Below, one piece after another: positions 1 to 64,000 of a stretch of DNA of 64,000 bases. Positions within the stretch are counted from its first letter, which is position 1. Every line of letters starts with the position of its first letter. Location of the stretch: NCBI GenBank assembly GCA_002269645.1, contig NIVC01002694.1:1-64000 (forward strand). The letters are read 5' to 3'. The stretch comes from Macrostomum lignano. Lineage: Eukaryota. The notes under the pieces were generated by a model. The model made no database searches, was not told the DNA's origin, and saw only the letters and a list, made by a program, of their open reading frames with translations. Made by a program: the position numbers and the translations under genes.

Positions 1-573
1 ATTTCACTGGGCCACTGGCACCAAGGGCTGGTTAGAGCAGAGCTCAACTGATAACTCTCTTATCTCTGAAACTGTCAGACAAAGGCAAAAAGTCCATCTA
101 TTTTTCCTCTCTCAACCTTCCTTTCTGCCCCCATCTCCCTCTCGATCAGTCATCTTGACCTGAAAATTAATAACTTTGTTTATTCGCATCGATTAACTCG
201 GCTGGGCCTTCGTCTTCTCGGAAAAAAACTTTTCCAAACTAATAGAGAGTCTGCAAAAGCAAAATAAGTTACAAGCTTAGTCAACTTTTCTTTTCTAATG
301 CAGAGATAGGATTGCTTTAGAAAGGAAAAATATCCCAGTCAAGAATTGGGATCGGGAAGTTTATCCCAGTTGAGCTGGCTGGGATCTCGGAGCGTAAAGA
401 AACTGCTTTGCATGATGTCGAGAGGAATCAAAAATTGTTGGTCAACACTTTTCTGCGACTGACAGCGAAGCAACATGAATGCTGGTTAACAACATCCAGT
501 GTTAGTCATGCGAATTGAGGCGCTCTGCGCTACTAGCATACCACTCTATCTTAGAATTATATCATTTCAACAA

Positions 574-2933
574 GATTCTATCTTCGATTCTATCTCCGAT
601 TCTATCCTCATCTTGACATGATTCTATCTCCGATTCTATCCTCATCTTGACATGATTCTATCTCCTTCTATCCTCATCTTGACATGATTCTATCTCCGGT
701 TCTATCCTCATCTTGACATGATACTATCTCCGATTCTATCCTCAGCTTGACATGATTCTATCTCCGATTCTATCCTCAGCTTGACATGATTCTATCTCCG
801 ATTCTATCCTCAGCTTGACATGATTCTATCTCCGATTCTATCCTCATCTTGACATGATTCTATCTCCGATTCTATCCTCAGCTTGACATGATTCTATCTC
901 CGATTCTATCCTCATCTTGACATGATACTATCTCCGATTCTATCCTAATATTGACATGATTCTATCTCCGATTCTATCCTCATCTTGACATGATACTATC
1001 TCCGATTCTATCCTCATCTTGACATGATTCTATCTCCGATTCTATCCTCATCTTGACATGATTCTATCTCCGATTCTATCCTCAGCTTGACATGATTCTA
1101 TCTCCGATTCTATCCTCATCTTGACATGATTCTATCTCCGATTCTATCCTAATATTGACATGATTCTATCTCCGATTCTATCCTCATCTTGACATGATTC
1201 TATCTCCGATTCTATCCTCATCTTGACATGATACTATCTCCGATTCTATCCTCATCTTGATATGATTCTATCTCCGGTTCTATCCTCATCTTGACATGAT
1301 TCTATCTCCGATTCTATCCTAATATTGACATGCTTCTATCTCCGATTCTATCCTCATCTTGACATGATTCTATCTCCGATTCTATCCTCATCTTGACATG
1401 ATTCTATCTCCGTTCTATCCTCATCTTGACATGATTCTATCTCCGATTCTATCCTCATTTTGACATGATTCTATCTCCGGTTCTATCCTCATCTTGATAT
1501 GATTCTATCTCCGTTCTATCCTAATCTTGACATGATTCTATCTCCGGTTCTATCCTCATCTTGACATGATTCTATCTCCGATTCTATCCTAATATTGACA
1601 TGATTCTATCTCCGATTCTATCCTCATCTTGACATGATTCTATCTCCGATTCTATCCTCATCTTGACATGATACTATCTCCGATTCTATCCTCATCTTGA
1701 TATGATTCTATCTCCGATTCTATCCTCATCTTGACATGATTCTATCTCCGGTTCTATCCTCATCTTGACATGATTCTATCTCCGGTTCTATCCTCATCTT
1801 GACATGATACTATCTCCGATTCTATCCTCAGCTTGACATGATTCTATCTCCGATTCTATCCTCAGCTTGACATGATTCTATCTCCGATTCTATCCTCAGC
1901 TTGACATGATTCTATCTCCGATTCTATCCTCATCTTGACATGATTCTATCTCCGATTCTATCCTCAGCTTGACATGATTCTATCTCCGATTCTATCCTCA
2001 TCTTGACATGATACTATCTCCGATTCTATCCTAATATTGACATGATTCTATCTCCGATTCTATCCTCATCTTGACATGATACTATCTCCGATTCTATCCT
2101 CATCTTGACATGATTCTATCTCCGGTTCTATCCTCATCTTGACATGATTCTATCTCCGATTCTATCCTCAGCTTGACATGATTCTATCTCCGATTCTATC
2201 CTCATCTTGACATGATTCTATCTCCGATTCTATCCTAATATTGACATGATTCTATCTCCGATTCTATCCTCATCTTGACATGATTCTATCTCCGATTCTA
2301 TCCTCAGCTTGACATGATACTATCTCCGATTCTATCCTCATCTTGATATGATTCTATCTCCGATTCTATCCTCAGCTTGACATGATTCTATCTCCGATTC
2401 TATCCTCATCTTGACATGATTCTATCTCCGATTCTATCCTCAGCTTGACATGATTCTATCTCCGATTCTATCCTCATCTTGACATGATTCTATCTCCGAT
2501 TCTATCCTAATATTGACATGATTCTATCTCCGATTCTATCCTCATCTTGACATGATACTATCTCCGATTCTATCCTCATCTTGACATGATACTATCTCCG
2601 ATTCTATCCTCATCTTGATATGATTCTATCTCCGGTTCTATCCTCATCTTGACATGATTCTATCTCCGATTCTATCCTAATATTGACATGCTTCTATCTC
2701 CGATTCTATCCTCATCTTGACATGATTCTATCTCCGATTCTATCCTAATATTGACATGATTCTATCTCCGGTTCTATCCTCATCTTGACATGATTCTATC
2801 TCCAATTCTATCGTCATCTTGACATGATTCTATCTCCGATTCTATCCTCATCTTGACATGATTCTATCTCCGATTCTATCCTAATCTTGACATGATACTA
2901 TCTCCGATTCTATCCTCATCTTGACATGATTCT
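574..2933. repeat. 34-bp tandem minisatellite (~69 units)
   Basis: Unit GATTCTATCTCCGATTCTATCCTCATCTTGACAT repeated head-to-tail; recurrent variants (CAGC, TAATATT, GATAC). Confidence 0.97.
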
Positions 2934-3214
2934 AAGTTGATTTCTTACAGTGCAAAAATCAATGAGGACAATGCAAGGTCACGTGCGTAGGGTCAAGAAA
3001 GATAATTAGAAAGAATTATTTTTCCCAGAACTGTTCTTGAATTGCTAGAAGTTCTCAACAATATTTCGTTCGCATTGTGTACTTTACAGTGCCTTTTGCC
3101 TCTCTAAACCTGAAGTCTGAGCTGATTCTATGTGCAACACGCTTCTGTGGCCCCTTTATAAATATCTAATGGTAACCCTTTGTACCCTTTGCCCTAGTGG
3201 CCCTTCCTTGCTAC

Positions 3215-4050
3215 CCCTGTATCTCTCTATCACAGTATGTCTCTATCGAAATACTCCTTCCTCTCTACCCCAGTGTCTCTATCCCAATACCCCTTTCTCT
3301 CTACCCCAGTGTGTCTCTATCCCAATACCCCTTCCTCTCTACCCCAGTGTGTCTCTATCCCAATACCCCTCCCTCTCTTACCCCAGTGTGTCTCTATCCC
3401 AATACCCCTCCCTCTCTACCCCAGTGTGTCTCTATCCCAATACCCCTCCCTCTCTACCCCAGTGTGTCGCTATCCCAATACCCCTTCCTCTCTACCCCAG
3501 TGTGTCTCTATCCCAATACCCCTTCCTCTCTACCCCAGTGTGTCTCTACCCCAATACCCATTCCTCTCTACCCCAGTGTGTCTCTATCCCAATACCCCTT
3601 TCTCTCTACCCCAGTGTGTCTCTATCCCAATACCCCTCCCTCTCTCTACCCCAGTGTGTCTCTATCCCAATACCCATCCCTCTCTTACCCCAGTGTGTCT
3701 CTATCCCAATACCCCTCCCTCTCTACCCCAGTGTGTCTCTATCCCAATACCCATTCCTCTCTACCCCAGTGTCTCTATCCCAATACCCCTCCCTCTCTAC
3801 CCCAGTGTGTCTCTATCCCAATACCCATCCCTCTCTTACCCCAGTGTGTCTCTATCCCAATACCCCTTCCTCTCTACCCCAGTGTGTCTCTATCCCAATA
3901 CCCCTCCCTCTCTACCCCAGTGTGTCTCTATCCCAATACCCATCCCTCTCTTACCCCAGTGTGTCTCTATCCCAATACCCCTTCCTCTCTACCCCAGTTT
4001 GTCTCTATCCCAATACCCATTCCTCTCTACCTCCCGTATCTCTTTACCCC
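3215..4050. repeat. ~38-bp C/T-rich minisatellite
   Basis: Unit CCCCAGTGTGTCTCTATCCCAATACCCCTTCCTCTCTA; explains the three overlapping repetitive ORFs at 3130-4276. Confidence 0.95.
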
Positions 4051-4518
4051 AATAACCCGTTTCCTTTGCCCTCCTATTCCTTCCTATTCCTTTACCCTCT
4101 TCTTCCTCTGCACTCGCGCTCACTCACAAACCACCCAACCGTACACACATTTTAATTTAGTGCATCTAAAGTCAATCACCATTCTATCCCGAATTTTTTA
4201 TCTGAAAATCTTCCATGCTTCAGTCGCTCCAAATCCCCTTTCAAGTCGGCACCCAAAGCCGCGGCGGCAGCATTAAACAAAGCCAAAAAAGAAAGGTCTA
4301 ACACTAATCCGACTGTAACAGACAAGCGGTTAATGAGTTTCCAAAAGCTGGCCAGGGACAAAAGGAGAAACAAGAAAGATTTGCATGTTTCTCCCGGATA
4401 TGAAGATAATCCCAAGAAGGATTTAGCGGCTCCAAACACAGCTTATCGACTAATAAATGGCTTTGGTATATGCTACCCATCATCAGCTTGCGGCACGCCT
4501 TCCCAAAACCGACGATTG

Positions 4519-4521
<3 letters not shown>

Positions 4522-4589
<68 letters not shown>

Positions 4590-4625
4590 TTCTCTCTCTC
4601 TCTTCTCTCTTCTCTTTCTCTCTCT

Positions 4626-4689
<64 letters not shown>
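4522..4689. repeat. (CT)n microsatellite
   Basis: Near-pure CT dinucleotide run. Confidence 0.98.
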
Positions 4690-4691
<2 letters not shown>

Positions 4692-4896
4692 GTTAAAGCT
4701 CGATCGAAGATAAAGTGGCCAATATACGAAACCAGTATTTCTGAAACAAAAGACTAATCATTATAGTCCAAACACTCCAAGTCCACATCCAAGAATTTTA
4801 ACCTTTTACAATCTACATTTACGAGTGCAGCCAAAAGCTAATAGAAGTTCGACTATTAGTCAGTTTACAGTTAAGGCAAAACAAAACGCAGGAAAT

Positions 4897-5833
4897 CTAA
4901 CAGGTGACACTATCCTGTCTAACAGGTGACACTATCCTGTCTAAAAGGTGACACTATCCTGTCTAACAGGTGACACTGTCCTGTCTAACAGGTGACACTA
5001 TCCTGTCTAACAGGTGACACTGTCCTGTCTAACAGGTGACACTATCCTGTCTAACAGGTGACTCTATCCTGTCTAACAGGTGACTCTATCCTGTCTAACA
5101 GATGACACTATCCTGTCTAACAGGTGACACTATCCTGTCTAAAAGGTGACACTATCCTGTCTAACAGGTGACACTATCCTGTCTAACAGGTGACTCTATC
5201 CTGTCTAACAGATGACACTATCCTGTCTAACAGGTAACACTATCCTGTCTAACAGGTAACACTATCCTGTCTAACAGGTGACACTATCCTGTCTAACAGG
5301 TGACACTATCCTGTCTAACAGGTGACACTGTCCTGTCTAACAGGTGACACTATCCTGTCTAAAAGGTAACACTATCCTGTCTAACAGGTGACACTGTCCT
5401 GTCTAACAGGTGACACTATCCTGTCTAACAGATGACACTATCCCGTCTAACAGGTGACACTATCCTGTCTAACAGGTGACACTGTCCTGTCTAACAGGTG
5501 ACACTATCCTGTCTAAAAGGTAACACTATCCTGTCTAACAGGTGACACTGTCCTGTCTAACAGGTGACACTATCCTGTCTAACAGGTGACACTATCCTGT
5601 CTAACAGATGACACTATCCTGTCTAACAGGTGATACTATCCTGTCTAACAGGTGACACTATCCTGTCTTACAGATGTCACTATCCTGTCTAACAGATGAC
5701 ACTTTCCTGTCTAACAGGTAACACTATCCTGTCTAACAGGTGACACTATCCTGTCTAACAGGTAACACTATCCTGTCTAACAGGTGACACTATCCTGTCT
5801 AACAGATGACACTATCCTGTCTAACAAGTGACA
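4897..5833 (+). repeat. 22-bp minisatellite, family A (copy 1)
   Basis: Unit CTAACAGGTGACACTATCCTGT; the same unit recurs at 31287-32003 and reverse-complemented at 51272-51620. Confidence 0.97.
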
Positions 5834-6502
5834 CATCTTAACAAGAGACAAAACTGTTACAGAAGACCTGGGGTGACACTTGAGTCTTATAGGTAAAACT
5901 CAGATCCAACAGCCAACACCTGTGCAAGATACCGACAATAAGTAATTTACAGTAGTGCACAAGTCGACCTGCAGATCTGTACTTGTGCCTGTATCTACAG
6001 CCTTGTTTTCAGGCTAAGGCATATGTCAGGTAAAATGCATTTTTGTCCACATTTTCACTTCGCTAAACAATGCTTGCTGCAAGATACGCCTCCACGTCTT
6101 TTTTCCAAACTTTCATTCCGCACTCCTAAAAAAGTTTTTCTGTTGACTGCGCGGAAGTGCTGCTGGGTTTAAAATATCTCTCTACTCTACTCTGCTTATA
6201 TGATGAGGCATGTAGGGACACAGAGGGGAGGCTGGGGCTGCTCCAAAGCTGAAAGCTGAGAATGATAAACGCTGCAAGAATGCGCCCGAGTCAGACATTT
6301 GCCACTGAAATAGATAAGCTGCGTGATGGAAGACGAGGTAAAAAAGTGCTTCCTGTTGCTGTGTACCTTTTTTTCCTGGTTTCTTTACTTTATCACATAG
6401 CTCCCAGTCGCTCTCCCCGCTTTCACCACTGCGACTCACGAAAAGAGCGCGGACACAGTGGGACAGAGGTCCCCGTTTGAACTGGCTGGCTGCGGAGGCC
6501 TT

Positions 6503-6547
6503 GATAGATGATGATAGATGGATAGATAGATAGATGATGATAGATGA

Positions 6548-6589
<42 letters not shown>

Positions 6590-6601
6590 GATGATAGATG
6601 A

Positions 6602-6674
<73 letters not shown>

Positions 6675-6687
6675 CAGATAGATAGAT
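6503..6687. repeat. (GATA)n microsatellite
   Basis: GATA tetranucleotide run with GAT interruptions. Confidence 0.97.
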
Positions 6688-7544
6688 ATGATATGCAAAT
6701 ATGAATATATTTAATAGAATAAGATCAGGCCTTAAGCTGTCAGAAAAGTAACAGGAAAATTTTCAAAAGAATAGTTTTTGCCTCCTCGATTTGCATATCT
6801 TAGGAAATTTTTAATTTCTCCAGAGGACTGGCGCAGGATGCTATTTCGCTTTTTGCTTATCAGCAAGATGAAAAGTTGAATTGCTTGATCCATGCAATTG
6901 CACGATCGGTATGTTGCACGTTAACATAACGAGATCGCATTGGAAAGTAAGTGGCGAAAAAAACAATCAGCTGAATGGCTGCTATGAAACTTGAAATTGC
7001 GTTAAATTAAAGGCACGGGCTTAGGCTTTCAAGATCACACAAAATTCTGTCGCTCCTCACAAAACTACGAGTAGGAGTGTTTTAGCTGCTCTCAAAGCCT
7101 TTAACAGAACACCGGCAATTCTATCCCTAAGTACATAAACTCTTCTGCGGGTAGAAACGATAAGAGGCTGAAAAATGTGTGTCTACAAGTCTCCAGGGAT
7201 TGTCTGGAAGCATTGAAAGAGAAGTAGATACACTCGAATGCTCTTAGTTCCAGCAGGTGCAATTCGAGAAACGTGTGTGTTAATACCTGTTTAATGCCTC
7301 GGATAGCGGCAGAAAGACTCATTAAGACGTAGCGGAATCTGTCGGGGTACTTCAGTAAACGATCAGATAGATAGCAGACCAGGGTACACCTGCTGAGACA
7401 TAATCTCTTTAATTGGAAGTTTATCCTTCTTTGTATGAGTATAATATGAAGCTGTTGATGGTTGTTAATCGTTTAATATACCTTTTAATACCTGACTACA
7501 GAGCAACTCGAATTTCTGAAAATTCCTTTTCAGATTCGACAGCG

Positions 7545-8864
7545 ATGACCGACTGCAACGAGAGCGAATGGATGCAGAAATACTACCGCATCAGCGTGCC
7601 GGTTATCAGCTCAGTCTCATTGCTGCTCAACATCTGCAATATTGTCATATTTAGCAAACGCAAAATGGTCTCGCCAACTAATTCGATTCTACTGGGCATA
7701 GCGGTCAGCGACCTGTGCAAGGTGTCCATGTTTCTTGTGACCACAGCGGCGCACCTGCCGAAAACGTCCTACGCCAGTCAGATTGTCTATCTGATATGCA
7801 ACGTTGCCATGCTAGTTATGCACGCGTTCGCTCTGTGGTGCGGCGTCCTATTAGCCTTGTTCCGTTTTTTCTACTTGAGATTCTACGCCTCGCCGCTCAC
7901 AAAGGTGTGGTTTAGTCTGTCTAGAGCTCGACTAGCGGTCTGCCTGGCCTTCCTTGCCAACATCATCGTGACTCTGCCGTACGCCAGCGTTCTGAGACTT
8001 CGCAGGGTACCCGCCACAGATGTGTCGAATTCAACTAGCAACGACACGGGTCCAGTGGTAGTGAAGTTCGAGGCTGAAATGCTCGATTCCTATCAGTACC
8101 AGGTGCGAATGCTGAACGTCATCGCCCAGAAACTGGCTCCTTGCCTCATCATGGCTGGTTTCTGTTTCTGTATCATTTACAGTCTGCGACAGGCTGAGAA
8201 GAGGCGAGAGAAACTGGTCAAGTCCACTAATAGAAGCACCGCTACAGCAGCAGCGGCCGCTGCAGCCGAGGCTCCAGATGCGGCCACACCGCTGACCAAG
8301 GAGCAACAGAAGGCCAGCAAATCTAGCCGGAAGGAGAAGCGGTCCAGGGATCACCGCCGCACTACTAGCTTTCTGCTGATCATTTTACTGCTGTACATCC
8401 TCTATGAAGTGCCCATGAGTTTAATTCTCGTACTGTCCGATAGCGCGTTCAATCTTACTGGCGTCCAATGCTTCTTGCAAACTTACAGCGCCATACTAAA
8501 CTCCATCGGCCTGGTGAACAATACCATCAATTTCTTTCTGTACAGCTTTATGAGCAAGCAATTTAGAGACGCATTCAAAGAGGTATTCGGATTGTCGCAT
8601 CTGGCAGCAAAAGCGCGGTCGTTGGCTATTTCTATGGGATTGCAAGTGCCCAACGCAGCTAACACCGCAGCTCAAGACGCGCCTGCAGGCTCAAACAATG
8701 CGGCACAGGGCGGCGCTCCGTTGGCGGACAGAAGCAGAGCAGCCGGTGTGCATCTGGAAAGCATCAAAGTGTGCTCGGAGAGTCCAGCTTCACCTGGGGA
8801 GCCAGACGAACGATCGAACCGAAGTGCATCCGACGCTCACAGCAACTCGTGCGAGGAGTATTGA
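7545..8864 (+). CDS. Intronless class A (rhodopsin-like) peptide GPCR, FMRFamide/myosuppressin (DMSR)-receptor-like
   Basis: Seven hydrophobic segments. Motifs RKMVSPTNSILLGIAVSDL (ICL1/TM2), HAFALWCGVLLALFRF (TM3, non-DRY), RTTSFLLIILLLYILYEVP (TM6) and NNTINFFLYSFMSKQFR (TM7) resemble this receptor group. Start placed at ATG 7545 (MTDCNES), 11 nt after a TTTTCAG acceptor at 7527-7533; the ORF is open from 7413. Confidence 0.9.
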   Translation: MTDCNESEWMQKYYRISVPVISSVSLLLNICNIVIFSKRKMVSPTNSILLGIAVSDLCKVSMFLVTTAAHLPKTSYASQIVYLICNVAMLVMHAFALWCGVLLALFRFFYLRFYASPLTKVWFSLSRARLAVCLAFLANIIVTLPYASVLRLRRVPATDVSNSTSNDTGPVVVKFEAEMLDSYQYQVRMLNVIAQKLAPCLIMAGFCFCIIYSLRQAEKRREKLVKSTNRSTATAAAAAAAEAPDAATPLTKEQQKASKSSRKEKRSRDHRRTTSFLLIILLLYILYEVPMSLILVLSDSAFNLTGVQCFLQTYSAILNSIGLVNNTINFFLYSFMSKQFRDAFKEVFGLSHLAAKARSLAISMGLQVPNAANTAAQDAPAGSNNAAQGGAPLADRSRAAGVHLESIKVCSESPASPGEPDERSNRSASDAHSNSCEEY

Positions 8865-9824
8865 AGCTCGGATCGGGGAGATCGTGGAGAGGGTTGATAA
8901 GACTCAACTTAATTAATTTTCCTAATCAACCCTGAAAGCACAACTTGACATGAAAATTTTAGCTACGATATTTTAAAGATCAAACAGTAGAAAGTTTCGA
9001 TAGTCTTTTACCTTGGACCTTTGAACTTTGCATAACTTTGCTTCTTTATAATAACTAAAACTATTTTACAATATAAAAAATTAGACTCAAAGAGAGAAAC
9101 GGAATTTTACAATTTTTCTACCAAACCATTACCTTTGTGTCTAAGTAAGAATGAAATATTTACTATTTCTGTATTTTATCCTTGTAGTAAGGCTTATGAT
9201 TCTATTTAAATTTTTCAAATTATGTTGTCTGTTAAATGCTAGTAACTTTCCTTGAAGTTTCAGTTTTTGAAATATGCATAACTTTTGCGAGAGAATATGT
9301 AACGGATGGCACGTGCGAACAAGTATGAAAAATTCAACTTTCCCATCACAGTACCGAACTAGAATTAACGGGAGCTGAAAGACATAAACAGGATTAAAAA
9401 GAAGCAGTTTTAACTTATTTAAGACGAATACTTTACTGTGTAGGTTAAAATCTGTATTTTATTTTTTATTCCTGTTTTTTTCGTTTCTTTTTACGCTATT
9501 AATCCAATTATAAGCGATCAACATATTATAACCACTTGTTTATCTATCGTACCGATCGAAGTTTAAATATTTCACTATATGGCTGACTGCACCGCAATGT
9601 TCACATTTATTAATGCCTGAAATTTTCTGCACCAGAACTGCACGAAAAGGCGACTGCAATAGTTATGTCGGCATCATAACTTTTAAAATATAACACTATA
9701 ACACTATCGACATCAATAATTTTAATTGAAAAAACTGGATTGCATACTGCACACTCATCGCAAAAAATAATTTGTTCTTCACCAGATCGTTTTGGTGTCG
9801 TGTATTGATCATTTTATCCGAGCA

Positions 9825-10385
9825 CCACGGCCTGAGAATATACTCGTAGATGAGCTAGAGTTGGAGTCTAAGTGAGGTCAACAAAGATGATGAGCCATGG
9901 CCTGAGAATACACTCGTACATGAGCTAGAGTTGGAGTCTAAGTGAGGTCAACAAAGATGATGAGCCATGGCCTGAGAATACACTCGTACATGAGCTAGAG
10001 TTGGAGTCTAAGTGAGGTCAACAAAGATGATGAGCCATGGCCTGAGAATACACTCGTACATGAGCTAGAGTTGGAGTCTAAGTGAGGTCAACAAAGATGA
10101 TGAGCCATGGCCTGAGAATACACTCGTACATGAGCTGGAGTTGGAGTCTAAGTGAGGTCAACAAAGATGATGAGCCATGGCCTGAGAATACACTCGTACA
10201 TGAGCTGGAGTTGGAGTCTAAGTGAGGTCAACAAAGATGATGAGCCATGGCCTGAGAATACACTCGTACATGAGCTGGAGTTGGAGTCTAAGTGAGGTCA
10301 ACAAAGATGATGAGCCATGGCCTGAGAATACACTCGTACATGAGCTAGAGTTGGAGTCTAAGTGAGGTCAACAAAGATGATGAGT
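9825..10385. repeat. 70-bp tandem repeat, 8 near-identical units
   Basis: CCATGG at 9895, 9965 and onward gives a period of 70; unit CCATGGCCTGAGAATACACTCGTACATGAGCTAGAGTTGGAGTCTAAGTGAGGTCAACAAAGATGATGAG. Confidence 0.97.
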
Positions 10386-12835
10386 AGGCTAAAACCAATA
10401 ACCAAGGCAAAAACGTAGCTGAAACGGGACGGTGCACCTTTGCAACTAACTACTGTGAAAGATAAAATAGAAAATGTCAATTACCACGCATCGTGAGCCT
10501 ATAGCTTTGCATGAAAGTATAGGAAATACAACGGCAGAAATGATTGAAACTTAAAATTGTATCGGCAGCGGTGGGATTCGAAACACATGTAAGTCAACAA
10601 TGTTATAAAATGCTATCTCGTTCCATTCGATTTGCATGCCAATGCAACGTCAAAAAGCATTGCTCACCAAAGAGATTGAATTGACAGAAAAGTAGACTTT
10701 GATGAATTGGGTAGAAACATGGTCAGCGTTGCTTATGTTTTTCTCTCTCCCGATTTTGCGTGTCGCAGAGCAGAGAGGACAGAATCGAGTTGATTAGGGC
10801 TGAAAGTCAGCCTCAATCCAAATGAAAGGCTTTGATTCGACCAGTCAAAGCACACGCTTTGACGACAGGCACATATCTGAGCCCCGCAAATACTCTTCGT
10901 GCCTCCTCTGCCCCTTCATTCCTGCCTGTCATTTTAGTCCAAACCTCAGCGACCTACGAATTCCATCTGTACTTTCGGAATCCTACTTGATGAAATGCAT
11001 TGATGCCCAGACAATATACAATAGGATATTACAACTGTCATCGAATGCAAAAAAAATTTCAAGCTGCATGATTGAATTAATTCAATTCAACTGATTTAAT
11101 ATTCTACCGAAAAATGATAAATAATGAAAAACTGGCAGCACGAATTAATTACGAAAAAAACTCAAATAAAGTCGCGTGAACATGAAATATTAAGTGAAGA
11201 GATTTCGGCTGCTGACAGCTCAACCCGCATAATTAAGGAATCGTAGGGACTGATGTGAGCGTCTTAATTACGAGTAAATGAACAAATGCTACGAGTCGAG
11301 CGGTTGAGATATCATCATCTCAGAATGCCCTCCCAGCGAAGACATTTTACGCCGGTAGATAAATGAAATGATGCTCAAAGCGTTCTCGAAAGCCAAACAG
11401 CTGGTAATTTTAAAAATTGCAATTTTTATTCTGTCAAAAGGTTGCGATCTGAGCCTCAAATCTCGGATTTATAGGTCGATTCAGTCGGTTAGAAACGGAT
11501 TAAAGGCCTACCTGTGCATATCCATAGCGGGAAATGGTCAATAATCTCTATATCAAGGTAATGAATTACTGGTTATTTTGACAAAGACAAAGAGCCAAGC
11601 TTTGAATACGATTGAATACGTAATTCTTCAATAACTGCTTGAATGTCTATAGCCAAAGGTAAATTTAGGAAATGCAGATAAAAAAGAAGCGAGATCTCTG
11701 GTGAAGAATGTGGTATAGAAGCGATCGCTCTGTATACGATTGCTTAGAAAGTTTAAAGAAAAAGAAATCGACAACAGAGGATAAGGGCAAAGCAAAAGAG
11801 ATAATTGCAGAGCAAATATTAATGAATATTTGGCATTTGCGGTAGAAGTTTCTGCTCCATATATTTGCAACGCAGTCGAGATGCGTTTTGGAATATTATA
11901 CCAAGAGCAAGTCAAATAGAAGTTTGCACTATTCGACGGGAATCGAACTGATTATTGTAAGTAAAAATTGAGCATAGAGCTTGTTTGCTCAGGCTCTAGA
12001 TAATTTCTAGGAGTGAAAATCTTTTTAGGGTGGATAATAACAAAAAAATAGTTAGGTAAACCTTTTTTTAATATCCGCCGAATCTTATTACAGTTAATAT
12101 TATTGATTATAATGATTACCAGTAAGATTATCAAGTTACTTTTCTGCCCGAGGTCACGAAAAATCCAACAGGTTCCTTCTTTTCAAAAGTTATCCTTCAA
12201 TTCATATTCAATTTTTCTTTATTTTTCAGCAGCTAAACCCCTTAATTTATGATGAATGTTTTCGTTTTTGCTCCGGGTTATCAAGTATCAGAACTTTCCA
12301 AGCACCCGAGTAGATGATGGTGCCATTGTAGCTCTGAACGTCAATACATCATTAAACGCAAAATGATAATAGATATTTACTAAAACAATAAGACCATTTT
12401 TTAAACACTCGCGTGTGATTAGTAGTGAAGCTTTTATAAGTTTTCTATATAATTTATAAAACATTTTTTCTTTTAAACTCGATAAGACAGACTGACTGGC
12501 CTAAAAATTTTTCTATATGAACTTGGCGAAGGATCGCAACTAGTAATAAACGGAAAAGAGATTTTCTAATTTTACTCCAAATATAGCAATTGAATAGATA
12601 GATGTGCAATTGTATTTTCCTACATTCTCGATTCTTCCCAATTGAAAGTTAGAATCTACTAACAACAGAAACACAGATACACGCACACACAGTATTTATT
12701 ATATGAGCGTATGTACAAAATTGAAACAAGATAACAAAAAGTTATATAACAAAGGACAGATATTCAATAAGTACTTTTTGAAATTTAATATTAAAAAATT
12801 ACTATGGCGAAGCGTATGGCATACAAAAACTGTCT

Positions 12836-14447
12836 TCCGATGAAAACGTCACCCAGGCCAAGAAGCGTTTCAGAGTCACAATTGCAGGTCACACAGGTAA
12901 AATATTTAAGAAGTGACTCTAGAAGACTCTAAAACAAGGAGATGCCACGGTACAAGTCGTCAAGGAGTCGCCTAAGAGTCAATTTGAGGCGTTTTATTAT
13001 TGTCTGCAACTCTGGGGCCGTAAAGTCCTATCTGAGGCGTGCTGAAGTCTCTGCAGAATCACTGAGTTGCGTCTATAGCGCGTCTGCGTCACTCTATAAA
13101 TTAGCCTACCTTGAGTTAGTAAAAAGTTAAGCGCTAACACTCATGGAATCTGGAACGACTTCTTTCGTGACTCTTTAACGATTCTGCAACTCACGTGATG
13201 CGCTCACGTGACTTGAGTCACTCATGGAATTACTAACTTGAGTTAGTAAAAAGTTAAGCGCTAACACTCATGGAAACTGGAACGACTTCTTTCGGGACTC
13301 TTTAACGATTCTGCAACTCACGTGATGCGCTCACGTGACTTGAGTCACTCATGGAATTACTAACTTGAGTTAGTAAAAAGTTAAGCGCTAACACTCATGG
13401 AATCTGGAACGACTTCTTTCGTGACTCTAACGATTCTGCAACTCACGTGATGCGCTCACGTGACTTGAGTCACTCATGGAATTACTAACTTGAGTTAGTA
13501 AAAAGTTAAGCGCTAACACTCATGGAATCTGGAACGACTTCTTTCGTGACTCTAACGATTCTGCAACTCACGTGATGCGCTCACGTGACTTGAGTCACTC
13601 ATGGAATTACTAACTTGAGTTAGTAAAAAGTTAAGCGCTAACACTCATGGAATCTGGAACGACTTCTTTCGTGACTCTAACGATTCTGCAACTCACGTGA
13701 TGCGCTCACGTGACTTGAGTCACTCATGGAATTACTACCTTGAGTTAGTAAAAAGTTAAGCGCTAACACTCATGGAATCTGGAACGACTTCTTTCGTGAC
13801 TCTAACGATTCTGCAACTCACGTGATGCGCTCACGTGACTTGAGTCACTCATGGAATTACTACCTTGAGTTAGTAAAAAGTTAAGCGCTAACACTCATGG
13901 AATCTGGAACGACTTCTTTCGTGACTCTTTAACGATTCTGCAACTCACGTGATGCGCTCACGTGACTTGAGTCACTCATGGAATTACTAACTTGAGTTAG
14001 TAAAAAGTTAAGCGCTAACACTCATAGAAACTGGAACGACTTCTTTCGTGACTCTTTAACGATTCTGCAACTCACGTGATGCGCTCACGTGACTTGAGTC
14101 ACTCATGGAATTACTAACTTGAGTTAGTAAAAAGTTAAGCGCTAACACTCATGGAATCTGGAACGACTTCTTTCGGGACTCTTTAACGATTCTGCAACTC
14201 ACGTGATGCGCTCACGTGACTTGAGTCACTCATGGAATTACTAACTTGAGTTAGTAAAAAGTTAAGCGCTAACACTCATGGAATCTGGAACGACTTCTTT
14301 CGTGACTCTTTAACGATTCTGCAACTCACGTGATGCGCTCGTGACTCAACAGTCGCCTCCCCGTCGCATTACAGTCGCTTAGAGTCGCTAATGAGTTCTT
14401 TGCAGTGACTATTTAGCGATTCTTGTCACGGTAAGGTTTTCAACGGG
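12836..14447. mobile_element. Putative non-autonomous TIR element carrying the 127-bp array
   Basis: Imperfect inverted termini CCGATGAAAACGTCACC (12837) vs reverse complement CCGTTGAAAACCTTACC (ends 14446), 14/17 identical; TCT on both sides (12833-35, 14448-50) as a possible 3-bp TSD. Confidence 0.35.
13105..14342. repeat. ~125-127-bp tandem repeat, ~10 units
   Basis: TTGAGTTAGTAAAAAG at 13111, 13238 and onward; each unit contains CTCACGTGATGCGCTCACGTGA and TTGAGTCA. Confidence 0.96.
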
Positions 14448-15482
14448 TCTGACTTGCATTGGACCCGTATATTCTAATATTAGTTTGTTCTAATAAAATT
14501 GTAGACTAGTACAAATAACTACTTAAAACTATATTATTATTATTTAATTACATATAAATAACAGGGGAAGCAGATGACAGTTGAAAGACGAATTATTAAT
14601 TATACTTGCTAAAAATTAATATTGTGTTAAATATAAGTGCGACAGAGACTGGGTGTTAACTAAAAAATCTTCAATTTTAGGATTCAATTCCGATAATGAA
14701 GATTGCGCTAGATCTGGTGCAGACAGTGACTAACAGTTATAAGTTGCTCGCTATTTTGGGTGGATATTTATTTAAACCTCGAAATTTAGAAATCCATGAA
14801 AAATAGGAAAATCCGTGGAAAGGGAAATTTTGAATTCACGCAAATGAACAGAAAATAATATACTTCAAAATGAAATGCCAAAAATTGAATGAAACACAAT
14901 GCGCCGGAAATCTGCACAGACACAAGCGTGGATGTTGAGTTATAATATTATAAATGTTAATATTAATAAGTCTTGAAAAAATATAACTCAAGGTAAAAAA
15001 ATATATAAATCATATATAAGATAGATAATACATATTACCGCCAAAGTTTTTCCATTCATCTATCGATGTTAAGATATAGAAATTCATTGCACACACAGAA
15101 TAAATATATACATACACGAGGTATGCCACTGGTTATCTATCTACACAGCAATTACTATAATCAGTAATAAACAACAAACTAATATTGCACAAACTACAGA
15201 CTATATGGTAACAATAAGAATTACAAAAGAGATTGCTTATTTCATGCAATTATACAGTTTGATGTCAAAGTGTGACTAATCTCCGCGTTGGGCACTGGGC
15301 AGAGTCAGAGTACACAGACAGACTGAGAATGCAATAAATTTAGTAGATCCTGACAGGTCTCACACAGGAAAAAGCAGGTCGAAAAACAGGAAAATATATT
15401 CGAAAAACTTTTGCTAAATTAGCAAGATCTGAAGAGTGCTTCTAAAAACAATAACGGACTTATGAGAGAATGATACACGAAC

Positions 15483-16016
15483 AATATCATATCTGACAGT
15501 CTGACACTGACAGATAGGCCAAATCGGACAGTCTGACACACTGACAGTGTATCTGACAGTCTGACACACTGACAACAAAGCTGACACACTGACAAGAATA
15601 TCATGACCTCAACCATTGACCATGATTATCCATGGTATCCATGTTTGAATACCATGACCTGAAATTTAAACACACTGACAAGAAAAGCAGATCTGACAGT
15701 CTGCCACACTGACAAGAATACCGGATCTGACAGTCTGCCACACTGACAAGAATACCCGATCTGACGGTCTGACACACTGACAAGAATACCGGATCTGACA
15801 GTCTGCCACACTGACAAGAAAAGCAGTTTTGACAGTCTGACACACTGACAAGAATACAGGACCTGACAGTCTGACACACTGACAAGAATACCGGATCTGA
15901 CAGTCTGACACACTGACAAGAATACCGGATCTGACAGTCTGACACTGACAAGAATACCGGATCTGACAGTCTGCCACACTGACAAGAATCTCGGACCTGA
16001 CAGTCTGACACACTGA
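15483..16016. repeat. ~34-bp minisatellite (SNRK 3' flank/UTR)
   Basis: Unit GACAGTCTGACACACTGACAAGAATACCGGATCT. Confidence 0.9.
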
Positions 16017-16059
16017 TAAAAATAGCATGACCTGAAAGTCCTGACCATTAGCGGTCACA

Positions 16060-16700
16060 CTAGCTCACGCTGCAACACGAGACGCGAAATTTCGAGGAAG
16101 ATTTTCGACCACCGCCGCCCCCGCCGCTGCCGTCACCGCCGCGACGCAACGACAACAGGTGCCGATGCCGTTGCTGATGCCGCCGCCGATGCTGCCTCGG
16201 TTGCAACTGCTGCTGACTGTCGTCGGCAACTTGATCGGCAGCTCCTACAGTCGATAACGACGCAACGTCGGCGTTAGAGGTTGCCGTAGAGACCGGAGCG
16301 GTAGCAGCCGCTATGGAAACAACAGCGGATGTTGGGGCGGGGACGGCAGCAGCTGCTGTGGATGCTGCGGCAGAAGAAGCAACAGCAGAAGCAGACGCGG
16401 CAGCAGCTTTTGCTCGCGCCAGTCTCAGATCGCGCATCAGCAATTCAACCCGATGCGAGGACAGCGAACGGAGGCTCGACGAAGCTGCCGACGAGTTCAA
16501 CGAGAAGCTGCTGTCTCTGGCATTTGCTGACGAGCACTGGCGACCGTCCGATTGACGACGTCTGGATTGTCTGGCCGAGGACGAGGCGGACACCGACTGG
16601 ACTTGGCCGAATGCGCCGCCGGCGCTGACTGCAACGGTCGTGTTGTTTTTCGATGACTGAATTGTTTTTTTTGACAAATCTCTGCCATGTTCACAACAGC
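16060..16700 (-). CDS. SNRK: SNRK exon 4 (terminal; low-complexity tail ending SCCSVS*)
   Basis: Open frame 16700-16060, Ala/Ser/Gln rich, ending SCCSVS-stop, similar to the SCC-ending C-terminus recalled for vertebrate SNRK. The TAG acceptor at 16703-16701 is phase-compatible with exon 3; a stronger CAG 10 nt upstream is not. Confidence 0.65.
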
Positions 16701-16842
16701 CTACTTGTAGCTGTGAATAGAAAAATAAGTAGAGTATTCAGCGTACTATTTTTAGCAGCTTACCTAGAAAATGCTATAGCGTCTTTTGACCACTGAAGGT
16801 TCGATATTGGTTTTTTTTATTCTGATCAATCAATTCAATAAA

Positions 16843-16921
16843 TGTGTCTGTTTGTCTGTCTGTCTGTTTTAGTGTTTTAGTGTCTGTCTGTCTACGAGTA
16901 TCTGTCTGTGTCTGTCTGTCG

Positions 16922-16952
<31 letters not shown>

Positions 16953-17048
16953 CTCTATCTGTCTGTCTGTCTATCTGTCTGCCTGTCTGTCTGTCTGTCT
17001 GTATGTCTGTCTGTCTGTCTCTCTGTCCTCTATCTGTCTGTCTGTCTA

Positions 17049-17114
<66 letters not shown>
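16843..17114. repeat. (TCTG)n microsatellite in SNRK intron 3
   Basis: TCTG tetramer run between exons 3 and 4. Confidence 0.95.
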
Positions 17115-17142
17115 AATCCATCAATCCGTCTCCACCGCTCAC

Positions 17143-17876
17143 CAATAGGCGATTCAGTGTCGCCAACAGCTGCGGAAGCCTCCAAGGAGGCTGGCGGCTC
17201 GTCCAGTTCGCGAATGGGACAGCAGACAACGGCTGCCAGACTGCCGCCAATATTATGATCAGACGACACCGCGTCGGCAATGAAACCAGGATTGTCTGGC
17301 GATTCATAGCAACAGCCAAAGCCGCCGCAGGCGAGCTCGCCCAGGCTGTACTCGCTCAACGGTCGGCTTGGCGAATCCGACGATTCCGAGCTACTTCCGG
17401 CCCGACTTCCGGCGCTGGATTTCCTACCGACGATGGCCGCTGCTCCGCCGACGCCGGATCGCTTAGTGAGGTGGTGATGATGGTGTAACCGGAATGAGCC
17501 GCCACCAGAGCCTAGCAGAGCCAACTGATGCTGCTGCAATTGAAGGCTCAATTGATGCTGCTGCTGCTGTAGCTGAGCCTGCTGTTGCTGCTGCTGCTGC
17601 GAATTCTCGTCTAAACTGGCTGCCATTGCTTTTAGTAGCAGCTGAGGCGACGAGCGAACCGAGACTAACGATCGGTGCCGAGCGCTGCTGGACCTGGACC
17701 GGCCTTCAAGCACCACCGCGGCGGCTGGGGTGGCAGATCCGCCGCCAGAGAATGTTGCAGACATTGCTCCTGGCAGTGCAGCACCAGACTCTTCTGCTAG
17801 GGAAGCTAAGCCAATGTCTTCTTCTTCGATTATCATTGAGAATCGTCTGAGTTTCTCTTCGACGCTTAGGGATGCG
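17143..17876 (-). CDS. SNRK: SNRK exon 3
   Basis: Acceptor CTGCAG|C at 17877 and donor G|GTGAGC at 17142. Phase 2 joins exon 2 (TG+C=Cys); reads ASLSVEEKLRRFSMIIEEED...polyQ...polyH. Confidence 0.75.
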
Positions 17877-17904
17877 CTGCAGGTGGGTTGATGTGTTCGT
17901 ATTA

Positions 17905-18158
17905 CATCTGGGGATTCTATTGAGGATCTGGGATTTTATTGAAGATCTGGGGATTCTATTGAGGATCTGGGGATTTTATTGAGGATCTGGGAATTCTATT
18001 GAGGATCTGGGATTTTATTGAGGATCTGGGGATTCTATTGAGGATCTGGGGATTTTATTGAGGATCTGGGGATTCTATTGAGGATCTGGGGATTTTATTG
18101 AGGATCTGGGGATTCTATTGAGGATCTGGGGATTATTGAGGATCTGGGGAATCTATTG
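17905..18158. repeat. 20-bp minisatellite in SNRK intron 2
   Basis: Unit ATCTGGGGATTCTATTGAGG. Confidence 0.93.
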
Positions 18159-18255
18159 TTTAAATCTGTTAAAGTGTTTAAATCCTAAAGATAAGGGTTT
18201 AAGATTAAGATTAAAACAATAAAGGTAATAATTAGTGACAATTCAAACAACTAAC

Positions 18256-18814
18256 CATGAGGACTGCCGACTACTGCCGCCTGCGCCCCCTGCTGCCGCC
18301 GCCGCCCCCGCAGTCTCCGGGATGCTCTCCAGCTCGGCAGACTGCCCCCTGCTGGGTGGCCGGCCCCCACCCGAGCTGCCAATAGACAGTCGGTGCCGTT
18401 CGAGTCGTGCCCGCCGCATGAGTCGCTCGGCTAGCAGGTAATAAGTAGCAGTCACGTGACTATAATCGTCTCTACCCAGAGCGGCTAAAATCTCGTCGCG
18501 AGTAGCTAAACCGCCTTCGACCATTTTGTCAACAACTTCCAATTGATCTTCGGGCGAAACCTCGTTGGCGCAGACTAGCGGAGTGCCGCAGGACAGCGTG
18601 GGCAGGCCGCAGAGCCATTCGTCCTCGAGGATGGAGTCAAGAGTAGGCCGTCGGGTTGGATCGCGTTGAAGCAGGCGCTCTATTAAACGTCGGCAGGGTA
18701 AAGAGACGTGACGAGGCACTCGGTAGCGAACGTCCATGATGCGGGCTAGAGTCTCTGAGTCGTTCTGCTCTTGAAACGGCAGCTTGCCAGTGGCTAGCAT
18801 GAATAGGATGACAC
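18256..18814 (-). CDS. SNRK: SNRK exon 2 (kinase C-lobe and UBA-like domain)
   Basis: Acceptor CCAG|GT at 18815 completes G-V-I-L-F-M-L-A-T-G-K-L-P-F-Q-E-Q-N-D-S-E-T-L; ILAALGRDDYSHVTATYYLLAER is UBA-like; donor TG|GTTAGT at 18255. Confidence 0.9.
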
Positions 18815-18863
18815 CTGGCCGAGGTAATTTGGTGAGAAATTTATTGTAGTGTTTTTTATAAAG

Positions 18864-20354
18864 ACTGGTTCCCTCAGGACCCATGTGTGATTGTCTGGTT
18901 CCTTCAGGACCAGTATGTGATTGTCTGGTTCCTTCAGGACCAGTGTGTGATTTTCTGGTTCCCTCAGGACCAGTGTGTGATTGTCTGGTTCCTTCAGGAC
19001 CAGTATGTGATTGTCTGGTTCCTTCAGGACCAGTGTGTGATTTTCTGGTTCCTTCAGGATCAGTGTGTGATTGTCTGGTTCCTTCAGGATCAGTGTGTGA
19101 TTGTCTGGTTCCCTCAGGACCCATGTGTGATTTTCTGGTTCCTTCAGGATCAGTGTGTGATTGTCTGGTTCCTTCAGGACCAGTGTGTGATTGTCTGGTT
19201 CCTTCAGGACCAGTGTGTGATTGTCTGGTTCCCTCAGGACCCATGTGTGATTTTCTGGTTCCTTCAGGATCAGTGTGTGATTGTCTGGTTCCTTCAGGAC
19301 CCATGTGTGATTTTCTGGTTCCTTCAGGACCCATGTGTGATTGTCTGGTTCCTTCAGGACCCATGTGTGATTTTCTGGTTCCTTCAGGACCCATGTGTGA
19401 TTGTCTGGTTCCTTCAGGACCAGTGTGCGATTTTCTGGTTCCTTCAGTACCAGTGTGTGATTGTCTGGTTCCCTCAGGACCCATGTGTGATTGTCTGGTT
19501 CCCATCAGGACCCATGTGTGATTTTCTGGTTCCTTCAGGACCAGTGTGTGATTGTCTGGTTCCTTCAGGACCAGTGTGTGATTGTCTGGTTCCTTCAGGA
19601 CCAGTGTGTGATTGTCTGGTTCCCTCAGGACCCATGTGTGATTTTCTGGTTCCTTCAGGATCAGTGTGTGATTGTCTGGTTCCTTCAGGACCCATGTGTG
19701 ATTTTCTGGTTCCTTCAGGACCCATGTGTGATTGTCTGGTTCCTTCAGGACCCATGTGTGATTTTCTGGTTCCTTCAGGACCCATGTGTGATTGTCTGGT
19801 TCCTTCAGGACCAGTGTGCGATTTTCTGGTTCCTTCAGTACCAGTGTGTGATTGTCTGGTTCCCTCAGGACCCATGTGTGATTGTCTGGTTCCCATCAGG
19901 ACCCATGTGTGATTTTCTGGTTCCTTCAGGACCAGTGTGTGATTGTCTGGTTCCTTCAGGACCAGTGTGTGATTGTCTGGTTCCTTCAGGATCAGTGTGT
20001 GATTGTCTGGTTCCCTCAGGACCCATGTGTGATTTTCTGGTTCCTTCAGGATCAGTGTGTGATTGTCTGGTTCCCATCAGGACCCATGTGTGATTTTCTG
20101 GTTCCTTCAGGACCCATGTGTGATTTTCTGGTTCCTTCAGGACCCATGTGTGATTTTCTGGTTCCTTCAGGACCCATGTGTGATTGTCTGGTTCCTTCAG
20201 GACCAGTGTGCGATTTTCTGGTTCCTTCAGTACCAGTGTGTGATTGTCTGGTTCCCTCAGGACCCATGTGTGATTGTCTGGTTCCTTCAGGACCAGTGTG
20301 TGATTGTCTGGTTCCCCCAGGACCCATGTGTGATTGTCTGGTTCCTTCAGGACC
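18864..20354. repeat. 30-bp minisatellite filling SNRK intron 1 (~50 units)
   Basis: Unit CTGGTTCCTTCAGGACCAGTGTGTGATTGT; produces the HTGPEGTRQS / CDCLVPSGPV pseudo-ORFs. Confidence 0.97.
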
Positions 20355-20552
20355 TCAAATGTGATTATCTATAGGATTATCTTTAGGAACCAATCGTGGT
20401 TGTTTAGTTGCCTCAGATTTGATAATTATCTAAGTTGCTTCAGGCGTGATTGATTGCTTTATTCAGGTGCATAGCATTATTTTCATTTGGCCCATCCTGG
20501 TAACCCTTCTTGCAGCCTTAATAGTACTACTGATAGCAGAATGGAGACCCAC

Positions 20553-21195
20553 CAAGCGACCAGACGTCAACCTTAGTAGCATCGTACGAATCGCCGAGAA
20601 GAATCTCAGGCGCGGAATAGGCCAAACTGCCGCAAGATGTTTCCAAGAATTTACCAGGCGTAAACACGTTGGAGAAGCCGAAATCGGTCAGTTTAACTAG
20701 GCCTTGCTTCTCAAACACGACGCAGTTTTCTAATTTTAAATCTCGGTGACAAACGTGCAATTTGTGACAATAGGCAATAGCTGTGACAATCTGATGAAAG
20801 AAACTCTTAGCCATTGATTCTTTAAGGCCGCGTTCGTGCTTCAAGATGTAATCGTACAGATCGCCTCCATCGCCTAATTCCAGGATTAGATACAGTCGAT
20901 TTGCAGTGTCAATCACTTCGTAAAGCCTTACAACATTGGGATGCTGGACTAGTTTCATGCACATCACCTCTTGGAATAGGTGTTCCCTACTAACAGCGTC
21001 TAATTTGCTTTTGTCAATTACTTTCACGGCTACCTGTTCGCCAGTAAATGTGTGTTTAGCAAGTTTAACAACTGCAAAATGGCCTCGACCGATGGTATGC
21101 TCAAGATCATATTGACCGGCTATGGTGGAATCAATTGAAAAGTGTCGCTGTACATGCTGCTGTTGTTGCAGCTGGTGCTGCTGCTGCTGTGCCAT
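20553..21195 (-). CDS. SNRK: SNRK exon 1 (SNF-related Ser/Thr kinase, subdomains I-IX)
   Basis: [81 protein letters not shown] and [17 protein letters not shown] closely match SNRK. Donor G|GTGGGT at 20552 is phase 1, matching exon 2. Start taken at MAQQQ (21195). Confidence 0.93.
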
Positions 21196-21840
21196 TGATG
21201 GAATTTGCCAACTGTTAATTGCCAGACAACGTTCATATGGTTTGGCGTGCAAATGGAATAGGATGGAGTTCACAAATTGAATCGAATATTCAAGTGCTGA
21301 TGCCAATTTAATGATGACAGTGGTCTAGAAGAATGCCCAATATTGTAGCATATCAACAGCATAAAGAAATAATTCATCTCAAGTTCAATAATCTTAAAAT
21401 GAAAACCAATGACTAAATATAAATCTTATTAAGGTGCACAAACAACATTAAGAGTACAAGTTTAGCTTTCAGCAGTCTCATAAAACTTTCAGTTTGTTTA
21501 CAATTTTTGGTTTGCTAATATACAATACAGTTTTTTGTCTACTACAAAATATGAAATAAAATATTAGTAATTAATATAAATATAAATATATGTGTATATA
21601 TATTACAAGTATATATCTATATATCTTTAGTCATTTAGTTTTTATTATTTTATACTTGAGATACTGATAAAATAGCAAACTCATTATGTAACAATAGTGA
21701 TAGCTAATTATGTTAGAAGTATGAGTATATCTTCCATATCCATCCATCCAATCCATCCACCATCCACCAATGCATCCACTATCCACTTATCAAGTGCAAT
21801 AATCCACTATCCACCAAAAAAATATACCAAAAATGGTCTG

Positions 21841-21842
<2 letters not shown>

Positions 21843-21873
<31 letters not shown>
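21843..21873. repeat. (TG)n microsatellite
   Basis: Pure TG run. Confidence 0.95.
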
Positions 21874-21875
<2 letters not shown>

Positions 21876-22504
21876 TCAATTTAAGCAAAAATGGCTCAAC
21901 TGATTTTCTTCGAACTTGCAATGCTCAATCAGAAATTTTTCCTTGACAGTACATGTATTGTGGCTAAGAAGTTGCTTGATGCTAAAGGGATTAAATATTT
22001 GAAAAACATGCTTTTTTGCAAAGGTCAAGCAGCTCTTTTCAATTTAAAATGCATTCTAAGAATGCTGAATAAAAAACTGACTGGATGAATTTTGATTCTA
22101 AAATAGATTGCATCAAAATAGGCTTTTTATTTACCAATTGTGTATTGGCAGAATTTTGACACTGAATTGAATTGCATCACAGCATTGAAAATGCAATGTG
22201 GAAGCATACTACAATACTTGATTTATATTGTATAACCATATTGTTAACTTTCATAGAGACTAGTACTGAATTGCCTAAGAAATTTATTATGTCATAAGTG
22301 CTTCTTGTGACTTTTACTCTAACTGACTTGGTGTGAGTGTTTAATTATAAGTACTACAAATTCACTTATAACTTTGATGACAGCTAGCCTAGAGGTGAAC
22401 AGGCTGGGCTGCTAATGTAGTAACCGGAGTTCAAACTTTAGTAATGTAATAAAAGTAGTATAATTTTTTATTGAAGTCTTTTATTAAAGGACTAATTAAA
22501 AAGA

Positions 22505-23330
22505 CCTAGATTACTGCGCTTGATAAACCAAGGATTATTGGACTCAATAAACCAAGGATTACTGCACTTGATAAACCAAGGATTACTGCACTTAATAGAG
22601 CAAGGATTATTGCACTAGCTTAGAAATGGACTATGCACTAGCTAAGACATCAATTTTGCACTTGATAAGTTAAGGATTATTGCATTAGATAATAAAATGA
22701 TTATTGCACTAGCTAAAAAGCAGATTATTGTGCTGGAATAAAAAGAGATTATTGTGCTAGCTAAGACATGGATTATTGCACAACCTGAGAAAGAAATTAT
22801 TGCATTAGTGGAGGAAATATTGTCACTAACTACTTCTATCTGGTGAATGCTTGCTATCTAAGGATGCTTACTATTGGGCGATGCTTGCTCTCAACGGGGG
22901 TACTTGCTATTTGGGAGAGGGGTATACTGGCTACACATGTATCTACATGTATGGGATTTTTCTATCTAGGGCTGCTTGCTTTTTAGAGATTATTGCTATC
23001 TACAGGATGCTTGTTATCTGGGTAGATGCTTGCTATTTATATGACACTTGATATCTAGGGGATGCTTGCTATCTGGGTGATGGTTGCTATTTGGAGGATG
23101 CTTGCTATCTGAGAGAATGCTTGTTTTCTGGGGGATAGTTGCTATCTGAGGGGATCGTTGCTATCTGGGGGATGGTTGCTATCTGAGGGGATGCTTGCTA
23201 TTTGGGGGATGCTTGCTATCTAGGGGGATGCTTGTTATCTGGGGGGATGCTTGCTATCTGGGGGATGCTTGCTATCTGGGGGGATACTTGCCCCCCCCCT
23301 GGGGGATCTAAGGGATGTTTTCTATTTAGG
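22505..23330. repeat. Two adjacent degenerate minisatellites (~25-bp GGATTATTGCAC type; ~19-bp GGGGATGCTTGCTATCT type)
   Basis: Recurrent motifs at 22505-22800 and 22845-23330. Confidence 0.75.
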
Positions 23331-24672
23331 GAGAATGTTTGTTATCTTTGTGAAAACTTTATTTTATTGTCTTTCTGTTAAGTTTAGGAAAAAAAGAAAG
23401 AGATTAATAGTAAACATCTTTGTCCGTGACAATTGTACTCAAATAAGGTGATTTATAAAACTGAAGAAGAACTGGTTCTTAAGAAATGTGCTTTTTTAAT
23501 TATTTTTCATGAATAATGTTTGCTCCTTCTTTATTGCCCACCCTGAGGGGATACTAAATTGCTAGTCCTAGATACTAATTCTTTAGTTTATACGTTGGAC
23601 TTTGGAATAAGAACAGCAATATTTAACATCATGAAAAGACCAAGGCTCCATTAAAATTAAATAATTTATCAAATATATTGTTTGGAAGATAGTTAAAACT
23701 AAAATTTTCTTTTTATTAGTATGTTTAAATCTTATATAGCATATATTATGTTTCTCTAAAATATTGTTTTGAATGATGATTTTGAAAATCAATGAAAGTA
23801 CAGTGTTAGGTGGTGGGGCTAGGTGGGCAAGAGGATGGGGGGTGGGAGGGTTGGGGCTTTTGGGGGCAGAGTGGTGAGCGGTAGAGGGGGGTAAGTGACA
23901 GCGGAGTTGAGGTTTGGTGCATGGTTTGAAATTACAGGGGAATCCATTGTGACTGGAAAGAAAAAGACTGAAGAATTTAATTAGGCGTTGGATTTGAAAG
24001 TTGAAATGGACATAGAATGAAGAAGAAAATGTGAACGCACCAATTTTAAATATTTCAATAAACAGATGAATGAATCCAATATGCGTCAATCAATCAATCA
24101 AGTATAAATCAATAAGGCGCACTATATTCCAGTTCAATCACAGTTTATCATAATCCAGGATTCCAGAAACAATCAAACGAAGCGGACAGACTGGGCAAAT
24201 GCGCGAAATGATCAAAACTTGCAAGCAAGAGAATATAGCTAACTAACTTAGCTAACCATAGATTAAAGAGTTAACATTCTGCCTTAGATTGTTGCTTGCG
24301 TGCGCGCACATTTTTATCAGTTAGTGGGCTACCTCCCATGCTTTCTATTTTGATACCAACAAGCTAAATATAAATGGGGGATGATCCTAGACAGTATACA
24401 AGTGACCTTGTCATCGGCTAATAGTAAGCTGCAAAAACCAACCCCCATAATACAAGCCAATAGATGTGTAAAATGGATGCTAAAATTGGCGAGCATGGTA
24501 TATCATAGGGTCTCTACATTTTAGGAACAAAATTACATAAACATTCTTTTACAATAACTCTATGACTTATATTGCCTAATTATAGACTTTTTGAATATAA
24601 TTAAATTATAAAAAATGTGCATTGAAGCATCATTTTTGACATTGAAATATAGGTTAAACTGTTTAGAACCTA

Positions 24673-26012
24673 TGGTCTACTGGGTGATTGGTAAAAATCT
24701 GGACATGGTTAGTTTTTGCCATAGACAAACTTTAACGAGGCGAATTTATTGAGCTGATGCTTTTGAGCAATACTGGGGGTCTTCCTCACAACTTAAGTTG
24801 TTTTTTTCACTCGTTTGCCCCGTCACGTCTGAGATGCAGTCTCTAAATGAAGAGCAGCGGCGTAAACTGGTTGTACAATATAAAATTGAGCACCCTGGGC
24901 TGAGCAAAGATGCAATCGCAAAATATTTTGCTGAGCTTGGTGTCCCAAGATCAACCATTTATGGAATTCTGGATCGCTACTCAGCAACTGGAGAAGATTC
25001 TGTGCTACGGAAGGAGGGGTCAGGACAATCAGCTACCAAGGTCACTGCCACTTTGATGGAGAAGATGTCAAATGATGCCAGGATGGGTCTGTCCCAGCAC
25101 GAAATTTCACGCAAATATGACATCAGCCAGCCGTACGTCAACGAGATTCTCAAGAAGCAGGGACTGAGTGCATACAAGAAAGAAAAAGTGTCATTTGTGT
25201 CGTTTGAGCAGAAAGAGCGCCAGCGTGTGAGGATTGACAGGCTCTACTGTGCTGTGCTGGCAGGAGATGACGGCGGACTGGACATTGTCATGGACGATGA
25301 ATCGTACTTCTCTCTGTCATCCAATGTCATCCCTGGTAACAGGTTCTATTATGCAACAGCTCAAGGTGATGCACCTGATGAGGTTAGGTGTTCACTCAGC
25401 AAGAAATTTGAGGCCAAAGTCTTGGTCTGACTGGCCATCAGCAAGAAGGGCATGTCCAAGGTCTTCTTCTGCCACGGCAGCTCAATGAACAAAGAGATCT
25501 ACATAAGAGAGTGCATTCACAAGCGTCTATTGCCATTTATTAAGGAACAGCATGCTGACGGCAACTACCTGTTCTGGCCTGACCTGGCGAGCTGTCACTA
25601 TGCTCGTGACGTCATTGACACATTTGAAGAGGAAGGTGTCAATTTTGTCAGCAAAGAGCTCAATCCTCCCAATGTACCACAACTGCGACCAATTGAGAAC
25701 TTCTGGGGGATGTTGAAGCAAAAGGTTTACCATCACAATTAAACGGCGGACAGTCTGGAACAGCTGGAAAATCGCATTCGCTACTGCCTCCGCCACGTGG
25801 ATCTGCACTGTGTACAGGAGATGATGACCAATGTCAAGTCCGGGATTCGCCGAGCTCGGGCTAATGGTGTCGGAGCCGTTTGGCAATGAGCCAGACAATC
25901 CCTTATATATTGAACTAAATCCAAGTTAAAAGACATGCGTTCAATTTGTTAATTGTTGTCTTGCTAAAACAAATAAAAATGTCCAGATTTTTACCAATCA
26001 CCCAGTAGACCA
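24673..26012 (+). mobile_element. IS630/Tc1/mariner DNA transposon, DD37E (ITmD37E) family, full length
   Basis: Perfect 36-bp inverted match 24671-24706 / 25979-26014 (TATGGTCTACTGGGTGATTGGTAAAAATCTGGACAT), TA at the outer ends; encloses the transposase. Confidence 0.93.
24834..25889 (+). pseudogene. DD37E transposase (351 codons, two in-frame stops)
   Basis: N-terminal HTH-like region; catalytic IVMDDESYF, FWPDLASCHY and PPNVPQLRPIENFWG with 37 residues counted between the second D and the E. Single frame throughout; stops at 25428-30 (TGA) and 25740-42 (TAA). Confidence 0.92.
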
Positions 26013-28216
26013 TAATAAGGATTGGGAAAGTAGCCTTTTTAAAAAATTCTAATGTTTATTATAAAATGGTCTAATTTTACATTGACTTAGGGTAAATAGT
26101 ACAATTTGTCATAAAGAAAAAGCATTGTAAATTGCATTGTATTTTCTTATCTTGTGCAATGCTTGGCGGGACAATTACTAATTAGATGACAAAGCATTTG
26201 GAAACCATTTAGATATTTGGATTTGGATTCAGAATTTTTTTGTATATTCAGATTTGGTTTCAGAAACTTGCAAAAATCTATATTTGGTCTATCACTAGGC
26301 CACTTCCCTAATAACAATTGCCTAAATTATATTGCCAACCCACCCAAAGTTTTGCGGATCTGGGTATACTCATCAACTTTTTATTCATCAACTGAGTTGA
26401 CGAGTTTACTATATTTCTAGGTAAGCCCAGGTAAATTTGTCAACTTAAGTTTAGTATAAAAAAGTATAGCGACATAATTTGTTAAACTAGTATGCCATTG
26501 AAATTGAGTTAATTATCATAATAATTATCTATATATTTACTTTTACTTTTATGATTTTTACAGCATTTGTTTAGCTTTGATTTGCTGCCCAATATTTTTG
26601 CTTTTACTATTTACAATTTGTTATGGATTTATTAACTTAAATTTTTCTTATGGAAATGCTGTGCTTTTTGCTGGGTTTTTTTACATTTTTTGATTCATTT
26701 TTATGAAACATATGATGTACAAAACCTAATTAATCAAAAATTGAAATTTCAATAATCAAAAATTGAAACTGAATACATTAGAGTATGTATTCGAGTATAA
26801 TATTCAAGTATAAAAACTTAAATCTGCACTTTTTAATAGTGGACTTTGTGGGTGCTTAGATCATTGGCACAAAGTGGAGCTTACTTAATTAAATACTTGT
26901 TTAGCAAATCATTTAATCACGAATGTAATCACGAATCAAACAAAATGCAGTTGACAAATTTTACCAGTTGACAAATTTACTACAGTTGACGGCAGTTGAC
27001 GAATAAAAAGTTAACGAGTCTAACAGCACCCAAGTTTTGCATATTACCAAAAAACTAGCACCCGACCTGGCTTGGTATAAATTCAAAAAAATTAAATTAT
27101 TTTTTGTTTAAACTTGCACTCATTTCAGCTGCAATGCAATGCAATGTCTAGGTGCTGTCCACCTATACTAATAACTAACAAGACAACAATAACAACAGTT
27201 CTAATTGGTGATCTTCAACAACTAAAGATTTGTGACAGGTTTGTTAACTTTGTGACACTTAACAATCTGAAATACTTTCCATAATATTTACTATCATCAG
27301 TATCATGCAATTTTACAAAAAATAATTTAAAGCAGGAAACTGCAATTATGCCCCCAGCTTATATATAAATATATCATGCTGTCTCTGTAACATTAATGTT
27401 AACAGTAACATTAACATTGCCTATCATCATCTAACTGAAAGGGCAATTAAAAAGCAAACATACTAGATTTTTTCAATTTAAAAAGTTTAACTAAACTCTA
27501 AAGTTATAATTTGTTCACAGTTGTCTTACGTTTGTATTTGACATTGGTACATGCACATGCCACATTGCTTTGCTTAGTGGCTTAGGCTCCGAAACTAACT
27601 TAACAATGTACCATGTTAATAAATAACCAAATTAACTCGTAAATATAGGCTGGCAAACTACTAACTAATTTGTCCCACAAGACAGCAAGGCATTAGTTAG
27701 ACAGAGAGCCGAGGCAGCAAGTAAGCAAATTATCTGTTAATTAGTCGTCTCGACCTCTATTCTTTCGTAGAAAGAAATTTTAACAGCTCAAATCCGTAAA
27801 ATCCAGTTAAAAATAAAGTAAATTTAAATTAAACGTGTTTCACGCTTCAATTTGATATTAAAAGCTTATCGTATCCCTTTGTTTTAAATAATACAGTTTT
27901 TTAACTCGCTAGCACTGTTTATTTTCTTTGTTTAAATTAATTGAGTTTTTACTTTAGTTATAAGCCGTTAGAAATGTAAAACTAAATTAAAAATGATTAG
28001 AATCATTAAGGTAAATACAAATCTCTTTTCTACATGTAGCTATAATTTTTATATCATTTTGCTAATTCGAGATAGTTATAATCTTGTAGCTGAATCATTC
28101 GTGCGTATTTCCTACATGCTATAGTAACATGTGCATGTAAAAGCTGATCGTTAAAGTTAAATCGTTACCGTTATCGTTAAATCGTTATCGTTAAATCATA
28201 TGTAAAAGTTTATCGC

Positions 28217-30812
28217 CCTTCTTGACCAGCTGGCCTCTCGGGACCTCATCGTTGTCACCAGCGACTTCAATGCTCCCCCGATCCCGGCCAGTTGACGGCC
28301 GACTGGTGAAAAATCGTTGCGGCTCAGCTAATGCCAACACAAGTTTCCTCTGTGACTTCATTCATTCTCGCGACCTGATGGCGGCAAATGGCTGCCTTCG
28401 CCAATGCCTCAGTGTTCTACCAACTTTCCATGGCCCAAACGGCAACACCCGCCTCGGATTCTCTGCCCAATGTCGCAGAGAGCTCGTGTCTCCGGGCCAT
28501 TCGTAACATCACCCTGAAATGCATCCCATCCGACCACACTCCGATCTCCTGTGCTGCAGACTGGACCTTCACTGGCACCGCTTCAGGAAGCCGACCAGTC
28601 CCCTGCCCTACTGGGGTGCACTCAAAAACTGAAATCAGATCGAACTTCCTGCGACAGCTCAAAGACTCGGGGCTCCGCCTTGACAGCAGCTACGACATCT
28701 TTTCCGCAGCAGTCGCTTCTGCGGCAGCAGTGCTCCCCAGGGGGCAACCGCGGTAATCGGGTGCACACTGGGACTCTCACCTGGATGTCATCAGAGCCCG
28801 GCAAGACATGCAAGCCGCAGTTGCCCGACATGGCACGCCAGCATTGCTGCCTCCACCGCGCGAGAGGCACTGCAAGCTGCCCACATCCAAGCTGCTGAGC
28901 TGTCCACCCAAGAAGCTGTGACGGAGATCAAGGCTGCCACTGACAACTGCCGCCATGCTGTGGCCTGGCGCACCATCAACCGCCTCACAGGACGGCGAGC
29001 CACGCCGAATGCTATCATTGCAACGCCCACTCCATCGAGCACCGCCTACAGCTGATTGCGGGCCACTTCCATTTTGTGCTCAATGCCCCAGCTCCCAGCG
29101 CTACTCTTCGCCCGCTCGCTGACTCTCCACCTGCCTGCCCATCCGACTTCAATTAATATTGCGCTCCGATCTCCATAGATGAAGTCTCCAAGGCCCTAAG
29201 ATCCATGCGGGCTGATGCAGCAGCGGGAACCGATGACATCCCACCGCGTGTCCTGAAGACGCCCGAGCTGCTGCCTGTCATCACTGGAATCCTTAACCGC
29301 TCCTGCTGCCTGGGCGGGAACTCAACTGCTAGTGCCCCAGAGCGATGGAGAACTTCTAAGATTGTGGCCATCCCAAGAAGAGCAACTCTAGCGGCCTCGA
29401 CAACTTGCGTGGCAAAGCCCAAGAGTGCACTCTGGCCAAAATCCTCAACACCATCCTTCGAAATTGCATTCAACCCATCATCAACCAGAGGCTTCTCAAC
29501 ATCCAGAGTGGCTTTCGACCTGGACGGTCAACAGCAGAACAAGTCGCTGCGATCCGGTGCCTGACGGACACCTGACGGACTGACACCTGCGAGACTCGCC
29601 AAAAGGCGGTGTCAATTGTTTTTGTAGATTTCTTCAAAGCTTTTGACTCCGTCAGCCGGGCGGCCATTGCCTGGCTCCTCCAGCAGTATGGAGTTCCTCA
29701 GCTGCTGGTACAGGCGATCATGGACCTCTACAACTCGTCCAAGGCTTTTGTCCAGATTGAACACGGCCCTACATCTGAATTTGCCACCCACCTCCGGGGT
29801 CCTGCAAGGTGACACCCTATCACCGTTTCTATTCGTTCTCCTGATCGACTACGTCATGCGGCTGGCTCTGCGCGATGCAGACGGCTATAAAGTGGGACCT
29901 CGCCGCAGCTCCCACTTACCCTGTGTCCAGCTGACCTGCCTCGCCGCAGCTCCCACTTTCCCTGTGTCCAGCTGACATGCCTCGCCGCAGCTCCCACTTA
30001 CCCTGTGTCCAGCTGACCTGCCTCGCCGCAGCTCCCACTTTCCCTGTGTCCAGCTGACCTGCCTCGCCGCAGCTCCCGCTTTCCCTGTGTCCAGCTGACC
30101 TGCCTCGCCGCAGCTCCCGCTTTCCCTGTGTCCAGCTGACCTGCCTCGCCGCAGCTCCCGCTTTCCCTGTGTCCAGCTGACCTGCCTCGCCGCAGCTCCC
30201 GCTTTCCCTGTGTCAAGCTGACCTGCCTCGCCTAAGCCGACGACTTGGCGCTGACCTGCTGCAGTCCCGAAGCTGCGCAGAGGGTGGTGAGTCGGCTGGC
30301 TGACGAGGGGAAGCGCGTGGGGCTCCACATCAACTACGGCAAGACAGAGGTGCTGCATGTTGGCATTGCCAACTCTCCACCGCTACTTCTACCGGACGGC
30401 AACACCATCGCCCCGTGCAACCAGTTCAAGTATCTGGGCGTCCTGGTCCCTGACCCGGATGCCATTGTCAACAACCGCAAGCAGCTGGCGTGGCGGGCCT
30501 CCCACCTTCTCCGCTCCATCTCTAACTGCCGACTCGCCTCCGACTGCCTGAAGGTCGCTCTATTCCGCTCGGCAGTAGAGACGGTGCTGACCTACGGACT
30601 GGAAGCCGTCCCCATGACTGCCACTGGTGAGGCGAGCTTGGAGGCCTGGCATCGTCACCTCCTGCGCAATGCCCCGGGCATCCGGTTCCCCGAGCGCGTG
30701 AGCAATGCCGAGCTGGCGGCCCGGACCCGCGCCAGATGTTGATCGGCCACTGCCTGCGGGCCCACACACGGGGCACCGGGCCGCCGCTCGCTGACCTGCT
30801 GCTCAGCCCGCC
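28217..30812 (+). mobile_element. Decayed RTE-like non-LTR retrotransposon (APE endonuclease + RT), copy 1
   Basis: EN remnants (VVTSDFNA, IPSDHTPI); RT motifs VSIVFVDFFKAFDSV, GVLQGDTLSPFLF, LA*ADD, INYGKTEVL, FKYLG, LFRSAVETVLTYG; many frameshifts. Confidence 0.9.
29898..30232 (+). repeat. 41-bp minisatellite (~8 units) inside the RT gene
   Basis: Unit CCTCGCCGCAGCTCCCGCTTTCCCTGTGTCCAGCTGACCTG; CGCCGCAG at 29901, 29942, 29983. Confidence 0.95.
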
Positions 30813-31286
30813 TTGTGGGAGACTTCTGTACCGTTCTGTACCGAATGACCCTTGTACTGAAGTTGCACTAAAGCGTCCTCTACTAATTACACGAATACAC
30901 CTACTATTACTTGTTTTCATGCCCGTAAGGCACTTCAGCGTAGATTCTGGCGTCCATATCGACGGCACACTGGCAGTCGGGTGTACATACACGAACTCAA
31001 GCATGTAAGTAAATGTACATATACATGTAAGAAGACATATAGGTCGTAAGCATAGCTCTGGAATGCAGGCACATATAGCAGACACATACTGATGGTATGT
31101 ACTTAAAGAAAAATCACTGTGACCTTACCTGTACAGTACATGTAAAACGTAAGCATGCATATAACTAATTGAGTTCTTCGTCGGATTTACATGGTCACAT
31201 TTACAATCGAGCATGTATAATGTGACCAGATGACATACTACAGAGAAAACAATATGACAAATGGGTGCTCATATCGACTAGCAGGT

Positions 31287-32003
31287 GCAGACACTATCCT
31301 CTACAGGTGACACTATCCTGTCTAACCGGTGACACTATCCTGTCTATCAGGTGACACTATCCTGTCTAACAGGTGACAGTCTATCACACTATCCTGTCTG
31401 ACAGGTGACACTATCCTGTCTATCAGGTGACACTATCCTGTCTAACAGGTGACACTATCCTGTCTAACAGGTGACACTATCCTGTCTGACAGGTGACACT
31501 ATCCTGTCTGACAGGTGACACTATCCTGTCTAACAGGTGACACTATCCTGTCTAACAGGTGACACTATCCTGTCTATCAGGTGACACTATCCTGTCTAAC
31601 AGGTGACACTATCCTGTCTAACAGGTGACACTATCCTGTCTAACAGGTGACACTATCCTGTCTGACAGGTGACACTATCCTGTCTATCAGGTGACACTAT
31701 CCTGTCTAACAGGTGACACTATCCTGTCTAACAGGTGACACTATCCTGTCTGACAGGTGACACTATCCTGTCTAACAGGTGACACTATCCTGTCTGACAG
31801 GTGACACTATCCTGTCTATCAGGTGACACTATCCTGTCTAACAGGTGACACTATCCTGTCTATCAGGTGACACTCCTATCTAACAGGTGACTCTATCCTG
31901 TCTATCAGGTGACACTATCCTGTCTAACATCTAACAGGTGACACTATCCTGTCTAACATCTAACAGGTGACACTCCTATCTAACAGGTGACTCTATCCTG
32001 TCT
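31287..32003 (+). repeat. 22-bp minisatellite, family A (copy 2)
   Basis: Same unit as 4897-5833. Confidence 0.96.
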
Positions 32004-32849
32004 AATCAGTGTGGCACACTTTCTAATTTGCAAGTTTATAGTTTAAAAAAATAACTTAAACATGTTGACTTCAGCTTCACCAGAAAGCTCTATTTTGGGC
32101 CGGATATTTGCTTCAATATGCGCATATACCTTTACTAGCAGTAGAAATAAATGCTTTTATATTTTCACATTCTATGTAATATAGGCACTAATAAGATAAT
32201 AATATTATGTAAATCAGACTTATAATTAAATCTGCTTTTATTGCATCGTGCAAAATATTTGCGACTGTGTTTGTTGAAACAGTACCACGCATAAATATGT
32301 AGTATATAAATCCGACACATCGATATATAAGCAGTAATTATCAGGATAATTGGATCTACTCGTGCCATCAAAGTGAGGAAGGCATCCATATGTAAAGCGT
32401 TATTCCACAGCAAAAATAGATACAGACATATTTTGGGATGGTTATAGCCTACGCTTCGTGAGAGCTAACAAGATTTTGACAATAATTTGGGTTTTTTATA
32501 GAAATTTAGCATTAATTATAACAAAAACTAGAAATGAATTTATTTATGCGTACGATACGCCGATATGTTGTATTAATAACGGGTATTGGATAGTAAAAAA
32601 TAGAGGAGCAGGTGTCTCAGATTGGCTAAAATTTATGGGACAATAATGAAAAGCACGTTAATTAACTTCAATCAAAGACGTTTTTATTATTTTTACAACG
32701 CTATCCTGAGTAAAAAATTTTTGGCTGCTGCTATTGTTTTTTAAGTCAATTATTTAATTTACTTCTAGGCGCTGTGACTGTGACCAGCTGTAGCAGAGGT
32801 TCATTGATTTCATTGATTCTGTGTGCTTAAACAGGATACTCAGCTGTTA

Positions 32850-33417
32850 TAGTGGACACTCACCTGTTATACTGGACACTCGCCTGTTAGACCAGACACC
32901 TACTTTTTAGATTGCACACTCACGTGTTGGACTGGACACTCACCTGTTAGATAAGAGTCTCACCTGTTAGATAAGAGTCTCACCTGTTAGATAAGAGTTT
33001 CACCTGTTAAATAAGAGTCTCACCTGTTAAATAAGAGTCTTACCTGTTAGATAAGAGTCGCACCTGTTAATTAGAGTCTCATCCGTTAGAAAACAGTCTT
33101 ACCTGTTAGATAAGAGACTCACTTGTTAGATAAGAGTCTCACCTGTTAGATAAGAGTCTCACCTGTTAGATAAGAGTCTCACCTGTTAGATAAGAGTCTC
33201 TCCTGTTAGATAAGAGTCTCACCTGTTAGATAAGAGTCTTACCTGTTAGATAAGAGTCTCACCTGTTAATTAGAGTCTCATCCGTTAGAAAACAGTCTCA
33301 CCTGTTAGAAAACAGTCTCTCCTGTTAGATAAGAGTCTCACCTGTTAGATAAGAGTCTCACCTGTTAATTAGAGTCTCATCCGTTAGAAAACAGTCTTAC
33401 CTGTTAGATAAGAGACT
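32850..33417 (-). repeat. 20-bp minisatellite related to family A, opposite orientation
   Basis: Unit CTCACCTGTTAGATAAGAGT contains TCACCTGTTAG, the reverse complement of CTAACAGGTGA. Confidence 0.9.
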
Positions 33418-33490
33418 CGCTAACTATTTTGGGAAGCTAAAATGTAAGCGTCTAGTTTGACCTGATAAGTGACGTCATGGTCTTGTGTAG

Positions 33491-33680
33491 AGTCCAGGTA
33501 AGGTACACCGGTTGAGGAAAGTCAGGAAAACGAAAGCAAAAGCGAGCATTCGCATTTTATTTTGAATAGTACGAAATTACAATTAATTAATCAATCTTCG
33601 CGCGACATGTTTCGCCGAACAATCGGCATCTTCAGGCAAGGCAATAATAATGCGAATGTTCGCTTTTGCTTTCGTTTTCC
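33491..33680 (-). mobile_element. 190-bp Penelope-like/retrozyme-like insertion
   Basis: 12-bp direct repeat GGTCTTGTGTAG at 33479-90 and 33681-92; internal 32-bp inverted repeat 33525-56 / 33649-80 (1 mismatch); hammerhead core; AATAAA on the minus strand at 33561-33556. Confidence 0.75.
33598..33642 (-). ncRNA. Minimal type I hammerhead ribozyme motif
   Basis: Minus strand CUGAAGA-U-GCCGA(UUGU)UCGGC-GAAAC-AU-GUC; palindromic ACAUGU helix III; GUC cleavage triplet ending at 33604; helix I only ~3 bp. Confidence 0.7.
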
Positions 33681-34007
33681 GGTCTTGTGTAGCATTTCTT
33701 CCATTGACTAAATCGCGTGCATTGAAAGCTTTTCTTTTTTAGACTTCTCACCTCAAAATATTGACGAAAAAAGTGACAAATTTGTCTCGTTAAGACGCAA
33801 AGAGCGGTTGCCTGAGTACTTAGATCTTTCCTAAATACTAATTCGATGACTTGAAAAAGGGTAAAGGAAGGGTATTTTCTCTTGAGCTGACATCTGTCAC
33901 TAAAATCCGAAGCTTAAGAAGTCAAATACTCGTAGACTTTGAAATTGTATGAATATATGAATGGTCTGCAAGTCTTTATCAAGTTTTTGTGCTATCTTTT
34001 GATGCTT

Positions 34008-34390
34008 ATTAGATGCTTTCTAGATGCTTGTTAGTTGCTTTTTAGATGCTTTTTAGATGCCTTCTAGATGCTTTCTAGATGCTTGTTAGATGCTTGTTAT
34101 ATGCTTTCTAGATGCTATTCTAGATGCTTTCTATATGCTTTTTAGATGCTTTTTAGATGCTTTCTAGATGCTTTCTAGATGCTTGTTAGATGCTTTCTAG
34201 ATGCTTTCTAGATGCTTTCTAGATGCTTTTTAGATGCTTTTCAGATGCTTTCTAGATGCTTTCTAGATGCTTGTTAGATGCTTTCTAGATGCTATTTTAG
34301 ATGCTTTTTAGATGCTTTTAGATGCTTTCTAGATGCTTTCTACATGCTTGTTAGATGCTTTCTAGATGCTTTCTAGAAACTTTTTAGATG
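34008..34390. repeat. ~11-bp minisatellite
   Basis: Unit TAGATGCTTTC. Confidence 0.92.
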
Positions 34391-34754
34391 ATTTCGATAT
34401 AAAATCTATACGCTTTATAGTGCATACTTGATTTCTAGATGATTTTTTATGCGATCTAGATGCTTTTTCTATTTGGTTCTACGAAGCTTTCTAGATGCGA
34501 TCTTGATGCTTTCCAGATGCTTTCTAGATGCCACGTATTTTACCTCCATAAACTGACTGTGGCTGCCACCATAGAGCTAGCAGAAAAGCTATCACAAATG
34601 AGATGTAAGAATCTGACCATTAGAAATGCAAGAAGAGATCGCAGGGACCAGTCAGAGTCGGCCAACAGCAACCGCACCAGCCGATTGGCCAAGCGCCTGG
34701 CAACCAAACAGAAAGCAAATAATATAAATTTCTGCTTTTGAGCTGCCAATTTTT

Positions 34755-35405
34755 ATGCTTCGAAGTATTTCTCCCAGTCCACTCCATCTAAACTGTAGTC
34801 GACTCCGCAATATGATAGAATCAAAGCTTGAGCACTCGATTCACTGCTCTCTAGTCAGCAGCAGCAGCAATGACAGCAGTCTGGAAGCCTGCCCTAGCAA
34901 CGCGAACTATACTTCAAACAGCACAAGCACTCCGCCAGATCAAGCATTCGCCTTCATATCTGGCTTGCTAATACTAATCTGCCTAATAGTTGGAGTCTGC
35001 GGCAACCTGTGGATTGTTGCTACAGTTCTTGTCAGGCGGGAGATGCGAACCAACTTGATTAATCTGTTTATCACCAGTCTGTGCTTGAACGACCTGTTGA
35101 ATCTGATGCTTAATCAAACCATGGTTGCCGTCTCCTACCTGGTGCACGGCTGGATTCTGGGCCAGGTGCTGTGCGACTTCATGCCCGAGTTCAACATGGT
35201 GCTGGTCTGCGTGTCGCTCTGGCATCACGCGCTGATTGCGCTGCACCGGTATATTGTGGTTGTACACAATAACGCTTATATTGCTATGCATAAAGGACTT
35301 TATTCAGCTGTGATGTTGCTGGGTACCCGACTGTTTGCCGCCCTGCTGAGCCTGTCTTATCCGCTGCTGAACAGAGGCCAGTGGGACAATATGACTGTCT
35401 ATCAG
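34755..35405 (+). CDS. Class A GPCR exon 1 (TM1-TM4), Tre1/moody/GPR84-like
   Basis: N-terminal N-glycosylation sequons; GVCGNLWIV (TM1), FITSLCLNDL (TM2), WILGQVLC, LIALHRYIVVVH (TM3); donor CAG|GTGAGG, phase 0. The start may be the second ATG at 34812. Confidence 0.85.
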
Positions 35406-35414
35406 GTGAGGCTT

Positions 35415-36000
35415 TGGGATTTCCTAACTGGGATTTCCCTCTGTATTGTCCTGTGTTAGCTGGATTGGGATTTCCCTGTGTATTGTCCTGTGTTTAGCTA
35501 GACTGGGATTTCCCTGTGTATTGTCCTGTGTTTAGCTGAACTGGGATTTCCCCATGCATTGTGCTGTGTTAGCTAGTTTGGAATTTCCCTGTGTATTGTC
35601 CTGTGTTTAGCTGGACTGGGATTTCCCTGTGTATTGTACTTTGTTTAGCTGAACTGGGATTTCCCCATGCATTGTACTGTGTTAGCTAGTTTGAAATTTC
35701 CCTGTGTATTGCACTGTGTTAGCTGGATTGGGATTTCCCTGTGTATTGTCCTGTGTTTAGCTGAACTGGGATTTCCCTGTGTATTGCACTGTGTTAGCTG
35801 GATTGGGATTTCCCTGTGTATTGTCCTGTGTTTAGCTAGACTGGGATTTCCCTGTGTATTGTCCTGTGTTTAGCTGAACTGGGATTTCCCCATGCATTGT
35901 GCTGTGTTAGCTAGTTTGGAATTTGCCTGTGTATTGTATTGTGTTTAGCTGAATTGGGATTTCCCTCTGTATTGTACTGTGTTAGCTGGATTGGGATTTC
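35415..36000. repeat. ~40-bp minisatellite in GPCR intron 1
   Basis: Unit TGGGATTTCCCTGTGTATTGTCCTGTGTTTAGCTGAAC and variants. Confidence 0.9.
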
Positions 36001-36394
36001 CCGAAAAAATTTTATTGCTTGGCTAGATGCGGATTCCCCTAAAAATAGAATTAAGCCTACGGGATGGGATTCCCTATGTCGTATTGTTTGGCTTAGGATA
36101 TGGATTTCCCTTTAGATTTTACTACTTGGCTGGATTGGTATTCCCCTTAAAGAAATAGGGTTCACCTTAAGGTATGGGATTCCCCTATTTTGAACAGTTT
36201 GGCTGGATCAGGCTTTCCCCTATTTTAGACAGTTTGCTTGGATTCAGATTCACCGTGTTCGACAGCGTGTTTGGACTGTTTAGAATGAAAATCCCGATTA
36301 AGCATTGGATTCTCTTTTTAGAAATGGATTCATCGAGAAACATGAGATCCTCCTTAAAAATGGGACTCCCTGTTTAGGTCATTGGATTCATATT

Positions 36395-36700
36395 AGGACA
36401 TGGGATTCCCCATTTAGGTCACGGGATTCCTATTAAGGAATGGGATTCCCCATTTAAGTGATGGGATTCATATTAAGGCATGGGATTCCTAATATGGGAT
36501 TCCCAATTTAGGACATGGGATTCCCCTCAAGGCATGGAATTCCCTCAAGGCATGGGATTCCCCTTTAAGGCATGGGATTCCCCTTTAAGGCATGGATTCC
36601 CTCAAGGCATGGAATTGCCTCAAGGCATGGGATTACCCTCAAGGCATGAGATTCCCCCCAAGGCATGGGATTCCCCATTTAGGTCATGGGATTCCCCTCT
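36395..36700. repeat. ~20-bp degenerate minisatellite in GPCR intron 1
   Basis: Unit CATGGGATTCCCCTTTAAGG. Confidence 0.85.
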
Positions 36701-36738
36701 ACAAAGTTCTGGACTAAGTCAACCGCACAACACTGCAG

Positions 36739-37228
36739 GCAAAAATGCTCCGCTGCATTTACGAGCACACGCAGCGCCGCAGAATCCTGGGAATTGTGCT
36801 GCTCACCCAGTTCCTGCCTGCGTCATCATCATCGTCTGCTTCATCCTGATCTTCATGTTCGTCCACAGCACGGGCCGCAGGTCCTCGGCCGCGATCGGCT
36901 GCTAATTGAAAGCGAAATATAAATCACAAAAATGTTCGGCCGTGTTTTGTCATGTTCCTACTGGGATTTATTCCCTACGGAGTTTTGCGAATTGTTCGAT
37001 TCGGACAATCAGCGCGATTCCAAACGCTTACGTTGTTGTTACGGGTGCTCTACGCCATGGCCTCTGCGCCAATCCGTCATCTTTGGGGCCATGAATAGAG
37101 AAATTCGACTGGCTGCTTGCAGCTGCTGCCGGGCCGGTGCGCCAGCGCAGGGGAACGGGGTCGCAGCAACGCAGGAGCAGGGGAAGAGGCATCACCGTGA
37201 GCATCAGTATGCGGCGAGAGCAGACTAG
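36739..37228 (+). pseudogene. GPCR exon 2 (ECL2-TM7), frameshifted as given
   Basis: Acceptor CTGCAG|GCA, phase 0. Pieces AKMLRCIYEH...ILGIVLLTQFLP / VIIIVCFILIFMFV / ESEI*ITKMFG / FVMFLLGFIPYGVLRIV...VLYAMAS / CANP / VIFGAMNREIR lie in alternating frames (about five 1-bp deletions plus one stop). Confidence 0.75.
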
Positions 37229-37489
37229 GTTCGAAGGAAAAAGATCTGGACGAGATATAAATTGTCAAAGGGGTTTGTTTGTTTGTTCGTTTGTTTTTTT
37301 GTTTGTTTGTTTTTTGTTTTATAATCTTTATTTTGACGCTTACTAACGAATTCCCCGCACGATACTAAGGAATTCCTTATTAGGTGATTAGAAATTACCA
37401 ATTAGGCGATTAATCAAGAAATTTCCCAACTGAAATACTTGGAAACCTGGACAGAAATTAGAATTTCTAATGAAGAGCAACATTCTATT

Positions 37490-37877
37490 ATAAGAAGCAA
37501 CAATTTCTCAATAGGCAACAAGAATTCCAATCTAAAAGCAAGAATTCCCCAATCGAAGCAAGTATTCCCAATCGGAAACAAGAATTTCCCAATCGCAAAT
37601 GAGAATTCCCCATCGGAACAATAGTTCCCCAGTCGGAAACAAGAATTCCCAATCGAAACAAGAATTCCCTCATCGGAAACAATAGTTCCCCAGTCGAAAA
37701 ACAATAGTTCCCAGTCGGAAACAAGAATTTCCCAATCGGAAACAAGAATTCCTCATCGGAAACAATAGTTCCCCAGTCGGAAACAATAGTTCCCCAGTCG
37801 AAACAAGAATTCCAATCGGAAACAAGAATTCCCTCATCGGAAACAAGAATTCCCCACTCAGAAACAAGAATTCCCTA
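37490..37877. repeat. ~21-bp minisatellite
   Basis: Unit GGAAACAAGAATTCCCCAATC. Confidence 0.88.
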
Positions 37878-37890
37878 AACACATCCGCAG

Positions 37891-38098
37891 ACGCTCGTCC
37901 GTTCCTCTCAATGATTCCGAGAACATTCACCAGCAGCAACAGACTCTGGAGCAGCAGAAGCAGCAGCAGCCACTAAAGCAGAAAGATGCGGATGAAATAG
38001 AAGACGACGAACACTCGTCCAGTTCTGCTGAAGACGAGAGCGGAGCGCAAACCGCAGCTCTGGTCACCGTGCTGGTGGACACGTCTGTTCAAGATTGA
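37891..38098 (+). CDS. Probable terminal exon (cytoplasmic tail) of the second GPCR
   Basis: Acceptor CCGCAG| at 37890; open frame RSSVPLNDSENIHQQQQ...EDDEHSSSSAEDE...DTSVQD*; upstream donor uncertain. Confidence 0.45.
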
Positions 38099-38659
38099 CT
38101 TAACTACGAGCAAAACGAATTAACCAATTGTATCTTTATCGCTGAGTAGCAACCTGCAGTAGCTACTTGGGTAAATTTTGTAAATACATACGTAAGGAGT
38201 TTTAAGTCACAATTTAGACCACTGAATGTCTGAAGTGAAGAATTTTAAAGAACTGAGAAGAATGTAGCAAAAAAGACCCGACTATTTTTATGCTAATTTA
38301 CCATTTACGATATTGAAATATTTAACGAATATTTAGGTTTGTTACCTTAAATACTTAAATAAGTTTGTTGGCACTTTTCAATAGTCTCTTTTAATTCTCT
38401 GCTTACTCTAGACTATAGCTTCAGTTGTTATTTTAGCCCGGTAGTCAACCAAATCTTGCAACCTATCCTAACCTGAAAGAAATTGTAAGAGTTTGGAAGG
38501 CTGTGCATGATGTGTATACTCTTATTTAGATATTTCACGCGTACCAAAAGTAAAAATCGAAATATATGAATACATAATTAGATTGCTTTCCCTACTCTTA
38601 CTAAATCTTATTTACTGTTATTTGATTACAGCCGCGTACTGATTTAAGGATGGGAGAGG

Positions 38660-38935
38660 AAGATAGTATGGGAGAGCGTGCTGTGAGCCAGCCAATGAGA
38701 GCAAGCTGAGAGTTGGAAGGGTAGACGCAGAAGTGTTGATAAGTGGGAAACGAGCGTACAGTGATCCAGCCAATAAGAGCAAGCTGAGGGGTAGAGGTGC
38801 AGAGGGGTTGATAGTGGAGAAGGAACGTGCTGTGAGCCAGCCAATGAGAGAAAGCTGAGGGGTAGAAAAGTAGGCACAGAAATGTTGATAAGTGGGAAAG
38901 AAGTGTACAGTCAGCCAATCAATAAGATACGGCTA
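38660..38935. repeat. Degenerate repeat with recurring AGCCAAT(G/A)AGAGCAAGCTGAG motif
   Basis: Motif near 38690, 38770, 38840 and 38915. Confidence 0.6.
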
Positions 38936-39534
38936 AAGGGTAGACAGTAAAATGAGATGTCGCGAAACGAACAGTGAGCTCAGTAAGCCGGCCCATTAGG
39001 CAGAAACTGTGAAGTGGAATAGAAAATGTAGAAAAAACCCAAATGTAGTAAAATAGAGGACGAAAAAAAGAAAGAAAGTATATAATCTGAACGACATGGG
39101 GAGATCATGAGTTTTTTTACTAGGAGTAGAAACCATTATTAGGGTCGAATCCCACAACGTCAGCTTTGCCCATTGAGTGTACTACTTTTTGTGAAAATCG
39201 ACCAGATGTCCAACACATACAGAGGCACTCTACATTATGGATCGACGCTCATGATGCAGACAACTGTGAGCGTCAGTGACAAATTGCGGTTGCAGTCAGA
39301 ACTCTCGATAGCACTTCACTATCGGCTGAGGGCAATTTTTCTTTTAATCAGAATCCCCTTCAGGCAACAGCTCAAATTTTCGTCCGCGATCGTCATCAAG
39401 CTAAGGGCTCACTGCACATTGAGAGCGGCGACTGTGGCGAGGATAAGAGCGTACTGATTTGAATAAATTATTCAGAATGAAGAGGACACGGCTAGGCTTC
39501 ACTCTCTGTAGTAAGAGTGTTAGAAAGCGAGGCC

Positions 39535-40500
<966 letters not shown>

Positions 40501-41211
40501 CCCGCCATTCTCAGAGTCACATACTTGCTGGGCTGTCAGACGCACTGCTGAATGCATAATCGCGAAAAGGAACTGAGAAGTGTTCTGATAGAGAGATCCA
40601 AGGATATCCGCTGGAATCAAGCGGTTGTCAGCTGCAGTGGAGGAATTTCAAATCTTCTCTGTCACTTGCAATCTACCATTTTTCATAGATTTTCATTACG
40701 AAAAGTGCGCCCAACTGTGCATCAATTTGCTATTGCCACAAGCTGATTTTCGTTGCAATAATGAGGAAAAATTGTAACGAGGAACTGACGTGTTGCATTC
40801 GCAGTCGAGTGCAGCCTGAATTTGAATCAGTTCTAACCCATCTCACCCGAACTGTCCGCTGGGAGAGAAAAGTGTGGCCAATAAAATTAACCGACCCTAG
40901 AAGAGTCTGGATCCCGGAGTGAAATTCAAGTAATATTCGACATCTTAATATTCATATTCATATAGCTATGTGATTCACATTTATAATTCATTCGTGATTA
41001 ATATACATATTTCATATTCGTGCTTCAAATCCATAATTAATATTTGTGATTCATATTCATTGTTCATATTCGTGGTTCATATTCTTTGTTCATATTTGTA
41101 ATTCCTATTTAAGATTCATCATTTCTAGTTAGTTGTCACGGTATACAGTCACAATTCAGAATTCATATCCCTATTCATAACAAACGCATTATATAAATAT
41201 ATTTATTAACA

Positions 41212-43481
41212 AAGGACTGGCCGCCCACTACCGCGAGGTGCTCAACGCGCCCGCTCCAACTGCGCCTCTTCTGCCAATCCCAGACTTCGCTCCAGCCCAG
41301 CCAGGCACCTTCAACACCGGCCCCATCACTGCAGGCGAGGTTGACCGAGCACTGAGTACCATGCGAGCTGATGCTGCCGCTGGGATGGACGCCATCCCTC
41401 CCAGGGTCCTGAAGCTGTGCGAGCTCACCCCGATCATCACCAGCCTGCTGAACAAGCACTGCAGCCTTGGAGGCAACGAGACCACCTCAGCTCCTCAGCA
41501 ATGGCGCACCTCCAAGATTGTCTCCATCCCAAAGAAAGGCGCCTCCACCAGCCTGGACAACCAGCGGGGCATCGCGCTGGAGTGCACAACGCCGAAGCTG
41601 CTGAACGCGATTCTGCGCAACCGCCTCCTGCCCGGCCTCAACCCGCTGCTGCTGAGCCTCCAAAGCGGCTTCCGCCCGGGCAGGTCCACCACTGAGCAGG
41701 TTGCCACCATCCGCTCTGTCATCGAGGCCTGCAAGACCCGCCAGCGCTCCGTGTCAATCATCTTCGTCGACTTTCGCAAGGCGTTTGACTCGGTGTCCAG
41801 GTCTGCGATCGCGTGGCTTTTATCGCATTATGGCGTACCTGCTGTGCTAGTGAGCGCGGTGTTGGACCTCTACCGCGACTCCAGGGTTTTGTCATGTCGA
41901 GCGACGGCCCCACAGAAGAGTTTGGCACCAGCTCAGGCGTTCTTCAGGGCGACACGCTGGCTCCTCTGCTCTTCCTCTTGGTTGTGGACTACGTGCTTCG
42001 TCGGTCCCTCCGCGAGGATGACAGCTACTTGATGGTCTCACGCCGAAGCTCCAGACACCCTGCTGTTTCGCTTCCCGCTCTCGCGTATGCTGACGACATC
42101 GCGCTGCTCTGCCGCGACCCAGCTGCGGCCCAGCGCGCTCTCACAAGGCTCTGCAACGAGGATGCCCGTGTTGGGCTGCTGGTGAACGCTCGCAAGACGA
42201 AGGCGCTGCACGTGGGCACGAATACCGCCCCAGCTCTTACGCTGCCCAATGGAGACCGCATCGCGGTGTGCGAGGTTTTCCGGTACTATCTATCCTCCTC
42301 AGGAACGTTTTTAATTCAGCTGCCAGAGACGACCTGAAGGTGCGCCTGTTCCGCGCGGCCGTCGAGCCGATCCAGCTGTACGGCATGGAGGCTGTGCCGC
42401 TGACCGAGACGCGAGAGCGAGATCTGGACACCAGGCCACAGCAACATCCTCGGCAATGAGCTGGTAGATCAACTCGCCAAGCGGGGTTGCACCCCCGGCG
42501 GAGCGCAACGCCCAGTCAAGTTGCCTTCTCCGAAATCATCAGTCAATCGCGCCATTCAGGAGTGGCTGAACCGCCAGCACCAGGTTCACTGGAACAGCTG
42601 CTCCGAAAATCGGCAAACGCGAATCGCAATGCCTGTCATAAACCGGAAAGTATCCGAATATCTAATCTCCTTAAGTAAAACTGACCTCATGGAGATGTGC
42701 ATGGTCCTCACTGGCCATGGCTTCTTCCAGAGACATATTTCACTGCAAAGTGGTTGCTCCCCCATCTGCCCATTCTGTGATCTAGAGGAGGAAACCTCGA
42801 CGCACCACGTCACTTTCTGCCCGCACTTCAACGAGGCGCGGAGACGTAACCTCGGTCACCCGCTAAGGCTGGACGAGCTCATCACTCCGGACCGGATCCG
42901 TGACCTGCGCGCATTCGTTCGGGATTCTGGGCGGATGAAGATAGCAGACGCCACTCTCGCGAGCTCTTCTGCTGCCGATGAGGGGTGGGCGCAGCCCCAA
43001 GGCTAACACCTTTCTGTTTTTAGCTTGATGTTGCGATAGGGGCCTTGCGGCCTAATCGCGGCGCTCTGCCCCCCGTCGGTAGTAAGTAAGTAAGTAAGAG
43101 CCCTGAGCGCTCTGCCGATCGCTGCTGCGCTACGCGCTAGGCGTGCGCTACCCGGATCGCCTGCCGACCAACGCTCTGATGGCCCGCGCTGGGACGCCGC
43201 CCCTGAGCGATCGGCAGAGCTCAGCAGCACCCTGAGCCAGATGCTTCTGGGCCACTGCCTACGGACCCTGGGTCGCGGCGCGCCCGTCCCGCTGGCCCTG
43301 GCCATGCTGGACCGGCCGACCGAGCAATTCCGCCGCGTCCAGGCCCGCACTGCCACTCTAACGGACTGCCTCATCGCTGACTTTCAGGCGTTTGACCTGA
43401 CCCCTCAAGCTGCTGCTGCCTGCCCCTCCGGCCTGTTCTGCGAACGCGTGCGCGCAAGGGGCCTCCCCTCTGCGTCTTAAA
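41212..43481 (+). mobile_element. 5'-truncated RTE-like LINE, copy 2, with 19-bp TSD
   Basis: TSD ATAAATATATTTATTAACA at 41193-41211 and 43482-43500; RT motifs QSGFRPGRST, IFVDFRKAFDSV, GVLQGDTLAPLLF, LAYADD; interrupted by a nested element. Confidence 0.92.
42431..43098 (+). mobile_element. 3' fragment of an RNase H-bearing (I/LOA-group-like) LINE nested in copy 2
   Basis: In-frame [17 protein letters not shown] (RNase H C-terminus), LTGH...CPFC...H...CP zinc knuckle, stop at 43006, (TAAG)n tail at 43079-43098; host RT resumes at ~43110 (RSLLRYALG). Confidence 0.85.
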
Positions 43482-44169
43482 ATAAATATATTTATTAACA
43501 TATATTTATTAACATATATTTAATCTTGCCAAATAATTTGCTCGAAACTGCAAAGTGTAGAAAAAGTTGCAAGTCGCCACTCGTGAACAGAAATTTCTCG
43601 CTGGCTAACATTATTTTAAAAAAGTGCAACTTCGATGCTATTTGACTGCTATCTATCTCCAACTTCTAGATCTGGCAACCTTCGCCTTTGACTGAACGAA
43701 AATAATATAAAATGAAAAACCCGGTCAAGAAATGACGGAGAGAAGCAATTTGCGAAGAATAAATTCGACGCCTTCCCAGGAAAGGATGGAAAGAGGCACG
43801 CCTGAGCTATCAACTATCATCAGAGTGGTGGGGGCTTTTGCCTGTCTTGAACAGGAAGCCCCAGAATCCCTCGCATCCCATAATTTCATGACCAGCACCT
43901 GATGTTACAAGTGCTGAAGAAATAAATGAGGCAAGGAATTGTTAATTAAAATAAGTGATGGTTTTTACCGCTAAATTAAATAACTTGACGGCTTGATTGA
44001 TGATGGGCTTACCGGGAGTCTGGATAGACAGCCGAATTTCTATATGCTGCATCTTATCTATAAAACGAAAAAATGATTTCTATACGGGACAGCGCCGCCT
44101 TAGCGGTAAACTGCATTACAAATATTGCAAATATAATTGCAAATAATGCAAATTAGTTGAATAAGGCAC

Positions 44170-44427
44170 CAAAGTGGGTGCCTGCAGCGCCAAAATGAGT
44201 GCCTGCGGCGCCAAAATGAGTGCCTGCGGCGCCAAAATGAGTGCCTGCGGCGCCAAAATGGGTGCCTGCGGCGCTAAAATGAGTGCCTGCAGCGCCAAAA
44301 TGAGTGCCTGCAGCGCCAAAATGAGTGTTTGTGGCGCCAAAATGAGTGCCTGTGGCGCCGAGATGAGTGCCTGTGGCGCCGAGATGAGTTCCTGTGGCGC
44401 CGAGATGAGTGCCAGCGGCGCCAAAAA
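44170..44427. repeat. 21-bp minisatellite
   Basis: Unit GCGCCAAAATGAGTGCCTGCG. Confidence 0.93.
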
Positions 44428-45306
44428 TCAGTAATATGAACACCGATTCTTTGTTCTTTGATTTTATTGTGTATGAATCTTGATGCCTTTGTCCCTCCCA
44501 CCAACATAATAACTCATAGATCATGAAATCCAGCACAGACGTCCTCATTCCACACAAAATTTAAGAATGGTTGTTGGATAGCCATGTGATGAAATTTATG
44601 CATGGAATTATAGTGTACATTGGGGAGCACCTGTGGAATAAAAGATAAAATTAATTGCCATTATATTGTATGAGAAAAAGTTTTAGCAGTCAGTAAATTA
44701 TTTTTTATTACTCCTATAGGCCTTAATAGTGGACTTATCATAAATCTAAAATAAAATTTAACTTCAATAGTAACACAAGAGCGGTAAAACAGCCATTGTT
44801 TTTATATTAGATTCCACGTCTATTAGCATCGACCGTGACCAGCTATTTATGCGACCAAAAATCGCATTAGCGGATTTGTTTGATCTTGGCCGCCAAGGGT
44901 TCCATCTAGTTAGCCAATCTAATATGCTATTGAGCAATGCAAAGTAGGTATCTACGTTTCTAGATAAGAGCCTTTTAAAATTGCTGGAAAAACAGACGTA
45001 ATTCTGGGTCAATAAAACATGCTTTTAAAATCATATCGTTTGATTTGTTTATAGTCTGACTGTCTGTCCGGTTCGCTCTCAATTTTTTGACAGGATCGAG
45101 AGACTGACCGAGCCGCCCAGACATCATGCAAATCGATCAGGATACATCAGAACCCGTTCAGCTTGCTCCTAAATGCTTTTTAATCGGCTTCGGAGCTCTG
45201 AGGCTGTTGTTTGAGGAATACTTTTCTCATTTGGATAAAATGCAAGGCATCGTTCAACAAAAGTACGCTAAGAGAGATAGGAGAGACAAAGCCAATAGGG
45301 CGTTGA

Positions 45307-46529
<1,223 letters not shown>

Positions 46530-47911
46530 AGTTGGAGGGCATCAAAAATGTTGCATGCAAGCAGCTGAAAAGAGATCGCTGAAGCATGCAACAGCAATCT
46601 TCTAAGAACCGCGGGGAGAAAAGTTCGGGTTAAGCCAGTTGGTTGCAGAAGAGCCGGGAAGTGGCAGATGTGATGCAGCGGGAGCCAGAGGGAGAGAGGC
46701 ACCTGAGCAGCTGAACTCCGCAATCATCTCCATACAGCTGATTTCGTCAAGTCATGGAGGAAGAGAGTTCAGTTCCGCTTGATGAGAGCTGGGAGATTCC
46801 GCCTCAACGCTATTTGATGGGCGATGATGGGGTTTGAGCTGGGGCAGCCATGCAGATGGCAGCGCATCATCACTCAGTCAGGCAGTCCAAAGGCGTTATC
46901 TCAGCCTCTTGAACGCCGTGACAGGGAGAGAGAGACTTAGTTAATTCCGATAAGCCGTCTGAACATTGATTTCTATATAAATGATTTAGCTACATGTATA
47001 AGTATAAAGGCAGCTATAGTTGTTAATTATTCGCATCGATTCCTGCATGGCAGTTTTATCACCTCGCTAAAGCCGGTAGATAAACGGATTGATATTATGT
47101 ATATTTTCTTCACTGTGCGAATAAATCAAGATGGAAGGCCTCTTATATTCTGGCAATACCTTAATCTGCTAGTTTTATCAATAGATTAATCAACAAAAGA
47201 ATTGATCAAATAACCGAATGCGAAGAGGAAAAAGAGAAACTTTGATAAGAACTCGAGGATGGCCGCCCAAGTACGTCTCATGGCTTGCTGCTTATATTCT
47301 CTGAGGAATATGCTCGCTAGTATTTATTCATGGACTGTGGGAAACGCTAATTAAAATTCTCATTTAGTCACTATCTGCATAGGTTAGACTACATAAAACA
47401 TGTAAATGTGTGCGGCTGTCTGCTAACAGAGGACGGTTAATCATGGACGGCTAAAGTACATGTACGATCGTAGAAAGGACTCCGCGAAGAGGTTTTCTTC
47501 TTTGAACCTTCGGAGCTTTTGAATTTTAAATGAAAGAATTGTACTTTGTTTATATAAAAATTATCGCAAATTAAAACGAAAATTTCTTGCAACCGTCTAA
47601 AAACGATTTTAACCTTAAAGACATGCGCAAAGTGCATTAAATTCAAGATGGAAGACCGAGTATGGTAAGAAGTGTGCGAACGCAAGTGCGGGCCATGCTA
47701 CTTAACAAGTAGCTTTAAAATATTTTTTGCTCAAAAAATAAAAAATATGATGAATGCTTAATAATTCATAGTATATTTATTACAAAATCATAATACTGGT
47801 GAAGAAATTGATCAGATTTTTTAAGCACAGTCTCTGAAATCGGACTCATTCAGAATAATTAAAAGGCTTTCTTAGAAAGACGAATAAACATCAAGTCGTC
47901 AGAATGATCAA

Positions 47912-47968
47912 TCAATTGGTCCATTCCTCCTTCCAGTCGTCTTCAGTCGATTGCCAACTGTCCCGAAG
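47912..47968 (-). CDS. Sorting-nexin-like gene, terminal exon
   Basis: Acceptor TTTTCACAG|CTT, phase 0; LRDSWQSTEDDWKEEWTN*. Confidence 0.55.
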   Translation of the reverse strand, partial: LRDSWQSTEDDWKEEWTN

Positions 47969-48009
47969 CTGTGAAAATCGATTTTTTTACTTTCTGTTTT
48001 ACTTGACTT

Positions 48010-49640
48010 CAGGGTCTGAGGATTCGGATTTCTGGGTCTGAGGATTGGGATTTCTGGGTCTGAGGATTGAGATTTCTGGGTCAGAGGATTGGGATTTCAG
48101 GATCTGAGAATCGGAACTTCAGGATCTGAAGGATCGCGGGACTTCATGGTCTAAGGATCGGGACTTCAGGATCTGAGGATCGGGACTTCGGGATCTGAAG
48201 ATCGGGACTTCAGGTTCTGAGGATTGGTGAGACTTCAGGATCTGAGGATCGGGACTTCGGGATCTGAAGATCGGGACTTCGGGATCTGAAGATCGGGACT
48301 TCAGGGTCTGAGGATTGGTGGGACTCCAGGATCTGAGGATCGGGACTTAAGGATCTAAGGATTGGGACTTCAGGATCTGAGGATCGGGACTCCAGGATCT
48401 GAGGATCGGGACTTCATGGTCTAAGGATCGGGACTTCAGGATCTAAGGATCGAGACTTCAGGGTTTGAGGATTGCTGGGACTTGAGGATCTAAGGATTGA
48501 GACTTAAGGATCTAAGGATCGGGACTTCAGGATCTGAGAATCGGGACTTCGGGATCTGAAGATCGGGACTACAGGGTCTGAGGATTGGTGAGACTTCAGG
48601 ATCTGAGAATCGGGACTTCGGGATCTGAAGATCGGGACTTCAGGGTCTGAGGATTGGTGAGACTTGAGGATCTGAGGATCGGGACTTCGGGATCTGAAGA
48701 TCGGGACTTCAGGGTCTGAGGATCGGGACTTCAGGGTTTGAGGATTGGTGGGACTTCAGGATCTGAGAATCGGGACTTCGGGATCTGAAGATCGGGACTT
48801 CAGGGTCTGAGGATTGGTGAGACTTGAGGATCTGAGGATCGGGACTTCGGGATCTGAAGATCGGGACTTCAGGGTCTGAGGATCGGGACTTCAGGGTTTG
48901 AGGATTGGTGGGACTTCAGGATCTAAGGATCGGGACTTCAAGTTCAGAGGATCGGGACTTCGGGATCTGAAGATCGGGACTTCAGGGTCTGAGGATTGGT
49001 GGGACTCCAGGATCTGAGGATCGGGACTTAAGGATCTAAGGATTGGGACTTCAGGATCTGAGGATCGGGACTCCAGGATCTGAGGATCGGGACTTCATGG
49101 TCTAAGGATCGGGACTTCAGGATCTGAGGATCGGGACTCCAGGATCTGAGGATCGGGACTCCAGGATCTGAGGATCGGGACTTCAGGATCTGAGGATTGG
49201 GACTTCAGGATCTCAGGATCGAGACTTCAGGGTTTGAGGATTGGTGGGACTTCAGGATCTAAGGATCGGGACTTCAAGTTCTGAGGATCGGGACTTCGGG
49301 ATCTGAAGATCGGGACTTCAGGGTCTGAGGATTGGTGAGACTTCAGGATCTGAGGATCGGGACTTAAGGATCTAAGGATTGGGACTTCAGGATCTGAGGA
49401 TCGGGACTCCAGGATCTGAGGATCGGGACTTCAGGATCTGAGGATTGGGACTTCAGGATCTCAGGATCGAGACTTCAGGGTTTGAGGATTGGTGGGACTT
49501 CAGGATCTAAGGATCGGGACTTCAGGTTCTGAGGATCGGGACTTCGGGATCTGAAGATTGGGACTTCAGGGTCTGAGGATTGGTGAGACTTCAGGATCTG
49601 AGGATCGGGACTTCAGGATCTGAGGATTGGGACTTCAGGA
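48010..49640. repeat. 22-bp minisatellite filling an intron (~1.6 kb)
   Basis: Unit GGATCTGAGGATCGGGACTTCA. Confidence 0.96.
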
Positions 49641-49779
49641 TTCAGAGAATTTAAAACTTCAGGATCAGGACGATTTATGACTGCAGAGTGACTCTCTCAA
49701 GTCAAGGATAGAAGTTTCGAGACTTGAATTATTAGTTTTAAATTTAAACAAACAAGCTAAAAACAAAAAGATCACTCAC

Positions 49780-49971
49780 AAACAGATTCCCCTGCAGCTG
49801 CACTCCAACCACCTGAAGCAGCAGCTGCCGCAGCTGCCAGCCTCCCAGAGCATTGATGGGGCCGCTCTCCAGTCGTAATCGGTCGCGCACAAGTCGCAGT
49901 GCAGCCGTCTTTGCAGACCCTCCACTCAAGCTAGCGGTCGCGGCAGTTGAGGTCAGACGATCGTGAAGACG
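49780..49971 (-). CDS. Sorting-nexin-like gene, internal exon (helical, BAR-like)
   Basis: Acceptor TTTTTCCCAG|CGT, donor TTT|GTGAGT; 192 nt, phase 0-0, open frame. Confidence 0.65.
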
Positions 49972-50084
49972 CTGGGAAAAATGTTTGGAACAAGTTTTTT
50001 TAATTGGCTGTCACTGTCGACAGTCCAGGATATCCAATTTCAATATAGATATCCCATTCTCTGTAGTCAAAATATTCCCGATTC

Positions 50085-50645
50085 TCTCTCCCTACCCTAG
50101 ATATTCCACTCTCCCTACCCTAGATATTCCACTCTCCCTACTCTAGATAGTCCACTTTCCCTACCCTAGATATTCCACTCTCCCTACCCTAGATATTCCA
50201 CTCTCCCTACCCTAGATATTCCACTCTCCCTACCCTAGACATCCCACTCTCCCTACCCTAGATATTCCACTCTCCCTACCCTAGATATTCCACTCTCCCT
50301 ACCCTAGACATCCCACTCTCCCTACCCTAGATATTCCACTCTCCCTACCCTAGATATTCCACTCTCCCTACCCTAGACATCCCCACTATCCCTACCATAG
50401 ACACCCCACTCTCCCTACCCTAGATATTCCACTCTCCCTACCCTAGACATCCCCACTATCCCTACCATAGACAAACCACTCTCCCTACCCTAGATATTCT
50501 ACTCTCCCTACCCTAGACATCCCCACTATCACTACCATAGACACCCCACTCTCCCCACCCTAGATATTCCACTCTCCCTACCCTAGACATCCCACTCTCC
50601 CTACCCTAGACATCCTATTCTCTCTACCCTAGACATCCCAATCTC
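50085..50645. repeat. 23-bp intronic minisatellite
   Basis: Unit CTAGATATTCCACTCTCCCTACC. Confidence 0.92.
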
Positions 50646-50647
50646 AC

Positions 50648-51076
50648 CAGATATCCCACCAGCATCATCTGCAGACAGTCTATGGACTGACTGGCCAACC
50701 ACTCAGCTTCGCATCTCTCCGACGTCTCGTCAGCCGCTCTCAGCAGAGCTCCATCATCAACCGCGAGTGCGTCTCCTTCAATCAAGCTACTAGCAGCAGA
50801 CAATTTGGGAGGCAACTTTTCGGCGATACATCGAATAGCGCCGGCGGCAGCAAGAGCGGCTTCGCGATGTCGGTCCAAGCAGGTTCGAATTTCAACCAGA
50901 ATTTTCAACCTGCCTGTGATCGCCTCGCGCTGACTGGAAATCCAGGACTCGATGCTGGCGTCGCCGTCTTCATCAGAGAAGGATGATCGAGTGGCAGTTG
51001 CTGAGGTGAAGTCAATGGAATCTCTATCCCAACCACCAGCGGCTGTCCGAGCCTGATTAACAGCTTTGGCATAGTT
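50648..51076 (-). CDS. Sorting-nexin-like gene, internal exon (helical, BAR-like)
   Basis: Acceptor ATGCAG|AAC, phase 0; donor CTG|GTGAGA (alternative GTGGGA 12 nt earlier); amphipathic helical sequence. Confidence 0.65.
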
Positions 51077-51271
51077 CTGCATAGGTGATGACGGATATGT
51101 AAAAAATATTGGTACAATAGGTATGTAGATTGGTAGATAGATCGGTAGATAGGTAGATAGATAGGTCAATAGGTACGTAGACAGGTAGAGTTAGTTATCC
51201 TAGATAGTCCCATGAAATCCGATAGTCTCAGATCCTCAGAGGTAGGTAGGTAAATAGATAGGTAGCAGGAG

Positions 51272-51620
51272 TTAGACAGGATAGTGTCACTTGATATACA
51301 AGTGTCACCTGTTAGACAGGATAGTGTCACCTGTTAGACAGGATAGTGTCACCTGTTAGACAGGATAGTGTCACCTGTTAGACAGGACAGTGTCACCTGT
51401 TAGACAGGATAGTGTCATCTGTTAGACAGGATAGTTTCACCTGTTAGACAGGATAGTGTCACCTGTTAGACAGTATAGTGTCACCTGTTAGACAGGACAG
51501 TGTCACCTGTTAGACAGGATAGTGTCACCTGTTAGACAGGATAGTGTCACCTGTTAGACAGGATAGTGTCACCTGTTAGACAGGATAGTGTCACCTGTTA
51601 GACAGGATAGTGTCTCCTGT
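51272..51620 (-). repeat. 22-bp minisatellite, family A (copy 3, inverted, intronic)
   Basis: GTTAGACAGGATAGTGTCACCT is the reverse complement of the family A unit. Confidence 0.95.
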
Positions 51621-51787
51621 TGGGTAAGTAAGTAGGTACGTCAGGCAGGTAAGTCGATAGGCAGGTAGACAGATGGGTAGATAGATCTGATAGATCGATA
51701 GATACAGACACAGAGATAGGTGGGTGGATACTAGATAGATATCCCATACCGCACACCCCTAGGCAATTAAAAAATAGGAGCGTCAAC

Positions 51788-52146
51788 CCGCGCCTCATTT
51801 CCGTTGCAGTGCATCAGAAAGTGCTCCAGCTCGGCATCCTGACCCAGCACCGGGTGCCGCCGCAGCGCGGTCAAGTAGTCTTGAAGGCCGGCCTCCCGCT
51901 CCTCCAGAAACAGCCGCCGCTGCCGCCGCTGCCTCATCGCCAGGCCGCTGGCGCCCGGCAGAGTCGGCAGCTCCGGCCGGCCACGCGTTGGCAGCTCCGG
52001 GATCAGCCAGTGAGGCCGACGCTGCACCAGCGATTCGTGCAGTCGACGAAAATCGCTGTAGCGTCTAACAACGCCTTCGGTGGTGGAGTGGCCGCAGCGA
52101 ATCGAATAAACCCGGTGGCTGAACAGCGGGAGGCCTCGCGACTCGT
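51788..52146 (-). CDS. PX (phox homology) domain exon of a sorting-nexin-like gene
   Basis: VYSIRC...VVRRYSDFRRLHESLVQRRPHWLIPELP...FLEEREAGLQDYLTALRRHPVLGQDAELEHFL is a PX signature. Acceptor TTCTAG|AC (phase 1); weak donor CGG|GTTGAC, phase 0. Confidence 0.85.
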
Positions 52147-53117
52147 CTAGAAGTCTAACTTGGACACTTGGACCTTGTCAGTTTAAAACAGTCGAAAAAA
52201 TGTATAAAATTGATTTTTTTGTAATACTGTTAAATCTAGTTTTAGTATATTTTTTTAACTTCCTTATTGTTGTCAATGAACTTTAGAAATACTTTTTCAG
52301 AAAATCATAAACTAAATTGATAAATAATTACCTGCAAACAAGCTTTCATCCATTATCTCCAACAGTAGCTCGTAGTTATGTGATTCTAAAAAAAAGGTAT
52401 TGCAATAATATTAGTTTTAATTTTTGGGTAATTTTTTATTGGTGATCTTATTTTAATCTTATTAGCTATTTAATGACATATGTTAAGTACAGAATAAGAT
52501 GCAAAGTAAATATTCTCTAATTATTATAGTTTACTATAATATAAATTTTCATTGGTTAGTCAGGTTGTCTTTTATTTTAAAAATATTTTATGAAAAAACT
52601 TATATCACGTCAACACAGATTTACTAAAATAGTTATTTTTTAAATATGTTTCTGAATTTATTAATATTATGATAGCTACATTTAAATTTTTTATTTTGAC
52701 TGATAAAAGCAAGGTTTCTATTTTTCGTAATTGTAAACTTGTCTATATGAAATGTATTCCTTATTACAAAAATAGAGCACATAACTTACAACTGCTTTTG
52801 GTCGAAGTATAAACACTTTCTAGCTAATCGACTTACGCGGGAAGCAAAAAGTAATTTATAATTTATAAATTTATGACGCTGTATTGTGCCACTCTAAGCT
52901 TTATCCGTCTTTCGCGTTTCGTAGAGGCTTCTACGAAAACAGTAAATTTGATTCAATGCCAACGTCATCCATGTATAACAATTTACTATTATATTCGTTT
53001 TATTTTTTATACCGATTGACACCGTACTATATTAATACTAATAATTAATGTCCTATTTTATCATACTTATGCCCCAATGTATTAGATCATATATTAGTAT
53101 TAGCTTCGTATATTTGT

Positions 53118-53277
53118 CAGGGGCGTACCAGGAATTTCCTACGGGGGATACACCAAGGTAAAAGTGCTATGACAGAGCCACATGGTAGCATGTATAGCAA
53201 CACAGGGCAACAAAAAAGTTTTGGTCAGGCTCTTCGGGGGGAGATAAATCCCCCCTAGGCCCCCTCCCTACGCCCTG
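53118..53277. mobile_element. 160-bp hAT-type MITE
   Basis: Termini CAGGGGCGTA / TACGCCCTG; perfect 8-bp TSD ATATTTGT at 53110-17 and 53278-85. Confidence 0.85.
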
Positions 53278-54319
53278 ATATTTGTATTGTATTAAGCGGT
53301 CAGGTTAGGTTTCTCAAGGTACGTTTTTATAAGTCTGTTTAGGATCTAGGAATCCTAAACAGATTTAGAAATGGCTATTACTCAGATGTAAAGCACAAAT
53401 GATTAGATCTGAAGTTTTAAATGTATGTTAAATTAGCAATTAGATATATATGAATTGAAGGGCATCCATCGATCTTATGATTCATCCGCAGTTTCTTGAA
53501 ATACACGGATCACAAGTACATTCAATTACCTTTAAATAGATTACTTTGATTACTTATGATTCCATTTACTTTATTTACGTAACGGTTCTGATAAGTCGTC
53601 CCTAAATTGGAATAATAGCTGAGGAAATGAACTATTATTGCATGAAAAATAGTCATGTGTATATGTATCGACTCATCTAAAATAATAATAACCTTCTACT
53701 GTATCTGTTTGATTCAGCAGATAACTTTGTGGCTTCTTAAGCTTGATAAGAAAATTTTGACATAGTTTGCAACCAGGGTGTGATTTGTCACCTGGTGTCT
53801 CCCGGCCATCGAAGGATGATGATCTACATGTTGAATGCTTAATAGATTAATCGATCGGGATGCTTACGGTAGCAGTTAAGGCTTGTTCACTGTCAAGGTT
53901 TGATCAACAAAAGTATAGAGAAATTCGCAACACACGGTATACACAGTATGTTGAAAGTCCAGAAGCTCCGCCTGGATCATCTTCCCAACTGACAAAGAAG
54001 TCAAGAGCTGATGCTCTTGTGGTCGATGTGCTGACAAAATGTTTAGGCTTGGCAAGGCCGCACTGGAGCACGAAGGTGTATAAATACACTTAGCGCTTAT
54101 GGAAAAATCCGACCTCCTGGAATAATCATTGAATATCTCGAGAATTATTGAATTATCGGGGGGTCTCTTCTCTTGGTAATTCGATGGACAGAAAATACCT
54201 TGGTGAGAAAGTTTGTGTTTGTGCAAACTCGGAGCTGTTCCGATATTTTGCAGAGTCGTGAAGCACTGGAAGTTCCGCAAGTTCCGTACTCCCAGTTCCG
54301 CAAGCCCCCTGTCCGCCTG

Positions 54320-55725
54320 GTCACCTGGTCACCTTTGCGGACTGCAAGAGAAGGCGGCAGAACGCGCGCGGGTGGAACGCCACGAGGAGACTGGCGCAAC
54401 TCGATCATGCGCTGGTTCGCACTCGCGAGCGCCGCCGCGTTACCAACTGCGACACCATGGCTCCACTGGCTCTCCGGTCATACCACCGACTTCTGCTCTG
54501 CGTCTTGCGGCTCCGCGGCAACGGCGCTACTATCGCACCCTGTTGGACACCCGCGTGAAGCGTCAATTCGCGGACGCCTTCGTCGGCGCACTTGGAGACG
54601 GTCTGCAGTCGGTGCTGAACCCGTACCAGCGGTACGAGCAGAACGGATTAGGCCGCAACGCGGTACAGAGACACAGATCCTCGCACTCAGCCGTGTCATC
54701 GAGGAGGCGTGCAACCGCCAGTCTACGCTGATCATTGTCTTCGGTGACTTTCGAAAGGCGTTTGACTCGGTGTTGAAGAGCCGCTGAGACACTTTATCAG
54801 AAGTTTTGCAGGGCGACACGCTGGCGCCGTTCCTTTTCGTGCTCTTCGTGCTGGACTGGGTGCTTCGGACCGCACTCCCCTCGGCTAACGACGGCTTCCT
54901 GCTGCGCAGACGCATCGGTCGCCCCCACGGCGAAAAGCGCCTGAACGTTCTTGGCTACGCCGACGACCTCGCCCTCTTGTCCTCGTCCGTTGAAAGGCGC
55001 CCAGCGCCAGATTGACAAGCTGGTTGAGGTGGAATCGAGCGTCGGTCTGGTTGTCAACACGCTGAAGACCGAGGTGCTGACTGTGCCGGCCGATATCACA
55101 GCGGACCTGACGTGCCGCGGCGCAGATGGGCAGACGACCAGGCTCGCACGCTGCCAGTGGGTCACCTACCTCGGCGGTATGGTGCCCGACGTGGAGAAAG
55201 ACCTCCGGCGGCTCAGAGGACTTGCCTAGGCAGCCTTCCGTTCGATCCGGGCTGTCGTCCAATCCGAAGCGCTGCCCGACCGCCAGAGGGCTCGGCTGTG
55301 GCAGGCGGTGGTCAAGACCATTCTGCTCTACAACGCCGAGACGTGGACGCTGACGGCTACGCTGGAGCGTCAGCTGGACTCGGCGCACTCAGGGCTGCTC
55401 CGTGCGGCCTTTCGAGCTGACGAGAGCGTCGGGACCGAGGCCCTGTACGATCGGGCCAAGCTGCCCGTCCATCATCCTGCGCCGGCGGTGACTTCAACTG
55501 GCGGACCACGTGATCCGGGCCGAGGGCTACTGCCCCCAACCTGTTGAGGACGTCCTGCTGCTCACCTTGCAGGGCCCGTTCAGGCCGGGTCAGGCCCGAA
55601 CCCGTCAATACGTGGACTGCCTGCTGTGCGACGCTGCCAATGGAGCGGACTTCGTTCATTCTCAGGCTGCTTCGGCGCGCCATCTGACGCGCCCTGCTCT
55701 AACTGTGACCTTGCATGCGGGGCTG
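54320..55725 (+). mobile_element. Internally deleted RTE-like LINE, copy 3
   Basis: EN end (LDHALVRTR...SYHRLL); RT motifs IVFGDFRKAFDSV, LQGDTLAPFLF, LGYADDLALL, VNTLKTEVL, TYLGG, VKTILLYNAETW. Confidence 0.85.
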
Positions 55726-55732
55726 CGTACTT

Positions 55733-56404
55733 TGTTGTAGTTGTTGTTGCTTTTTAGTTTCGTTTTTAGCAAACTGGGGGTTTGATTCGTTCACAGCCTT
55801 GACCCTCTATGAATTCTGCCCACAGCTTACGACCGGCGTTGGGGCTGCTGCACAGGTCCGCGTGGCAGGTAATACCGAGGGTGCGGCGGGTCCCTTCCAG
55901 ATTCGCGCACTCCACGGCCACGTGGATATTGCTTGTTGATGTTGGATGATGTTGTTGGAAGAGCCATTTTGCGCGCCTATGTACCGGCACCTGCTCCATC
56001 GTCTTCCAGAACGAAGTTCTCGCCATCAGCTCCTGCGCCATGGAGCTGTACAATCAGCGCTTCTGGGGGAAGGAGATTACCCTCCACTTGGACAGTCAAG
56101 CGGCGATTCACGCCCTTGAGCGCACCACTACCTGCTCGCGTACAGTCCTCGACTGCATCGGGCAGCTCAACCGCTTAGGCGCCTCTAACAAGGTGTCCCT
56201 AAGGTGGATCCCCGGGCACTCGGGCCACCCCGGCAACGAGCTGGCCGATCGCCTGGCCAAGGCTGGCTCGACCGGTTCTTTTACTGGTCCCCTGCCCGTG
56301 GCCCCCACCTCCATCGCCGTTGTCACCACTCGGATCAACCAGCGGGTGGCTTCTAAGCTCAGTGAGAGGTGGGCTAACGCCCCCGACTGCCGGCAATCCA
56401 TGTT
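55733..56404 (-). mobile_element. RNase H-bearing LINE fragment with internal inversion
   Basis: Plus strand ~55945-56400 encodes RNase H ([35 protein letters not shown]). Minus strand ~55940-55766 encodes the downstream HVAVEC tail, followed by a CAA-rich tail at 55750-55733. Confidence 0.7.
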
Positions 56405-57433
56405 TAAGTAAGTCAAGTAAGTCAGGCGCCTATGTTTAACGTGGGCCCTAGAAGCCATTGACGTGTTGATTCTTAACAGATCTTGTCTATCTTCTTGGGT
56501 TGCTACGCAAGACTTGCAAGAACGTGCAAGATCTTCGCTATGTTAATACTTAGGTAAACTTACCAGATCTGGGCGACTTGCTACGTCGTGCAAGATGTTA
56601 ACTTTTATATCTTTTTAAAGCTTCGAATCGCATATTTTATTAATTTTATTGTCCCATTTTGCCATAAAATAAATAATAATAAAGCTAGAACACTTTGGCC
56701 AAATGAATGACAAAACAAATGTACCTCCCTTCTTAGAAGATCCTGCAAGAACCGAGCAGATTGAGAAGATCTGCTAAGAATGGCACAGAGACAAGATCTG
56801 CTAAGTTTGAGAAACAGAATGTCCTCTAGGATGACTTTTTTAGAGGTTCGGCCCAAAAACGTGCGTCCTGACACCTACACCTCTCCCCTTTGTGGCCACT
56901 CGTGGCCGGCGAGAGGTTAAAATTGTTGTTGTTGTTGTCTTTGACTTTGTATGCATTTACACCAAAGATTTATAAACAATTATGCATTATTTTCTTAGCA
57001 AGTCGTCAACAAGGCTTATTGTTGTGAAACTGTTGTGAATATTCAATTCTTGTGAAACTACATAAAACTGTACAGCCTCAAAGACATTGAATCGTAAAAC
57101 TTGCACAGTCCGCGGCCGGTTGCAATATCGAATGTTACATCATGTACCTCGTTATTATTCTAGGAGTCTATCCAGCGTACGAGAACGTACTGAACACTAC
57201 ATTACCAACATTGATGGTAAAACATTGCCTAATCAGGCGTTACACTTAAAATTGGAGAGACTGAAATGTTTAACGAAATTGAAACAATCGGGCATCGTTA
57301 CTTGGTAAGAAAACGTTTTTATTATCAGTTTCTATCAAGTTCGCCAGCCAACTTTTTGTCACCGAATTCGTTATAGTCTGTCGCGTACACTTGCTCGCCA
57401 ATTTATACTTTTAGAGACGATCGCACGTACCGG

Positions 57434-57527
57434 TCACCAGCAGAACAGCCACTTGCAGGAGAATTTCGACGAATGATAATTATAGGCCTTGCCAGGGACG
57501 CTTTTTATCGCGCTGCGCTTGCCAAAT
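57434..57527 (-). CDS. npf: Neuropeptide F precursor, exon 2
   Basis: Acceptor TTTTCAG|A completes Arg (CG+A); then FGKR (amidation and dibasic site) SAIKSVPGKAYNYHSSKFSCKWLFCW*. Confidence 0.9.
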
Positions 57528-57839
57528 CTGAAAATTTGGGAACAATTATAGGAGAGAAGATTAGACTAATTATACAGCATCCATCACTGGCAAAACTATA
57601 GTGCGGTGGAATCTATAGTAGAGTGAAGCAATTAAGAATAAATTTTCTATTATTGAAGCTTCATGGTGCACACAAAACAGTTCCAATTCGAAGAAAAAGA
57701 TGGGAAACAAAAATGAAAGCGTTGCAAAATATGGAAGAATAGTGAGATCAGATAAAAATTGCAGACAAACTTGAGTAGTTCTGACTACTTTCGTTTTTTG
57801 AGCATGCCAGTTTAAATGTTTAACAAAGCATTCTTAAAA

Positions 57840-58416
57840 GGGGTTGTAGCCTACACCTTTTTGCCTTCTATTACGATAAAACTGCATTCAATTTCGGCAA
57901 CTCGAGTTTCTATTTAGACAAACTGATTTTCAATTTCGGAAAACTGCGCACACAATTTCGACAGCGCCAATCTAAGAAGGGAATACATACAGAAGAGAGG
58001 GATTTCTTAGATTCTGCACAAGTACTGCATTTGGAGTACATAAAAAGGTGTAGAAACTCGAGTTGCCGAAATTGAAGCCAGTTTGCCGAAATTGAATCCA
58101 GTTTTATCGAAATAGAACGCAAAAAGGTGTAGTGGTTAGAGCGTCGGACTCACGACTGAAAGGTTGGGGGTTCGATTCTCGACCCACTCGGAACAATTTG
58201 TGTTCTTGGACAAGACAACTTGAGTCTACATTGCTTCAGTTCACCCAGCTCTAAAATGGGTGCCAGTATTAGTTGGGGTAATTGAGGATCTGTGGTGACC
58301 CCCCTGTCCTTGGACTGAACAGCCGTACGCAGCCTTCAGATGCGCAGCGCAATAGCTGCAGCTGAGCTGTCGGTTGCACATCTGGCCATTAGGGCAGGTG
58401 TAATCAATAATAATAA
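57840..58416 (+). mobile_element. tRNA-derived SINE with CORE/Meta-like central domain (interrupted by a MITE)
   Basis: Removing 57854-58131 restores GGGGTTGTAGCCTAGTGGTTAGAGCG (A box). B box GGTTCGATTCTC at 58169-80; central TGTGTTCTTGGACAAGAC...CACCCAGCTCTAAAATGGGT; (AAT)n tail near 58406-16. Confidence 0.8.
57854..58129. mobile_element. 276-bp MITE with long TIRs and TA TSD
   Basis: Termini CACCTTTTTGC...GCAAAAAGGTG with ~40-60 bp of inverted similarity; TA at 57852-53 and 58130-31. Confidence 0.8.
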
Positions 58417-58451
58417 CTATTACTCTAAAAACGGATTATTATTTGACCTAC

Positions 58452-58702
58452 CGAGGCCTTCCAGCAAGAGCAAGGGCACTGTGCAGCTGCATTAGATAAT
58501 TTGCCAGCTCGCTGGGACTCTCCACGCCGAGACCATAGCCAACCTTCGCTTTCTTGTCGATGCTCATTGAGCTCTCGTCAGTAGGCTGCTTCATCATCGC
58601 AGGTGCACTTTGGCAGATGGGCACGAGCTGACAGCAAATCAGCGTCACCACCAGAAGCATCATCATCCTCAGCAGAGGTTTCCGTCGTTGTTGAAAAGGC
58701 AT
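58452..58702 (-). CDS. npf: Neuropeptide F (NPY-family) precursor, exon 1
   Basis: Signal-peptide-like MPFQQRRKPLLRMMMLLVVTLICCQLVPICQS, KK site, then AKVGYGLGVESPSELANYLMQLHSALALAGRP-R. Phase-2 donor CG|GTAGGT splits the penultimate Arg codon, the intron position conserved in NPY/NPF genes. Confidence 0.92.
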
Positions 58703-61700
58703 CTTTTAGATCCAAGCAAATTTGCGAATATGGTCTCTGAAACCACTTTGAAACCATAGCAGCGGAATTGTCTATAGATCCGAGCAGATTTATATGATTC
58801 ATTTTGCCGAAGTCTTCAGTATCATGTTACTCCATCGGACACTGATCGGGGTTACTTAAAAAAATTGCGAATAATCAGAATTGACGAGAGAACACTGCAA
58901 GAGCCTAGTGATTCGATTGCGATTCTATTTAAAACTCTGAGTTGGTAAAGATCTGACGCGACACGCGCGAAGATGTCAGAAAAAATCCCAATGATCTTTA
59001 AATAATGCAACACCTTTAGCCGCGTCAATTTGCTACGAGGCAACAAGTCATGCAAGTATCTGTTTCAAAGCCGCTTTGCCTAATTGTTACGTCATGATCA
59101 CTGACGAGTGTGGTGATTTACACCTGTAGGATAGGAGCTGCATATATTTGACCCATGGATCAACATTTGACCATGTAAAAAGCTATAATTAGAAGTAATT
59201 AAAAGTATAAATTAAGTTATTGAATGCCAATCGATATAACTGTATTAACGATACATTAATCATAAGTGACAGCAATACAACGTATCACCGCCACGCAGCG
59301 GACACTCGGTTTACATACATAGTTGCGTCGTTGCATGCTTATGCATGTAGTCGACCAACCGAAATGCACTCGCAATACTACCAGCCAGACACTAAGCTAT
59401 AAAAAAAAATTAAGTATATTTCTTATTAAATTTGCGATGCGTTTCGGTCAAGTACTGCATGGACCATTTTCAAGCAGCGAATTCATTTTTATTTCTGCTA
59501 ACGAAAGTTCACACGGAATTAAATAGGTCATTTATTGCAAAATGTGATGAAGACGCACTTTTTTTCCGAATTCCACGCTCGCAAATGGGTTCTAAACAAT
59601 TGTTAGCCTACTAACAGCAGGTTATGGGCATTTTGTTTTCTTTTTATGTAACCTTTCCAAGAATTCATACTAGTAGGATCTTCGCAGCTATATGATTTTA
59701 CCATACTTTTAGTCATAATAACATAGGCGCAGTTTTCGCTACTTTTGGGGTCATAAATCATTCCTTGTGAGCTGGTCTGACAGCCCGTACCTGCGCCTCA
59801 CTCAGTGTTGAGGCGGCGCCAGATGGTCTGAGAGGATGCGGGCGGTAGCTTTTTTCTCATCATTTTTGACAGGCCATCAGATTTAAGAGGTCAGGGCCTA
59901 TTGTTCGTGTTCACTCAAACGTTTGACAGCTTTGACAGCTATGCGTTTTACCCCAAAAAGACTAAGTCTTTGGGATTAGCGATTAGCGATTTCTCTTCAC
60001 CATCTTCACTTTCTACAATATTTAATAAGATCTTTCTAAAGCATATTTTTGTCATAAATTTTTGTAATTCCTTCGCGAAAAGTGATAAATCATAATGCAA
60101 GCGATTTTGAGTGATTTATGACAACACCTGGCGCATTTTTATGGCCCTGAGGGAACTGATAGGATCTTTTGGTGATGTAAGTTTGGGTGGCAACAAGCTC
60201 AGCCAATCAGAAAATTCGACGTCAGTTAATATAACAAATCGGCTCAGCCAATCAGCGTCGAGGTGTTCCATTTGTACAAACTGCGGTCCAGTTGGCGGCT
60301 ATTTAAACCGATGTTGTTGGCCCGTTCGGACTCAACTTTTCCGGAACCCGGATCTAACACCTCGGACCGCTTACCTCGGCCTATCGACACCCGACCGTCG
60401 TCCCTTGATCCCCTGATTGCGACCCCCCCCCATCATCAAAGACGAGTCCCCCGGTCGACGGCATCAATCATTGAGGTTAAGATCATCACCTGCTAGCTAT
60501 CAGCAAAGACTGTGACATCATCATCCCGGGCCTACAGCTGCGAAGCACTAAGCCGATTCGGTCACTGTGGATTACCTGGTCTCTGACTGTTGAGTTTCTG
60601 ATTGGGTGAGAGGCTACCTAGACTTGCTTGATTGGGTGATTCCTTATCTGTCCCATATTTCAGTAGCTGGATTAGACGCACACTTTTGCTCATTTTGTTC
60701 AGTAGTGCTGTTTCTGAGGCAGAAATCACCTAATGATACTGCTAGTAGTCTAATTACTCCGATTCAATCTGAAGTGTGAAGTGATTTAGTGCGAGAAGGT
60801 TAAATATGACAGTTATTTTTATTGGTTTTATTTCTTTGTTCGCCGATGGCTCAGATGAGTGGCTAAGCTAGTAGGCGCCGGTCACAGTGGACCAATGGCA
60901 AGGCAGTTCTCAGTCGATCAATATCTATCAATTGAGTTAGCGAAATTGCCAATAGTGCAAGATCGGCGCTAGAGGTGTACTCATGTGCACCCTAGATTCG
61001 CCAAGCGGCTCGGGTAAATGAATCATGCGGTCTCCGGAGTTCAAGAATTAGCTAGTCTATCATCAGCGCTACGAAAGGCTGGTTGGCGCGTTGAAGGCCA
61101 AAAAAGTACAAACCCTCGGATTTAGCAATGCAATAGTACATCTAGCCACCCCATAGTCTCGCCACCGCAAGAATCCCCTGCACAAGTCGCCTCTGTACCT
61201 GCATGGCCAATGCGATCAAGTCCCAGCAGTGTCCCTTATCATCGGCTATGACTTCGAGATTGACAGCAAAAAGACACTAGTTGGCAGGTAAGTGCTGAAG
61301 CCCCTTCTAGTCGGAAGCCCGATTTCGAAAGTTCCGGTTTGGTGAGCCAGAACGCACGGGCTGGTGGCAGCGGATGAGTTAATCTGCGGATTAGCTGATA
61401 TATCTCTACCTTCAAAATTCTCCCTGCTTGTCTCTCGCTGTACCTCTTTTAGCTATAGGACCTAGACTGCTCGCCACAGATCAAGCTACCTCGGGGCTGA
61501 CCATCTGACAGGAGTGGGGGGCCAGGACTCTAATTGATTTATTTCTGAGACCTGAGGCCCGAAGGCTCTCTCCAAAGGCTTTCTCCTAGAAGCCGAAAAG
61601 GCCGAAACCCATGAAATGAACAAAATAACAATAGGGGATTAAATGTCTCTGTACAGTTCAGAGCAAACCCCCGATTTGCTCACTATCACCCGGCCCATTT

Positions 61701-64000
61701 TGCTCTGATACATGTATACAAAAGTTGAGCTGACATTGAGCTGAGATACACAAGCTAGCAAAATGACTCTCACGCAGCTAGATGGTCCAATTAGCGCACG
61801 TACCTTATATTTTTACTACTCCTCGGCCTTATAGTAATTCTCTAGGTAAAAACCTCTCGACACGCTTAATCAAGAGAATGCATGACGAAGGTCAAGAAGG
61901 TCAAGATGCGCCAGCATGCAGTAGACAATGTAAAGTCTAGCAAAAATGAAAGTCTCAAGCTGAAAAGCAGAAATTATCAGTTAAAGTCAATTTAAGGGCA
62001 TAAAAACTATTACCCAAAACTGTCTGATTTCAATTGAATCGGCATTCGAGAATCGACCGAATCGATTGCAGGAGCATTGTATTACATTACAAATTAATGA
62101 TGGTTGACAAGTAAAGAACTGAACAACTCGATAAGCTTCGATTTGAATAACTTAAAAAATTAAAGTTAAATGATTAGGCGTGCTTCAGAAATGGTGCGTT
62201 CAAGTTGTTTTGAATGGCTATTTATTATTAATATTATTATGATTAATATTGTCTTAGCGCGATTTTAAAACACTATCCTCGATAATTAAATTAACGTAGA
62301 GTTTACGTTAATACGTGAAGTCAGCCTAATGCAAGAAACATTTTTACTTCTGCATTTGCTTAGGCCTATTCATTTTAATTTGCATTTTGCAAGCCTATCT
62401 AAATTACCTATGCTCGAAAAAAATATTTTTTTACAAAGTCTTTATAATTTTACAAATCCTACAAAGTATATATGTTATGTGTGTGATTGATTCCAGAAAA
62501 AATGTTTCATAATCTTACTTATTATTTAATTTCAAGCCAATTTGGCATACCTACCTTAGCTACATTAGCAGTTTAAGCTGTTTTTAGTGTTAGCTTTTTG
62601 CTTAGAAATTATTTGCAGTAATTTATAGTATCGTATATATCTTATATATATTTAGATTATTAAGCTAATTTCTCATTTTTATTATATTTAGATAATATAA
62701 TATTTAGGGCCTCTAGTTCTAATAGTAGTAGACCCATTTTTGTTTATCTATGATATTTATTTAGTTTTTCATAAATTAAAATTGCATGTTTAGATAGGAG
62801 TGACACTAATAATAAGGTGCAACCTTAGATTATAATTAATGCTTAGTTTAGTTTAGTTGTAAGTTGACCTATTACATTTGAATGAAATACTAGTATGGTG
62901 GCCTCAAGAATAAGCAAAGGCAAATAAATGCGACAGAGGCAAATTTTTAGCAGTAGCACTTGGCCATAATATCAATTAAGTTGATGCTAAAGCAATCAAT
63001 GGTTGCAGACTTGCAGACTTGGTTTATTGTCAACAGAAATACAAGTTGGATTCGTAACAATGCACTGGCAACTATACAACAACTAGTTAGATAGCTTAGG
63101 TAGTAGAAGTGGCATGGCTAAGAGTGGCAGAGGCGTGGCCCAAGGCTATGGCAGAGCAAGGTGGAGAGAAAGAAGGCGGCAAGTAAACAAGTAAAGGCAG
63201 CAAGAGTCTACAAGTCTATAAGGGCTCCCAAGTGACAGCGTGGCGGCAAAGCGGAGTGAAGAGGAGCGGAGCCAGTCTAAGCAGGTTGGAAAAGAGTCTA
63301 AACCCCGAGCGCACAGCTAGACAGAATTGATAAGGAGCAGGCTGGGGGGTGGCACCTGAGAGAATTTAGTATAATTAATGCCTGGCTAAGAAAAACAGGA
63401 ATAGAAATTATTTATCATCTGCTATATGCAGGGTTTACAATTGTATGTAGCTGATTAAAATTCTTTGGGCACTACTTTAAGCAGACATGAGAATATGAAA
63501 CTAGTAATATTAAAGATTGGTACCATATGTCAAAATGACCCTTGGCGGGGCTACGTAAACTGACAATGTCACAATGATTCAAATAAAATTTTATGTATCT
63601 AATGATATTAGTAAATATAAGAATAATTATGCAACAAGTTAAAGAATAAAGTTTATCTTTTACAAAAATATAATTTTAATTTGAACTTTAATATTCTACC
63701 CTAATCTATTTTTACCAAATATTTTTTAAGAATAAGAATAATTTTTCAATTTTAAGATAATATATTCTAGATTAGAGTTTATTATATATAAAACAATATC
63801 ATATTATGCAAAACTAGTATTGTTGTTTTTTGCTTTTTTATTATCTAAGTTTATCAATGATAAAAAATAATATTGATCTCTCTTTAAACTCTAGCTAAAA
63901 GTACATTAATAAAGAATGCACAGAATGTCAAGCTGCCCAGCTGTTGAACTGAACTGGCAACTGCCTAACCATCAGAGCCAATGCAAATTTAAAATCGATC

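What the first reader, a model, noticed from the sequence alone, without database searches (positions are those of the whole stretch)
57434..57527. NPF precursor encodes a second candidate peptide with a six-residue disulfide ring (CKWLFC)
After GRPRF-GKR the precursor continues SAIKSVP-GK-AYNYHSSKFSCKWLFCW-stop. The terminal Cys-Lys-Trp-Leu-Phe-Cys-Trp has the ring size and Trp/Lys/aromatic content of urotensin II (CFWKYC) and recalls somatostatin/allatostatin-C-type cyclic peptides at precursor C-termini. NPY/NPF C-flanking peptides are normally Cys-free and poorly conserved. The GK site could release SAIKSVP-amide and a 17-mer cyclic peptide, making this a possible hybrid NPF plus cyclic-peptide prohormone. 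The similarity is in pattern only, not proven homology.
Basis: partly seen in the sequence, partly recalled or inferred. Interest (0 to 1): 0.75.

Follow-up and report, generated by a model that had tools for sequence, protein, structure and literature searches.

The report
Flatworm NPF gene with Cys-looped tail
This is the ordinary neuropeptide F (NPY-family) hormone gene of the flatworm Macrostomum lignano; its short tail really does contain two cysteines that could close a small ring, but nothing found here shows that the ring is conserved, separately released, or related to urotensin or somatostatin.

Summary
On the minus strand, exon 1 (58666-58452) joins exon 2 (57527-57434) through a GT-AG intron. 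The product is a 102-aa precursor ending GRPRF-GKR-SAIKSVPGKAYNYHSSKFSCKWLFCW-stop. The gene is Macrostomum lignano BOX15_Mlig016961g1 (PAA55876.1), whose annotation was built from RNA-seq. The intron splits the Arg codon of RPRF in phase 2, which is the hallmark of NPY/NPF genes.

The tail holds the only two Cys of the secreted proprotein, so a 6-residue disulfide loop is chemically likely. The tail is unusual: 31 other NPY/NPF C-flanks (494 residues), including three M. lignano paralogue families, contain no Cys. Its GC3 is coding-like.

The link to urotensin, somatostatin or allatostatin C rests on ring size and one Trp only:
- The defining WK motif is missing (the ring is K-W-L-F).
- Current Pfam gives no Somatostatin or Urotensin hit.
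- The gene structure is NPY-type.
- No dibasic site precedes the ring.
- No orthologue from another Macrostomum species could be reached, so conservation is untested.

The most likely reading is a lineage-specific, disulfide-looped C-flanking peptide released together with NPF. An independent bioactive cyclic peptide remains possible at about 0.15-0.2.

The parts
58452..58666 (-). Coding exon 1 of the NPF prohormone gene (BOX15_Mlig016961g1). It encodes the signal peptide (M1-S20), a spacer with a KK site (K38-K39), and the NPF peptide up to the first two bases of the Arg72 codon. The annotated start is an upstream in-frame ATG at 58702, which adds MPFQQRRKPLLR.
   Evidence: translation. (identical to PAA55876.1). 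(alignment with planarian NPYs; R70 P71 R72 G74 K75 R76 are invariant).
57528..58451 (-). Intron of 924 nt, GT-AG, phase 2, inside the codon of the penultimate Arg of RPRF (CG|A). This is the NPY/NPF-type conserved intron. It carries a hairpin-forming (MITE-like) inverted repeat at 57851-58132 and a tRNA-like fragment.
   Evidence: [quoted passage not shown].
57434..57527 (-). Coding exon 2 (terminal). It holds the third base of Arg72, then F73, the G74-K75-R76 amidation/cleavage site, the 26-aa C-flanking peptide S77-W102, and the TGA stop (57436-57434).
   Evidence: GC3 of the tail is 0.69, against 0.42 in the 3'UTR and 0.40 in the intron.
57515..57523 (-). G-K-R codons: the prohormone convertase, carboxypeptidase and amidation site that ends NPF as ...GRPRF-NH2 and frees the C-flanking peptide.
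   Evidence: Invariant in the alignment. M. lignano has a pc2 homologue (PMC4490696).
57437..57514 (-). C-flanking peptide SAIKSVPGKAYNYHSSKFSCKWLFCW, 26 aa. Monoisotopic mass is 3036.478 reduced and 3034.462 with a disulfide.
57440..57457 (-). Codons of Cys96-Lys-Trp-Leu-Phe-Cys101, the candidate 6-residue disulfide ring. Trp102 (57439-57437) follows, then the stop.
   Evidence: These are the only two Cys after the predicted signal peptide.
57488..57493 (-). Lys80 sits at P6.
   Evidence: Monobasic cleavage in spiralians is reported mainly at Arg with a second basic residue 3-6 positions upstream (PMC8557429). This site was not tested.
57318..57323 (-). AATAAA polyadenylation signal, 110 nt downstream of the stop. 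It supports exon 2 being the last exon.

Best explanation
This is the canonical neuropeptide F (NPY-family) prohormone gene of Macrostomum lignano.

Shown here: the two-exon structure, the NPY-type phase-2 intron in the Arg codon of RPRF, the GKR site, and a 26-aa C-flanking peptide ending CKWLFCW that is part of a transcript-based gene model.

Inferred:
- The signal peptide is removed after Ser20.
- Convertase cleavage at GKR, and possibly at KK38-39, followed by carboxypeptidase and amidating enzyme, yields ...GRPRF-amide.
- The same GKR cut automatically frees the 26-mer flank.
- The flank's two Cys are the only ones in the secreted proprotein, so they pair in the ER into a 6-residue loop.

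The flank is best read as a lineage-specific equivalent of CPON (the C-flanking peptide of vertebrate NPY), co-packaged and co-released with NPF. It is not a homologue of urotensin II, somatostatin or allatostatin C, and no separate receptor-mediated role is yet evidenced.
For: - Junction and translation.
- Identity to PAA55876.1 and to a second entry with the same tail.
- The annotation is RNA-seq based.
- A polyA signal lies 110 nt after the stop.
- Intron position and phase equal the NPY/NPF hallmark.
- The paralogue Mlig006883 has the same intron.
- NPF-family matches: krill NPF at E 7.8e-19 and M. lignano NPF paralogue P0024 at 1.3e-4; Pfam Hormone_3 at 18.6 bits.
- C-flanks of the family are short, unconserved and Cys-free: 31 tails, 494 residues, 0 Cys.
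- Mlig006883 has no flank at all (FGKRRR*), so flanks are evolutionarily labile and not needed to make NPF.
- The WK motif is absent and Pfam gives no Somatostatin or Urotensin hit.
- Tail GC3 is coding-like, 18/26 against 0.42 background, binomial p about 0.005.
Against: - The Cys pair is a clear outlier for the family. An exact 4-residue loop at the extreme C-terminus with Trp at loop position 2 is what bioactive cyclic peptides look like.
- A coding-like GC3 argues against a very recent accidental extension.
- UniProt's automatic name for the near-identical entry A0A1I8GT48 is 'Somatostatin domain-containing protein'.
- No data on selection are available, because no orthologue from another Macrostomum species was reachable.
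Confidence: 0.6

Rival explanations
1. The tail is a genuine second signalling peptide: a cyclic peptide with its own receptor, UII-like by convergence. It would be released either as the 26-mer or, after monobasic cleavage at Lys85 or Lys93, as a 17-mer or 9-mer. The gene would then be a dual NPF plus cyclic-peptide prohormone.
For: - It holds the only two Cys in the secreted proprotein, 4 residues apart, at the extreme C-terminus.
- It is unique among 31 other NPY/NPF flanks, which have no Cys.
- Local alignment to UII and URP beats 96-97.5% of shuffles.
- GC3 is coding-like.
- Lys80 at P6 partly satisfies monobasic-site rules.
Against: - No conservation data exist.
- No dibasic site precedes the ring.
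- The shuffle p of 0.025-0.04 mostly reflects the Cys spacing, which has a 6.5% chance given two Cys.
- The same-species paralogue Mlig006883 dispenses with any flank.
- No SS, UII or ASTC-type ligand has been reported in flatworms.
Confidence: 0.17
2. The ring is a true, highly derived member of the urotensin II / somatostatin-related (SSRP-like) or allatostatin-C family that became fused to the NPF gene.
For: [quoted passage not shown]
- Trp at loop position 2.
- C-terminal position in the precursor.
- UniProt's auto-name 'Somatostatin domain-containing protein' for A0A1I8GT48.
Against: - The WK motif, shared by all SSRP and SSRP-like peptides, is missing.
- The ASTC loop is 6 residues with Asn or FxP.
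- Pfam gives no Somatostatin or Urotensin hit even at E<=10 on the whole protein or the isolated tail.
- Tail against SS-14 has shuffle p 0.48.
- The ring lies in the same exon as F-GKR of NPF, with no phase-0 or phase-1 SSRP-type introns.
- An exhaustive HMMER search of 1.84 billion representatives found nothing matching the tail.
Confidence: 0.03
3. The disulfide loop is a structural or sorting element: a hydrophobic, aromatic C-terminal loop that helps proNPF aggregate or sort into dense-core vesicles. Disulfide loops of POMC and chromogranin B are reported to do this (established knowledge, not tested here). It would not be a ligand.
For: - The loop is K/W/L/F-rich and hydrophobic: FSCKWLFCW has GRAVY +0.88.
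- It is present on the proprotein before cleavage.
- No cleavage site isolates it.
Against: NPF paralogues in the same animal, and all other NPF/NPY precursors retrieved, lack any such loop and some lack a flank entirely. NPF sorting therefore does not generally need it. No direct evidence exists.
Confidence: 0.1
4. The tail is an evolutionary accident: a frameshift or stop-loss extension into former 3'UTR, or an alternative or mis-annotated 3' end, with no function.
For: - The exon-2 starts of the two canonical-intron paralogues align. The TAA stop of Mlig006883 falls on an out-of-frame ATAA in this gene after a 1-nt indel.
- Flanks are highly labile in the family.
- NPY/NPF genes often have a further intron in the C-terminal region.
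- GT dinucleotides exist at 57437 and 57430.
Against: - The alignment beyond the constrained FGK codons is only 13 nt, too short to test.
- Tail GC3 of 0.69 is coding-like, not UTR-like.
- Two database entries agree on the C-terminus and the NCBI model is RNA-seq based.
- A polyA signal follows at the expected distance.
Confidence: 0.1

Closest known systems
NPY/NPF prohormones with their C-flanking peptide (CPON in vertebrates), e.g. Schmidtea mediterranea npy-1 to npy-8, Arthurdendyus triangulatus NPF, decapod NPFs
   Same: - Signal peptide, a single long peptide ending GRPRF-GKR, and the phase-2 intron in the Arg codon.
- A short, unconserved C-terminal flank freed by the GKR cleavage.
   Different: The flank carries two Cys forming a potential 6-residue ring. 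All 31 other flanks examined have none.
[quoted passage not shown]
   Same: - Four residues between the Cys.
- Trp at loop position 2.
- The ring sits at the extreme C-terminus of the precursor with one or a few residues after it.
   Different: - Lys is at loop position 1, not 3, so the WK motif is absent.
- No dibasic site lies upstream.
- The ring is encoded inside an NPY-type gene rather than a three-exon phase-0/phase-1 SSRP-type gene.
- Pfam gives no hit.
Allatostatin C / somatostatin
   Same: A disulfide-looped peptide at the precursor C-terminus.
   Different: - The ASTC loop is 6 residues with Asn or FxP. The SS loop is 10-15 residues with FWK.
- Here the loop is 4 residues, KWLF.
- Tail against SS-14 is no better than shuffles.
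Vasopressin/oxytocin-type nonapeptides (including flatworm 'platytocin', PMC8896804, title only)
   Same: A six-residue C-x4-C ring.
   Different: By established knowledge, not tested beyond the sequence: those rings lie directly after the signal peptide, end in P-x-G-amide, and are followed by a Cys-rich neurophysin. None of this is present here.
Macrostomum lignano NPF paralogues Mlig006883, Mlig009822 and Mlig007142
   Same: - Same species, RPRF-GKR ends.
- Mlig006883 shares the canonical intron.
   Different: - Mlig006883 ends FGKRRR* with no flank.
- Mlig009822 and Mlig007142 are intronless tandem genes with three SRPRF units each and Cys-free tails.

Membership tests
NPY/NPF prohormone | Peptide ending R-x-R-F/Y followed by a G-K-R amidation/cleavage site | tested here: met
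   GRPRF-GKR. R70, P71, R72, G74, K75 and R76 are invariant in the alignment with planarian, krill and M. lignano NPFs.
NPY/NPF prohormone | Intron between the 2nd and 3rd base of the codon of the Arg in the C-terminal RF/RY (Mair et al. 2000, as quoted in PMC7314547) | tested here: met
   CCT CG|gtaggt...ttttcag|A TTT. The same position is found in paralogue Mlig006883.
NPY/NPF prohormone | Sequence similarity to family models | tested here: inconclusive
   Pfam Hormone_3 scores 18.6 bits, below the cut-off of 28.7. phmmer against 1.84 billion representatives finds krill NPF at E 7.8e-19 and M. lignano NPF paralogue P0024 at 1.3e-4.
NPY/NPF prohormone | The mature amidated peptide activates an NPY/NPF-type receptor | not testable with these tools
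   Needs peptide synthesis and a receptor assay.
Urotensin II / URP / SSRP-like | Cysteine loop with four residues between the Cys, at the precursor C-terminus | tested here: met
   C96-KWLF-C101-W102-stop. Definition from PMC9048919.
Urotensin II / URP / SSRP-like | WK motif inside the loop (C-x-W-K-x-C) | tested here: not met
   The loop is K-W-L-F: Trp at position 2 but Leu, not Lys, at position 3.
Urotensin II / URP / SSRP-like | [quoted passage not shown] | tested here: not met
   The ring is in the same exon as F-GKR of NPF. The only intron is the NPY-type phase-2 intron.
Urotensin II / URP / SSRP-like | Match to Pfam Somatostatin (PF03002) or Urotensin_II models | tested here: not met
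   No such hit at E<=10 for the whole precursor, for P0002, or for the isolated tail. UniProt's auto-name for A0A1I8GT48 could not be reproduced.
Urotensin II / URP / SSRP-like | Basic cleavage site immediately upstream of the mature peptide | tested here: inconclusive
   Only single Lys residues (K85, K93) lie between GKR and the ring, and there is no KR or RR.
Allatostatin C | Loop of six residues between the Cys in protostomes, usually with Asn and/or FxP | tested here: not met
   The loop has four residues and no Asn or Pro (PMC9048919).
CCWamide / agatoxin-like peptide | Eight conserved Cys and an amidated aromatic C-terminus | tested here: not met
   Only two Cys, and no Gly for amidation before the stop (PMC8557429).
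Any conserved cyclic-peptide family | Conservation of Cys-x4-Cys-Trp in orthologues of related flatworms | not testable with these tools
   No protein or contig from another Macrostomum species is in the searchable collections. The motif is absent from all planarian and M. lignano paralogues retrieved.

The most novel reading that the evidence does not exclude
The CKWLFCW loop is a real, separately acting cyclic neuropeptide. This would make it the first urotensin/somatostatin-like (convergent or extremely derived) ligand in Platyhelminthes, and the gene the first NPY-family prohormone known to encode a second, disulfide-cyclised messenger.
Probability: 0.12. Interest if true: 0.7.

Novelty: new variant of a known kind. 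Interest (0 to 1): 0.3.

Why it matters
If the loop were conserved and bioactive, it would show that an NPY-family gene can acquire a second, cyclic messenger. It would also give flatworms, where no somatostatin, urotensin or allatostatin-C-type ligand is described, a candidate for such signalling, and the peptide is easy to synthesise and test.

As things stand it is a well-formed NPF gene with an unusual but unvalidated tail. It is useful mainly as a clean example of the conserved NPY/NPF intron in a basal flatworm. It is also a caution that a machine-given 'Somatostatin domain' label on the near-identical UniProt entry could not be reproduced with the current Pfam scan.

Tried and rejected
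1. Orthologue hunt.
- The word-indexed search of 5.8 billion proteins found only the protein itself.
- Exhaustive phmmer of 1.84 billion representatives gave two real relatives, krill NPF and M. lignano Mlig009822. The other 32 hits included the query itself; the five sequences inspected were four polyubiquitins and one repetitive moth protein, and the uninspected hits showed the same multi-stretch pattern, consistent with inflated repeat matches.
- A profile search with planarian NPYs found 30 family members, none from another Macrostomum species.
- A JGI metagenome scan found nothing.

2. Literature.
- The string CKWLFC occurs in no held paper.
- McVeigh et al. 2009 (PMC2749192), which may list M. 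lignano NPF ESTs, is not held.

3. The idea that the tail is a decayed second NPF unit, as in the multi-copy paralogues.
- One pairwise alignment of 12 had shuffle p 0.004.
- A profile of internal NPF units gives no hit to the tail. Rejected.

4. Origin by frameshift or stop loss. The alignment is suggestive but covers only 13 informative nucleotides. Left as a low-weight rival.

5. CCWamide, vasopressin/oxytocin and ASTC memberships were rejected on defining features.

6. Rfam and ARAGORN on the locus gave only sub-threshold miRNA-like matches to the intronic hairpin and no tRNA.

7. The window holds no second RPRF-GKR or C-x4-C-W-stop site.

Full report
**1. What is there**

Reading the minus strand of 57300-58700 and splicing 58452 to 57527 gives a 102-aa open reading frame:

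MMMLLVVTLICCQLVPICQSAPAMMKQPTDESSMSIDKKAKVGYGLGVESPSELANYLMQLHSALALAGRPRF-GKR-SAIKSVPGKAYNYHSSKFSCKWLFCW-stop

- The donor is CG|gtaggt and the acceptor is ttttcag|A.
- The intron is 924 nt and sits between the second and third base of the Arg72 codon.
- The stop is TGA at 57436-57434.
- An AATAAA lies 110 nt downstream, at 57323-57318.
- The ring codons (Cys96-Cys101) are at 57457-57440.

**2. Identity and support for the gene model**

- The 102 residues are identical to the C-terminal 102 aa of NCBI PAA55876.1, 'hypothetical protein BOX15_Mlig016961g1' of Macrostomum lignano. That model starts 12 codons further upstream, at an in-frame ATG (58702) preceded by a stop two codons upstream.
- The window corresponds to contig NIVC01002694.1.
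- A second entry, UniRef A0A1I8GT48, differs only by S-to-G at the predicted -1 position of the signal-peptide cleavage site. Its tail is identical.
- The NIVC annotation was produced from genome-guided RNA-seq and transcript assemblies with experimentally defined poly(A) sites (PMC5730564).
- The junction and the C-terminus therefore rest on transcripts, not only on my reading.

**3. It is an NPY/NPF-family gene**

- The peptide ends GRPRF-GKR.
- The intron interrupts the Arg codon of RF in phase 2. Yanez-Guerra et al. 2020, citing Mair et al. [quoted passage not shown]
- Pfam Hormone_3 matches residues 49-74 at 18.6 bits, below its cut-off of 28.7.
- Exhaustive phmmer against 1.84 billion representatives finds krill NPF (E 7.8e-19) and a M. 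lignano NPF paralogue, P0024 (E 1.3e-4). The other 32 hits included the query itself. The five sequences inspected were four polyubiquitins and one repetitive moth protein, and the uninspected hits showed the same multi-stretch pattern, consistent with scores summed over repeats.
- A profile built with Schmidtea mediterranea npy-1 to npy-8 (Collins et al. 2010, supplementary file 6) retrieves 30 family members.

**4. The paralogue set in M. lignano**

- Mlig006883 has the same phase-2 Arg intron (982 nt). Its exon 2 is just A TTT GGC AAG AGG AGG CGC TAA, giving FGKRRR-stop with no flank.
- Mlig009822 and Mlig007142 lie 8 kb apart on one contig. They are intronless and each encodes three tandem SRPRF-GKR units. 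The 99-nt 'intron' annotated in Mlig007142g2 is exactly one repeat unit.
- None of these has Cys after the last GKR.

**5. How unusual is the tail?**

- Across 31 other C-flanks (494 residues) from planarians, M. lignano paralogues, A. triangulatus, crustaceans and unnamed environmental sequences, there is not one Cys.
- The single exception is a doubtful ENA fragment, P0067, at E 6.8.
- Against a generic 2% Cys frequency the excess is modest: p about 0.09 for two or more Cys in 26 residues, and 6.5% for this exact spacing given two Cys.
- The tail's third-codon-position GC is 18/26 = 0.69. That is like the rest of the CDS (0.63) and unlike the 3'UTR (0.42) or intron (0.40). Binomial p is about 0.005. 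This is weak evidence that the tail has been coding for some time.

**6. Is it urotensin, somatostatin or allatostatin-C-like?**

Koch et al. 2022 define the family as follows (PMC9048919):
- A C-terminal Cys loop with a shared WK motif.
- Genes with a phase-0 and a phase-1 intron.
- ASTC loops always of six residues in protostomes, with Asn or FxP.
- No flatworm is mentioned in the main text (a search for 'platyhelminth' and 'flatworm' found no occurrences).

How this tail compares:
- The loop size (4) and the Trp at loop position 2 fit.
- Lys is at position 1 and Leu at position 3, so the WK motif is absent.
- The ring is in the same exon as F-GKR of an NPY-type gene.
- No dibasic site precedes it.
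- Pfam returns no Somatostatin or Urotensin hit at E<=10 for the precursor, for P0002, or for the isolated tail. UniProt's automatic name 'Somatostatin domain-containing protein' for A0A1I8GT48 is not reproducible.
- My inference is that this name came from a partial K-x-x-C-K-x-x-F match to the N-terminal half of somatostatin-14, the alignment seen. That alignment is no better than shuffles (p 0.48).
- Alignment to UII and URP beats 96-97.5% of shuffles, but this mainly reflects the Cys spacing.

Membership of the UII/SSRP, ASTC, CCWamide (eight Cys) and vasopressin/oxytocin families is rejected on defining features. Resemblance in ring size stands.

**7. Processing**

- The GKR cleavage that produces NPF-amide also frees the 26-mer SAIKSVPGKAYNYHSSKFSCKWLFCW. 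No further step is needed for a disulfide-looped peptide to exist.
- The proposed GK site is a single Lys with Lys at P6.
- Monobasic cleavage in spiralians is reported mainly at Arg with a basic residue 3-6 positions upstream (PMC8557429). SAIKSVP-amide and a 17-mer are therefore possible but not predicted with any confidence.
- M. lignano has a pc2 homologue (PMC4490696).
- Expected masses are given.

**8. Origin ideas tested**

- A decayed second NPF unit: one of 12 pairwise alignments reached shuffle p 0.004, but a profile of internal NPF units does not detect the tail. Rejected.
- A 1-nt frameshift that bypassed an ancestral TAA: the TAA of Mlig006883 aligns with an out-of-frame ATAA here. 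Only 13 unconstrained nucleotides align, so this is untestable for now, and the coding-like GC3 argues against a recent event.

**9. Verdict**

- This is the canonical M. lignano NPF gene.
- Its C-flanking peptide is atypical in having a probable 6-residue disulfide loop.
- No test available here shows conservation, discrete release or homology to known cyclic peptides.
- One defining feature of the proposed analogue family, the WK motif, is not met.
- The decisive test is comparison with other Macrostomum genomes and transcriptomes, which exist (PMC10468722).
- Interest is modest at 0.3. The most novel reading still open, a real second cyclic messenger, has about 0.12 probability.

Noticed in passing
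window 57851-58132 (inside the NPF intron): A 282-nt hairpin-forming element with 50-nt terminal inverted repeats, 94% complementary, plus nested repeats. It looks MITE-like. The repeat arm was searched across the window and matched only at the element's own two arms. Rfam gives only sub-threshold plant-miRNA-like matches (27 bits against a gathering score of 94).
   Followed up: partly
window ~58121-58190, + strand (inside the NPF intron): By eye, a tRNA-like stretch (GGTGTAGTGGTTAGAGCGTCGGACTCACGACTGAAAGGTTGGGGGTTCGATTCTCGACCCAC) abuts the hairpin element. ARAGORN calls no tRNA anywhere in the window, so it is probably a tRNA-derived SINE or fragment.
   Followed up: partly
L002 10001-10426 and L003 10001-10492 (contig NIVC01000624.1): Two intronless NPF-like genes, Mlig009822 and Mlig007142, sit 8 kb apart. 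Each encodes three tandem SRPRF-GKR units. The 99-nt 'intron' in the annotated Mlig007142g2 model is exactly one repeat unit, so the genomic copy encodes 141 aa, not 108. This is copy-number variation or a mapping artefact.
   Followed up: partly
L004 3001-4258 (contig NIVC01003196.1): NPF paralogue Mlig006883 keeps the canonical phase-2 Arg intron but has a minimal last exon (FGKRRR-stop). Its TAA aligns with an out-of-frame ATAA in the window gene after a 1-nt indel. This hints that the Cys-looped tail may have arisen by frameshift or stop loss.
   Followed up: partly
window 58667-58702, minus strand: The annotated start codon adds MPFQQRRKPLLR in front of the hydrophobic MMMLLVV... signal sequence. 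The functional start is more likely the MMM at 58666, or the mRNA is trans-spliced between the two.
   Followed up: no
protein P0002 (UniRef A0A1I8GT48): UniProt auto-names this near-identical copy 'Somatostatin domain-containing protein', but the current Pfam-A scan gives no Somatostatin hit at E<=10. The only difference from the window protein is S-to-G at the predicted -1 position of the signal-peptide cleavage site.
   Followed up: yes
proteins P0003, P0037, P0040, P0041 (Meganyctiphanes norvegica): Krill 'Neuropeptide F' models carry three tandem GRPRF-GKR units in one 143-148 aa precursor. This is the same multi-copy layout as the intronless M. lignano paralogues and is unusual for long NPF.
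   Followed up: no
one search hit list: Thirty-two of the 35 hits in the exhaustive phmmer search were not NPF relatives. The five sequences inspected were four polyubiquitins and one repetitive moth protein, and the uninspected hits showed the same multi-stretch pattern. The scores are sums over many weak repeat matches to residues ~30-88. This is a caution for short queries.
   Followed up: yes
window 1-64000: The base composition is strongly patchy: 2-kb blocks range from 0.30 to 0.60 GC. There is marked negative GC skew at 1-6000 and positive skew near 48000-50000. This probably reflects repeats and genes and was not examined.
   Followed up: no
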